Positions 1 through 64,000 of a stretch of 64,000 bases of DNA are shown here, in pieces. The translations under genes and the position numbers were made by a program. Numbering within the stretch: position 1 is the stretch's first letter; each line of letters begins with the position of its first letter. Where the stretch lies: NCBI RefSeq assembly GCF_004010195.1, contig NC_057741.1, forward strand, positions 25,811,147 to 25,875,146, given 5' to 3'. Under the pieces are notes generated by a model. It saw only the letters and a list, made by a program, of their open reading frames with translations. It was not told the DNA's origin and did not search any database. Source of the stretch: Chiloscyllium plagiosum (lineage: Eukaryota).

Positions 1-704
1 TGCTACTCGGTAGGCCCATTCCACCCTTACCTGGCCTGATCCAGCTTCCAGATTTAAAAGCTGTGGCAGCTACTGCTCCAGGAATGCTGTAAGCTGGCCT
101 TCCTCTTCCTGTTCGGGAAGGCCCAGCAAACGAATATTTTTTCGACGACCTCGATTATCGCGGTCGTCAATATGATTTTCCAAGGTCCGGACTCGCTGCT
201 CGAGGGTCCGGACCTGATCCACGGCCGATTGAGCGGTTGTCTCCGAGGTCGCGGCCTTTAGCTCCGCCTCTCCGAGTCGGCGTTGAATTTCTTCAATTTC
301 ACGGTCGTGCTTCTTCAGCGCGGCCGAGAGCGACTCCCAACGATTTCTGGATTCGACGATAAAGGCATCGATCTTCGAGTCAAGCTTGGAAAGCATTTCT
401 GCGAGGCTTGCTACTGTAGGTAAGTCCCCCGGGGTGGCTGTGGACGCCTCTGCTGCAGCTGTAGAGTGTGGGGGAGGGGTTCCTGCTTGCTGAGTGCTGC
501 GGGCTCCCTTCCCTTTAGTCATTTTAACTTAGGATAAAGTTGCTTACATGTAATATTACACAACTAATTGAGTTACTAAACTATTATAAATGATTTATAA
601 ATGATTTAGTGAGCTTGGTAGGGGGTAGGTGACCCACTGTGCCCAAGTCTTGGGAGGAGCACTATAGACTCAGTCTTACTGGGTCGCCGCCATCTTGGAT
701 CCCC
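1..704 (-). mobile_element. L1/Tx1-clade LINE 5' end (5' UTR plus ORF1), runs off the left edge
   Basis: ORF 522-70 has a coiled coil followed by DNRGRRKNIRLLGLPE (L1 ORF1 RRM start). After an in-frame TAG the frame continues LPQLL...VEWAYRV (ERAHR-like). The 5' terminus GGGGATCCAAGATGGCGGC carries a YY1-type motif. Confidence 0.85.
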
Positions 705-931
705 GTGCTATTATATTTTAAAACATTATTGATTAATTGTTGACTCAAATTTATAATAGTAACAAAATCTGTAGATACCTTGATTTCTTGGTGAATGATT
801 GTTTTCCCAAGCTGCTTTTATATCAGGTATTGTTTTCCAAGATCACAGAAACAGGCAGGGAGAGAGAGTTCTAGCTCTTGCTATTCCAGATTTGACTTTA
901 CTTCATTCTGCTCTGCTGTTTAAAAGAAACT

Positions 932-1055
932 AGGCAAAAGTGAGGACTGCAGATGCTGGAAACCAGAGTTTAGATCAGAGTGGTGCTGGAAAAGCACAGC
1001 AGGTCAGGCAGCATCTGAGGAGCAGGAAAATCAATGTTTCGGGCAAAAGCCCTTC
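932..1055 (-). mobile_element. Short Penelope 3'-terminal element with 9-bp TSD
   Basis: Reverse complement of the 3' end of the Penelope at 6100-6230; TSD aaagaaact at 923-931 and 1056-1064. Confidence 0.8.
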
Positions 1056-1934
1056 AAAGAAACTGTTGAATTACAGTGCAATACATTTCCCAGAGTCTGG
1101 CTCCATTGTCTTTGAGATTGGCTAACTGCTGGACAAACCATTCATCTCCCAATATGTGAAATTATCATTCAGATATGGATTAAAATGGGCTAGTTTTAAT
1201 GCATTTAAATAAAAGGGGTACTTTTAATTCAGACTGTTTAGTTTATCCCACATGGGTCTCATGAAAATGTCTTATTCTGTGATTAGGTGTCACTGTAGCC
1301 ACTTTAGGTCCAAGTTTCTTACTTATTCAAAACCATTTTGGTCATGAAAGGTCTAATATATAACTATCAGGGGGTGATGCAAGTTAAAATTCCACTGACC
1401 ATATTTTCTGTCATTGAAACACATTGGAGACTATATATTGATCAGGGATCAACAATGATATTAAGAAGACAATGAAGGTTTGCGAGATGTATTAGAATCC
1501 TCAAACACAACACAAACAAAGAACAATGATAACATTCTTATAAGATTTAATCAGTCTCTTGGTTCACGATCACAACAGATTTATTCAGTATAAATGGAGA
1601 CAATGTTTCCTTCCTCACTGACTACTGTTCCAAACTTCTCATTGTTCTCCTCTTCAGGAAACCTGATATGAAGTGCTAATTAAATAATTCCACCATTTTT
1701 AAGTTGACAATGATCTCCTCTCATGTTCCTCCTGATCTCAATTTTAATTTGTGCCCCCCTTAAGGGTCAGAGTGAGATGTTTGTACAAACTGTCTAAGTT
1801 GAGGAGCTACAGTTCTTGCCCAAACATTTTGGAAAATTGCAAGAATATTAGCCTTGGTTTTTGGACCTGCACCATTAGGAGGTGATATTACCTTTTAGTC
1901 ATGCAAGCTCCAACTTTTTACTGTAAGTTTTTGA

Positions 1935-2360
1935 ACATAGAAGTATATGAACAAGAAACAAGAGTAGGCAACACACCCTTCGAGCCTGCTCCATCATTTA
2001 ATAAAACCGTGTGCGATCTGATTTTAATCTCATCTCTACATTCCTTCATACCCCCGAACATTCATTCATCCCTTGCTAATGAAGAATCTATATCTCTGCC
2101 CTAAAAATATTTAATGTTTCAGCATCCTTTTGAGGAAGGGAATTCCAAGACTCACAATTCTGTGAGAGAAAATAATGTTTCCTCATCTCTGTTTTAATTG
2201 GACACCCCCTTATTTTTAAACTAAGACCCCTAGTTCTAGATTCTCTCACAAGAGGAAACATCTTTTCAGCATCACCCGGTCAAGCCCACTCAGGATGTTA
2301 TATGTTTCAATTAAGTCATCTTTGACTCTTCTAAACTCCAGAGAATACAGGCCTAGTCAG
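1935..2360 (-). mobile_element. CR1-type LINE 3' end, degraded
   Basis: Typical CR1 3' UTR/tail in reverse (aacatagaa...gagtaggc...ttcgagcctgctcc; tagttctagattctc). Confidence 0.6.
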
Positions 2361-4721
2361 TCTTGTTTTTCCCTCATAAGGCAATCTGCAATTATTCCAT
2401 TGAAGTAAACAGCATGTATCAAAGACCACATTTTATGACTTCATGCTCCCATTGCAAAACCTTGCTCAACAGGAGATCAGGTCAGACAATTGGACATGGA
2501 GATCACCAAATCTCATTCTTGCCTCCTCCAATGATTCACTCAATCAGATTAAGAACTGTAAAATGGCAACAGCTGTAGCTCCATCACAAAAGTCTCTGCG
2601 GGCCACTTATAATCGGATCGAGGCACAGAGTGATACAGCACGGAAACAGACCGATGCTTTGTCATCGAGTGAAGCTCTTCACTTAGACTGTAGAAAGTCT
2701 AGAATAGAGAATTAAATTCTTTGCAATTATACTTGAAAACACAACAGAATGTCAATAGCTAAATGAAGACTGTGGAGGATGTAAGAAGGATGAAAAATTG
2801 AACAGTGAATGTCTCCTTTGTAAAGGAAAAGATATAGTGGTCAGCTGCTTCTTGCCCATACTGTGTTGGATATAAAGTGATAAGTAAGACTCGGTTTGTG
2901 TGCAAGGTGTTGAGCAATAAATAAGGCTCAGTTTGAGTGTGAGGTTTTGGTATAAAATGTGCCTTTTTACTTGAAACAAGCATTTAGAAAGAGATAGAAG
3001 TTGAATCCATAATTACAGTTTTTAAAAAGAAAATTGACCAATACTTGGAAAGGATCTTTAAGTGTTCTGTGTTGAGAGGCAGGGGAATAGAAATACATGC
3101 GATAACTGTTTTAAGGAGTTATCACTGTAGTAAAGAGATGAATGGCCTTGTTTGTAACATAAGCATATTTGGGCCTAAAGAGAGGCCCAGGGATCAAACT
3201 TCAAGTTGCAGAAGGAAACCTAGAGCTTTCTTCACTATCACAATGTCCAAGTAATAGACTCACCAATTTTAAGAGCATTTAAATGGTCATTGGATAAACA
3301 TATGGATGATAATGGAATGGTGTAGGTTAGATGGGCCTCAGGTTCCATAGGTCAGTGCAACATCGAGGGCCGAAGAGCCTCTACTGCGCTGTAGTGTTCT
3401 ATGTTCTATTAATGTCTTGCTCTTCACCACTTTCCTAAATGCCAGGGACCAATTCTGAAGGTTCTGGGCTCACATTACTGATTTCTGTCACCCCAGCCTG
3501 AGGCAGTTAATGCTGAGTTCCTGCAGGGGCCGGATCTCGTGTAAATATTTTAAAGGAAAAGTTGGCTGAAATTTTTTGTGCTCTGGCGTTATTGAGATTT
3601 GGGACTTTTTAAAATATTTTTTCATGGGACATGGTGCCTCTGGCAAAGCCAGGAGTTGTTTCTATCCCTAATTGCCCCTGAGCTGAGTGACTTGCTTCAC
3701 TATTTCAGAGGGCAGCTGTGAATCTGCAGTCACGTATCAGCCAAACAACTTCCTTCCCTAAAAGTCATTAGTGAGCCAAATAGGTTTTAAAATGGCCACT
3801 GTTGAGATAAGATTAGATATTCCACATTTATTAATTGAATTTAAATTTGACTAATTGCTGTGGAGTAATTTTAATCCCTGCCCGTTGTTTCAACACAATA
3901 ATCCATTCAACACAAGGACTTTATTGAAGCGAACCTTAAGATATTTGCCAATAGTTTGTACACCTTAAGGTGGAAGTCACACGTCTATGGTCGACTGGGA
4001 CATATGTAAATGATGACCTTTCAATCAAGACGTCCCCTTTTCACACAAAGAAAAGACATGCATTATCATGTATATTTATAGATATCCAAGTTACCAACCA
4101 AAGACACTACTGTGCTCACGCCTTGGCAAGTTGTTAGTTCCAACAGTCTCTGTGCATGCATTTCACATACAATCCTTAAATCATGCTGGTCTCTTATTGG
4201 CATGTGTTTCATTGCTGTTGGCTATTGATCTGGATGATGTTGTTTTTCCAGAGAATGTCATTCCTGTGTCATCTCTTGTTGCTGTGGTAGCTGCTGTTTA
4301 TTTTCTGTTGCTGTGGACCTCTGGATTTGATAGCTGATATGTGAATCGTGCAGGTAGTGTATGGTTCACTTCTTCCTGATCAGACACACACAGTTGAGGA
4401 ACAGCATTTCTAGTTGGGAGTATGCATTTGATGTTGTAATGGTATATATAGTAATTCACTTCCACTGCATATAGTCAAGGAGACAGCTGCTCCATGCAGG
4501 TCCCAAGTTGCCCACTTGGATTGGCATTTGTTGTTTAATCATAGAATCCCTACAGTGTGGAAATGGGCCATTTTGTCCCAACAAGTCTACACTGACCTTC
4601 TGGAGAGTATCCCACACACACTCATTCCTCTATCCTATTATTCTACATTTCTCCTGACTAAAACACCTAACCTACACACCCCTGAACACTTTGGGCAATT
4701 TAGCATGGCCAATTCACCTAA

Positions 4722-6231
4722 CTTTCGAATCCTCCCACTACCTCCAGATGAAATGGGTAGCCATGGGCACCCGCATGGGCCCCAGCTATGCCTGTCTCTT
4801 CATCAGCTACATGGAACAGTCTATCTTCCTGAGTTACACCGGCACCACCCCCCACCTTTTCCTCCGTTACATTGATGACTACATGAGGAGGTTGAACAGT
4901 TCATCAACTTCACCAACACATTCCACCCTGACCTTAAATTCACCTGCACTATCTCTGACACCTCCCTCCCCTTCCTGGACCTCTCCATCTCCATCAATGA
5001 CAACCGACTCAACACTGACATTTTTACAAACCCATCGAGTTCCACAGTTACCTGGACTACACCTACTCCTACCCTACCTCCTGGTAAAATGCTATCCTGT
5101 ATTGCCAATTCCTCCGCCTCCACCGCATCTGCTCCCAGGAGGACCAGTGCCACCACAGTACACACCAGATGGCCTCCTTTTTTACAGACCAAAATTTCCC
5201 CTCCCATGTGGTTAAAGATGCCCTCCAATCCATCTCATCCACATCCCGCATCTCTGCCCTCAAACCCCACCCCTCCAACCGCAACAAGGACAGAACCCCC
5301 TGGTCCTCACCTTCCACCCCACCAACCTCTGCATAAATTGTGTCATCCACTGACATTTTCGCCACCTCCAAATGGACCCCACCACCAGGGATATATTTCC
5401 CTCCCCACCGCTATCCGCTTTCCGCAAGGACCGTTCCCTCCGTGACTACCTGGTCAGGTCCACGTTCCCCAACAACCCACCCTCCCTTCCTGGTACCTTC
5501 CCCTGCTACCACAGGAATTGCAAAATCTGCACCCACACCTCCCCCCTCACCTCCATCCAAGGCCCCAAAGGAGCCTTCGACATCCATCAAAGTTTCACCT
5601 GCACTTCCACACATGTCATTTATTGTATCCATTGCTCCCGATGCGGTCTCCTCTACACTAGGGAGACCGGACGCCTTCTCGCACAGCGCTTCAGAGAACA
5701 TTTCTGGGACACTCACACCAATCAATCCCACCGCCCCGTGGCGGAACATTTCAACTCCCCCTCCCACTCTGCTGAGGACATGCAGGTCCTGGGCCTCCTC
5801 CACCACCATACCCTCACCACCGGACGCCTGGAGGAAGAACGCCTCATCTTCCGCCTTGGGACCCTCCAATCCCATGCCATCAATATGGACTTCACCAGTT
5901 TCCTCATTTTCCCCTCCCCCCATCTTACCCCAGATCCAACCTTCCAGATCAGCACCAGCCTCATGACCTGTCCCACCTATCGGCTCCATCCTCCTCTCCG
6001 ACCTATCAACTTTACCCCCACCTCCATCCATCTTTTGCACTTCTCCCCAGCCCGACTCCCCACCCATTTATCTCTCCACCCCCGAGGCTCCCATCCTCAT
6101 TCCTGATGAACGGCTTTTGCCCGAAACATCGATTCTCCTGCTCTTCAGATGCTGCCTGACCTGCTGTGCTTTTCCAGCACCACACTAATCTTGATTCTAA
6201 TCTCCAGCATCTGCTGTACCCACTTCTGCCT
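4722..6231 (+). mobile_element. Penelope-like element, 5'-truncated (RT C-terminal part, GIY-YIG endonuclease, hammerhead-like 3' end)
   Basis: RT motifs AMGTRMGPSYACLF and FLRYIDD; endonuclease motifs FTCTSTHVIYCIHCSRCGLLYTRETGR...RFREH and EEERLIFRLGTLQ. 11-bp TSD aattcacctaa at 4711-4721 and 6232-6242. Frameshifted. Confidence 0.92.
6103..6130 (+). ncRNA. Minimal type-I hammerhead ribozyme-like core in the Penelope terminal region
   Basis: CTGATGA-A-(c)GGC-tttt-GCC(c)-GAAA-C-ATC, i.e. the CUGANGA and GAAA boxes flanking stem II. Activity is untested. Confidence 0.55.
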
Positions 6232-8572
6232 AATTCACCTAAACCACACATCTTTGGTCTGTGTGAGGAAACCGGAGCATTCAGAGGAAACCCACACAGA
6301 CACAGGGAGAATGTGCAAACTCCACACAGACAGTCGCCCAAGGCTGGGATCAAACCCAGGTCCCTAGTGCTGTGAGGCAGCAGTGCTAACCACTGCGCCA
6401 ATGTGCCATTGCAATCATTGAATGATTATACACTGCATGATTCTCCAACAGTCAACTCTGGCAAAGGTTTGGCATTCTTGTTGAAATGAAATTTGGCTTT
6501 CAGCAGTTTTACCTTGATTTCTTCCTCACAGTAGCTTTATTTTGCAATCAAAAGATTCATTTTTGACATTAGTTTCCCTGCCTTCAGTAAATGTGTTTCT
6601 CTCCTCAAGGATTGCTTTGCATACATCTGTGTTAGATTTGCTCAATTTCTTTATGATTCCTTTGGTGATGTGCAGTGCTACCTCAGACATTCTGTTTGGT
6701 TGTGGATAGTGTGGAGATGATGTGTGGTGTTGAATTTCCCAATCTTTCATGTAGTGACTGAATTCGTCATTTGTGAACTGAGATCCATTGTCGCTCATGA
6801 CCAATGTTGAGAATGCCATAATTGCTAAAGTGTGCTTTAAGGCTTTCAACAATCTCAGTAGTAATCATTGAAGTCAACTGGCCTAACTCCAGGTCATCAG
6901 AATAATAGTCTACTATGTTAAGACAATCAGTTATTGTGAGTTTGAAGGGAACTACTCCCAGTTTCATCCATGTCGTGTCGAGGATGTCATGTGTCACCAG
7001 CAGTTCTCAAGCTACCTTAGCTTAATATTCATTACGACCCCTTCACTGACTGTTGTGATCTTTGATTTTGTTCCTCATGTTGGCCCAGTATAACACATCT
7101 CTTGCTTTCCTCATACTTGATTCAGTTCTTAGTAGCTGGCATGGATTCACTTTAGCATTTCTGCTCTCAAGGCTATTGGAATGATTGCTCTATTTCCTTT
7201 GTAGAACATTATCTCTGTAGAGGGTTCATAATTCATCTCGATATATCCAATACACTCTATAGCAGCAGGTTCTTGATGCTGTCTGTTCAGCACTTCTTGG
7301 GACAGTTAGACATTTGCATCTTGCTGGATAGTTTGCTGGATTTTGGAAAGTTGGTGTGGACTCAATGGGCTGAATGTCCTGCATCCACCTTGTAGGGATT
7401 CTAAGATTCTTCTTTGAGTTATAAAGCTGTTGCTTGCATCTAGCTTCACTTACCAGTAATCACCGTTCACATCTAGGGTGAAAGATTTTACCTTTGCAAG
7501 TACTGGCAAAATGTTTTCAATGGCTGGCATTGACCGCTTCTTGGTTTCATTTAGATTCTTTGGGAAAATGCATTTCCTGAGCTTTCCAACTTATTTCCTT
7601 GCTGCCATGCTACTGATCCATTCTTTAGGAGTGTCACTCTCTTGATTTCTCTCTCCATTTCCAGCTCTTCTATCTTGTCTGTCAAGCTGACCTTGCGAGC
7701 TGTTTAAACTTTCCTTGGGTGATGCTGAGTTGGTCTTATCCTCTAATTTACTTTGAGATGATGTTCTCCCAGAAAACCCTGTGAACCATCCGAGTAAGGA
7801 GTTCTGAAGAACTCATTAGACGCACAAAACATTAACTCTGTTTCTCTCCCACCTGCTATGTGTTAGGTTCAGATTTTCAGCATCTGCAATGTGTTCTGAT
7901 TTTGTTTGAACACATCTAGGATGTGCTCTGTAGTCTGGGGTTTCATGTACATATTTTGCAAATCTTCTTCGGCATGTGACAATTACTGGTCCAAGCTTTA
8001 GACTTGCTCCGGCTGCTATAGAGTATAGATGAGTGGCATTTGGTAGTTGTCTGTGATTTGGAACTCCAGATCCCCATTCATGCTACTGCAACAGACTCAC
8101 AGAGTAACCTGGCCTCTTGGCATGAGTATGGTGCCATCATTAGTCCTAACCTAACTTCCACGGGCTTCATTCTTAGGTTACAATGCTGTGCCACTTTACA
8201 CACCCAGACAGGGTTAAATGATGCCCAGTGTCTATCTGACATTTTATAGTGAGTTGATGTTCACCTTTTGCAATCCTCATACCAGCCCTCATAAACCATG
8301 TATATTGACTTGGCTGAACTAATGTGTTATATGGTGTATAGCGATTTGTCAGAATCGTCAGCTGTTATCTCTCCAGTTATCATTTGTACCTCTTTGATAT
8401 GCTTCTTTTTAGCCCATGCACTTGTGTATAAAATGATTCAGCTTTTTGCCGTGAGAGCTGTATTTACTCTCTGCTGGACAAGCCTTCTTCTCTTTTGCAT
8501 TACAATTTCCACAGTATTTGCATTTGTCCTTTGTCTCGATTGTTTTGTGTGCCCGGTGTATATGCCAGCATT

Positions 8573-8866
8573 TGGGCAGCAAAGTGGCACAGTGGTTACC
8601 ACTGCTGCTTCACAGCACCTGGGATCTAGGCTCGATTGTGGGTGACTGTCTGTATGAAGTTTGCATGTTCTCCCCATGTCTGCATGGGTTTCCATCAGCT
8701 GCTCCAGTTTCCTTCCAAAGATGTGCAGGTTAGGTGGGTTGGCCATGGTAAATGTGGAGTTATGGGCAGAGGGTGGGGGGCTGGGTCTGAGTGAGATGCT
8801 CTTCGGAGAGTCAGGGCAGACTTGATGGGTCAAAAGGCCTCTATTTTCACTGCAGGGATTCTATGA
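8573..8866 (+). mobile_element. HE1-like V-SINE
   Basis: tRNA-like head gtggcacagtggttaccactgctgc, V-domain, and tail gggattctatgat. Confidence 0.85.
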
Positions 8867-9789
8867 TAATATAAGGCCTGTTCTTTTCTGACTTCATTCC
8901 TTAGTATTGAATGTGTATCATTCACACACAACATTTACTTGGGGCTTAAAATGTACCTTCAAAGCTTTTAAATCACGACTGCCTTTTGTCTGCTCTTCAG
9001 ATAGATTTAAGATGAATATATTTTGAAACTCTCTCTTCTCACCCGTGATAAAAGTGCATTCACTTGTAAATGTCCTGCTCTGCTGAAAAGATCAGTAGCT
9101 ATTGTGTAGTTTTACCATAATTTATGGATGAAATCCAAGTTCTGCTGCATATCCCCAGTTTGAACAGGAGCTGATAGGGGAATAGGTGCAGTCATTTTTT
9201 CCCAAGCATTATTTTCACTGAGATCTTCATTAATTTGTTTTTCAGTTCAGTTTCAATGCTGCTCTGCTTTCTTTATTTCAGTTATGTAAAATCACCACTT
9301 CTAGCACCATACCTCAAGTGTACAACGTGTCTTCAACATGAGGGCTTTATTGAAATGAAATTTAAGATGTCTGCTTACAGGGTCTGTACCTCATAGTAGA
9401 GGTCACATGATTACAACAGAGTCAGCTAGACATGTGTACTTGACGGCATTTCAATCGAAACATCTCCAGAGCATCTTTAGATTACTAGTTCAGTAATCTT
9501 ATCACGGTAGCACCATTACTCTGCTGTTGGATTTTGAGAACACAAAGAAGCCATAAGTGCCCTCCCACTCTGAGGCTCATTACTCTGTACCTTGCCCTTG
9601 CTTCTTTGCTTTATCTTCTTGAATCCTGTATCTGCTCATTTACTCTCTCCCTTTCACCCAGTAAACACGCAAGTATAATATTATCATACAAAATGTATTG
9701 TGCAAAAGCAAAAAAGAAATATATTTAATACTATGCATCCAGGATTCTAACATACTCATCCTTTTGTTTTCATGGATAATTTCAAGAAA

Positions 9790-10140
9790 AATAAAGATTT
9801 GCATCTATATAGCACTTTTTTATGACCACAGGATAGCTCAGAGTACTTTATGGGCAATGAAGTAGCTTTGAAATGTAGTCATTATTGTACTGGTGGAAAC
9901 TGAGCAGCCAACTTGTGCACAGCAAACCCCTACAAATAGCAATGCCGTTCGCACTAGATACTCTTGTTTTTGTAATGTTGATTGAGAGGTAAATGTGAAT
10001 CAGAGTACTGGCAATAACCCCATGCTCTTCTTCAAAGTTATGCTGGGGATCTTTTACCTGAATCTGTGCAAACAGGTGAAGCCTTGGTTTAACACTTCAT
10101 CTGAAGGACAGCAGTGCAGAACTCACCCAGAGCGGCACTG
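9790..10140 (-). mobile_element. DeuSINE (SacSINE1/AmnSINE1-like), degraded
   Basis: Reverse-complement similarity to 31060-31440 (gctcttcttcaaa...gggatcttttac; gcagccaacttgtgcacagcaaac). Confidence 0.6.
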
Positions 10141-10544
10141 AAGACACCAACTATAACTGGCAATGCCACACAAGAGGTCAGAACTTTCCAATGTTGCTCC
10201 TTTTGAGTATTGTCGGTCAATGGGAGGTTGGTGCACTGCGCCAGTTACTGAGAATGAATGAGCTGCAGCATGTGATTGTGGCAGTAAAGCTGTAGGATCC
10301 TGCTCCCTGAATGTTGGATTCCTGCCACTGATTCTGGTGAAATTTCATATCAGTCAGTATGTTTCCAGTTAGTTCTCTCGCAGAAGAAGAATACCTTGCA
10401 GCTTTTATTGCAGAAGAACGCTATGGAAAACATATTTATCAGTAATCCCTTATTGCATTGATATAAATTACATTTCTTTGGTTATTTAACTACCTTGACT
10501 TTTTTTTTGGATGTTACGGCTGTCATGCTCTCAATCAATACAAA

Positions 10545-10860
10545 GCAAAGAACAACGGATGCTGGAAATCTGAAACAAAAAGAAAATACTGGAGAAATTC
10601 TGCATGTCTGGCAGCATCTGTGGGAAGGAAGCAGAGTCAATGTTTCAGGCCCAGTAACACTTCTTTAGAATGGGTTCTGAATTTCTTCAGAGAAAAAGAA
10701 ACCTCTTAGGTCCTTTTAAATCTTTCCCATCTCACCCCAAAACTATGCCCTCGAGTTATGGACTCTAATGCCTGCTGGATTCAAAACTTTAACTGTTTCC
10801 TCCCCACAGATGCTGCTAGACCAGGTGAGTTTCTTCAGCAATTTCTTTTTGTTTCATATT
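10545..10860. repeat. Inverted pair of Penelope-type terminal repeats enclosing a small CR1 fragment
   Basis: ggcagcatctgtgggaagg at ~10610-10630 and its inverse ccccacagatgctgct at ~10802-10817. Confidence 0.55.
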
Positions 10861-11628
10861 CTAAATCACCCTAGACATTTTATATAGTATAATGCTAGGG
10901 TACAGTGCTGGTGGGGACAGGTCTGTCACTGCATAACATTGGGGTATACTATCATTCACTTGCCTTTCAAAGTTTCATCATTAGTCTTACTACCTAGTAA
11001 ATGTTCAATAATATTCCTGTTTAATAATATTGCTGAACAGAAAATCCTAGTCTACTAAATACTTCTAACTGACTACAAGAACTTCACAAGATCTTGTTCA
11101 TGTACACTGTTATGAAGATGTGGGTATACTGTACCTTCAAGAGAATTAAAAGCTAGTAGAACTACCTGACACAGCACCAAGTGTTCTGAGCAAGGTAACA
11201 ATGTAACCCTTGATTGAAAGCTAGATTAGCTGTGTTGCCTGGAGACAACAAAACAAATTCAAATTCGACCAATCAGTTTAAATTATACCCCATGAAATAC
11301 TAAGCTCCAATCAAGTTTGAATTTAGTATATTGACAATCTCAAAAGCCAATGACACAATCCGATGCTTTGGGGATACAAGACTGGGAAAACTTGAACAGT
11401 TGAGGGAGAACTGCCAAAAGACTAACAAGTGTAACACCGACCTGGAGAGCAAATCTACAAAAAGAGGATTTGACCGCTGGCTGGTTTTAAAATTTGAATT
11501 TTGGTAAACCTTAATGGGGGAGGGGGGTGGTTATCAGACTAGTATTGTAGAAGAAGAAGGTAAAAGATAGGTCAGGGAAAGGAGTTGTAAATAGTTGTTA
11601 GTTAATATTCTCTGTTATACTTTAAGAA

Positions 11629-14600
11629 CCTGTACAAGAAGAACGGATTGCACCTAAATTGGAAGGGGCCGAATATACTGACAGGGAGATTTGCTAGAGC
11701 TGCTCAGGAGGATTTAAACTAGTAAGGTGGGGATTGGGGGGGCAGGTGTGGGGTGGGACCCTGGGAGATAGTGAAGAAAGAGGTCAATCTGAGACTGGTA
11801 CAGTTGATAAAAGAAGCGAGTCAAACAGTAAGGGCAGGCAGGGACAAAACAGAGATAAATTAAACGGTATTTATTTCAATGCAAGAGGCCGAACAGGGAA
11901 GGCAGATGAACTGAGGGTATGGTTAGGAACATGGAACTGGGATATCATAGCAATTGCAGAAACATGGCTCAGGGATGGACAGGACTGGCAGCTTAATGTT
12001 CCAGGATACAAATGCTACAGGAAGGATAGAAAGGGAGGCAAGAGAGGAGTGGGGGGGAGGTGGCATTTTTGATAAGGGATTTCAATACAGCTGTGCTGAG
12101 GGAGGATATTCCTGGAAATACATCTAGGGAAGTTATTTGGGTGGAACTGAGAAATAAGAAAGGGATCATCACCTTATTGGGATTGTATTATAGATCCCCA
12201 ATAGTCAGCGGGAAATCTCAGCTATCTGTAAGAATAATAGGGTGGTTATAGTAGGGGATTTTAACTTTCCAAACGCAGACTGGGTCTGCCATAATGTTGA
12301 GGGTTTAGATGGAGAGGAATTTGTTAAGTGTGTACAAGACAATTTTCTGATTCAGTATGTGGATGTACCTACTAGAGAAGGTGCAAAACTTGACCTAATC
12401 TTGGGAAATAAGGCAGGGCAGGTGACTGAGGTGTCAGTGGGGGAGCACTTTGGGGCCAGCGACCATAATTCTATTCGTTTTAAAATAGTGATGGAAAAGG
12501 ATAGACCAGATCTAAAAGTTGAAGTTCTAAATTGGAGAAAGGCTAATTTTGACGGTATTAGGCAAGAATTTTTAAAAGCTGATTGGAGGCAGATGTTCAC
12601 AGGTAAAGGGACGGCTGGAAAATGGGAAGCCTTCAGAAATGAGACAACAAGAATCCAGAGAAAGTACATTCCTGTCAGGGTGAAAGGAAAGGCTGGTAGG
12701 TACAGGGAATGGTGGATGACTAAAGAAATTGAGGTTTCGGTTAAGAAAAAGAAGGAAGCATATGTCAGGTTTAGACAGGATAGATCGAGTGAATCCTTAG
12801 AAGAGTATAAAGGTATTAGGAGTATACTTACGAGGGAAATCAGGAGGGCAAAAAGGGAACATGAGATAGCTTAGGCTAATAGAATTAAGGAGAATTCAAA
12901 GGGTTTTTACAAATACATTAAGGAGAAAAGGGTAACTAGGGTGAGAATAGGGCCCCTCAAAGATCAGCAAGGCGGCCTTTGTGTGGAGCTGCAGGAGTTG
13001 GGGGAGATACTAAATGAGTATTGTGCATCAGTATTTACTGTGGAAAAGGACATGGAATATATAGAATCTACAGAGGAGGAAGTACTGAATATCTTGAAAT
13101 GCCTAAAGGTGGATAAATCCCCAGGACCTGATCAGGTGTACCCTAGGACTCTGTGGGAAGCTAGGGAAATGATGCTGGGCCTTTTGCTGAGATATTTGTA
13201 TCATCAATAGTCACACTTGAGGTGCCGGAAGACTGGAGGTTGGCTAACTTGGTGCCACAGTTTAAGAAGGGTGGTAAGGACAAGCCAGAGAACTATAGAC
13301 CAGTGAGCCTGACGTTGGTGGTGGGCAAGTTGTTGGAGGGAATCCTGAGGGACTGGGTGTTCATGTATTTGGAAAGGCAAGGACTGATTAGGAATAGTCA
13401 ACATGGCATTATGCATGGGAAATCATGTCTCACAAACTTGATTGAGTTTTTTGAAGAAGTAACAAAGAGGATTGATGAGGGCAGAGTGGCAGGTGTGATC
13501 TATATGGACTTCATTAATGAGTTCGACAAGGTTCCCCATGGGAGACTAGTTGGCAAGGTTAGATCTCATGGAATACAGGGAGAACTAGCCATTTGGATAC
13601 AGAACTGNNNNNNNNNNNNNNNNNNNNNNNNNNNNNNNNNNNNNNNNNNNNNNNNNNNNNNNNNNNNNNNNNNNNNNNNNNNNNNNNNNNNNNNNNNNNN
13701 NNNNNNNNNNNNNNNNNNNNNNNNNNNNNNNNNNNNNNNNNNNNNNNNNNNNNNNNNNNNNNNNNNNNNNNNNNNNNNNNNNNNNNNNNNNNNNNNNNNN
13801 NNNNNNNNNNNNNNNNNNNNNNNNNNNNNNNNNNNNNNNNNNNNNNNNNNNNNNNNNNNNNNNNNNNNNNNNNNNNNNNNNNNNNNNNNNNNNNNNNNNN
13901 NNNNNNNNNNNNNNNNNNNNNNNNNNNNNNNNNNNNNNNNNNNNNNNNNNNNNNNNNNNNNNNNNNNNNNNNNNNNNNNNNNNNNNNNNNNNNNNNNNNN
14001 NNNNNNNNNNNNNNNNNNNNNNNNNNNNNNNNNNNNNNNNNNNNNNNNNNNNNNNNNNNNNNNNNNNNNNNNNNNNNNNNNNNNNNNNNNNNNNNNNNNN
14101 NNNNNNNNNNNNNNNNNNNNNNNNNNNNNNNNNNNNNNNNNNNNNNNNNNNNNNNNNNNNNNNNNNNNNNNNNNNNNNNNNNNNNNNNNNNNNNNNNNNN
14201 NNNNNNNNNNNNNNNNNNNNNNNNNNNNNNNNNNNNNNNNNNNNNNNNNNNNNNNNNNNNNNNNNNNNNNNNNNNNNNNNNNNNNNNNNNNNNNNNNNNN
14301 NNNNNNNNNNNNNNNNNNNNNNNNNNNNNNNNNNNNNNNNNNNNNNNNNNNNNNNNNNNNNNNNNNNNNNNNNNNNNNNNNNNNNNNNNNNNNNNNNNNN
14401 NNNNNNNNNNNNNNNNNNNNNNNTATAGGGAGATGCTGAACAGGCTGGGTCTGCTTTCCCTGGAGCGTCGGAGGCTGAGGGGTGACCTTAAAGAGGTTTG
14501 TAAAATCTAGAGGGGCATGGAGGGATAAATAGACAAAGTCATTTCCCTGGGGTGGGGAGTCCATAACTTGAGGGCAAAGGTTTAATGTGAGAGGGAAAAG

Positions 14601-14856
14601 ATATAAAAGAGACCTAAGGGGCAATTTTTTCACGCAGAGGATGGTAGGTGTATGAAATGAGCTGCCAGAGGAAATTGTGGAGGCTAGTACAATTGCAACA
14701 TTTAAAAGGCATGTGGTTGGGAATAGGAAGGGTTTGGAGGGATATGGGCCGGGTGCTGGCAGGTGGGACTACATTGGGTTGGCATATCTAGTCAGCATAG
14801 ACGGGTTGGACCAAAGAGTCTGTTTCCATGCTGTACATCTCTATGACTCTGTGACT
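11629..14856 (+). mobile_element. CR1/HER1-type LINE (end of ORF1, APE endonuclease plus RT ORF2), degraded, contains an assembly gap
   Basis: Motifs IYFNARG, IIAIAETWL, VGDFNFP, LDLIL, SDHN, KSPGPD, NYRPVSLT, QHGIMHGKSCLTNLIEFF and FDKVPH; tail ctatgactctgtgact. Confidence 0.92.
13608..14423. other. Assembly gap (816 N)
   Basis: Run of N inside the CR1 ORF2. Confidence 1.
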
Positions 14857-15723
14857 GTAAATAAAGTTGTTAATTTTTACTTTAAATCGTTTTTGGCCTC
14901 TCAAATTTTAACAGATTACCACATGGGGTAAATCTTTTCTCCTTTACAGGTTTAAATTAGCAGGGGGATTTATCGCGAATCGTAACAATGCAATACACAA
15001 TGTAAGATCACCTTCAATGTTTTTCTATTTTAAAACCAGTAAATACATATACTGAACTATGAAGAAGTGATATTTGGATATTTTATTTCTCCTTTAATGC
15101 GGTGTAAGTGTTGCTGAAAAGTTTCTTTTATTCTTTCCTAGAAGGCCTCAGCTGTTGGCAAGGACAGTATTTGTTACCAGTCCCTAAATTGCCCTTGAAC
15201 TGGAAAGAGTTGGCTTTGTAGAGAACTTGCTAGACCATTTCAGAGGGCAGTTAAGAGTCATCCACGTTGCTGTGCTTTTGGAATCAGATGTAGACCAGAT
15301 TGGGTAAGGATCCCTGCCTAAAGGACATTTGTGAACCAGATGAGAATTTACAATAATTGATGGTATTTTTGTGGAACCTTTACGAATGGTCGTCCTCAGT
15401 CATCCTTTTAATCTTTGCACTTGTATTTTATCTTCTAAGTTTGGTGGTATTGTATTTGGGATCATATTTTTCAGTCCAGCTCTCCATTCCAAATTGTATG
15501 AGATTACTTGTGCCGTATTTGAAATGAGTTTGTTTCATTTTCTAAGCTCTTTCAGGTTTCTGTTTTTAACATCTGAAATGAACTGCAGCTTTTCAATTCC
15601 AAGTGCACATTATTTTAAATGTTTCTGCCTAGCTTTTGGAATGCTACACATTTTTTAAAGTAACTGGGTGGTGTGCTTTAAGTGGAATAGGGTGCACAAT
15701 TGATTTTCAAAAAACAAAAAAGT

Positions 15724-16030
15724 GGGACAGCACAGTCGCTCAGTGGTTAGCACTGCTGCCTAGTGCTAGTGCCAGGGATCTGAGTTCGATTCAAGCCTTG
15801 GGTGACTGTCTATATGGAATTTGCATATTCTCCCCACGTCTGTGTGGGTTTCCTCCCGCAGTCCAAATTCTGCAGGTTACATGGATTGGCCAAAGTTGCC
15901 TTTGTGTCCAAGGATGTGCAGGTTAGGTGGGTTAGCCATTGGAAATGCAGGTAACAACTCGGATGGGGTGTTATTTGGAGTGGCGGTGTGGACTCAATGG
16001 GCTGAATGGTCAGCTACCATACTGTAGGCG
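15724..16030 (+). mobile_element. HE1-like V-SINE
   Basis: Head gctcagtggttagcactgctgcc, V-domain and CR1-like tail. Confidence 0.8.
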
Positions 16031-16144
16031 TTCTTCTTTTTAAAAATCTGTGAAAGTTCTTCAATGTCTATCATTGTGTGCAGAAATTACATTTGCTGAT
16101 TGTTTAGGTGTCAAAAGCAGCAACTCTACGTTTTCTCATTCATC

Positions 16145-17470
16145 TTACGTCAGTGGTGGGCAAAGTACTGGAGAGGATTCTGAGACACAGGATTTATGAT
16201 TATTTGGATTACTCAAAATCTCCAATAGTTTGATTGGAGATAGTCAGTATTGCTTTGTGAGGGGCAGGTCAGGACTCACAAAACTTATTGAATTCTTCTA
16301 GGATGTGACAAAACACGCTGATGAAGGTAGAGCAGTGGATGGGTGCACATGGACTTTTGCAAGGAGTTCGATAAGGTTCCCCATGATAGGCTCATTCAGA
16401 AAGTAAGGAGGCAGGGGATACAGGAAAATCTGGCTGTCTGGATACAGAATTGGCCGGCCCATAGAAGAGGGTGGTGGTATATGGAAAATATTCAGCCTGG
16501 GGCTTGGTGACCAGTGGTGTTCCACAGGGATCTGTTCTGGGACCTCTGCTCTTTGTGATTTTTATAAATGACTTGGATGAGGAAGTGGAAAGGTGGGTTA
16601 GTAAGTTTGCCGCTGACACGAAGGCTGGTGGAGTTGTGGATAGTGTGGAAGGCTGTTGGAGGTTGCAATGAGACATTGACAGGATGCAGCATTGTGCTGA
16701 GAAGTGGCAGATGGAATTCAACCTGGAAAAGCATGAAGTCATTCACTTTGGAAGGCGGAATTTGAATGCTGAATACAGGGTTGTAGGCAGGATTCTTGGC
16801 AGTGTGGAGGAGCAGAGGGATCTTGGGGTCCAAATCCAAAAGATCCCTCAACATTGCCACACAGGTTGATAGGGTTGTTAAGAAGGCGTGTGGTGTGTTG
16901 GCTTTCATTAGCAGGGGAATTGAGTTTAAGAGCCGCAAGGCTACACTGCAGCTTTACAGACCCCTGGTTCGACCACACTTGGAATATTGTGTCCAGTTCT
17001 GGTTGCCTCATTATAGGAAAGATGTGGTAGTTTTAGAGAGGATGCAGAAGAGATTTACTAGGATGCTGTCTGGACTGGAGGACATGTCTTATGAAGAAAG
17101 GTTGAGGGAGCCAGGGCTTTTCTCATTGGAGCGAAGAAGGATTTGATAGAGGTGTACATGATGTTGAGAGGCATAGATAGAGTAGATAGGCCATTGTGGA
17201 AATGTCTATCATGAGGGGGCATAATTTTAAGGTAATTGGAGGAAGGTTTAGGGGAGATGTCAGAAGTAGGTTCTTTACACAGAGAGTGGTGGATGTGTGG
17301 AGTGCACTGCCAGCAGTGTGAGTACAGTCGGATACATTAGGGACATTTAAGCGACTCTTGGATAGGCACATGGAAGATAGTACAATGAAGGGCATGTAGG
17401 TTAGTTTGACCTTAGAGTAAGATAAAAGGCTGGCACAACATCGAGGACTGAAGGGCCTGTACTGTTCTAT
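16145..17470 (+). mobile_element. CR1-type LINE, 3' half of RT and tail
   Basis: [29 protein letters not shown] and LYRPLVRPHLEYCVQFW; tail ctgtactgttctatgg. Confidence 0.92.
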
Positions 17471-17829
17471 GGTTTTTTCGTTCCCAGCCAGTCGACACAC
17501 TTCTTCCTCAGGTTATAGCTCAGTCTAAAGATGTTACAGATTATTAAGCTCCCATTTTGAGATCCCAGAAAATATGAGATTCTGCAAGCTTAAGGTTAGG
17601 ATACAGCTGTGCACAAATTAAATACAAGCTCCACACCAGGCTGAAGTGGATAACTATGCCCAGAAAGCTGATGCATATGTGACTTACAGATTGCAAATGC
17701 TGCCACGGCAGTAACTCTTTCAGGGCTGCAGTTCACTGAGGAGTAACAGCAACTTCTACCTTACTGCGCCTTTATGAAAATAATTATAGACAAATTTCAA
17801 CATATTTAATTAATAGTAAATCAACAGTA

Positions 17830-19860
17830 AATATCTGCAGGGCATTTGTTGCTGTATTCTATTATGAAATTATTGTTCTTAATAGTATTTTTACATGGTG
17901 CAATACATTGTATTTGTCATTGCTTCCAATGTGTTGTCCTGGGTTAGGCTGAGTAGGATAATTCAAAATCACCAATCCATCTTTGTCCATCGTGTGTTTA
18001 GGGCCTGCCCAGTTCACATTGGTAAAGGATAAACCACTGTATGTTTTACAGAGGGAGTATTTATCTTTGTTTACAAGATGGTCTATTGCATAATAGCAAA
18101 GCAAACAGGATTACATTACTAGTCAGGTGTTCAGGTATAAGTGGGAGTTTGCCTCCAAAAGGGGAGATTGCCCAATATGGTAGAGCCTTTATTATCTCTT
18201 GTGACATAAAATCTAATAGGCATTTATTCAACTGACCATTATCACAAACATTACATTCATCAGGCACATGGGCTAATATATTATGATATAGGATCATTAT
18301 CATTCAAGATAATGTGGATACGAGACCTTCATACCCTCAGGACATATGCTCGATACAGTCATGATAGTTTCATCATGTCTCCCATATTGATCATGGGATA
18401 TAACACATCTCTTTTTTCTCAAAGATAAAAACTTATCCCAAGTTTTCATCCATTGTTGCACATAGGCCAATGTTATAAAATTTGATAATTTTTAGGTAAG
18501 TAAAGTTGACGTAGTCCCACTGGACCATAGAGCTGCTCTCTCATTAGGGAGAGAGATACAGAGAGAGATGACTAGTGCTGGTTTGACCTGAGGGTCCCCT
18601 TGCCTAAGTGCAGGGGAAATATTGAGAAGGAGAATCCTTCATGGGTAACTTCAGCTCGTACAGGAATTGAACCTGTGAGGCTGGCATCACTCCACATTGC
18701 AAACCAGCTGTCAAGCCAACTGAAACAGGTACAACAGTGTTGACAAGACTAACATTTCAAACTACACTGTAATGCTTTGGAAGTTTGACAACTCAAGGGA
18801 ACTGTACACAATACATCTGCTCCCTACTGGTATTAAACTAACTGTTCATGCCCAAAAACTGTGTGTGATACCATTAACTTGGGGGGAGTTATTGTAATTT
18901 CAGCATTAAGTCTTCCAGAACCATTACCTTATACAATGTAGTCCATGCCAATAATATGGCCTTAAACAGGTCAATACTGAATTGACTAGATGTAATCCAG
19001 AATCAGAAGCTCTTTAGTTTAAATCATTGTCTTTCATTGTTCCTTTTACCTTTTAATCCTACAATTTGTTCCCTGCCAAAGTGATACTACTCCACTAGTC
19101 CAAATTTGTTTTCATATTTCTCTAAATTTCTTCAGAACACTTACTTTGTTGACCTCTATATGTATTCTAAATTCATAGTCAAACAATTATCTTGATCTGG
19201 AAATTGATCACTCTTCAATCATGCAAATTGAATTGGAGAAAATAATTTCACACCCATCATTTCCCAAGTTTTCTATAATAAATTTGTTCAAATTACCCAT
19301 AAAAAGACAAATCTGAACTTCAACATTTCATCTGAGAGGAGCATCTATCTATTTAATATAGTCATTGATATGCTATGGCACTGAACACAATGAGTAAGAG
19401 AACATGATTTCTTGTTTGCCCTTCGCTATGGTTTGCTTTATATCCTTCATTTGTATATATACCTCTCTCTTTCTCCTTTTCTCTAAAATGATCTCCTCCT
19501 TGGTCTTCTCACTTCTGTGTTGTTCTGTCATTATCATCCTTCCTTCCTTTTGACTGAGAGCTGATGCATGGTATTTGGCATGATAGGAAAAGGAACAACC
19601 AGCAACCGGAGATTATATCTTTGACAAGAGCCTGGGAGAATATTTGAGCTTCAGCTGCTCCACGGCCATCTCTCTCCCAATAATGTGCCTCTCCCTTTGC
19701 CTACACATCCCTTTTCCTACTGAAATTTTATTCCCAACATTAACCCAAACAGATCTACTTTGAATTACCTGTTCAACCCTTTTATACCATTCTCCTTGTT
19801 GTCTGTTATTTTACTTACCTTTATTCATCCATCTTATGCCTCCTTTCCTTCATGATGAGA
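17830..19860 (-). pseudogene. Candidate degraded foamy-virus-like endogenous retrovirus (gag-, protease- and env-like remnants)
   Basis: On the minus strand: a Gly/Arg patch followed by RYNLR (19620-19606); IVGLKG...HIIGMDYI (~19070-18935); then FITLAYVQQW...RKKR (18419-18408)...SICPEG..YPH...LLDFMSQEIIKAL...LPL...FA/CYY, resembling the spumavirus Env LP-SU N-terminus. Recognised by eye only. Confidence 0.4.
18510..18725 (-). mobile_element. tRNA-derived SINE inserted between the protease-like and env-like remnants
   Basis: Reverse strand reads tcagttggcttgacagctggtttgcaat...ggttcaattcctg (A and B boxes). A related copy lies at ~27870-28060 (+). Confidence 0.6.
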
Positions 19861-21819
19861 GACCTTGTGAAACACTCTTCTAATTCCCGTTCCTTCCCAT
19901 TCAACCCTCATGTGCTCATCAAGCTTTTATTTGCTTTCAGAGTACAATTTCTAAAACAAAATCAGAAGAAAATGAGGAAAATTGCTGCATGTCTATCTCC
20001 CTTTATCTTTATATATTAAAATCTCTCAACTAGCTAATAGGTGCTAAACCATTAGTAACATCTTTATCAGATTCACAACAAACCATAAATCAGGTTATTG
20101 GTTGGATTCAAATGCAAATGCTTTTGAAAAAATACTGCAGAAAACTTTCTCTGCATATCTTCTCTCTGACCCCAGGGTATGTCTTGCTTTTACTTCTGAT
20201 GCTTATAGTACACAAATGAACAGAGTGCAATGAGAAGTTATTTTCATTCACACAATCTCCAATTTAAAAAGCTCAGGGTGAATTTTATCAGCTGGCATCT
20301 AAAAGTTGTTGTCCTGATTTTTCTTCTCATTCTGATCAGTTTGTGCAGAAATAGCTTGAAGCTGAAAAATAAGAATTCCTCAGTATAGCTGACTTAACAA
20401 TATCAGTGTTTCTTGAGAAATTGTGCACAATGCCAAAGTCAGCTAACAACAGCACAATTCCGGGCATAAATAACAATGCATTTTCATCCAGCATTTTTTC
20501 TCTTTCAATTGAAATATTCAAAACAAGAAGTTAGCAAAATATAATATTTTTAAAGAAAAGTTTCCTCATAGCTGGGTAAAGTTGATCTGCTGACATATGA
20601 ATCTTAATGCTTTTTAAAAGATTATTTTATATTGACTCAGACTGCAGAAAAAACCTGGATTTTAAGAGGAAAAGTTGCCAGATTTTCTATAGAGCTGTAT
20701 ATTGACCTGCATGGGGAGAAAAAGGTTAATAATCGAATTTCTTTATATTTTGGAACAACGAGCTTTCCAATATAAACAGGATGCCTTTGAAGTATTATGA
20801 GAGGAAAGCTTGGCTTGTCTCATGCTTTTACAGTCCAATATTATATACGGGAAATGCTTGTGTAAAGGAGTAAGCAACAGTAATGAGGTCCGGCATGAGT
20901 GATTATGGTCTATCTTTAGGGATAGTGTCATAAAAATAGATAGAGATCCATTAACAAACTATAGAAAGTTAGTAGTTAATAAAGTCTGTTCTTCAAAAAG
21001 GCTAAGTTCAGATTAAGATCAGGAAGACTTGTTTGAGGGAAGTATCTTTAGCTGAAGCAACTTACTCGAGCAGACCACCTTCATAGGATTTTGGAATATA
21101 TAAGTAGGGATTTTTTATTTAAAGTTTTGGAGGAATTTGTGTAAGAGAGCAGTGTTTTCACCAGTCCTTCAGAGGGCTTACAATATAGGGCTAGAATTTC
21201 ATCAGCCAAACCAGATGCGACTAAAATCTATTCCATATACAGTACTCCATCATAAAGTGTGTCATGTTTACTTGAAGCATGTTGCTGTGAAAGAAGGAGG
21301 TTGAATATAAACTCATGTTCTCCTGCGTATTTCTACTCAGTGATTCTCAAATGTTTTCTCCAGCCTCATCGCAAAAGCAATACTACTCCAAATCTTGTGT
21401 ACTTTCAATTCTTAATGGTCCAACACGGGTGGCTGTGTCTTCAGTTGCCTCAGCTCCAAGCTCTAGAATTCTCTCCATAAACCCTTCCATCTTAATTATT
21501 CTTCAAAAGTTATGTCTTTGGATCATATATTTTAATGTCTGCTTATAAAACCGTGTCAAATATTAAATTATAGTTCATTTCTCAAGTGATTTGGAATGTT
21601 TTATAATCTTCAAATGCAATTTGTTTTATCATGTGTTTATTCTCTTGCTTGTTAGTGTGAGGTAGATAAGCAGAAGGCTGGAAGAACACAGCAAGCCAGG
21701 CAGCATCAGGAGGTGGAGAAGTCAACCTTTTGGGTGTAACCCTTCTTAAGGACTTGGAAGTGGGGGTGAGGGGAGTTACAGATAGAAGGGTGGAGCGAAG
21801 GCCACCTTGCACGTTGACC

Positions 21820-22610
21820 AGGAAGCAATTCCATGATTCTGCAAGGCCGCCCCAGTGCCAGTTGCCTTACAGGCAAAAGTAGAGGCAGAAACCAGGACAC
21901 TGGAGACCAAAGGAATCACCAAATCAGTCCAGCTTGCAGCATGGACAGCACCGGTCATACTGACTGTGAAGCCAATGGGTCGGTTCGCCTTTGTGGGGAT
22001 TTCAAACAAACAATAAACTGCTTCTCACAGCTGGATACATACCCAATCCTTCACATAGAGGACTTATACGCAAAGCTGGCAGGGGAGGTGCTGTCCTACA
22101 AAAAACTGAGCACGAGCCATGCGTACCTGCAAATGCAGTTAGGTAAGGATTCCCAGAAGTATGCTACAATTAATACCCATAAGGGCTTATACTTACATAC
22201 AAGACTGCATTTGAGATAGCCTGTGCAATGTTTCAGCAGACAATGGAGAACATTTACAGGGTCTATCCCAGGTCACCATTTATCTGGATAACATTCTGAT
22301 AACAGAGAGGACAAATAAGGAGCACCTAGAGAACTTGGAGACAGGCCTTAGACACTTCCCCAAGGTGGGCGTTTGCCTTAGGAGGGACAAATGTATATTC
22401 TAGACACCCCAAGTGACCTACTTGGGCTTTAGAGTCGACAAGACCGGGTTACTTCCATTCAAAGATAAAGTGAGGGCGATCAAAGGTGCCCCAGCTCCCA
22501 CATCTGTACCCGAGCTGTGGTCTTTCCTTGATCTGGTGAATTTTTATGGAAAGTTCACACATAACCTGGTATCCATCCTGGCACCTTACATCAATGCCTA
22601 AAAAAGTTTC
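21820..22610 (+). mobile_element. Gypsy/Ty3 pol (RT) fragment
   Basis: GSVRLCGDFKQTIN, YPILHIEDL, AYLQM, TINTHKGLY, YLDNILI, YLGFRV and WSFLDLVNFYGKF. Confidence 0.88.
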
Positions 22611-23219
22611 AACTGTATATTTACTTTGGGATGTCTAATGGAATAGTGGAGCTTTATTAACAGTGTGTTTCTGCCATTGGATATGTAACATTAGTTTCTA
22701 GTAAAACAGGCTTGAAATGGATACTGATAGTATATAGGATGAGGCTCAGTATGCTCTAACAAGTCTCCTGGCTCCCCATGTGTAAGGCATAAGTGACGAA
22801 GGTAATGGAATACCGGCCTGGATGCATGCAGGTCCAACTACACTGAAGATGCTTGAAATCATTCAGGACAAAGCAGCCCTGTTGCCTGGTGGAAGGCGAT
22901 GAATATCAGTATGTTTGGAGATGACACTGAGCAGACAGAGCAGTCTGAAGATTCACTTGTTGTACTATGTTTTGCAGATGTTGGAGCCTTTGAGAAGACC
23001 TTATCATAATTAGGCAAACCATACCTTCCACAAACACCTTAACCATCACCTTCACCTCAAAAACGCCACCACTCGAAATATGCAGCTCTTACCATCGGCC
23101 ATCTCATTCCAATTGTCATCCAATACAATATGGAATCACTTACAATTTCAGCACTAAAGAAGGTGCTAGGTTATTGCTAGAACAATTTAAACTAATCCCA
23201 CTGTACTACGCTCACTGTA

Positions 23220-23595
23220 GAGTCACAGAATCATACAGCACAGAAATAGACCCTTCGGTCCAGCAGGTCCATGCCAGACATAATCCCAAATTAAACTAGT
23301 CCTACATGCCTGCTCCTGACCCATATCCCTTCAAGTTTTTCCCTTCATGTACTTATCTAAGTGTTTTCTAAACATTATAACTATACCCGCATCTGCCACT
23401 TCCCCAGGAAGTTCATTCCACACGTGAACCACCCTCTATGTGAAACATTAACCCTCATACCTTTTATTTAAATCTCTCTCCTCTCACCTTAAAAACATAC
23501 CCCCGAGTCTTGAAATCCCCCATCCACTACCATTAACCTTATCTATACAGCTCATGGTTTTATACAGCTCTTAACCACCTACGCCCCAGTGAAAA
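23220..23595 (-). mobile_element. CR1 3' end
   Basis: Reverse CR1 tail (agagtcacagaatcatacagcacagaaatagacccttcggtcc). Confidence 0.75.
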
Positions 23596-24289
23596 GAGCC
23601 CACTTAAGTTTGGGTTTGCAACTGCTTCTGTTAAAAGTATTTACCAAACCTTTCCTGAAAAAATGGCTTTCTCCCTCTTAATCATTTTATATTATAAAGT
23701 ATCCTGTGCTCCATCAATCCTTTATGCAGGAAAAGGTCTCCTAATATTTGTCAGTTTTGTTCATAGTTTTAAATTAATAGCTTCTTTGACGCACACCCTA
23801 AAGAATAGTTTTCCCATTCCCATTTTTAAAGGTAGTTTTTGAACTTCAAATATTTCTATTAAACCTAGAATTGACATTCTTCACTATAGTAATCAAAACT
23901 AACATTGCTAGCACAATTCTGATAAGTTGATACTGTGTGCTCTCTATCATATTAATGCATTTCCATAAAGAAGATTGCAAAAGACCATACAGAAAAACCA
24001 AACACCTTGAGATGCTATAACCACTTTTTTGACATAAATTTAAAATTACTTTGTTTATTCTGTGACATGAGGTGCTACTTATAAAATAACAACAATGAAA
24101 GATTTCACCCTTGATAGTAATGTCACCAGACTCATAATCCAAAGGTAATTTCAAAATATACATTGACATGTGATGGAATTTAAATTTAATGAATTAATGA
24201 TCCTAGAATTGAAAGCAAGTCTCAGAAATGGTGGCCATCATAAATTGTTTAATCTGGCCCACTTAGCATCCTTCAGGAAGTCTTGTTTC

Positions 24290-24795
24290 TGTCCTATAGG
24301 AAGGAAGTTGTGAAACTTGGAAGAGTTTAGAAAAGATTTCCAAGGATGCTGCCAGGGTTGGAAGGTCTAAGCTATATGGAGAGGCTGAATAGGTTGGGGC
24401 TATTTTCCCTGGAGGGTATGAGGTGACCTTATGGAGGTTTATAATATTATGAGGGATATGGATAGGGTCCATAGGCAAGGTCTTTTCCCTGGGGTAGGGG
24501 AGTCTAAAACTAGGGGGCATAGGTTTAAGGTGAGATATAAGATGGACCTAAGGGGCATTTCACGCAGAGGATGGTACGTGTATGGATTGAGCTGCCAGAT
24601 GAAGTGGAGGTGACTGGGACAATTACAACATTTAAAAGACATCACGATTGATATATGAATAGGAAGGGTTTAGAGGGATATGGGCTAAATGATGGTAAAT
24701 GGGATTAGATTTATATAAGATATCTAAGTGGCATGGACAAGTTGGACTGAAAGGTCTGTTTCTGTGCTGCATATCTCTATGACTCCATGACTCTA
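24290..24795 (+). mobile_element. CR1 3' end inserted into a tRNA-derived SINE (~24100-24280 and 24796-24950)
   Basis: VGESKTRGHRFKV motif and tail ctatgactccatgactct; the SINE sequence resumes on either side. Confidence 0.8.
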
Positions 24796-27534
24796 AAGGG
24801 AATCTGCCATTTTTACCCAGTATGGTCTACCTTTGATTCCAGAGTGCCCTTAACTGCCCTCTGGAATGAACTAGCAGGTCACTCAGTTCAAGAGCAAACA
24901 CAGATATGAGAAATGCAACAAGTGACTACACTCACATGCTATGAAAGCGTCTTAAAAATCTATTTTATATATATATATGTATATATGTATTTCTACTGGA
25001 CTGCTTTTTGAATAGTTAATTTATTAATGATTTTCTGTGCTCCCTGGAAGTGAACTTTTTCTAGCCAAGGGAAATATCGAAATGAATCATGCCCTCAACA
25101 CTAAACAACAGACTCTGTGTTCAGCACTCAAAATTTCAGATTACAGTGTCAATAAATGCACCAATAAATCATCTCCATGGTGGTCTGGTAAAAACAATAA
25201 AGCAAATAAATCCTTCTTTTCAAAATTTAGACTGTTTACAATAATGAAAAATGACTAAAATGCTTTTCTTTATTAGGAACCTGTAATTGCCTGATATTTT
25301 CTGTTTGAAAGAGATTTGAAGCTATAATTGTGTGGTTTCAAACAAACCTCATGGTGTTTATCAAATAAAATGATATCCTAATCTCCAAAAAAATTGTTCT
25401 GCTGTTATTACTGTACTTTTGACAGCTGTCATGACTAATGATGAAACAAGGAAAGAAGCTTGGATATTTTGCGAAATACCATTATGATTATTATTGTAAG
25501 AAGCTGTAAATAATAAAGTGCTCAAACAAAAATTAATGAGTTGGAGAATGTTTATAAATAACTGGGACACTAAGGGCCATCTCTGAACTCCATAATAGGG
25601 AAGGCAGAATGTATAAGCAGAAAAGATCACGCCATGGTACTTAACATTCCACTTAATAGAGTCACACAGCATGGAAACAGACCCTTTGGTCCATGCCAGC
25701 CATGTTTCCCAAACTAAACTAGTCCCACTTGCCTGTGTTTGACTCATGTTCCTCTAAAGCTTTTAGTCATTGTCATGCAGCACAGAAACAGACCCTGGGT
25801 CCTCTTCCATCTGTACAAATTGCCCATTAACATGCCAACATTGTTGAAGGTGCAGGTTGGCTTTGTGGCTGTCAAAGACTAAAAAGATATCACCAAATGC
25901 ATTGGTTGACATATTATGTTTTATCTCATGAGCTGGTGCCAGAAATGTCAGTACTTCTGGTCCCATCTTGTCCTGTATTTGTCAGATTCTAAATTGATAT
26001 CCTTCACTTCCCTCTTTCTAAGCTGGGAGAAAACTAGGATTGAGACCTTAGCAGAGCAAGCATAAATAAGATACAATTCCTAAATCCATTTCAAAGGTGG
26101 TTTTTGACAAGACTGATCTCTCCGGGGGCTGGGTAAGCATATATATAAATGCACTCCTGAATTCTAGAGAAATCCCCAGAGTCAATTTTAAAATAAAACT
26201 AAACTGTTTAACTCTGGCAAGCAATTGCTACAAAAGTATGTGGTGTAGAAAACCAATGCCAGTTTGAGGAGTTGCAAGTATAAATGCCATGAAGTTAAGT
26301 TAAAATAATTGACTTGTTTAAGAGCAGTTCCTTTTCAAATGAAACCCATACCTTTGTATACTATGAGAAACAATGAAAACAAAATATCACAAGAACGTTT
26401 ATTCCTTCAAGCCTGCGATGGATATCAATAGCAAACCAAAAGATCTGACAAAGAAGGAGTTATTATTTTTGATCACTAATTCCCAAAGCATAAACTGTCC
26501 TTTGGGAAGCAAAGCTTTACTTGCTGTGAACCAGAAAGTTACATTATGAATAAATGTATTGTGTATATGTATCCAGGCAAACAGTGAAATTTCAGATTGT
26601 TACTGGGTATCATGTAGCAACTCTGCTGGACCTTCAGCTATTTCAGAAGACAAATAAAATTAGCCACTGGGGGCACTTAGACAATTAAACAGGCTTATTC
26701 ATAAATAACTATAGTAAAAGCAAAACAAAATCATTCCGTAACCTGCAATCTGGAACAAAAATCACGAACAGTTAAGCAGACAATTAGGCAGACTCTTTTC
26801 AAACTTACTGGCAGACCTGGAGATGTAAAATAATTTTTTTTAAAAAACACAGCCTTGTTCCTCTGAGAACAAAGTCCAGTCTTTATGTATCCTTACGCAG
26901 TCACATTCCATCCTTCTGGTTAATGGCCAGACTAATACATCAAATATGCTGGAGTTTTATTCTCATAAACCTTTTGAATAGTGTCCCTGCTTTGAAGATC
27001 AATGAGAGAGACAGAGATAATTGAACAGTATCAACAGTCTTCACAATCTACATACATAAAGGCATGATGGTACATGCAGCTGGTTGAAATGTTCCATACA
27101 TCCCATGAACAATTAATTCAAAGTACTATTAATGCAAATTGACTCTGTTTGAATTGGAAAATATCTGTTCTCTTTGATTGAGTTACAGTAATTGTTTCCT
27201 GTGGTGAATTGACTTTTAACAAGTTTTGCAATAAAAATATTCACAAATTGAGAATAAACAGCTCTGTCAAAGGACTGCCATCTCTCAATGTCAACATTCG
27301 TGATTTAAAATAAATATGCAATGCCCATCCTGAGAATGGAACTTTAAAGTCAATTTTAGCTCAAAAAAATTCCACTTATTGTCAGAAAGTTCCAAATTCA
27401 TTTAGGTCATGAAGAAACTATGATGTTTCAGTCTGAAAAGTTTTTTTAAGAGTCAGAAAATCCAGGACTGGATGAGTGGAATTTGCTAAAAAGTACAGAA
27501 AATATGAAATCACCAATTATCCGTTAGCTCATTT

Positions 27535-27852
27535 TAGATTAGAATACATTACAGTGTGGAAACAGGCCCTTCGGCCCAACAAGTCCACACCGACCCGCCG
27601 AAGCATAACCCACCCAGACCCATTCACCTACATTTACCCCTTCACCTAACACTACGGGCAATTTAGCATGGCCAATTCACCTAACCTGCACATTTTTGGA
27701 TTGTGGGAGGAAACCGGAGCACCCAGAGGAAACCCACGCAGACACGGGGAGAACGTGCAAACTCCACACAGAGAGTCACCTGAGGCGGAAATTGAACCCG
27801 GGTCTCAGGCGCTGTGAAGCAGCAGTGCTAACCACTGTGCCACCGTGCCACC
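27535..27852 (-). mobile_element. HE1-like V-SINE, near-consensus and probably young
   Basis: Complete head, V-domain and tail (reverse of ...ctgtaatgtattctaatctaa) with CpGs retained. Confidence 0.9.
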
Positions 27853-28169
27853 CACATTCATAAATAACTTTGGTAGACATCTGATTAACAATGCAAAACG
27901 TTACTAACAGTATAGGTTCAACTTCCACACCAGGTGACGTCAGTGTGAAAATCCTGTCTTCTCAACCTTACCTGAGGTATGGTGGCCCTCATGTGAAACT
28001 AATCGCCGTTTGTCTCTATTTAATAAGAGCACAGTCCTCTGGAATTAAGACTACTATTAAGACAGTGGAAATGGGTGGTTATAGTAATGGCACAGCTATG
28101 AGCTTGAAAGCTCAACAGCTCTGTAATTTGGTGAACATGAAAGTGGCTGAAGTATTGTTTGAATTAAGG

Positions 28170-28530
28170 GGAGGCATTGGGCTAGTGGTGTTATCGCTGG
28201 ACTATTAATCCAGAAACCCCACTAATATTCTAGTGACACAGGTTTAAATCCTGCCATACCAGATGGTGGAATTTGAATTTAATAAAAATCTGGAATTAAG
28301 AGTGTAACGAGGACAATGGATCAATTGTTGATTGTCAGGAAAACACCCATCTAATGTCCTTCAGTGAAGGAAACTGCCTCTTTACCTGGTCTGGCCTACA
28401 TGTGACTCCAGATCCACAGCAACATGGAGCCATAGTAGTTGGCCCTCAACTTCCCTCTGAGCAATTAGGGATGGACCATAAATGCTGGCCTAGCTAGTGA
28501 CGCCCTCATCTCATGAATGAATAAAAAAAG
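28170..28530 (+). mobile_element. Second tRNA-derived SINE family (related copies ~3615-3880, 15130-15400, 38890-39060, 39895-40045, 58145-58760)
   Basis: Head ggctagtggtgttatcgctggactattaatccag...ggtttaaatcctgcca; body tctggcctacatgtgactccagatccacagcaa; tail gaatgaataaaaaa. Confidence 0.7.
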
Positions 28531-30454
28531 TTATTCTGTTCCACCACATTAATATATATATAGAAGTCAAAGAAATGGAAAATATTACAATAAATTCATG
28601 CATCAGAGATCTGATACTAATTCTAATTACTAAATGCACTGCAAAATGTGAAAGTTGGCTTGCTGGACAATTTTTCTTAAACATAAAACTGTTTCTTTTG
28701 ACGGCAGGATCAACTGCACCTTGACTCTAATACTCAACTGGGGAATCATGCCCATTTCTCCAACCAAACAAACAACCAGTTATAATAACACCAGCAATCA
28801 TTTAATAGTTAGCGACACAATCCTGCCACTACCTGTGTAATCTTCACAACCCTCCAAGATCTCTGGACCCCCAATTTAAATTGCTCCACCACTGTCATCC
28901 ATACCTCAGTTGCCTAGGGTTTAAGCTCTGAAATTCCCTTCTTAAACTTCTCTGCCTCTTTCTCCTCCTTTAAGATGCTCCTTAAAACTGAACTCGTCAA
29001 CCCATCTTTTAGTACCTGTCCAACTGAGCTCAACTTTGCTCTCAAAATAATAGTGGGGTTAATAGCCCTCTGATGTTTATGTACAAATGGGATACAAGCA
29101 GCCAAATACCAAGAAACCAGAGCTCAGTTTAAGAAAATAAACTGCTGAATATTTTTACATGAAGATAATTTAACAAAACTCCATCAGAATGCAGTAGTTC
29201 ATGATTCCAACTGTTGTCCAATTTCTGCAATAACACAATTTATAACTTATTGACTTTTCATGCAGTAGCTTGACTAGATTTCTTTTGCAGATATGCAAAT
29301 AATCCAAAATTATAAGACATGTTAATAATTTATTATAAAGTCCAGAGGTTCCTTTAAACTAACTCTTTGCTAATGTATTTTTTGCTCATGCCTCCTGGCT
29401 TTCCCATTTCTATCGACACAAATAGTTCAGTCAACTGGCCACAACCTACAGCTTTCATGATATTAAAAACTTTAATAGTATCTTCTAAATCTTAATTTCA
29501 CTGAAGAAGAAAATGGCATCAATTCCCTGAGTCTCCCCTGAGAACTAGATTAGGAATAACTTTGGTCAAATTCCTCTGAATCTTCTCCAACAGTTAATAT
29601 CTCCTTCCCTTTTTGACAAACGTCTACATGACTCTAAATGCAGAAAACTAAATACAATATAAATTTCACAATCATTGTGGTGTGGCACTTGATCGAAAAT
29701 TTAATTGGCTTTCACAACAGCCTTCATACATTTGTAAAGACCAGAATTGTTTGCCTGCCCATAAATTTTAGAGTGCATTCCTAACTGATGCGCACATCTG
29801 AAATTAGCCACACCACGATGCATCTCATTTTACTTATTCATATTCCCCAAAATATCTAAATTGACCTCTGCTGCAATAATTTCATGTAATTTTTTTGATC
29901 ACTCTGCAAAGGTTGATATCATCAACAAACCTCTGAACGATTCCCTAAATGCCTTCAGTCAAATCATTTAGGTACATTTCAAAGAGAAATATTCCATCTG
30001 GGTCTCTAATTCATTAACTTGGCAATTACAACACTACTTATATTGATGTCACTCCCTATCAGCGAGAAACCAATCCATTATTGATCACGATTTCTGACTG
30101 TCAAGTCCACATGTTACAACTTTACTCTACAGCCTTCTGTGTTGAAGTTTATTGAACACTTTCTGGAAATTAAGGCTTAAGCATCAGCTCTCCTACCATA
30201 GTCAATTAAACTTGAAGTCATTGACAATCAGTTTAATGAGCCAGAAAGACTTCTTCTGAAAGCCATACTGTAAATCTCTCAATATTGCCAATTCCTTCTG
30301 GTGATTATACTTGAATCTTTAATAATACTTTCCAGTAAATACTTGCGCATGGCATCATTATACAATAATGATCAATCATAATAATTACAGTGCAATATAT
30401 GAAAAAAGCATTTCAAACAAGAAATTCTTACTTGAAATTGCCTCCGTTTAGACT

Positions 30455-31030
30455 TGTGATGATACTTTGGCTTTAAATTGCCCTAACCTTTTATGAAGAG
30501 GAGTGGAGACAGAGGCGCTGAGTGGTCTGCTTCAAGCCAATAAAATAAACAGCTTGTGAAGCCTTGCTTTTTTTGAAAGCTGGAACAATAGAAGCAGCCT
30601 GAAAGAGTAGGGCCAAGCTCCCACAGAACTATAATTTTAATTTCGCTTTTAGTAGCTGATGAGGTTGAAAGCTGCTACATCTCTTTCACTCTTTGTCACA
30701 GCTAAAATCTGGGGTTCTCTTCCAGCTGTTAGAATTGCATGTGAGTCTATCTACTTTAATGAATTAGCCCTTGACAAGGATGTGCTTATGGGATATTACA
30801 ATATTGGAACAGTTAATGAGTAGTTTATTATTTTGTTAAGTATTTCACTAGAGTTACAGTTTACCCAATTCTTTTATTTTAGTTTTGTCTGTACTTCAAC
30901 TACAGTGCATGAATAAAGTGTGTTTTGCTTAAAGTGTGTTAGTTTGACTAATAGACTTGCATCTAGAATGCAAAGCCTAGCACTTGCCTTTAACGTAAGA
31001 AAAAGTTACGATCGAGGCTATCTCCTTGAC
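30455..31030 (+). mobile_element. Probable solo LTR, degraded
   Basis: Starts TGTGATGA; U3-like body and an AATAAA-containing segment similar in organisation to the 11108 LTR. Confidence 0.45.
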
Positions 31031-31059
31031 TCTAAACTAATTTAGAGTCAGATGTGGCT

Positions 31060-31440
31060 TAGTCGAAAGTATGTATACCTTTGAGTCATAAATGTTCTGG
31101 ATTCAAGCCTCACTGAGTGTTGAAATCCACCCTGAAACTCCAGCGCAGTACTGACTGAGTACTGCACTGACAGAGATGCTATGTTTCGGGTGAGATGCTA
31201 AACTGAGACCCCTTATGCCCACCCTGGTGGATGTAAAAGATGCTATGGCATTATTTTGAGAAAGAGCACTGATATCCTGGTCAATATTTATCCTTTAATC
31301 CACATCACAAAATAGATTATCTCATTGCTGTTTGTAAAGTTTTCTGTGCATTATTGAGCTGCTGTATCTCGTGTTTTACAATAGTGATTACACTTCAAAA
31401 TACTTTGATTGGTTGCATAACACTTTGAGATCCCCAGAAT
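31060..31440 (+). mobile_element. DeuSINE (SacSINE1/AmnSINE1-like)
   Basis: Deu-domain-like ggatgtaaaagatgctatggcattattttgagaaagagc...tcctggtcaatatttatcc and tail tacacttcaaaatactttgattggttg. Confidence 0.65.
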
Positions 31441-34400
31441 GTACATGATAGTTTTGCTTGTCTTCTTATTTCCAAATGTAAGCACACCAGTTCATTAATA
31501 ATTAAGACCATATCACTAAAGTAAAAAGAACACATTGTCTTTACCTTTAGTACTGTCAAGTGCCACAGACAAGGATCAATAATGTTAAGAGCTGAAGAAA
31601 GATAATTGGATATAATTCAGCATCTTTTACTCTTTAAAACCCCTGCACTTCGTCAGAACATTGTTGCAAATGTCATTAGTTTGCAATTGTCTTTCAACAA
31701 AGTTGTTTTGGCAATTAATTATCACCTTTGCTATGAACAGGCACCCATGTGCTTTCCTCAAGGAGCATCCAGGGCTAATGAGCACTTTTTAAATCAGAGG
31801 TCTACCATTTCAGGCAGTGATGAGGAGGAATCTCAGAATGCAGCTGATATTTGGAATTCTCTTCCATGTAAGCAGTGGATGATGTGTCATTGAATATACC
31901 CAAGCCTGAGTTAAACAGATTTTTTGACTGACAAGATTTGACTGGTGAGTGAAACTAGAACTAAATTGCACAGTCTCAAAATAAGGGGGAGCAGATTTAG
32001 GACTGAGTTGAGGAGGAACGTTTTCACCCAAAGGGTTGTGAATCTGTGGAATTCCCCACCCAGTGAAGCAGTTGAGGCAAATTATAGGTAGATTTTTGAA
32101 TAGTAAAGGAATTAAGGGCTATGGTGAGCGGTCGGGTAAGTGAGCTGAGTCTGTGAAAAGATCAGCCATGATCTTATTGCGTGGCAGGGTGGGCTCGACA
32201 GACCAGATGGCCTACTCCTGCTCCTATTTTTTTTATGTTCTTAAGAGAGTGAAAGGTTATAGAGAGTGAAAGTTATAGAGAGCAGACAGGAAAGTGGAGT
32301 CAAGGCCACAATCAGATTAGGCATGATTTTATTGAAAGATAAAGCAGGTTTGAGAGGCCGATGGCCTATTTTTGCTCCAGTTTCTTACGTTCCTGTTGAG
32401 CTCTGCATGGTTGTAATAAAATGCTGTTACCAATCCCCATTTAGATCCTGAGCTTAATTGCTCTAGTACAGGATGGATGAATTGTAAGAAAAAGACACTT
32501 TTTGTTTTACATAACACAAGGCAGTTTATTGCATGATGATAATAACTAGAAGTTATATTGACTCGTTAGATAAAGTTACTTAAAGACGATTAGGATGATA
32601 AGAGGGTGGGTCTGTGCTATTGGGAGCTTGTGCTAGGTTGCCTGAGTGTCCACCTAAAGACTGTGTGTAATATCATCAGATTGGGTAGAGCTAAATGCAA
32701 CATTTACTCTTTCAGAACTGTTACCTTATACAACCATCTTTCTGAAAAGAAACCTGTGATGGAATTTGTGAAAAAGGGCTTATTGCTTCTTGGTTCAAAC
32801 CCAACTCAAGCCAGTGTAATGGGAGTCTATTCCACTTTTTGATTTTAAGAACCTCTGTGAAATAAGTTTAGATGCGATGAGTTCAGTCCTTGGTTCTCTT
32901 AAGTTTACGATACACGGTTCACCCTAATAGAGTGCTAATTGACAGTGTCAAACAGAGAAGGCACAGGTTGGTTGGCATTGAAAAGAAAGGGGGAAAATTT
33001 CAAACTGCTACAATTTCTCCCTTAGTTTGCAGTTAAACATGCTTCTGATGCAAAATAGAGGATGATTTACTTTCTACCTGCTGTGCTAACCTTGACCTCT
33101 GAGTGCTTCATTGGTGACTGGCTGTCTGAATCAGAAAGAGTTCCGACTCCTAGCAAAAACCGAACCATATAAATGCAAAGGAAAATAATAAACTTCTGAA
33201 GATGGTGGAATCGCTATCAAGGTCCAAAAAGAGAAAACTACACTTTAAAATCTTCAGGTGTAACCTGGCAACACTGAAATCTGGGAAATGTATAGACCTT
33301 CTAAAGTGACTGTAAGGTCCTGATACAATCTGACTAATAGTAAAAATGTTTCTTGTTCAGAAACATTCTCATTAATGGCATTGATGGGCCTTCATTTAAT
33401 TCCATTTAATTCCTCCCTGGGATGTGGTCACTGCTGTTAATTGTCCATTTCTCATTTATTTTCTAAGTGACATTGAAAAAGTGCCACCTTTACGTATACA
33501 ACTAAAGATCTTGCTACACTATTTAAGTGGGCAGTTAGGAATTAACCACAATGCAATGGGTCAGGAGCCATAAAGGTCTGACTGGGGAAAATGAGGACTA
33601 AAGATGCTGGAGTTCAGCGTTGTGTGGTGTTGGGAAAGCACAGCAGGTCAGGCAGGATCTGAGGAGTAGGAGAATCAACATTTTGGGCATAAGCCCTTCA
33701 TCAGGAATCCAAAACCAGCAAACTTGCGTCTTGAAAGAATATGGCTGAAGATGATAGGTTTTTGTAACAACTCAAGCAGCATTGCTGACACCAGCCAATT
33801 TATTCAATAAACTAAATTTAAATTCTCCAACTATAATGGTAGGATTGGAGTTCATCTCTCTAAATTATTAGTCCAGGTTTTTGGAATATTGTCCTTGAAA
33901 TGTAACCATGGTGCTACCATACCTGGCCAGTTAGTATTGCCTCAGCATTTTGTCTCAATCTACGTTTCCTATAAAGATTCTTCCCACAGTAAACCTGAGC
34001 TTCCACAACTCCTACTTGAATACACATTGTAAAATTCGTTGGTCACAACAGATCTTTTCAAAAATAATGCATCAAAAAACTTTGCAGTCCATCAAGAGAC
34101 AGGTTGGCATTAAGGCAAGGCTCTTATGTTTCACATTTTTCTCACGATTCTCACAGAATTCAAAGGATTTTGTGCAATTTCCAGCTGCCATAAACCAAAC
34201 TGTGACAGAGGTGCACTCCTGGACTATGTATGAAATGTAGCTACAGATTGCTGATATAACAAATCCCAGTGAATTGCAAGACAGTGCTAACAGCTGTCAT
34301 GGCTTTTGCTGCCTATAAAGCCATTTAATATGCCAGACTTATGGGTTCCTTACTCATGAAGACATACTTTGCTTTTAGTTTAGGGCACCGTAATGATTGG

Positions 34401-34560
34401 AACAAGGTTAGCGAGGCGGACCTCATTGAGAATGAAATTCCTGACTTGGGCTATTAACCTTGGCCAATTTGGGAGCCTGGGTGTAAACTGGAGTCTCAGA
34501 GAGTCTCCTTATTCTAGGGACTGGCACTCAGCTGGCTAATCAGAGTGCATGTACTGTGCA

Positions 34561-34680
34561 CCACCTGATGAAGAAGCAGGGCTCCAAAAGCTAGTGCTTC
34601 CAAATAAACCTGTTGGACTATAACCTGGTGATGTGTGATTTTTTAAAAATATTTTGTCCAACACTAGCACCTCCAAGTCA
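34561..34680 (+). mobile_element. Second Penelope family terminal fragment with hammerhead-like core, inside an LTR-like repeat
   Basis: cac-CTGATGA-A-gaagc-agg-gctcc-AAAA-GCTA-gtg; same family as the arms at 40505-41795. Confidence 0.7.
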
Positions 34681-35579
34681 CGTCAATAAAGGGTAACGTT
34701 GTGATGGGGTACCAGCTTCTGTGGAGTTATTTCAGGCACCTACGGAAATAACTACATCAGTTACTGGATATATGGTAATAAACTGGATATCAGGCTGTTT
34801 GTCCAAATGAGTCTGCGGGATTCATTATCCCAAAGTGTGGTGGATACTGGGATATTGAGTCGATTTATGGAGGAGATAGACAGATCTTTAATTAGCAATG
34901 GGTTGAAGGATTATGGAGAACAGTTAGGAAAGTGGAATTGAGGTTGAGATAAGATCAGCCATGATCAGATCAAATGGCAAATCAGGCTTGAAGGGCTGAA
35001 TTGCCGACATTTGCTCCTCATTCTTATCAAGGCACTCGAAACATTGAGAAGGTTAAATCTGTCTTATTTGGCTCATGCCAAAATCTCTCTACCTTCACCC
35101 TAACTCGTTCTCCCTCCATTGCTGCTCACTGAGACTGAATCAGTTGAGGCCCAGTTAAATTTCAAAACTCCACCCACAAACCATCACCAAGATGAGTCAT
35201 GTCATCACCAGAATGAGTTACTTTTCCCTTTGCAGGATCACTTAACTCAGTTCCATTGCCACAACTGATGAAACCTGCCCTGGTCCCCGCTTTTGTTATC
35301 TGCGTATGTTACAGAAGCAGTTGGGCCCTGTTAAACTTAACAATGGAAGCCAAGCCTCTGTAACAGGAGTGTGGCCGGCATGACAAGGGAATTTTTATTT
35401 AAAATTTACAGTCGGAGTGGAGCCAGCTGGAGTACAGGCCAACTTGGGAAAAATGCAGAGCCAAATTTCTATTAAAATGTAATAGTTAGTGCAATGGTTG
35501 GGGGCCCAAAAGGCACTGGGGAAGAATTTCTATAAAATTACATTGAGTTTGAAGCTTTAATATCCACAAGGAAACACAA

Positions 35580-35960
35580 AAGGATTGCATTTCTTTAGTG
35601 TATTCTGTCACTTCAGACCATCCCAAAGACTTCAGTCGTTAACATTTTAAGTGTATGCAATGTTGTGTGAAACATGGCTGCCAATTTGATCACAGCAAGA
35701 TCCCATAATGGCAGTCAGATAGTGAGGGCTAAAGGTTAGCCTGGGCACTCCGGTCTTCTCCAGAATACTGTGACTGAATCTTTTCTAACGGAGTAGATGG
35801 GGCTGTCTCTCAGCTGAAAGACAGCATCTCTGACAGTGCGTGACCTCCTCAGGTATTGCACTGGCGAAGCAGCCTAGGTTATATGCTCATGAGTCTGGAG
35901 CAGAACTTAAAACATACAACCTTCTGAATCAGGAGTGACAGTACTGCCTCTGGGCCATAA
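35580..35960 (-). mobile_element. DeuSINE (SacSINE1-like), degraded
   Basis: Reverse similarity to 31060-31440 (aaagacagcatctctgacagtgc; gctgccaatttgatcacagcaagatccca). Confidence 0.55.
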
Positions 35961-36043
35961 TTGACAAAGGGCAAGCAATAACCAGGGCCAATTTTAAGAG
36001 TGAAATTAAACACAGGGGAAAGACAGACATAAAGCTGATATGG

Positions 36044-36172
36044 AGAAAGTGAGGACTGCAGATGCTGGAGATCAGAGCTGAAAAATGTGTTGCTGGAAAA
36101 GCGCAGCAGGTCAGGCAGCATCCAAGGAGCAGGAGAATCGACATTTCGGGCATAAGCCCTTCTTCAGGATGG
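36044..36172 (-). mobile_element. Short Penelope 3'-terminal element with 15-bp TSD
   Basis: TSD ataaagctgatatgg at 36029-36043 and 36173-36187. Confidence 0.85.
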
Positions 36173-36526
36173 ATAAAGCTGATATGGGTCAAGACAATTC
36201 CAATAGGGACCAATTTTGATAAAGTGTGGCGCTGGGAAAAGCACAGCAGGTCAGGCAGCATCTGAGGAGCAAGAGAGTTGACGTTTCAGGCACAACCCTT
36301 CTACTGGACCTTGCTCCTCGGATGCTGCCTGACCTGCTGTGCTTTTCCCAGCACCACACTTTATCATTTCTTACTCTCCAATATCTGCAGTCCTCACTTT
36401 CTCCTACCAGGACAAGTTTCCCTACCTGTGTCTCTCTACAATAACATGTTCTGTGGCAATTGTTAGAGTTTTATAACTGTACTCCAGTAAAGATTGTTGT
36501 CAGTAATTGTAAGTTTGATTCATTCA

Positions 36527-36962
36527 GCATGCAAGTCCTGGGCCTCCTCCACTGCCAAATCTAAGCCACCTGGCACCTGGAGAAAGAAATCCTCATTTTC
36601 CGCTTTGAACCACACGGCATCAACATCGACTTCACCAGTTCCTTTATCTCTCCCTACCCCCCCCCCCCCACCTCATCCCAGTTTCAACCGTTTAACTGTC
36701 CTACTTGTCCATCTTCCTTCCTACCTATCCGCTCCACCCTCCTTTCCGACTTATCACTATCACCCCTTACCCAATTCTAACCACCACCTACCCACCCACC
36801 CTACTCTGCACATGTATCTCTCAGCCCCCTTCCCCACCTCCCCTAACCGCCCCCCCCGCCACCAACCATTCCTGATGAAGGACTCATGCCCGAAACATCG
36901 ACTGTCTGGCTCCTCAGATGCTGCCTGACCTGTTGTGCTTTTCCAGTGCCATGCTTTTTGAC
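36527..36962 (+). mobile_element. Penelope 3' fragment (end of GIY-YIG plus terminal region)
   Basis: catgcaagtcctgggcctcctccac...ttcaccagttcc, homologous to ~5778-6180; hammerhead-like core at 36872-36899. Confidence 0.8.
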
Positions 36963-39074
36963 ACATTCATTCTTTTGAATACAACTTTTTATTTTCGTTA
37001 AATTAAATTTTATCTGACTTAGGCTTTTAAGATATGTTCATGTTACCCTTCAAAGATGTTTGTAAAACAACGAAATAAATTGTGTTAATTACTGAGTGAG
37101 AATCTTTAATCACTTGGCCGTCGTTAATCCTGCTAAATTGAGGAATTGCTTCCACACTGCCCTGTGACAGGCTATAGGGATTGCCTTTAGCTAACAGCGC
37201 CACCTTTCTGCAAAAATATAATCTACTTCCAGAAGGGCAATAAGATCTATGATCGTATCAATACTGAAAAGTAGATTTGAAACATAAATGTTACAAAAAC
37301 ATTGTCAAATATGTGCCATTACTTTTGTTTAAAATCCTATTTTGGAACAGAATATCTGTTCCTAACGCAATCAAGATGGCGCCAAGAACCAACTGCACTT
37401 CCTTGAACAACTTCCATGATATGATTTGCCTCAATCTGACTGTTGGTGTGAATTTATGATGGTGTTCTGTCCTCAAGTTAACTGGAGTGAAACTGTTTGC
37501 TGTAACTTTACACTGTTTTAGACGTAGTGCACTGTAAGAGTGCAGCTTTGTATTTATGCAGATTTGTCATGATTGCTGCCTCATTCCAATTAAGTGCGTC
37601 TGGCATAGCTACATCACTGCTTTTCTCAAATGATTACCTTGTTCTACTTTAAACCAAGGAATAGGTTATGGATATATATATTGTCTTCTCCCACTTGCTG
37701 GTAGAGTCCAACTTTAAATTAATTTATTAGCCATAGCATTACAACTGTAAAGTCCCTGAATATCAATGGTTTGATTTTTCACATGAGCAAGTAGTTCTCC
37801 ACAGCAGCATTAGCTACATTTTGGAAATCGGCAAATGCAGATACTGAGAACAGAAAGGTAGGTGTTTCAATTCAAACAATTTCCTCAGGATCCTATAGGT
37901 TCATCAACAAAGAAATATTAATAGATTTGAAAGACAAGTCGTTTGGACATAAAATCTTAATTCTGTCTTTCTTTCCACAGATGCTGATAGACCTGCTGAG
38001 TTTCTCCAGCATTTTCTGTTTTTATTTTATGAATCCAACATTTGCAGTACTTTGCATTTATATTTCCTTTGGGTTTTGCTCCTTTGGTGTGCTTACACAA
38101 ACAAATTCAAAGTTAAATCTACACTTAAATGAAGGACTCAAAAATGTCAGTCAGAAGTACACACCACATGGAAGATTTTTAATAATATGAGTAAATCTTG
38201 CGTGAAGATTTACGCAATTCCTCTCCACCTTTTCCCTGATCTTTCCATCTCTCCTTTGAAGACCCCTCTCATTCTAGAATAAAGTCTAAATTGCAATTGC
38301 CGCTCTGAAATATTTGTCCAACGTGCAGTTCTGGAAAAGCAGAAATTTACTCCAATTAAATACCGAGAAGGTCGAAGACATTGTTTTTTGGGTCTCATTG
38401 CAAACTTTTGTTTTCTAGTGATTAAAATAAAATATCGTGGATGCTGAAAATCTGAAATTAAAGCAGTGAGCATAGAACATAGAACAGTTACAGGCCCATT
38501 GGCCCTCGATGTTGTGCCAACCATTCATCCTACTCTAAGATCAAACAACCTACATACCCTTCATTTTACTATCATCCATGTGTCTATCCAAGAGTTGTTC
38601 AAATGTCCCTAATGTTGGAGAAACTCAACAGGTCATATCTGAGAGCATCTGTGGAGAGAGAAACTGAGTTAATGTTTTGAGTCTGAAGAGGGACTCGAAG
38701 CTGCTGTCTATATCCAAGTACACACCGGCACCCATCTTCCAGTTATCCCCATGCTTGCTGACCTGTATTGGCTCCGAGTCAAGGAACATCTTGATAAAAT
38801 TCCCATTCTTGTTTTTAAATCCTTTTATGGTCTCCCCCTCCCCATCTCTATAATCCCCTCCAACTTCACAATGCTACAAGATATCTATCTATCCAGGGAA
38901 CCAGATGGGTTTTTCCAACAATTGACAATGGATTTGTGGTCATTATTAGACTCTTAATTCCAGATTTTTTTTTACTGAATTTGAACCTGGCTCCCCACAA
39001 CATTACCTGGGTTTCTGTGTTAATAGTCCACCGATAATATTACTCAGCCTTCAACTCCCCTATAATGCCCGTAG

Positions 39075-39470
39075 ATTGTTGAAAGCAGTAGGACAGATGG
39101 ATAAGGTGCCTAAGAAGGCATACGGGATATTTGTATTTATTGGTCAAGGCATTGAATACAAGGGCAAGGAGGTTATGAAGGAGCTGTATACAACAAAAGT
39201 CAGGCCACAGCTGGAGTACAGTGTACAGTTCTGGTCACCACACTATAGGGATGCAGTCGAATGCAGTCGAGAATGCAGAGATTTGCCAGAATGTTGCATG
39301 GGCTGGAAAGATTGAGCTATGTAGACGGACTAGATAGGCTGCGGATGTTGTCCTCAGAGCAGAGAAGACTGAGCAGGGAGCATGACTGAGGTGCACAAGG
39401 TTATGAGGGGCATAGATAGGGTAGATAGGGAAACTCTTTTCCACTCAGTAGGCAGGTCAATAACCAGGAG
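39075..39470 (+). mobile_element. CR1 3' RT fragment
   Basis: LYTTKVRPQLEYSVQFWSPHY. Confidence 0.8.
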
Positions 39471-40504
39471 AAAGTGAGGACTGCAGCTGCTGGAGTACCA
39501 GAGTTGAAAAATGTGGTGCTGGCAGGGCCATGGTTTTCAGGAAAGCAATACGAGGCTTAGAGGGTATTGAGAGACTTATGGGTGACTGGAGCTTACAGCC
39601 TTAAAGGGTGTTAGAGGTGGAAATCCTCAAGATAGATATGAACTAGGTAGATGAGCATTTGAAATGCCAGTGCAAGTGCTGGAAAACGGGATTAGGATAG
39701 ATCCACATTTGATGAGCAGCAAGTATGCAATGAGCTGAAGGACCTTTTTGCATGCTGTAAAAACTCAATGAGTCTCTGGTGCAGGAGCAGAGAGGTGTAG
39801 GGAGAGCAATCTAGAGATTGGGGCCCAGCCAACTGAAGGCGGATGTGATTGGCACAGGAAGTACAATTGAGGATGCTCAGAAAGAGCAAAGGTCAATGTT
39901 CTATAGGGAAGGAAATTGCCACCCTTATCTGATCTGGCCTACCTGTGACTCCAGACCCACAGCAATGTGGCTAGCTCTTAACTGCCCTCTGGGATGGACA
40001 ATAAATATTGGCCTAGCCAGCAATTCCCTCATTCCGTCAATGTGTTTAAAAGATGCATCCAAGCCCCCTCTCATCCTCCCAAGGGTCCTACCATTCAACA
40101 ATGTACTCTCTCTCTTCCTTTGTTCATCTTCCCAAAAAACATCACTTCACACTTTTCAGGATTAAATGCCATTTGCCACTGTTCAGGCCATCCGACCAGC
40201 CCATCTATATTATTCCACTTTGCTTCTTTCCTTTAGGAAATTCCTTAAAACAGATCTTTCAGTCCTTCCACTATCGCTCCCCCCCCCCCCCCCCATCCCA
40301 GTTTGTCCAAGAGGTCACATTCGAGGCTGTGAGTTGCCATTCCTCCAGTTATTATGGAGAGGGGACAGCTCAGTCTGAACCTCTATCAGGACAGCTGTTG
40401 GTCCACTGGATTAATTCCACCGAGCAACGTGGGACAGGCAGTGAGTTCAATGGCAAATTCAAGGTGTTTAGGATGTTTGTGTGTGAACCCTGCATAGCTA
40501 TAAT

Positions 40505-41795
40505 TTGGAGGTGCCGGTGTTGGACTGGGGTATACAAAATTAAAATCACACAACACCAGGTTATGGTCCAACAGGTTTATTTGGAAGTACTAGCTTTTGG
40601 AGTGCTGCTCCTTCATCAGGTAGTTGTGGAGTTTAAGATCGTAACAACTAAAATTATATATTGAAAAAGACCTGATTGTTTGTTAAACTTCTCATCTTTT
40701 AGAATGACCATGTTGGTTTCAGTTCTTACATATGTAAATTCCAAAACATTTTTTGAAGTTATGTTCTCAAGTGAACTTTAACATTCATGCAGTTTTTGAG
40801 CAAAATAGTCTGCAAGTACAAATTCACCCCACAAACTTATATGTGTGTGTGTGTGTGTGTGTGTGATGGGCATTGTGAGTCTCTGTGAGAGAGTGTGTGT
40901 GAGTGTAGAGGAGTATGTGTCTGTGAGAGGATGCGTTTGTGGGTATGAGTGTGGGGCTTGTGTATGTGTGAGTGTATGAGTGAGAGCCTGTGTATGAGAG
41001 AGGGTCTACATGAGTGTATTGGTCTGTAGGAGTGTGTATGTGCTTGCAAGCATGTGTGTGAGAGAATGTGTAGTGCAGTGGGGTCACCTGTAGTGTGACA
41101 TGAACCCAATGTCAACACTACAGGTGACCCCACTGCACTACACCCCACACACACACACACAATCCTACAGACCCATACACTCACACAGACCCCCTCTCAT
41201 ACACAACTCTCTCTCATACTCTCACACACATCCACACACATACTCTCTCACAGACTTATACCCCTTTACACACACACATACACATACTCACACTCTCTCA
41301 CAAACACTCATACCTCCCCCACCTCCCCCACCCCCCCCAACCACACACATACCCACATAAATTTGTGGGGTGAATTTGTACTTGCAGAATTACATTATAT
41401 TTTGCTCAAAAACTGCATGAATCCATGTAAGATTCTGTAAATCGCCTTTTTAGAAATAGTATCAGTCTGAATATTGGGGCACAGACAGCCTCACACAGGG
41501 CACCTTACACCTTCAATGTATTATCTGGGTTGACACGGCACCTATTGTTAAAGTTTTGGGATTTACATATGTAAGAACTGAAACAAACATGGCCATTCTA
41601 AAAGATGAGAGGCTTAACAAACAACCAGGTCTTTTTCAATATATAATTTCAGTTGCATCACAGTGTAAACTTTTGCTATAAATTCTGTGAATTACGATCT
41701 TATACTTAGCAACCACCTGATGACAAAGTGCTCTGAAGGCTCGTGCTTCCAACTAAACCTGTTGGACTATAACCTGGTGTGTGATTTTTAACTTG
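40505..41795. repeat. Inverted duplication (quasi-palindrome) of a Penelope terminal region with CA/GT microsatellite
   Basis: The left arm (40505-41100) is the reverse complement of the right arm (41110-41795), with a central loop at ~41101-41109. Confidence 0.85.
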
Positions 41796-42300
41796 GCATA
41801 GTATAGGTTGGCAATCATAACTCAGCCACTATTTGGGGTGGGGAGGTGGTGGGAACAACCAGCAGGACACGTGGCTAAGCTGAAACAGTGCGTGACAGTT
41901 TCAAGTCTGACTGTGTTTGTGCTCCCACCTGCTTGCTGTACAGGATGGGGTCTCCGCATCTCAGGTACCAGCAGTTAAAACAAGAGTGGGGAAGGGAAAG
42001 GGGCTATTGAGTGAATGTGTAGGGAGGTGGGGTTTTGAGAGGAGAGACTGTGAGAGTAAATGAATGAGAGGGGTTTAGTGGTGTGTGTGTGTGTGCGCGT
42101 GTGAGAGGCAATGGAAGGAGCGAGGAGAGGCTGATTGCGGTGTCTGCAGGATTCACCGAGTATTCCATCACTCGGAAACAGGGAGAGCTTGGTTAAAACC
42201 TACGTGAGGTCATTGAGTCATATTTTTACCAAATGTATTGGAATTTTAAAAATTTTAATAAAATGTACGACTGTTTTATAAGTTGATCTATAATACACAA

Positions 42301-42428
42301 GGTAAAAACAATGACTGCAGATGCTGGAAACCAGATTCTGGATTAGTGGTGCTGGAAGAGCACAGCAGTTCAGGCAGCATCCGAGGAGCAGTAAAATCGA
42401 CATTTCGGGCAAAAGCCCTTCATCAGGA
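42301..42428 (-). mobile_element. Short Penelope 3'-terminal element with 15-bp TSD and intact hammerhead boxes
   Basis: TSD atct(a/g)taatacacaa at 42286-42300 and 42429-42443. Core on the minus strand: CTGATGA-A-GGGC-tttt-GCCC-GAAA-T-GTC (42426-42399). Confidence 0.85.
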
Positions 42429-42680
42429 ATCTGTAATACACAAACCTAACTGCTATTGTACTGCTTTAATTTTGCAGACTACAGGTTTCTAGGATTAATG
42501 TGAGCTGCTGGGAGAGACTGAAATGGTTCTGAGTGAGGGAGTTATAATGGTGATGGTTGGTCTTTCCCTGAAAGTCACATCCTCCTGGCACTAGTCAAGC
42601 TCCTTAAGGTCTTCCACCCAAAGTACACCTAGGGGCTGGAAACTATGTAGAACCTCTTAGATTGTGTACCTGATAACATC

Positions 42681-44280
42681 GAATTGAATTGAATTGAATT
42701 TGTTGTCAAGTGTACCGAGGCAAAGGGAAAAGCTTTGTCTTGCGAACAATATAGGCAGATCGCAGAGTTAAGTAGCATAGATAGGTAAACAATAGGTAAC
42801 AGCTGCAAAAGCAAAAATACAGGCGAATGTTATGAGTTTGTGAGTCCATTCAGTATTCTAACAACAGTAGGGTAGAAACTGTTTCTAAACCGGCTGGTGC
42901 ATGTGTTCAGCCTTCTGTACCTTCTCCCCAATGGTAGAGGTTGTAGAAAAGCATTGCCAGGGTGGGATGGCTCTTTGAGAATGCTGGCGGCCTTTGCTTG
43001 ACAGCGGGCCTGGTAGATGGATTCTATAGATGGGAGGTTGGCCTTTGTGATTGTCCAGATTGAGTTCACCACTCTCTGTAACTGTCTCCAATCTTGAATG
43101 GTACAGTTGCCATACCAGGTAACGATACATCCAGACAGAATTCTCTCGATGTCACACCTATAAAAGTTGGCAAGGGTATTCCCCGTCATGCCAAATTTCC
43201 TCAGCTACCTGAGGAAGAAGAGCTGTTGTTGGGCCTTTGTAACTACTGCGTCCACATGAAGAATTCAAGAAAGCGTGTTGTGGATAACCACTCCCAGGAG
43301 CTTGACATTCTCCACTCTTCCCACCTCTGTGTTGTTAATGTGTGGGGGGGGCATGAGTAACGTCCCACCGAAAGTCAATAATGAGTTCCTTGGTTTTGCT
43401 GGCATTGAAGGCTAGGTTGTTCTCAGTGCACCATTTTTTACAGGACTTCCACCTTTCATCTGTAGTCTGTTTCGTTACCATCTGAGAGTCGACCGACTAT
43501 GGTGATGTCATCAGTGAACTTGTAAATGACTTTAGTCTGGTATTTGGCGACGCAGTTATGGGTATACAGTGAGCACAGTAGGGAGCTGAGTACGCACCCC
43601 TGGAGGGCTCCAGTGTTGAGTGTTAGTGAGGATGAAATATTGTCCACAATCTTCACTGATCATCGCCTGTGGGTCAGGAAACTGAGGATCGAGTTGCAGA
43701 GAGTGGGGCTTAGTCCAAGATCACTAAGTTTAGTAAACAGTCTCGAGGGGATAATAGTGTTGAAGGCTGAACTGTAGTCAATGAGTAAGATTCTTACGTA
43801 GCTGTTCTTGGTGTCAAGATGTTCTAAGGAGTGAAGGGCAAGTGATATGGCATCTGACGTGGATCTGTTGATCCGATAGGTAAATTGGAGTGGGTCGAGT
43901 AGTGGGGAGGCTGGAGTTGATTAATGCCATCACCAGCCTTTCAAAGCACTTCATGACCATTGAAGTTAGGGCCACTGGGTAGTAGTCATTGAGACATGCT
44001 GCATGAGCCTTCTTCAGCACAGGGATGATGTTGGCCCTCTTGAAACAGGTAGGGACAGTGGCCTGCTGCAGGGAGAGGTTGAAGATGTCCGAAAAAACCT
44101 CTGCCAGTTGATCTGCGCATGCTCTGAGTGCACGGCCTGGTATTCCGTCTGGTCCCATCGCTTTCCTTGCATTCACACAAAGGAAAACTGATCTAACCTA
44201 TCATGGAGTGACTGTTGTGATAGCTTCGTCAGGACTTGTCGGAATAGGTGTTAACTCTCTGCCGAAATTCTGCTCAACAA
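42681..44280 (-). mobile_element. Rex1/Babar-clade LINE, 5'-truncated RT
   Basis: [57 protein letters not shown] and RFRNSFYP; (caatt)n tail at 42681-42699. Confidence 0.9.
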
Positions 44281-44329
44281 AGTGTACGTTGTTAATATCA
44301 AGAGAATTCATATTGTAAGAAGTGCGTCA

Positions 44330-45116
44330 GAGTGGTGGCACGGTGGCTCATAGTGCCAGAGACCATAGCTCCAACGCCAGTGTTCAATTCTAGCCTCAGG
44401 CGATTGTCTGTGTGAAGTTTGCATATTCTCCCCGTGTCTGAGAGTTTCCTCCCACAGTCCAGAGATGTGCAGGTTAGCTGAATTGGCCATGCTAAATTAT
44501 TCATAGTGTTCAGGGATGTGTTGGTTAAGTGCATTAGTCAGGGGTAAATGTAGGGGGATGGGTCTGGGTGCAATGCTCTTCGGACGGCCGGTGTGGATTT
44601 GTTAGATCAAATGGTCTGTTTCCATGCTATAGGAATTCTATGATACAACTTTCTATTCTATAATACACTGTGTACAGCAAAGTTTAATTCAAATACACTT
44701 TCTGGAATTTAAAATTATTTGCCTGCAGTCTGTATGCTTGACTTGTAAAGTATATTGTAAATATTAAGCGTATTATTTGTCAGTACTTGGTAGTACAGAA
44801 CTTAAACATTGCAAAGTGGGTGGCATGGTGGCACAGTGGTTAGCACTGTTGCCTCACGGCGCCAGAGACCCGGATTCAATTCCCGCCTCAGGTGACTTGT
44901 CTGTGTGGAATTTGTACATCCTCCCCTTGTCTGTGTGCGTTTCCTCTGGGTGCTCCAGTTTCCTCCCACAATCCAAAAATGTGCAGGTTAGGTGAATTGG
45001 CTATGCTAAATTGCATGTAGCGTTAGGTGTAGGGGAATGGGTTTGGGTGGGTTGTGCATCGGTGTGGACTTGTTGGGCCAAAGGGCCTGTTTCCACGCTG
45101 TAAGTAATCTAATCTA
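44330..45116 (+). mobile_element. Two HE1-like V-SINEs (44330-44643 and 44817-45116)
   Basis: Each has a tRNA-like head, V-domain and tail (ttctatgat; gtaatctaatctaa). Confidence 0.85.
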
Positions 45117-45194
45117 AAAAAGGAGACTAAAAGTTGAAGATCTGTTTTGCACTCATGGGGACGAGGATGAAAGAAACAGGCTTGAAAAAAGGAT

Positions 45195-45320
45195 TCCTGA
45201 AGAGGAGCTTATGCCCGAACCGTCGATTCTCCTGCTCCTTGGATGCTGCCTGACCTGCTGCGCTTTTCCAGCAACACATTTTCAGCTCTGATCTCCAGCA
45301 TCTGCAGTCCTCACTTTCTC
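45195..45320 (+). mobile_element. Short Penelope 3'-terminal element with 14-bp TSD
   Basis: TSD cttgaaaaaaggat at 45181-45194 and 45321-45334; the element begins at tcCTGAAGA. Confidence 0.85.
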
Positions 45321-46304
45321 CTTGAAAAAAGGATATCAAGTCTCTTGTTACTTGAATCCCGGTTCAGATAAGTGCAAGTTGAAAAGCTTCTGATACCCTT
45401 TTAGCAAAATTAAAAATGGATTGAGGCAGGTATGAGTGAAGCATGTTGCATGAAGCAACTTAATTTTGTTGCATTTTATGTAATTTTAATGTTGTGATGT
45501 TTATATTGTAAAATTTTATGAATAAATCTTCTTGGAAAAAAAGCTCTGGTCAAGCTCCAATGATATGATATTTGTGATCTGGGAGGAAGGAAGTTTCTTT
45601 CTAAACAATTGTTAATCCAAATCTGTTTTGCTTTCACAATCTCCTGTAGTTGCAGGTCTGTTACCTTCAACAAGGTATTCAAACTTGATGAGGTGATACT
45701 TAAGAACATAAGAACAAGATGTGGATTCAATAGACATTTATTACAGCTCCTGGCATCAGCACACATCACAATCACAAACACTTGTGTGTCTGGGATAAAG
45801 CTGCATAATTCAGATGTAAACTTCAGCACAATTCCCTCTGTGCATAATGCTGCAAGAAGACACAGTAACATGGAGACTGAGAACTTTATACATCAGGCCC
45901 ATGCAATGATTTTATGAGAATGTAGATTTTTGTAATATTGCAGAGTTGAGGACTACGAGGAACTAGCACACAAGTGGAGCTGCAGCCTGGAATTGATCAG
46001 CCATGACCTTTTGGATGGGGGAAGGTTTGAAGGGATGAATGGCCCTCTTCTACTTCTATTTCTCCTATTCTGATGTTCTTTTAAGGTGTTTATTTTTCAT
46101 ACCTGTTTCTTGCGAGCTAGCTCTGATGAGCCCGAGTTGCGAAGTTTCAAATCAGTGACCTACCAGACTCAAAACCTTAACCTTTTGCCGCAGATGCTAC
46201 CTGACTTGCTGACTTTTTCCAACGATTTCTGTTTTTGTTTCAGATTTCCAGCATAGGCAGATCTTTGTTTTATTTTAGTATTAAAATTTACATAGTCGCT
46301 CTGA

Positions 46305-46850
46305 AACATAACATGACGTTTTTGAGGGTGGTATGGCAACTGCTCTGCTTAGAACTGTAAGAAACTACAGAAGGTGGTGCGCACACAGCCCAGACCAGCA
46401 CGGAAACCAATCTACCATTCATGGACTCCATTTACACAGCTCGCTGCAGTGGAAAGGTTGCCAACATCAAAGGTCCCATTGCACCCCAGTAATGCTCTCC
46501 CATAACCTCTTCATCAGGCAGAACATACAGGAGCCTCAACATATGACCCAGCAGATTCAGGAACAGCTTCTCCCTGGCCGTTATTAGTGTGATGAATGGA
46601 TCCTCTAGCCTCAAACAATGCTGATCTTGTTAACGCTGATCTCACCCAGCGCACGCCCTGTCTCTTTAACCGTACATAGAGACGTACAGCACGGAACAGA
46701 CCCTTCGGTCCAACCCGTCCATTCCGACCAGATATCTCAACCCAATCTGCTCCCACCTGCCAGCAACCTATCCTTGCTTACAATGATCTACCTGTGGTGC
46801 TCATAAACAAAGCTTTTCACTGTACTTCGGTCCATGTGGCAATCAATCAA
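46305..46850 (+). mobile_element. Rex1/Babar 3' fragment containing a short CR1/HE1-type tail insert
   Basis: tggtatggcaactgctct...agcagattcaggaacagcttc; tail caatcaatcaatc. Confidence 0.65.
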
Positions 46851-46919
46851 TCTGGAATTGACTGCAGCCGATTGCTCCCCACCTGAGGCTATCCAAATGC
46901 ACTTTGTTGTTTTTGTCCA

Positions 46920-47084
46920 GGATCAGGGCGGTGGTGGCGAGAGGCACGCTAACGTCATGAAGAGGCGGATACACTGACGTCATTGCAATCCCGGACACGT
47001 CGTGAGGAGGCGGGGCCTGCGTGCTGGCGTTACGCGTAGCGCGGTGACGCATGGACGTGCTTAGTCACGTGCCCCCCTCCGGCG
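46920..47084 (+). promoter_or_regulatory. EXOSC3 CpG-rich, TATA-less promoter / 5' UTR
   Basis: Full CRE TGACGTCA at 46975-46982, GC box GAGGCGGGGC near 47007, half-CRE TGACG near 47045, and E-box GTCACGTG at 47064-47071. CpG density is high compared with the CpG-depleted flanks. Confidence 0.75.
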
Positions 47085-47303
47085 ATGATGGAGCGAGCCG
47101 CCGCTGAGGCCGTCTCTCAGGTGGTGCTGCCCGGGGACCTGCTGACTTTCCCGCCCAACTCCGGGGACAGGGTCCTGTGCGGGCCCGGCCTGAGGCGCCA
47201 GGGCTGCGGGCAGCTGTCCGGACAAGCTCTGGTGGCCTGCAAGTCCGGCGTGCTCCGGCAGAAAGAGCCCTCGGTCTACTGGGTGGAGTCGCAGCAGAAG
47301 CGG
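47085..47303 (+). CDS. EXOSC3: Exosome complex component RRP40, exon 1 (73 codons)
   Basis: [18 protein letters not shown]...VLCGPGLRR...[22 protein letters not shown] matches the RRP40 N-terminal motifs (VVLPG, GPGL, YWVDSQQKR). Donor CGG|GTGAGG at 47304; CpG-rich context. The start could be the ATG at 47085 or at 47088. Confidence 0.95.
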
Positions 47304-48807
47304 GTGAGGGAAGCCGGGCCACCCTGTGGTCGGTCGGTGGGTGGGTGGATGGATTGGATGGTGCCAGGCCTTGGATGGGTACAATGGGCCCTGGAGTGGG
47401 GATACTGGAGCAGTATAAGCCCGGGGAAGTGGAGGGCCAGGCGGCGTGGGTACATAGACCTGGGGGGTCACTAGGGGAAAGGGGAATCGTTTCTGGGGGG
47501 TACTGGAAGTCCTCAGCAGATTACGGGCTGGAGGTCATGGGGCTACAGAGGTCACAGGGGTAGAGGGACTAGGGGAGTGGGTACTGGAACTTGTGAGGTG
47601 TTGGCACTGAAGGAGATGGTGGGGAGGGAACTAAACCTGAAATTTCTGGAAAGGCTCGTCCTGAAGAAAGGTTTTATACCTGGAATGTTGACTTCTCCAC
47701 TTTTGATGCTGCTGGCTTGCTGTGTTCTCCCAGCCTCCTGCCTGTCCACTTTGGATTCTGGCATCTGCAGTTTGTTTTTGTCTCCAGTCAGGTCAGGCGG
47801 CATCTGTAGAGGGAAGTCAGAGTTAATGTTTAGGGTGTTGTTAACACTGATTTTTCTCCACAGATGTTGCCAGACATGCTGAGCTTTTCCAGCAATTTAT
47901 ATTCTTGATTCTAATTTACAGCATCTGTAGTTCTTTTGGTTTTTATGGTTGGGAGGGAGGTGTATTGGGTGTAGGGATTAAGGCAGGAGCACTACAGTGG
48001 AACTCAAGTTGTTTATTCATGAATCATAGCACTTCTACAAACTGATTTGCTTACCCATTCCATGGTGTATGAAGAGAAAATCAACTTCCTATCCTTTGGG
48101 CAGTTCCAGAGGTGCGAGTAGACATGTACTGATCAAAGTCAAATTAGATTCAGCTATTTTACCTTTCCTCTCCCTAGCCCATGTGTTTAATTTTGTTTTC
48201 TGGTTACCTGATTGGTTAAGACATGATAATTCATTCTGATACACAAGAGTCTCTAAATCAAATTATTGAGAAATTCATGCAAATAAGGAGATGGAATTTG
48301 ATTGTTTCCCAGACTTTAGCCTTAAAGTATGTGGAAGGTACTACTAAAGTTTATGTGAATCAGAAATTGCTAGAAAAACTCACCAAGTCTGGCAGCATCT
48401 GTGAAGAGAAGGAAGAGTTAATGTATTAGGTACAGGAACTCCTCAGAACTCAAGTTTAGTCAGCATATTAGCACAGAAGAATTATGTGAATAACTTGTGT
48501 TTTGAGTTAAATTCTTGGTAATTTTAGATTTTATGATGGCTGCTGTGGTTCAAAAGCTCCCAGGGGCAAAGTAGATATGCATGCCTTAAATAATACTTAC
48601 CTGGTACCCTGAGAATACTGCGTGGACAATTTGGTGATTTTTAAGCAGAGATTTCCATTATTGCCAATATTTATTTGCTGCTTGGTGTACAGTTAAGAAA
48701 TTCAGCTGCATTATTCCAGAATTTGTAACTATAACTTAGTTATAACTTAATGCAGAGCAGATTTTATTGGAAAAGAATTTACAAATATCTTATTGCGGTT
48801 TTTTCAG

Positions 48808-48957
48808 TATGTACCAGCTAAAGGAGAATACGTGATCGGAGTTGTGACTACAAAGTCTGGTGATATATTCAAAGTTGATGTTGGAGGAAGTGAACAAGCT
48901 TCATTGTCATATTTAGCATTTGAAGGAGCTACGAAACGAAATCGACCAAATGTCCAA
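48808..48957 (+). CDS. EXOSC3: RRP40 exon 2 (150 nt; S1 domain)
   Basis: Acceptor ttttttcag|TAT and donor CAA|GTAAGA; encodes [50 protein letters not shown], a characteristic RRP40 segment. Confidence 0.97.
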
Positions 48958-49141
48958 GTAAGAATAGTTTTTTGTAAAGCTTTAATAAGTACATTTTAAT
49001 ATTGTAATCTTTAATGCTTAAGCTGCAGACTGATTTATTTTTGTGTAGTTTTGAGAGTTCTTCAGTGATGTGAGTGGTTTAGCTTGATAGAAGTGAATGA
49101 CCTACCCACTGCAACAAGGTGACCAGGGTCATAAGTATCTA

Positions 49142-49268
49142 GGAGACAATGGGGATTGCAGATATTGGAGAAATTAGAGTTGATAAAGCATTGCGCTGGG
49201 AAAAGCACAGCAGGTCAGGCAGCATCCGAGGAGCAAGAGAGATTTGACGTTACGGGCATGACCCTTCG
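49142..49268 (-). mobile_element. Short Penelope 3'-terminal element in EXOSC3 intron 2
   Basis: aaaagcacagcaggtcaggcagcatccgaggagc...acccttc; imperfect TSD (ggtcataagtatc / gttcataatgatc). Confidence 0.75.
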
Positions 49269-50099
49269 GGTTCATAATGATCACCGGTTTTAGCAAAGAA
49301 TTTTTAACCATTTTCAGATTAACATCGCCGTTCTAAAAAGGAATTTTCTTGTGTATATGAACTTTATGAAATATACATGCCCTTTCAATAGCAAGAAGGC
49401 CAAAATCTGGGCTGCTGAATGCAGATTCATAGATTTGCCTTGTCCACACCAATCATTTCTCTGACACAGGAGTTGGTGCAATCAAGATTCAACATCTACT
49501 GTTAATGTAGAAATTGGACCAATATGAATACTGGTACGTCTTGTGCTAACAATTAAATGGATGAATTAAATTCACATTTGTTTTTTTTTTAATACATAAA
49601 GTATTCACATGCAGACCTTAGGCCGTTTCACAAGTTAAGTCCTCAATTGAATAATATCAGCTATGTCCATGCCTTCTAAGAATTTCAGGTTTGTAGAATT
49701 TCTCAAGGTGTGTTAATAGTTTTCTTGGAGTTGATATAATTAATGTTAGGGAGATTTCAAATCAGAGGATGCTGCTTACATGCTATCTGTTGCCATTAAT
49801 TTGAACATTGGGATGAAATATCTACAATCATGTTTTTAGTGACCACAAAAACTTCAGCCGCTGAAGAGTCAGCATGAATTGTCATTGATCGCTGTTGGCC
49901 TCTTGGCAGTGGAGCTGTGGCTGCCAGTCTTCTGTGTTTGCTGTGGGTTCTTCAGAGCACTTGAGGCTGTCCTGGTCGATCAGTGTTCTGCTCCCCTTGT
50001 TCTGGAGGTGAGGGATCGGATGCAACTCATGAGTTAACTGATCTCTAGTTTTGCTGCTGAGCTTGTGCAGTGGCCATTACCTGCACGTGAAGAACAATA

Positions 50100-50750
50100 T
50101 TGCCAAAACTTCAAACTTATCCCCATTCAGACAATGCTGAATATAATCAGATTGGTCATTTTGAAGTCCTCGAGGCCCTTTCCTATTTTGTACTGATCAG
50201 ATTGGATTGGACTCTGCCAAGTCCACTTCCTGCCCCAAATTTCTTACCTCCTTGGTGCCCTATACTCAATGTGTGTCCTGACCTATTACAATAATAACAT
50301 TTGAAAGGGGTTGCTGCAGGAAATTTACTTGATCCCTCATTTATTTGCATGGTTTTCGTCTTTCTTTTTACGTTTCCTGGTGCAGTTTCAATCCTTTCTA
50401 AACCTAGAGGCATCTGTTGCCTGTTCTGATTTCCATCCAATCATTGTATATATTAATAACACGACATAATGCTTTCCTAAGGGAATGAGTCAAATCACTT
50501 AAATAAATATCCTTGAATGATTCTTCATCAATTCCTACATTTCTGTGGTGATACCTGAACCAGTTTATAAATCGCATACAGATGGTCAGCATGAGCTGTG
50601 GAGTTTCCTCTGCTTGTTTGTGCATAAATTCAACTGATCGATTCTTAGCATATCCCAAACCCCATTTGTTAATTCTTCTAGTTTAACATTTGGATACAGT
50701 GCAAAAGGAGGTGAAGAGGTAAATTGCTCTTAACTGACAAAACAATCCTA
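50100..50750 (-). mobile_element. Degraded LTR-retrotransposon gag remnant in EXOSC3 intron 2
   Basis: Zinc-knuckle-like FKCYYCNRSGH in ORF 50183-50440. Confidence 0.45.
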
Positions 50751-50934
50751 ATATTCTGATTAATGATGTGGGTGAGATTTCTTCAGGAAAATCTCATCTC
50801 CGCACATTGAAGTGGGCAGTCAGTGGGTTTAATCAGGACTCATTGATCACCCTGGACTTTTAACTCTGACAAGTTAACGCATCACATCTGTGTGGTGTTT
50901 ATAATACTGGTATCTCTTTACACTTCTCCAGTTA

Positions 50935-51755
50935 TAGTCATAGAGTCATTAGAGATGTACAGCACAGAAACAGACCCTTCGGTCCAACTCGTCCATGCCA
51001 ACCAGATATCCTAACCTAATCTAGTCCCATTTTCCAGCACTTGGCCCATGTCCCTCTCAACCCTTCTTATTCTTGTATCACCCAAGTGCCTTTTAAATGT
51101 TGCAATTGCATCAGTCTCTACCACTTCCTCTGGCAGCTCGTTCCATACACGCACCACCCTATACGTGAAAATGTTGCCCTTTAGATCCCTTTTATATCTT
51201 TCCCTTCTCACCCTAAATCTATGCCCTCTAGTTCTGAAATCCCCCATCCCAGGAAAGAAACTTTGTCTATTTACCCTATCCATACCCCTCAGCCTTTGCT
51301 CCACAGAAAACAGCCCCAGCTTATTCAGCCTCTCCAGCCCTGACAACATCCTTGAAAATCTTTTCTGAACCCTTTTAAGTTTCACAACATCTTTCTGATA
51401 GGAAGGAGACCAGAATTGCACGCAATAGTCCAACAGTGGTCTAACCAACGTCCATGTGCAACTGTAACATGGTGTCCCAACTCCTATACTCAACACTCTG
51501 ACCAATAAAGGAAAGCATACCAAACGCCACCTTCACTATCCTGTCTACCTGTGATTCTACTTTGAAGGAGCTATGAACCTGCACTCCAAGGTCTCTTTGT
51601 TCAGCAACACTCCCGAGGACCTTGCCATGAAGTGTATAAGTCCTGCTCAGATTTGCTTTCCCAAAATCACATTTATCTGGATTAAACTCCATCTGCCCCT
51701 TCTCAGCCCATTGGCCCGTCTCACCAAGATCCTGTTGTAATCGGAGGTAACCTTT
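50935..51755 (-). mobile_element. CR1 3' end in EXOSC3 intron 2
   Basis: WAEKGQMEFNPDKC, LVRPLLDYCVQFWSP, TRGHRFRV and VRVWNELPEEVVE. Confidence 0.9.
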
Positions 51756-53507
51756 GCTCAGAGATGCATCTGAATTCTGGTCCAGGCATGGTATAATCAA
51801 ATTCTTAATTGGTTTACTGATGCATCCATAGTTCCGAGTCAATTAGGTGGTGAATGCTCAATTTGTTTGTTTTTTTTTTTAAAAAGAATAGTCATCTACT
51901 GACATCACTTCTCATTATCTATTGATTGCTATGTTAGGTATTTTTAATCAACCTCTTCAGAAGTTTTGTTACACGCATTTGAAATGAGACCTGAGCCCAG
52001 GCCTTCTGGCTCAGAAGTAGGAGCACAATTAGTGCATTCAAGAACTCTAAACATTTTTTCTTTATCTATGGACGGCTCACATCTAAGTGCTTGTGATTGC
52101 TGATGAAGTGATGACATTGCCCTTGGGTGATTTCAAGCTACCAATCTAGTGATAGTGAAACACGCTGAACAGTTGTACCACAGAAGCAGATCAGTTTAGT
52201 CTTTTAACTTGTGATTTACCAGTGAGGTCATCCTAGCTCATATAGCTTTACCTGTCCGTTCATCAAATTTTATAGCTTACCATTAAACGTTTTATGCCAT
52301 CTTAGCCCAGTTATTTAGGATAGGGGCTCACATAAGCTGTTATGTGAGCTCATTGTCTCAGTTTTTGCTTAATTGTAAGAGTGCCTCATTAAATCAAACT
52401 CCTTGTCAGTGAATGCTTGTGTTAGATGCCCAACTGCTAGGTGATATTTTTCTCCATGATTTTGGATGTTTGATCTGTGGATGTGGATGCCTGGAATGAG
52501 TCTCTTAATTTTTAAAATGGATGTAGTGAAAAGTTGCATGTAACCTTGAATCTATAATTCTAATAACAAAAGGTTGCAAAGTTCTAATACCAACAAATTT
52601 AAAACCTGGGTAATAGCAAGAAGTGTAAGTGCATAATGAGCAGTATATAAAGTGAGGTGGTGAATTATCCTTGTACATTCAGTCCCTACATAGTCTAAAG
52701 TAATTTAATTCAAAGGATTATACAATCATAAATGTAAACATTGTTACAAAGTTAATAATTATATTTAGTCATTGTCGCTTCTAAACCTCAAAATTAAAAC
52801 AAAGCTAATATAGAACAGCTCCTATATTTCCTTTTTCTCCTCACTTTCCACAGTAAATCTCTTCCAGCCTTCCTTTTGTTAACCAAAGCCTTCTGATTAA
52901 TATTCAAGTTGGGGGGGAAAAAGTGAGCCTGTTCAACCTTGGAGGTTGAAAGTTCTTGCAGTGTAGCTCTCTGAAATCTTTCTCTTTCTTTGTCAAGTGA
53001 AGCAAGTGAAGTCACATGATATTAAGGGAAGAAAAGTCTATTGTGGTCACACTTGGGCAGGATTATATTTTAGATTAACTGAATATATTTCGACCTGAAC
53101 TAAATTGAACTCATGGTGAAATATCAAACTCCCTACTATTCCCACAGTAATGTCAAGTTCTGCTTCAAATTTTAAAAAACCTTGTTTTCACATGGTGAGG
53201 GGGGTAAAGCAAAGCTAAGGTAGCTAGAGGTGGTGATTGATTCGACAATACATGTTCAGTTGTAGGGGAGTCTCTCGGAATTGATGCAAAGAAGTTACAT
53301 GCAAAATCTAGAAATAAGGGCTTGCTGTAGGAAAAAAACAAACAGAACAACTGACTTGTTTTTTTTTGTGTGTATCTGAGTTGATTTAATATTGGCAATA
53401 ACATTAAAACATGCCAAATTATATGATCACAAATATTAACTATAAATAATATGCATACTTTAAATAGTAAGTTTTTTTTAAAATCTTTCCTTTATACATT
53501 ATTCTAG

Positions 53508-53659
53508 GTTGGAGATCTTGTTTTTGCACAGTTTGTTGTGGCCAATAAAGATATGGAACCAGAACTGGTTTGCATTGACAGCTGTGGCCGATCTAATGGG
53601 ATGGGAGTGATTGGACCAGATGGATTATTATTTAAAGTTTCACTGAGTATTGCACGCAA
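53508..53659 (+). CDS. EXOSC3: RRP40 exon 3, copy 1 (152 nt)
   Basis: Acceptor attctag|GTT and donor AA|GTATGT; encodes [50 protein letters not shown](K), in frame with exon 2. Confidence 0.95.
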
Positions 53660-53733
53660 GTATGTCACAAATTTGTCAAGACTCTGAGCTCTTTACTGCC
53701 AGTGAATTGTCTTAATTACATTTTGAATTTCAG

Positions 53734-53941
53734 GCTGCTTTCTCCAAACTGTGACGTCATGAAGAACCTCGGGGAATTGTACCCATTTGAAGTAGTGGTT
53801 GGAATGAATGGACGGATATGGGTAAAAGCCAGAACATTGAAGCATACGTTATTAGTGGCTAATGTATTGGAAAGCTGTGGGAACATGACTGCGGAACAAA
53901 GGAGACATGTCTTCAAAAAACTGTCAGAAAATGTGCCATAA
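53734..53941 (+). CDS. EXOSC3: RRP40 exon 4, copy 1 (KH domain, stop TAA)
   Basis: Acceptor tttcag|G after a 74-nt intron; encodes LLSPNC...YPFEVVVGMNGRIWVKA...KKLSENVP*. Spliced CDS is 219+150+152+208 = 729 nt, or 242 aa. Confidence 0.95.
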
Positions 53942-54028
53942 ATCCAAGACTCATCAAATTCAATATGAGTGTTTTGAACTTGGATAAATGTCCTTGAAGA
54001 TACAAACACTGGAAGAAAAATGATTTCG

Positions 54029-54104
54029 GCTGCCTGACCTGCTGTGCTGTTCCAGCAATAAAGTTTCAACTTTGATCTCCAGCATCTGCAGACCTCACTT
54101 TCTC
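54029..54104 (+). mobile_element. 76-bp Penelope 3'-terminal fragment at the duplication junction
   Basis: gctgcctgacctgctgtgctgttccagc...atctccagcatctgcagacctcactttctc, homologous to 6150-6230 and 45245-45320; contains AATAAA at 54057-54062. Confidence 0.9.
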
Positions 54105-54905
54105 TTCAAAGGATTATACAATCATAAATGTAAACATTGTTACAAAGTTAATAATTATATTTAGTCATTTGTCGCTTCTAAACCTCAAAATTAAAACAAA
54201 GCTAATGTAGAACAGCTCCTATATTTCCTTTTTTCTCCTCACTTTCCACAGTAAACCTCTTCCAGCCTTCCTTTTGTTAACCAAAGCCTTCTGATTAATA
54301 TTCAAGTTGGGGGGGAAAAAGTGAGCCTGTTCAACCTTGGAGGTTGAAAGTTCTTGCAGTGTAGCTCTCTGAAATCTTTCACTTTCTTTGTCAAGTGAAG
54401 CAAGTGAAGTCACATGATATTAAGGGAAGGAAAGTCTATTGTGGTCACACTTGGACAGGATTATATTTTAGATTAACTGAATATATTTCGACCTGAACTA
54501 AATTGAACTCATGGTGAAATATCAAACTCCCTACTATTCCCACAGTAATGTCAAGTTCTGCTTCAAATTTTAAAAAACCTTGTTTTCACATGGTGAGGGG
54601 GGTAAAGCAAAGCTAAGGTAGCTAGAGGTGGTGATTGACTCGACAATACATGTTCAGTTGTAGGGGAGTCTCTCGGAATTGATGCAAAGAAGTTACATGC
54701 AAAATCTAGAAATAAGGGCTTGCTGTAGGAAAAAAACAAACAGAACAACTGACTTGTTTTTTTTTGTGTGTATCTGAGTTGATTTAATATTGGCAATAAC
54801 ATTAAAACATGCCAAATTATATGATCACAAATATTAACTATAAATAATATGCATACTTTAAATAGTAAGTTTTTTTTAAAATCTTTCCTTTATACATTAT
54901 TCTAG

Positions 54906-55057
54906 GTTGGAGATCTTGTTTTTGCACAGTTTGTTGTGGCCAATAAAGATATGGAACCAGAACTGGTTTGCATTGACAGCTGTGGCCGATCTAATGGGAT
55001 GGGAGTGATTGGACCAGATGGATTATTATTTAAAGTTTCACTGAGTATTGCACGCAA
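54906..55057 (+). CDS. EXOSC3: Duplicated RRP40 exon 3, copy 2
   Basis: Identical by eye to 53508-53659, with intact AG/GT splice sites (offset 1398). Confidence 0.75.
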
Positions 55058-55131
55058 GTATGTCACAAATTTGTCAAGACTCTGAGCTCTTTACTGCCAG
55101 TGAACTGTCTTAATTACATTTTGAATTTCAG

Positions 55132-55339
55132 GCTGCTTTCTCCAAACTGTGACGTCATGAAGAACCTCGGGGAATTGTACCCATTTGAAGTAGTGGTTGG
55201 AATGAATGGACGGATATGGGTAAAAGCCAGAACATTGAAGCATACGTTATTAGTGGCTAATGTATTGGAAAGCTGTGGGAACATGACTGCGGAACAAAGG
55301 AGACATGTCTTCAAAAAACTGTCAGAAAATGTGCCATAA
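55132..55339 (+). CDS. EXOSC3: Duplicated RRP40 exon 4, copy 2, followed by the native 3' UTR
   Basis: Same translation as 53734-53941 in the ORF track; AATAAA follows at 55465-55470. Confidence 0.75.
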
Positions 55340-55464
55340 ATCCAAGACTCATCAAATTCAATATGAGTGTTTTGAACTTGGATAAATGTCCTTGAAGATA
55401 CAAACACTGGAAGAAAAATGATTTCGATTATAACATGAACAGTTTGTCTGACGTTTTGATAACT

Positions 55465-55470
55465 AATAAA
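55465..55470 (+). terminator. Probable native polyadenylation signal of EXOSC3
   Basis: AATAAA ~125 nt after the copy-2 stop codon, followed by T-rich sequence. Confidence 0.6.
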
Positions 55471-55854
55471 TATTTTGGTTATAAAATATCTTTAATTCTA
55501 CAAGTAATTTTTAAATTTTAAGCTCAGGCAAGAATTGAACTTATCAAAATATTTCAAGTATGCAACTTTTTATGGTCTCCCCTGACTTGTTTCTGTAGCA
55601 TAGTGATCTAATATTTTACTATCTACCTCCATACAACTTGAAATAAAATTAGGGAATACCTTATTAGCTCCTTAATAAATTAAGTTATGCGCTGCCTTAC
55701 TGTAATTTAACTCACTATCTCTGAATTTGAAAATAACATTAGAAAGTTGAGTTTTTTAACTAATTTGTCTACTTTCAACTGTGGTCAATTTTGTCATTGT
55801 TTAAAATTGGCAGATTATCAAAAAAATGCATTTCAGATCCATCCTCAACTGTAG

Positions 55855-56260
55855 AGTCAGAGTCCTGCAGCACAGAAAGACAGCCTTCAATCCAACATGT
55901 CCATGCTGACCAAGTTCCCAACTAGACTAATCGCACTTGTCTGCATTTGGCCCATACCTCTCAACCTTTCTTGTGTGTACCTGTCCAAATCTCTCATGCA
56001 TGTTGAATTGGCACATGCATTTACAACTTCCTCTGACAGTTCATTCCATATACAAACCACCCTGTATGGAAAACGTTGCCCCTTGGATCCCTTTTAAATC
56101 TATCTCCTCTCATCTTAAAATATGCCCCCTAGTTTCTGACTCCCCTTCCCTAGGAAAAAGACCTTTGCTATTCACCTTATCTATGCTCCTCATGATTTTA
56201 TAAACTTGATAAGGTCACCCTTCTATGCTGCAATGAAAGAAAAGTCCCTGCCCAACTAGT
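55855..56260 (-). mobile_element. CR1 3' end
   Basis: Reverse CR1 tail and 3' RT region. Confidence 0.75.
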
Positions 56261-58247
56261 CTTTCCTAATTCAAACCGTCCGCTCCTAGTGGGATAGGCT
56301 TATAAGCCTGAATGGCCTATTTCCTATATTCCTCTCTCTAATTCATCCTTAATTCTCAATTTCCAATTGTATTGAGGAGTCATCAGCCACTTTAGGAAGG
56401 ATGTCAAAGCATTACAAATGGTAGAGGAAATTTACTGGAATGGTATCAGAAATCAGAGATGTTAAAAATACCCTTGTTCTTGGAACAATGAAAACTGAGA
56501 TTTAAGATGTGTTCAAAATAGAGGGTGGGCTTAATTGTTTTATTTACTCTTCCGACTGGGAGGGATGTCAGTGACGAGGGCATGAACTTTTAGGGTGATC
56601 AAGAGCCAGTAGAAAGCAAAATCATGCATGTACAAATTGTATATGTGCAAAATTGCCAAAAGCTAGCAAAGAAGTTCAACTAATAAGGAAAGAAAATTAA
56701 ATGTTGGCCTTTATTTTAGAGGGAATGAAATATAAAAGTAGGTTTTAATATAACTCTACATGACACTAGCCAGACCACAGCTGGAATACTGCGGACAGTT
56801 TTAATTCCCTTAACTGAGGAAAGATTCACTGGCATTGAATTTACTGGCACTCGATCGACATCCTGGAGTGATCATTGAGCTGAAACTCAACTGGACTCCC
56901 CATATAAATACAGTGGCTATAAACAGGTCGGAGGCTAGGAATAATATGGTGAGTAATTCACCACCTGATTCTGAAGCCTGTCCACCATCTACAAGGGTCG
57001 AGAGTGTGGTGCTGGAAAAGCACAGCAAGTCATGTAGCATCAGAGGAGCAGAAGAATCGACGTTTCGGACAAAAGCTCTTCAGGAAGGCACAAGTCGTTC
57101 TTTAAAACATCGTTTTAGCATTTAAGTATGTGGGAACTATATGGTCAATGTTTTAAAGTTTTGAGTGTCAATAGAACTACTGGAAAGTACTTGATAGCAC
57201 TTCTACCTGTTACATAGACGTGCTTTAGTCAATATTATTTGACCTTATTTGTTCAATGCATGTTAGTTAATTTCTCTGGTTTGCCTGTTGTTTTTGTTAA
57301 TGACTCCTGCTAAATGGGCACCTTAACTTTAAGCTCCATGCTGTCTTTCCATTCATTTCATGACATCTGAGGTACTTGAATGGTGCGTTTCTCTTCCAAG
57401 GTATCACCCAACTTTATTGAAATGTAATTTTAAAATCTAAGGAATTTGCTTGTGGACTTCTAGGAATGTCGGAGTTGAGATTGGGACTGCAGAAAACCTG
57501 GTGCCCAAACCTTATATTTGGGGTTTATGGACATGTTGGCAATATTTGGAATAATTAGGCACCTCTTTTCAGTGCATATTATTGGACTGTTCACTGAGGC
57601 AAGAGGAATGTTCCTGCTTGCTTACCTCAAAGCTGAAATAAGTGCAATCTAAAATTTTTAACTGTAGCAAATTGTGTTTACACTATTGTCTCCATCTACG
57701 AAATCAGCTTCAAAGAGTAGACTAAAAGCAACTCAGTTCTGGGAATCTGAAAAACAAATACAGTAAACACCACATCCATAATAAAAGTAGCATTTCAGGG
57801 TTGTGAAGAAATGCTGATATGATTTAGGAGCAAGAGCAGCCAATCTGGCTCCTTGAGATCAAAGCTGAGCCCAATTTGGCCTTAAATCTGCTTTCTGTCT
57901 GTCAACTATACCCTTTGACTCCCATCTGATCAGGAAGCTGTAGCTCAGCCTGAAAATATTCAATGACCTTTGCTGTGCTGCTCTCTGGGAAAAGTAAGTT
58001 GCACAGAGTTGTGACTCCCAGAAAAATATTGCTTATCGGAGGAACAGTATTTAACAACAGCAGAAAAAGAGAACAGAACCTCTCCCCCACTGTGTATTCT
58101 TCCTTTTGCATAGCCCTTTTAAATTCTGAAGAGCTGGTGCCAATATAGTAATGTTACTGGACTTATAATTACAAGTACCAAGCTGATGTTTGGGGACAGG
58201 GGGCATGGGTTTAAATCCTGCCATGTTAAATGGTGAATAATTTTATT

Positions 58248-58540
58248 AGATTCCCTACAGTGTGGAAACAGGCCATTCGGCCCAATAAGTACGTACCAAC
58301 ATTCTGAAGAGTCACCCACCCAAACCAATTTCCCTCTAACTAATGCACCTAACGCTATGGAAAATTTAGTATGGCCAATCCACCCGATCTGCCCATCTTT
58401 GGATTGTGGGAGCAAACTAGATCACCCTGAAGAAACCCATGCAGAAACGGGGAGAATGTGCAAATTCCACACAGACAGTCGTCCAAGGCTGGAATCGAAC
58501 CCAAGTCCCTGGCTCTGTGAGGCTACGGTGCTAACTACAT
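58248..58540 (-). mobile_element. HE1-like V-SINE nested in a second-family SINE
   Basis: V-domain and head in reverse; the host SINE resumes at ~58541. Confidence 0.8.
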
Positions 58541-59789
58541 GTGGAGTAAAAAGCCAGTTGAATGGCAGCCCTCAATTATTTAAAAAATGACATATGGATC
58601 ACTAATGACCTCTAAGGTGAGAAATCTGTTATCTTTACTTGGTCTGGCATAAATGTGAGTCCAGATCCATAGCAATGTGATTGAATCTTAAGTATCCTCT
58701 GGGTAATTAGAGATGGGTGAGATATGTTGGTCCAACCAGTGACAGTCCCATCTCTCAAATTTTGTTTTTTAATTTGCAGCTAATTGCAGTTTCAATGATT
58801 GGGGAAAGACCAGAAACACAAATTTGTACTCTTAGTTCCAAAAAATGTTGACTGACTCAGTCACTAATTCTGATTTCTCTCCACAGATGCTGTCAGACCT
58901 GCTGAGCTTTTCCAGCAATTTTTATTTTGATACTGTCCTGTCATATCATTTCAGAGTATCATATGGACATCAATTTAAATTGGAAAATTAATGTCCTATT
59001 AAGATTAGGGGCAAATGGAGTCTCCATAGTTTATTTGTATAATTCCCCTATTACTGGTGAGCATATTTTCTTAGTGTTTCTGTGTGGAAAAAAAATGAAT
59101 CTCTGGATTGGTTTTTCTGCTTCTTTGCTGACAGGTTTAAAGGTGGGGTCACGTAAAATCCTGCTGCCTAACTCTCTGCCTACCAAACCTCGATGGGGAG
59201 GGAGTACAGGGGGAGGTGTCAGGTGGTTTGTCTGATTTTTGGGCCTATTGAAGCCTGGGAGTAGCTAACGAATGGCCATTTAAGTGTCTCATCACTGTGG
59301 TTGGGGTAGCCAATACTGGAACACCAGCAGCTTCATCTGGCTAGGGCTGAGCAAGGATAAAGAATCTAATTTTCAGTTGGAAGATAATGCCCCACCCTGA
59401 TCATTTCCCCTGCACATAATTCTCACGTCCATCACATTACTTGTTGATACACATGACCGTGGATTTAATTAGGTACTTCAGCAAGGTAGGACTAACTGAC
59501 TGGAACTGCAGGGGTTACAGAGCTGCCAAGTGTTATTTCAAGGCTCCTCGCAGTGGGGACTGCTTTTGAAATCATACATGAGGTCCCCTCTGGAGTTTTA
59601 ACACCAGGGCCCCCCTGATGTACCTATTGGAGGAAACTCCTATGAAAATCTACCCCCCCATACCTGGTCTTCCATTCCCTCAAACTCTCTCCCTGTGGTC
59701 TGCAAATATCCCCGAGTTATCTTCAGTCCAGTTGGGCAATATCCAGGTTTGGGCTGGCAAAAATGTGTACCACTCAAGTGCTAGGTAAT

Positions 59790-60025
59790 GATAATCTCCA
59801 GTTGAAAATGTATTGCTGGAAAAGCACAGCAGGTCAGGCAGCATCCAAGGAGCGGGAGAATCGACGTTTCGGGCATGAGCGCTTCTTCAGGAATGAGGAA
59901 ACTGGAGAAATCGGAGTTCATCCCTTGTGGTTGGAGGGTTCCTAGGCGGAAGATGAGGCGTTCTTCCTCCAACCTTTGTGTTGCTATGGTCTGGCGATGG
60001 AGGAGTCCTCATTTCCCCTCCCCCC
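59790..60025 (-). mobile_element. Penelope 3' fragment with internal deletion
   Basis: EEERLIFRLGTLQPQGMNSDF joined directly to the hammerhead-like terminus through cctcatt microhomology. Confidence 0.75.
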
Positions 60026-62587
60026 ACCGGTCAGACAGTAAGATTAGAACAAAGAACAAGACAGCACAGGAACAAGCCTTATGGGCCTCCAAGCCTGAAT
60101 TTAGTAGTGAGTCACTTTCTGACTTCCCAAAGTTCACCATCTGCAAGGCACAAGTCAGGAGTGTAATGGAATATTCATTTATCTGGATGCGTACAGCTTC
60201 AACAACAGTCAAGAAGCTTGACAGCATGCAGAACAAAGTAGCCCGCTTGATTGGCACCACATCCAGAAACATGTAGCTCTTTCACCAACAATGCTTAATA
60301 GTGTACCATCAAAAAGATGCACTGAAGAAATTCATTAAGACTCCACGATTGCTACCATCTGGAAGGACATAGCAGTAGATATATGGGGAGTGCCACCCCT
60401 TGCAAGTTCCCTTCAAAGCCATTTACCCTCCTGACTTGGAATTTTACTGTCAATGGGTCAAAATCCTGGACTTCCCTCCTGGATGGCATTGTGGGATACC
60501 TATCCTGAATGGACTGCAGCAGTTCAAGAAAGCAGCTCCCCATAACATTCTCAATGGTAACTACGGAAGGGCAATGAATGTTGGTCCAGTTTGTGGTGTC
60601 TACAGCCTATGAATGACGTTTAAAAAATAAAACATCTGTTATCTTCTCCTCTTAGATGTTTCCCGGTTGTCTCAATAATGGCTGCCACATGAACAGAAAA
60701 ACAGAAGTTGGAAAAGCTCAGGTGCCCTGGCAGCTTCAGTGACTGAGTTTTTCCAGCAATGTTTGATTTTGTTTCTCATCTGCAGTTCCTTTAGTATTTA
60801 TCACATGAACATGGTGCTACTGGGACTACTGATCTGCTGGGTAATCTGATGAGTCAACAACTCTCAAAGGCAGATTCCCTCCTCGATTTGGGGGTAGTGA
60901 ACATCTTGCCCTGTGCCAATTAACATCCCATCGAGCATGAAATGCTTGTAAGACAGCCTACTTACTCAGATGTGGGGTCTTAGCCAATTTGAGTTGGAGG
61001 TGCAAGGAATCCACATCTCTCAAAATTAAGCCCATGTGAAGACTATCGTATTGGCTTGGTCTTGTATGATTGATCCAACATTCAGATTGCTGGGGACATG
61101 GGTATGGGTAAAAAATATCTTTAACACCATCTTTTAAAAATAAAATTTAAAATGTATTAATTCTAGATCCAAAGTCCATGCTGATCCCAAAATAAGACCC
61201 TGTAACTAGCAAGGGGAAGACTTGAAGACAGCAGGGACAAATACCCAACTGCCCAGACCTACTAAAAATCTAACCTGATGGTCTGAATTCTGAAGTACTG
61301 TATCATTTCTATATAAGACATAGAGAAACTCATTTTGCTCACTTCTCCAGGATCATTGGCCTTGATGATCACTGAACCATACCTTGGTAGGGAGAGAGTT
61401 TTGGACTCCTAGAGTTAATCATTACTGCATGGTTTGCCATTTCTCATTTGAACTAGATATCATCTTCCTTCGGGAGGTTATGAGGTCTTGGAATTCTCCA
61501 GCCCATGCAAGTTCAAGTGCTTAGTCTCTTCAAGACTGAGGTTATAAGATTTTTGGATTCTGCAGGAATTGAGGAGTCGGTGTGGACTTGTTGGGCCGAA
61601 GGGCCTGTTTCCACACTGTAAGTAATCTAATCTAATGAAAAGTGTTGAAATCAAACATCAGCTGTGACAGCAAACAGGGGCTCTTGTGGTGATGTGGTAG
61701 TGTTCCTACCTTTAAGCCAGAAGGCCTAGCTTCAAGTCCCATGCGCTCTGGGGTGGATCATAGCACACTGAAGCAGGTCCATTAAAAAATAAACTGCAGA
61801 GCAGATTCAGATGGTTATGTGTCCTGCTCCCATTTAAGTTCATATTGAGTTATTCAGTTGTGTTTGGCTATTTTTGTGACTGATGCATATTTTTCACATC
61901 ACCATAAAGAACAAGTTTCATCAAGAAGAATCAGAATAATCAGTCAAAAGGAATTTGGACCTTCAACCGAAAAGGGAAGAAAAGAAATTCAGGTTAGCCA
62001 TGGGTGAAGGCAGGGGAGTGGATTATTAGATCAGCCATGGAATCACAGAATGGTGGAAATGACTGGGCTGATTGGCCTACTTCTGCTTCTGTATCTAATG
62101 GTCTTAACTAAGAGTTAACCTCAATTACATTGAATTTTTAACAACCTCAGACAGCTTAAAAGCTAAAACTAGGGCATAGTTGAAAGTTTTAGAGACGTTT
62201 CTATCACCATTGTAGCTACCTGGCCTGCTGAGATCTTGGATAACCTGTTGCTTTTAGTCCAGGTTTGCAATATCAGTAGTATTCTGCTTTTGTTTAACTA
62301 GAATCTGAGAATGGTGACAACACAGGGCCTATTCAGGTTATCATTCTGTGCTAACCCTCTGCAGTTACAGTTTTGAAGTGAGTAGAATGAAACGTCTCAG
62401 ATTTAAAACATTTATTTCGCTCTCCATATGGATGATTGTCACCACAGTCGCAGCAGTGTGCACCATCGACAAGATACATCACTGTTGCATTCCTTCAACA
62501 GCACCTTCCAAACCCACCACCTCTATTAGAATCATGGAGATATACAGCACAGAAACAGACTCTTCGGTCCAACTTTTTATTTTAAAA

Positions 62588-63305
62588 AATCCCTACAGTG
62601 TGGAAACAGGCCATTCGGCCCAATAAATCCACACTCACCCTCCAAACAGTAACTCACCCAGATCCATTCCCCTCTGTATTTACCCCTGACTAATGCACCA
62701 AACCTACACATCCCCAAACACCATGGGCAATCTAGCATAGCCAATCACCTAACCTGCACATCTTTGGATTGTGGGAGGAAACCAGAGCACCCAGAGGAAA
62801 CCCACGCAGACACAGGGAGAATGTGCAGTCTCCGCACAAACGGCACTCGCCCAAGGTTGGAATTGAACCTGGATCCCTGGTGCTGTGAGGCAGCAGTGCT
62901 AACCATTGAGCCACCATGGTCCATGTCTAAGATATGTCCATGCCCAGATATCCTAAGTAAATCCAATTGCCAGCATTTGGCCCAAATCTCTCTAAACTCT
63001 TCCTATTCATTTACCCATCCAGATGCCTTTTAAACGGTGTAATTGTACCAGCCTCCACCACTTCCTCTGGCAGTTTATTCCACACACGCGTCACCCTTTG
63101 TGCGAAAAAGTTGCCCATTAAATCTTTCCCCTCTCACCTTAAACCTATGCCTCTAATTTCAGAATCCCCTGCCCTGGGGAAAAGACCTTAACTATTCAGC
63201 CTACCATGACTCACATGATTATCTAAACTTCGGTAAGGTCACCCCTCAGCCTCCAAAACTCGAGGGAAAATAGCCCCAGCTTATCGAGCCTCTCCCTATA
63301 GCTTT
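62588..63305 (-). mobile_element. HE1-like V-SINE (62588-62920) inserted in a CR1 3' end (to ~63305)
   Basis: Reverse V-domain and head; the CR1 tail starts at ~62527 and resumes at ~62918. Confidence 0.8.
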
Positions 63306-63805
63306 ATGACTTACAAGGACAAAGTCAGTGCATGTCCGGGAAACACTACTGCCTTCAAATTTCTTTCCAAATCACAGACCATCTGAGATGGAACCATGTC
63401 ACTGTCCCTTCGAACATCTGATCAAAATCCCAGAGGTCTCTCCATAACAACACCCTGTTGGAGTGTATGTATACCTTAGGGACTGTAACAGCCCACATCA
63501 CATGAGCGATTTAAAACAAAAACTGGTCCTTTTATTTTTGCAGTTTTTTTGTCTTTTTAATTTCAGATTTCCAGTATTCTCCTTTGCAAATGCACTGATA
63601 ACGTGCAGAAAAGGAGTTCTTATTCTCTCTGCTTCTCAACGTCCCCTGTTGTAGATCTCGCAATGGGAGGAGCTGAGAGGCTGGCAGTCGGGAATGGCAG
63701 AGTTCAAGCTCAGAGCAACATTGTGCTGCAGAGGAGGAGAGAGTTCACCAGCAGGCTCTGTCTGTTTGGAGCACTACCCCTATGCGCGTAGCCCCAGAAG
63801 GAAAC

Positions 63806-63871
63806 ATGGAACCCGGAGCCCTTGATCAAGGTTTGTTCAGGGGGAGCGAACAATGTCGACATTATCAGCCG
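63806..63871 (+). CDS. Candidate first coding exon of an unidentified gene (MEPGALDQGLFRGSEQCRHYQP)
   Basis: Strong Kozak aaacATGG, 22 open codons and a consensus donor CCG|GTGAGT at 63872, in unique sequence with rising CpG. Confidence 0.35.
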
Positions 63872-64000
63872 GTGAGTCCTGTCCTTCATGGATTTCGGTT
63901 CTTTCATTGCACGGCTGTAAAGAGTTCAGGACTGGAACTGTTGTCAAGCCGTTTCCATAACAGCGCCTCGTGCTCCGGGCTCGGAGCCAGAACAGGGAGA

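Follow-up and report, generated by a model that had tools for sequence, protein, structure and literature searches.

EXOSC3 and its doubled 3' half in the assembly

In the 64,000-nucleotide stretch of Chiloscyllium plagiosum DNA that we analyzed (here called the window), the gene at the locus of interest is EXOSC3, or RRP40, an essential gene of the RNA exosome, which has four exons and an open frame of 242 amino acids. Coding exon 1 (47085..47303, +; Pfam Rrp40_N, E=3.6e-07) and exon 2 (48808..48957, +; Pfam RRP40_S1, E=2.2e-20) are single copy. They are followed by exon 3 (53508..53659, +, 152 nt; RRP40 match, E=8e-24) and the coding part of exon 4 (53734..53941, +; Pfam KH_6, E=4.1e-11), with the Rrp40 N-terminal, S1, and KH domains in the expected order. 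The gene name proposed in the initial annotation is therefore upheld by the profile matches and by the four-exon frame. The GT..AG joint 53659-53734 was found in contigs from the sequencing runs X4 and X9, in which the end of exon 2 also appears as loose sequence ahead of exon 3.

From the end of intron 2 onward, the assembly carries the gene twice. Copy 1 (52709..54028, +) comprises the end of intron 2, exon 3, intron 3, exon 4, and 87 nt of 3' UTR. Copy 2 (54105..55426, +) repeats this segment, with its own exon 3 at 54906..55057 (+) and exon 4 plus UTR at 55132..55426 (+). The native 3' UTR continues at 55427..55470 (+) to an AATAAA at 55465-55470, and 59 RNA reads of run X21 pass from the repeat end into it. 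The direct copies, of 1,320 and 1,322 bp, are 99.3% identical and form by far the best self-match of the window. They differ by seven substitutions and two one-base indels, all intronic, at offsets 63, 102, 123, 150, 275, 324, 349, 533, and 999; eight of the nine lie within 533 bp of the copy start, and none occurs in the last 321 bp, neither of which the initial annotation had noted. The copies agree letter for letter in exon 3 and in exon 4 with its UTR. Self-comparison of the window and alignment of the copies thus reproduced what the initial annotation had given for the copy boundaries, for the number and intronic position of the differences (about seven substitutions and two indels), and for the identity of the coding exons. 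This agreement extends to the assembly sequence and not to one DNA molecule bearing both copies. There is no N between or beside the copies, and the sole gap of the window, at 13608-14423, measures 816 bases; gaps of similar size were common in the loci that we fetched. The assembly as a whole is gap-rich, with 3.56 Gb in 101,977 contigs.

Splicing of exon 3 to the second exon 3 would, as had been calculated from the exon length of 152 nt, shift the reading frame, and no such joint was listed among the raw RNA reads of X21. Two sites in exon 4 or its UTR, 53875 and 53957, are polymorphic in X4, X9, and X21. Three diverged EXOSC3-like copies, with 74-95% identity, lie elsewhere in the genome (C18:23515797-23516016, L003; C6:57835346-57836468, L004; and C33:8570452-8570810). 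In the C18 and C6 copies, the exon 3 and exon 4 matches adjoin without an intron, as in a processed pseudogene, and the C6 copy is interrupted by about 0.9 kb.

A young Penelope-like element between the copies

The two copies are separated by the 76-nt 3' end of a young Penelope-like element, including a 33-nt tail (54029..54104, +), which directly adjoins both. Its 5' join to copy 1 is blunt, with no microhomology and no extra bases. At its other end, the element's normal 3' terminus lies against the start of copy 2, as previously noted and as expected of a target-primed insertion. The fragment contains an AATAAA at 54057-54062, and exact matches to its last 53 nt number 8,917 across the genome.

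The earlier assignment of the fragment to a Penelope-like family held up, given a GIY-YIG domain upstream, inverted 5' copies, and an optional tail. Directly upstream of the same terminus in L014, the GIY-YIG profile (PF01541) scored 25.2 bits against a cut-off of 22.6, and it passed in one of the two GIY-YIG-like pieces scanned; in L007 the end of the ORF continues into the repeat unit. Inversion was flagged in 16 of 30 unselected young copies, and the 33-nt tail is present in some young copies and absent from others. The reverse transcriptase profile RVT_1 gave a match below the cut-off in L070 (E=0.0019) and none in L040. Older copies visibly contain CTGATGA...GAAAC, which we take to be a hammerhead-type motif, and the 76-nt piece is located downstream of this region. 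No hammerhead matched Rfam at the gathering score in the window, and the L007 unit folded no better than shuffled sequences. Tandem 51-54-nt units of the young element's hammerhead region occur in L131-L135 (C6:10710407-10710657) and at C22:36789861-36789946, and the window holds decayed Penelope-type reverse transcriptase and endonuclease-end reading frames at 4658-5212 (+) and 59784-60008 (-).

Ordinary copies of the young family carry target site duplications (TSDs) of 7-18 bp. Among the 16 same-family blocks of the window, this locus included, 4 have convincing TSDs and the others have none; the lengths of 9, 10, 14, and 15 bp match the 9-15 bp first reported for same-family elements in the window. 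GG often stands just before the duplicated sequence at insertion sites (L005-L034 and members of the class described below), and in inverted copies this sequence is frequently followed by CC or C; as uncontrolled observations, the two hint at a nicking preference that is symmetric. In L041, L044, L048, L050, L063, L064, L074, L105, and L112, a short young fragment is joined to a filler. Judged by eye, the fillers derive from the ORF of the element itself or from another repeat, in some cases with a short TSD beyond the filler, and look like frequent template switching.

Recurrence of the layout across the genome

A search with the pattern of a short, 5'-cut copy gave 327 matches, and from the 100 listed we fetched 51 non-inverted-looking copies and 9 inversion-type controls. 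Sorting, partly by eye, divided the 51 into 20 with a flank duplication, 4 inverted, 2 compound, and 25 without. Flank duplications of 29-1,446 bp were therefore present in 20 of 45 short non-inverted young copies among the matches listed, L042 being the weakest of the 20 and L047 having been added by hand. The inversion-type controls had none (0/9). About 30 loci of this class are now listed. Of 30 unselected young copies, one was clearly duplicated (L018, 376 bp around a 72-nt fragment) and a second, L010, is doubtful. In L069 (C6, near 45.677 Mb; L069:1649-4617), copies of 1,446 bp that are 99.1% identical surround 76-77 nt of the element, and 10 of their 13 differences lie within the first 487 bp. 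The duplication at EXOSC3, initially described as unusually large, is thus not so within this assembly. The layout is therefore the product of a recurrent process, whether biological or technical.

Longer duplications were absent 3-13 kb upstream of 12 of the 25 duplication-free short copies (0/12). In the 887 kb scanned, the same layout was found around pieces of another repeat family in L064 and L179. The same sequence held four near-identical, head-to-tail doublets of 143-433 bp without a spacer (L038:128-494, L047:643-928, L058:2647-2968, and L166:2256-3115), which are possibly further assembly doublets. L064:4354-6101 is a tandem array of a 92-bp unit with about 95% identity. The fragments beside copies are of two types, tail-less (34-45 nt) and tailed (68-78 nt). 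The idea of a fixed gap size, with copy length plus fragment length constant, was dropped because copy lengths are alike beside both.

Alleles in other samples

Reads from four of the 24 runs listed (X1, X4, X9, and X21), none of them known to be from the assembled animal, were compared with a single repeat period. X4 and X9 belong to two different studies and resemble RNA in which introns are also covered. At the copy start, contigs of these two samples extend outward into 85 and 984 letters of non-element sequence, and at the copy end one X9 contig extends outward into 27 such letters; contigs of this kind show presence, not absence. Both samples carry the copy 1 alleles at offsets 63, 123, 150, 324, and 349, where the copy 2 alleles were not seen in X4 or X9. 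The copy 2 allele at offset 533 was found in both and that at offset 102 in X9, and both alleles at 275 were found in X4. Three of the nine copy differences (offsets 102, 275, and 533) are therefore ordinary alleles in other samples, and copy 1 matches these samples at the five further sites. Together, the alleles and the non-element flanks suggest that X4 and X9 are single copy and empty at this site and that the assembly's copies are two haplotypes, copy 1 being the common one. Target-primed duplication predicts differences that are private and evenly spread, whereas three of nine are alleles and eight of nine lie in the first 533 bp. Dating the event from the 0.7% divergence was rejected because the copy differences are allelic. 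A real duplication in a heterozygote could also assemble with mixed alleles, so the difference pattern and the reads demonstrate allelism rather than a false join.

X1, the best DNA run, covered 8 of 30 bins. The search for runs listed none as RNA, and word shares, of 0.80 at best, were not taken as evidence. The raw RNA reads of X21 were rejected as an allele test because 118 of 121 carry T at 53957, where both copies have A. Poly-A-like loose ends at 54071 (37 reads, agreement 0.64) fall where other copies have their tail-less end and are no demonstration that the fragment's AATAAA is used at the EXOSC3 locus.

Mirror forms and older subfamilies

If two haplotypes are joined at an insertion, either end of the element should be lost, and mirror forms with a 3'-cut element fit such a join. 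A search for 3'-cut copies gave 56 matches at 30 loci, 26 of them independent. By eye, 12 of the 26 are truly 3'-cut, and 8 of these 12 have duplications of 39-185 bp; L147, L148, and L154 retain the family's usual 5' start without the 3' end. Target-primed insertion starts at the element's 3' end and does not predict mirror forms, which counts against a duplication made during insertion. They are, along with forward forms and the presence of two different haplotypes, predicted by a duplication made after insertion. Here, a break in a heterozygous element would have been repaired across the homologue's empty site, with 1.3 kb copied and then end-joined to the remaining 76 nt. In favor of this route, the anole enzyme nicks AT-rich DNA, possibly within its own pLTR (PMC11167929). 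Against it, with one clear case among 30, such repair would need to have taken place in a few percent of the young copies.

We also examined older subfamilies, in which 50 loci (30 automatic and 20 picked from 70 further listed) were fetched out of 1,293 matches. A near-identical duplication of at least 25 bp was found in none of the 14 short non-inverted copies (by eye), a significant contrast with young copies (Fisher p=0.0013), and in none of the 50 fetched loci. Repair after insertion should have left duplications that persist in older copies, and their absence is likewise not predicted by duplication during insertion. Direct repeats can be lost with time, which could contribute to this result.

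Placement of the differences and of the copy ends

In 10 of the 14 loci having differences between copies, the distance from the last of these to the copy end is 40-51 bp and peaks at 40 and 50 (p=0.0005 when compared with uniform placement, for a window picked post hoc). Three difference-free copies measure 51, 52, and 52 bp, and the last 40 bp hold 2 of 52 differences against 10.2 expected. In a de Bruijn graph, the arm of a bubble ends k-1 bases behind a difference, which yields a fixed end distance of this sort. A biological breakpoint could not keep a fixed distance behind a polymorphism, and copy ends set by the last allelic difference are not predicted by duplication during insertion. 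The EXOSC3 locus, ending 321 bp past its last difference, and L069, ending 76 bp past, both lie outside the 40-51 cluster, so that for EXOSC3 the argument applies by analogy. L018, whose 376-bp copy has a 42-bp end run, forms a bridge between the cluster and the long copies. The EXOSC3 copy also ends 71 bp past the polymorphic site 53957, a distance that chance could give.

The EXOSC3 locus and L069 together have 18 differences in the first 550 bp of each (1,100 bp) and 4 in the remaining 1,668 bp. This front-loading is significant for the pair (p=8e-5), in which the distal part of the EXOSC3 copy is partly coding and therefore expected to differ less, and for L069 alone (p=0.008). Repair after insertion predicts differences along the whole copy, a prediction that fails here. 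Against a reference copy, the elements of the class show 2 mismatches in 729 bp, while 57 differences separate their copy pairs over 4,670 bp, about twice what element age predicts.

Blunt joins and possible duplication during insertion

Of 22 joins in the class, 20 are blunt. Microhomology is less frequent there than expected by chance (p about 0.003), and GG in the target follows the copy end in 7 of 22. Neither the excess of blunt joins nor this GG is explained by plain concatenation of haplotypes. End joining generally leaves microhomology. A duplication made by repair after insertion predicts microhomology, which is depleted instead, and with the points above we consider it very unlikely.

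The depletion of microhomology suggests an enzymatic join instead, as would be expected if a real polymorphic duplication had been made during insertion. Priming at 52709 would have been followed by a stop of reverse transcription after 76 nt and by joining of the cDNA 1.3 kb downstream, whether through a distant second nick, by switching template to local DNA or to nascent EXOSC3 RNA, or by replicating from the other end. Later recombination, or mixed assembly with a single-copy allele, would then account for the allelic differences. Consistent with this route, the element's normal 3' terminus sits exactly at the copy start without a gap. In many short young copies, a filler taken from the element's ORF or another repeat is attached almost bluntly (by eye), which argues that the Penelope enzyme does jump templates. 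There is also precedent in L1, whose TSDs exceed 100 bp in as many as 10% of events in HeLa cells and reach kilobase size when NER is deficient (PMC5223499); 1-10-kb tandem duplications made by L1 are likewise described as large TSDs (bioRxiv 10.1101/2024.12.14.628481). However, a blunt 5' join is not typical of the family, as it was found in 0 of the 8 ordinary non-inverted copies compared from a set of 12, of which 4 had 2-5 bases of microhomology and 4 had 4-8 extra bases. Moreover, the duplication was not seen in X4 or X9. Given these results, we regard a duplication during insertion at EXOSC3 as quite unlikely.

The broader proposition is that, in a few percent of cases, the young Penelope family completes insertion with a blunt jump into flanking DNA, which would give tandem duplications of 30-1,450 bp at hundreds of loci, one such polymorphic allele doubling EXOSC3 exons 3-4 and adding a Penelope polyadenylation signal for copy 1. 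This we judge unlikely, if a little less so. If it were true for the class, Penelope elements would be a germline source of exon duplication, a role that we did not find described.

Probable tandem joining of two haplotypes

The initial annotation interpreted the locus as a real duplication of the 3' half of EXOSC3 by Penelope insertion or repair. This does not emerge as the likeliest account, in view of the allelic differences, the mirror forms, and the lack of such duplications in older subfamilies; a real duplication of any kind at EXOSC3 is, in our estimate, rather improbable though worth keeping in mind. It is probable instead that a heterozygous Penelope insertion in intron 2 has had its empty and filled alleles assembled in tandem and that EXOSC3 is single copy. 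This explanation, an alternative that the initial annotation had itself named, fits better because the copy differences include population alleles and because the layout recurs in young copies, including the mirror form, and is absent from older subfamilies.

That the assembled animal was heterozygous is inferred, as is the way in which the alleles were assembled. The animal would have been heterozygous for a young Penelope-like insertion at 52708|52709. The empty allele would have been written through the insertion site for 1.3 kb, giving copy 1, and then joined gaplessly to a stretch of the filled allele that begins within the element and would contribute the 76 nt and copy 2. Copy 1 would thereby represent the empty haplotype and copy 2 the insertion-bearing one. 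The joint between the element and copy 2 would be real and that between copy 1 and the element false, and the 5' part of the element and a short TSD would be missing from the assembly. The placement of two haplotypes next to each other is a described assembly error (PMC2864568). A haplotype duplication might also be expected as separate contigs with a gap; the copies here adjoin without one, and the original contig boundaries are invisible in the assembly. A search of the assembly for a second haplotig of the left flank found none, which, like the gapless join, counts against this explanation.

If two haplotypes were indeed joined, the biology at EXOSC3 is ordinary, a small polymorphic intronic insertion, and a recurrent error of this assembly has been flagged. 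Scaling 1 clear case in 30 to 8,917 copies gives, as a rough estimate, some hundreds of false copy-fragment-copy loci, which would mimic exon duplications and long TSDs elsewhere in the assembly. If the duplication were real, it would be a rare germline, kilobase-scale duplication coupled to a retroelement, apparently undescribed for Penelope elements. EXOSC3 would still encode the same protein, and transcripts could end after copy 1 by way of the AATAAA in the fragment (54057).

Comparison with known systems

The family resembles EN+ Penelope-like elements (PMC8557442, PMC11167929, and PMC4209133) in the GIY-YIG ORF that precedes the repeat unit, in strong truncation at the 5' side, in 5' copies of inverted orientation, and in an optional 30-40-bp tail. 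Ordinary copies here have 7-18-bp TSDs, and the searches run gave no description of long flank duplications in such elements. Among the search listings, we found no description of long Penelope TSDs, no EXOSC3 duplication in sharks, and no direct report of this artefact at heterozygous insertions.

The rotifer element R9, a site-specific non-LTR element of rDNA, reportedly has an exceptionally long TSD of fixed length. It shares with the present class a retroelement flanked by a long direct repeat of the target, whereas the lengths here vary from 29 to 1,446 bp. The large TSDs and tandem duplications of L1, of 0.1-6 kb, likewise place the element's 3' end at the start of the second copy (PMC5223499; bioRxiv 10.1101/2024.12.14.628481). 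The L1 cases are validated de novo LINE events with identical copies; the EXOSC3 locus, by contrast, involves a Penelope-like element, allelic copy differences, and a class with mirror forms, and is known here from the assembly alone. The closest match to our preferred explanation, the tandem joining of haplotypes, is the set of duplications described by Kelley and Salzberg in 2010 (PMC2864568), in which adjacent near-identical copies differ by alleles and look very recent. The copies described there lie on separate contigs, whereas the EXOSC3 locus has no visible gap, and the heterozygous feature at EXOSC3 is a small transposon insertion with one end kept.
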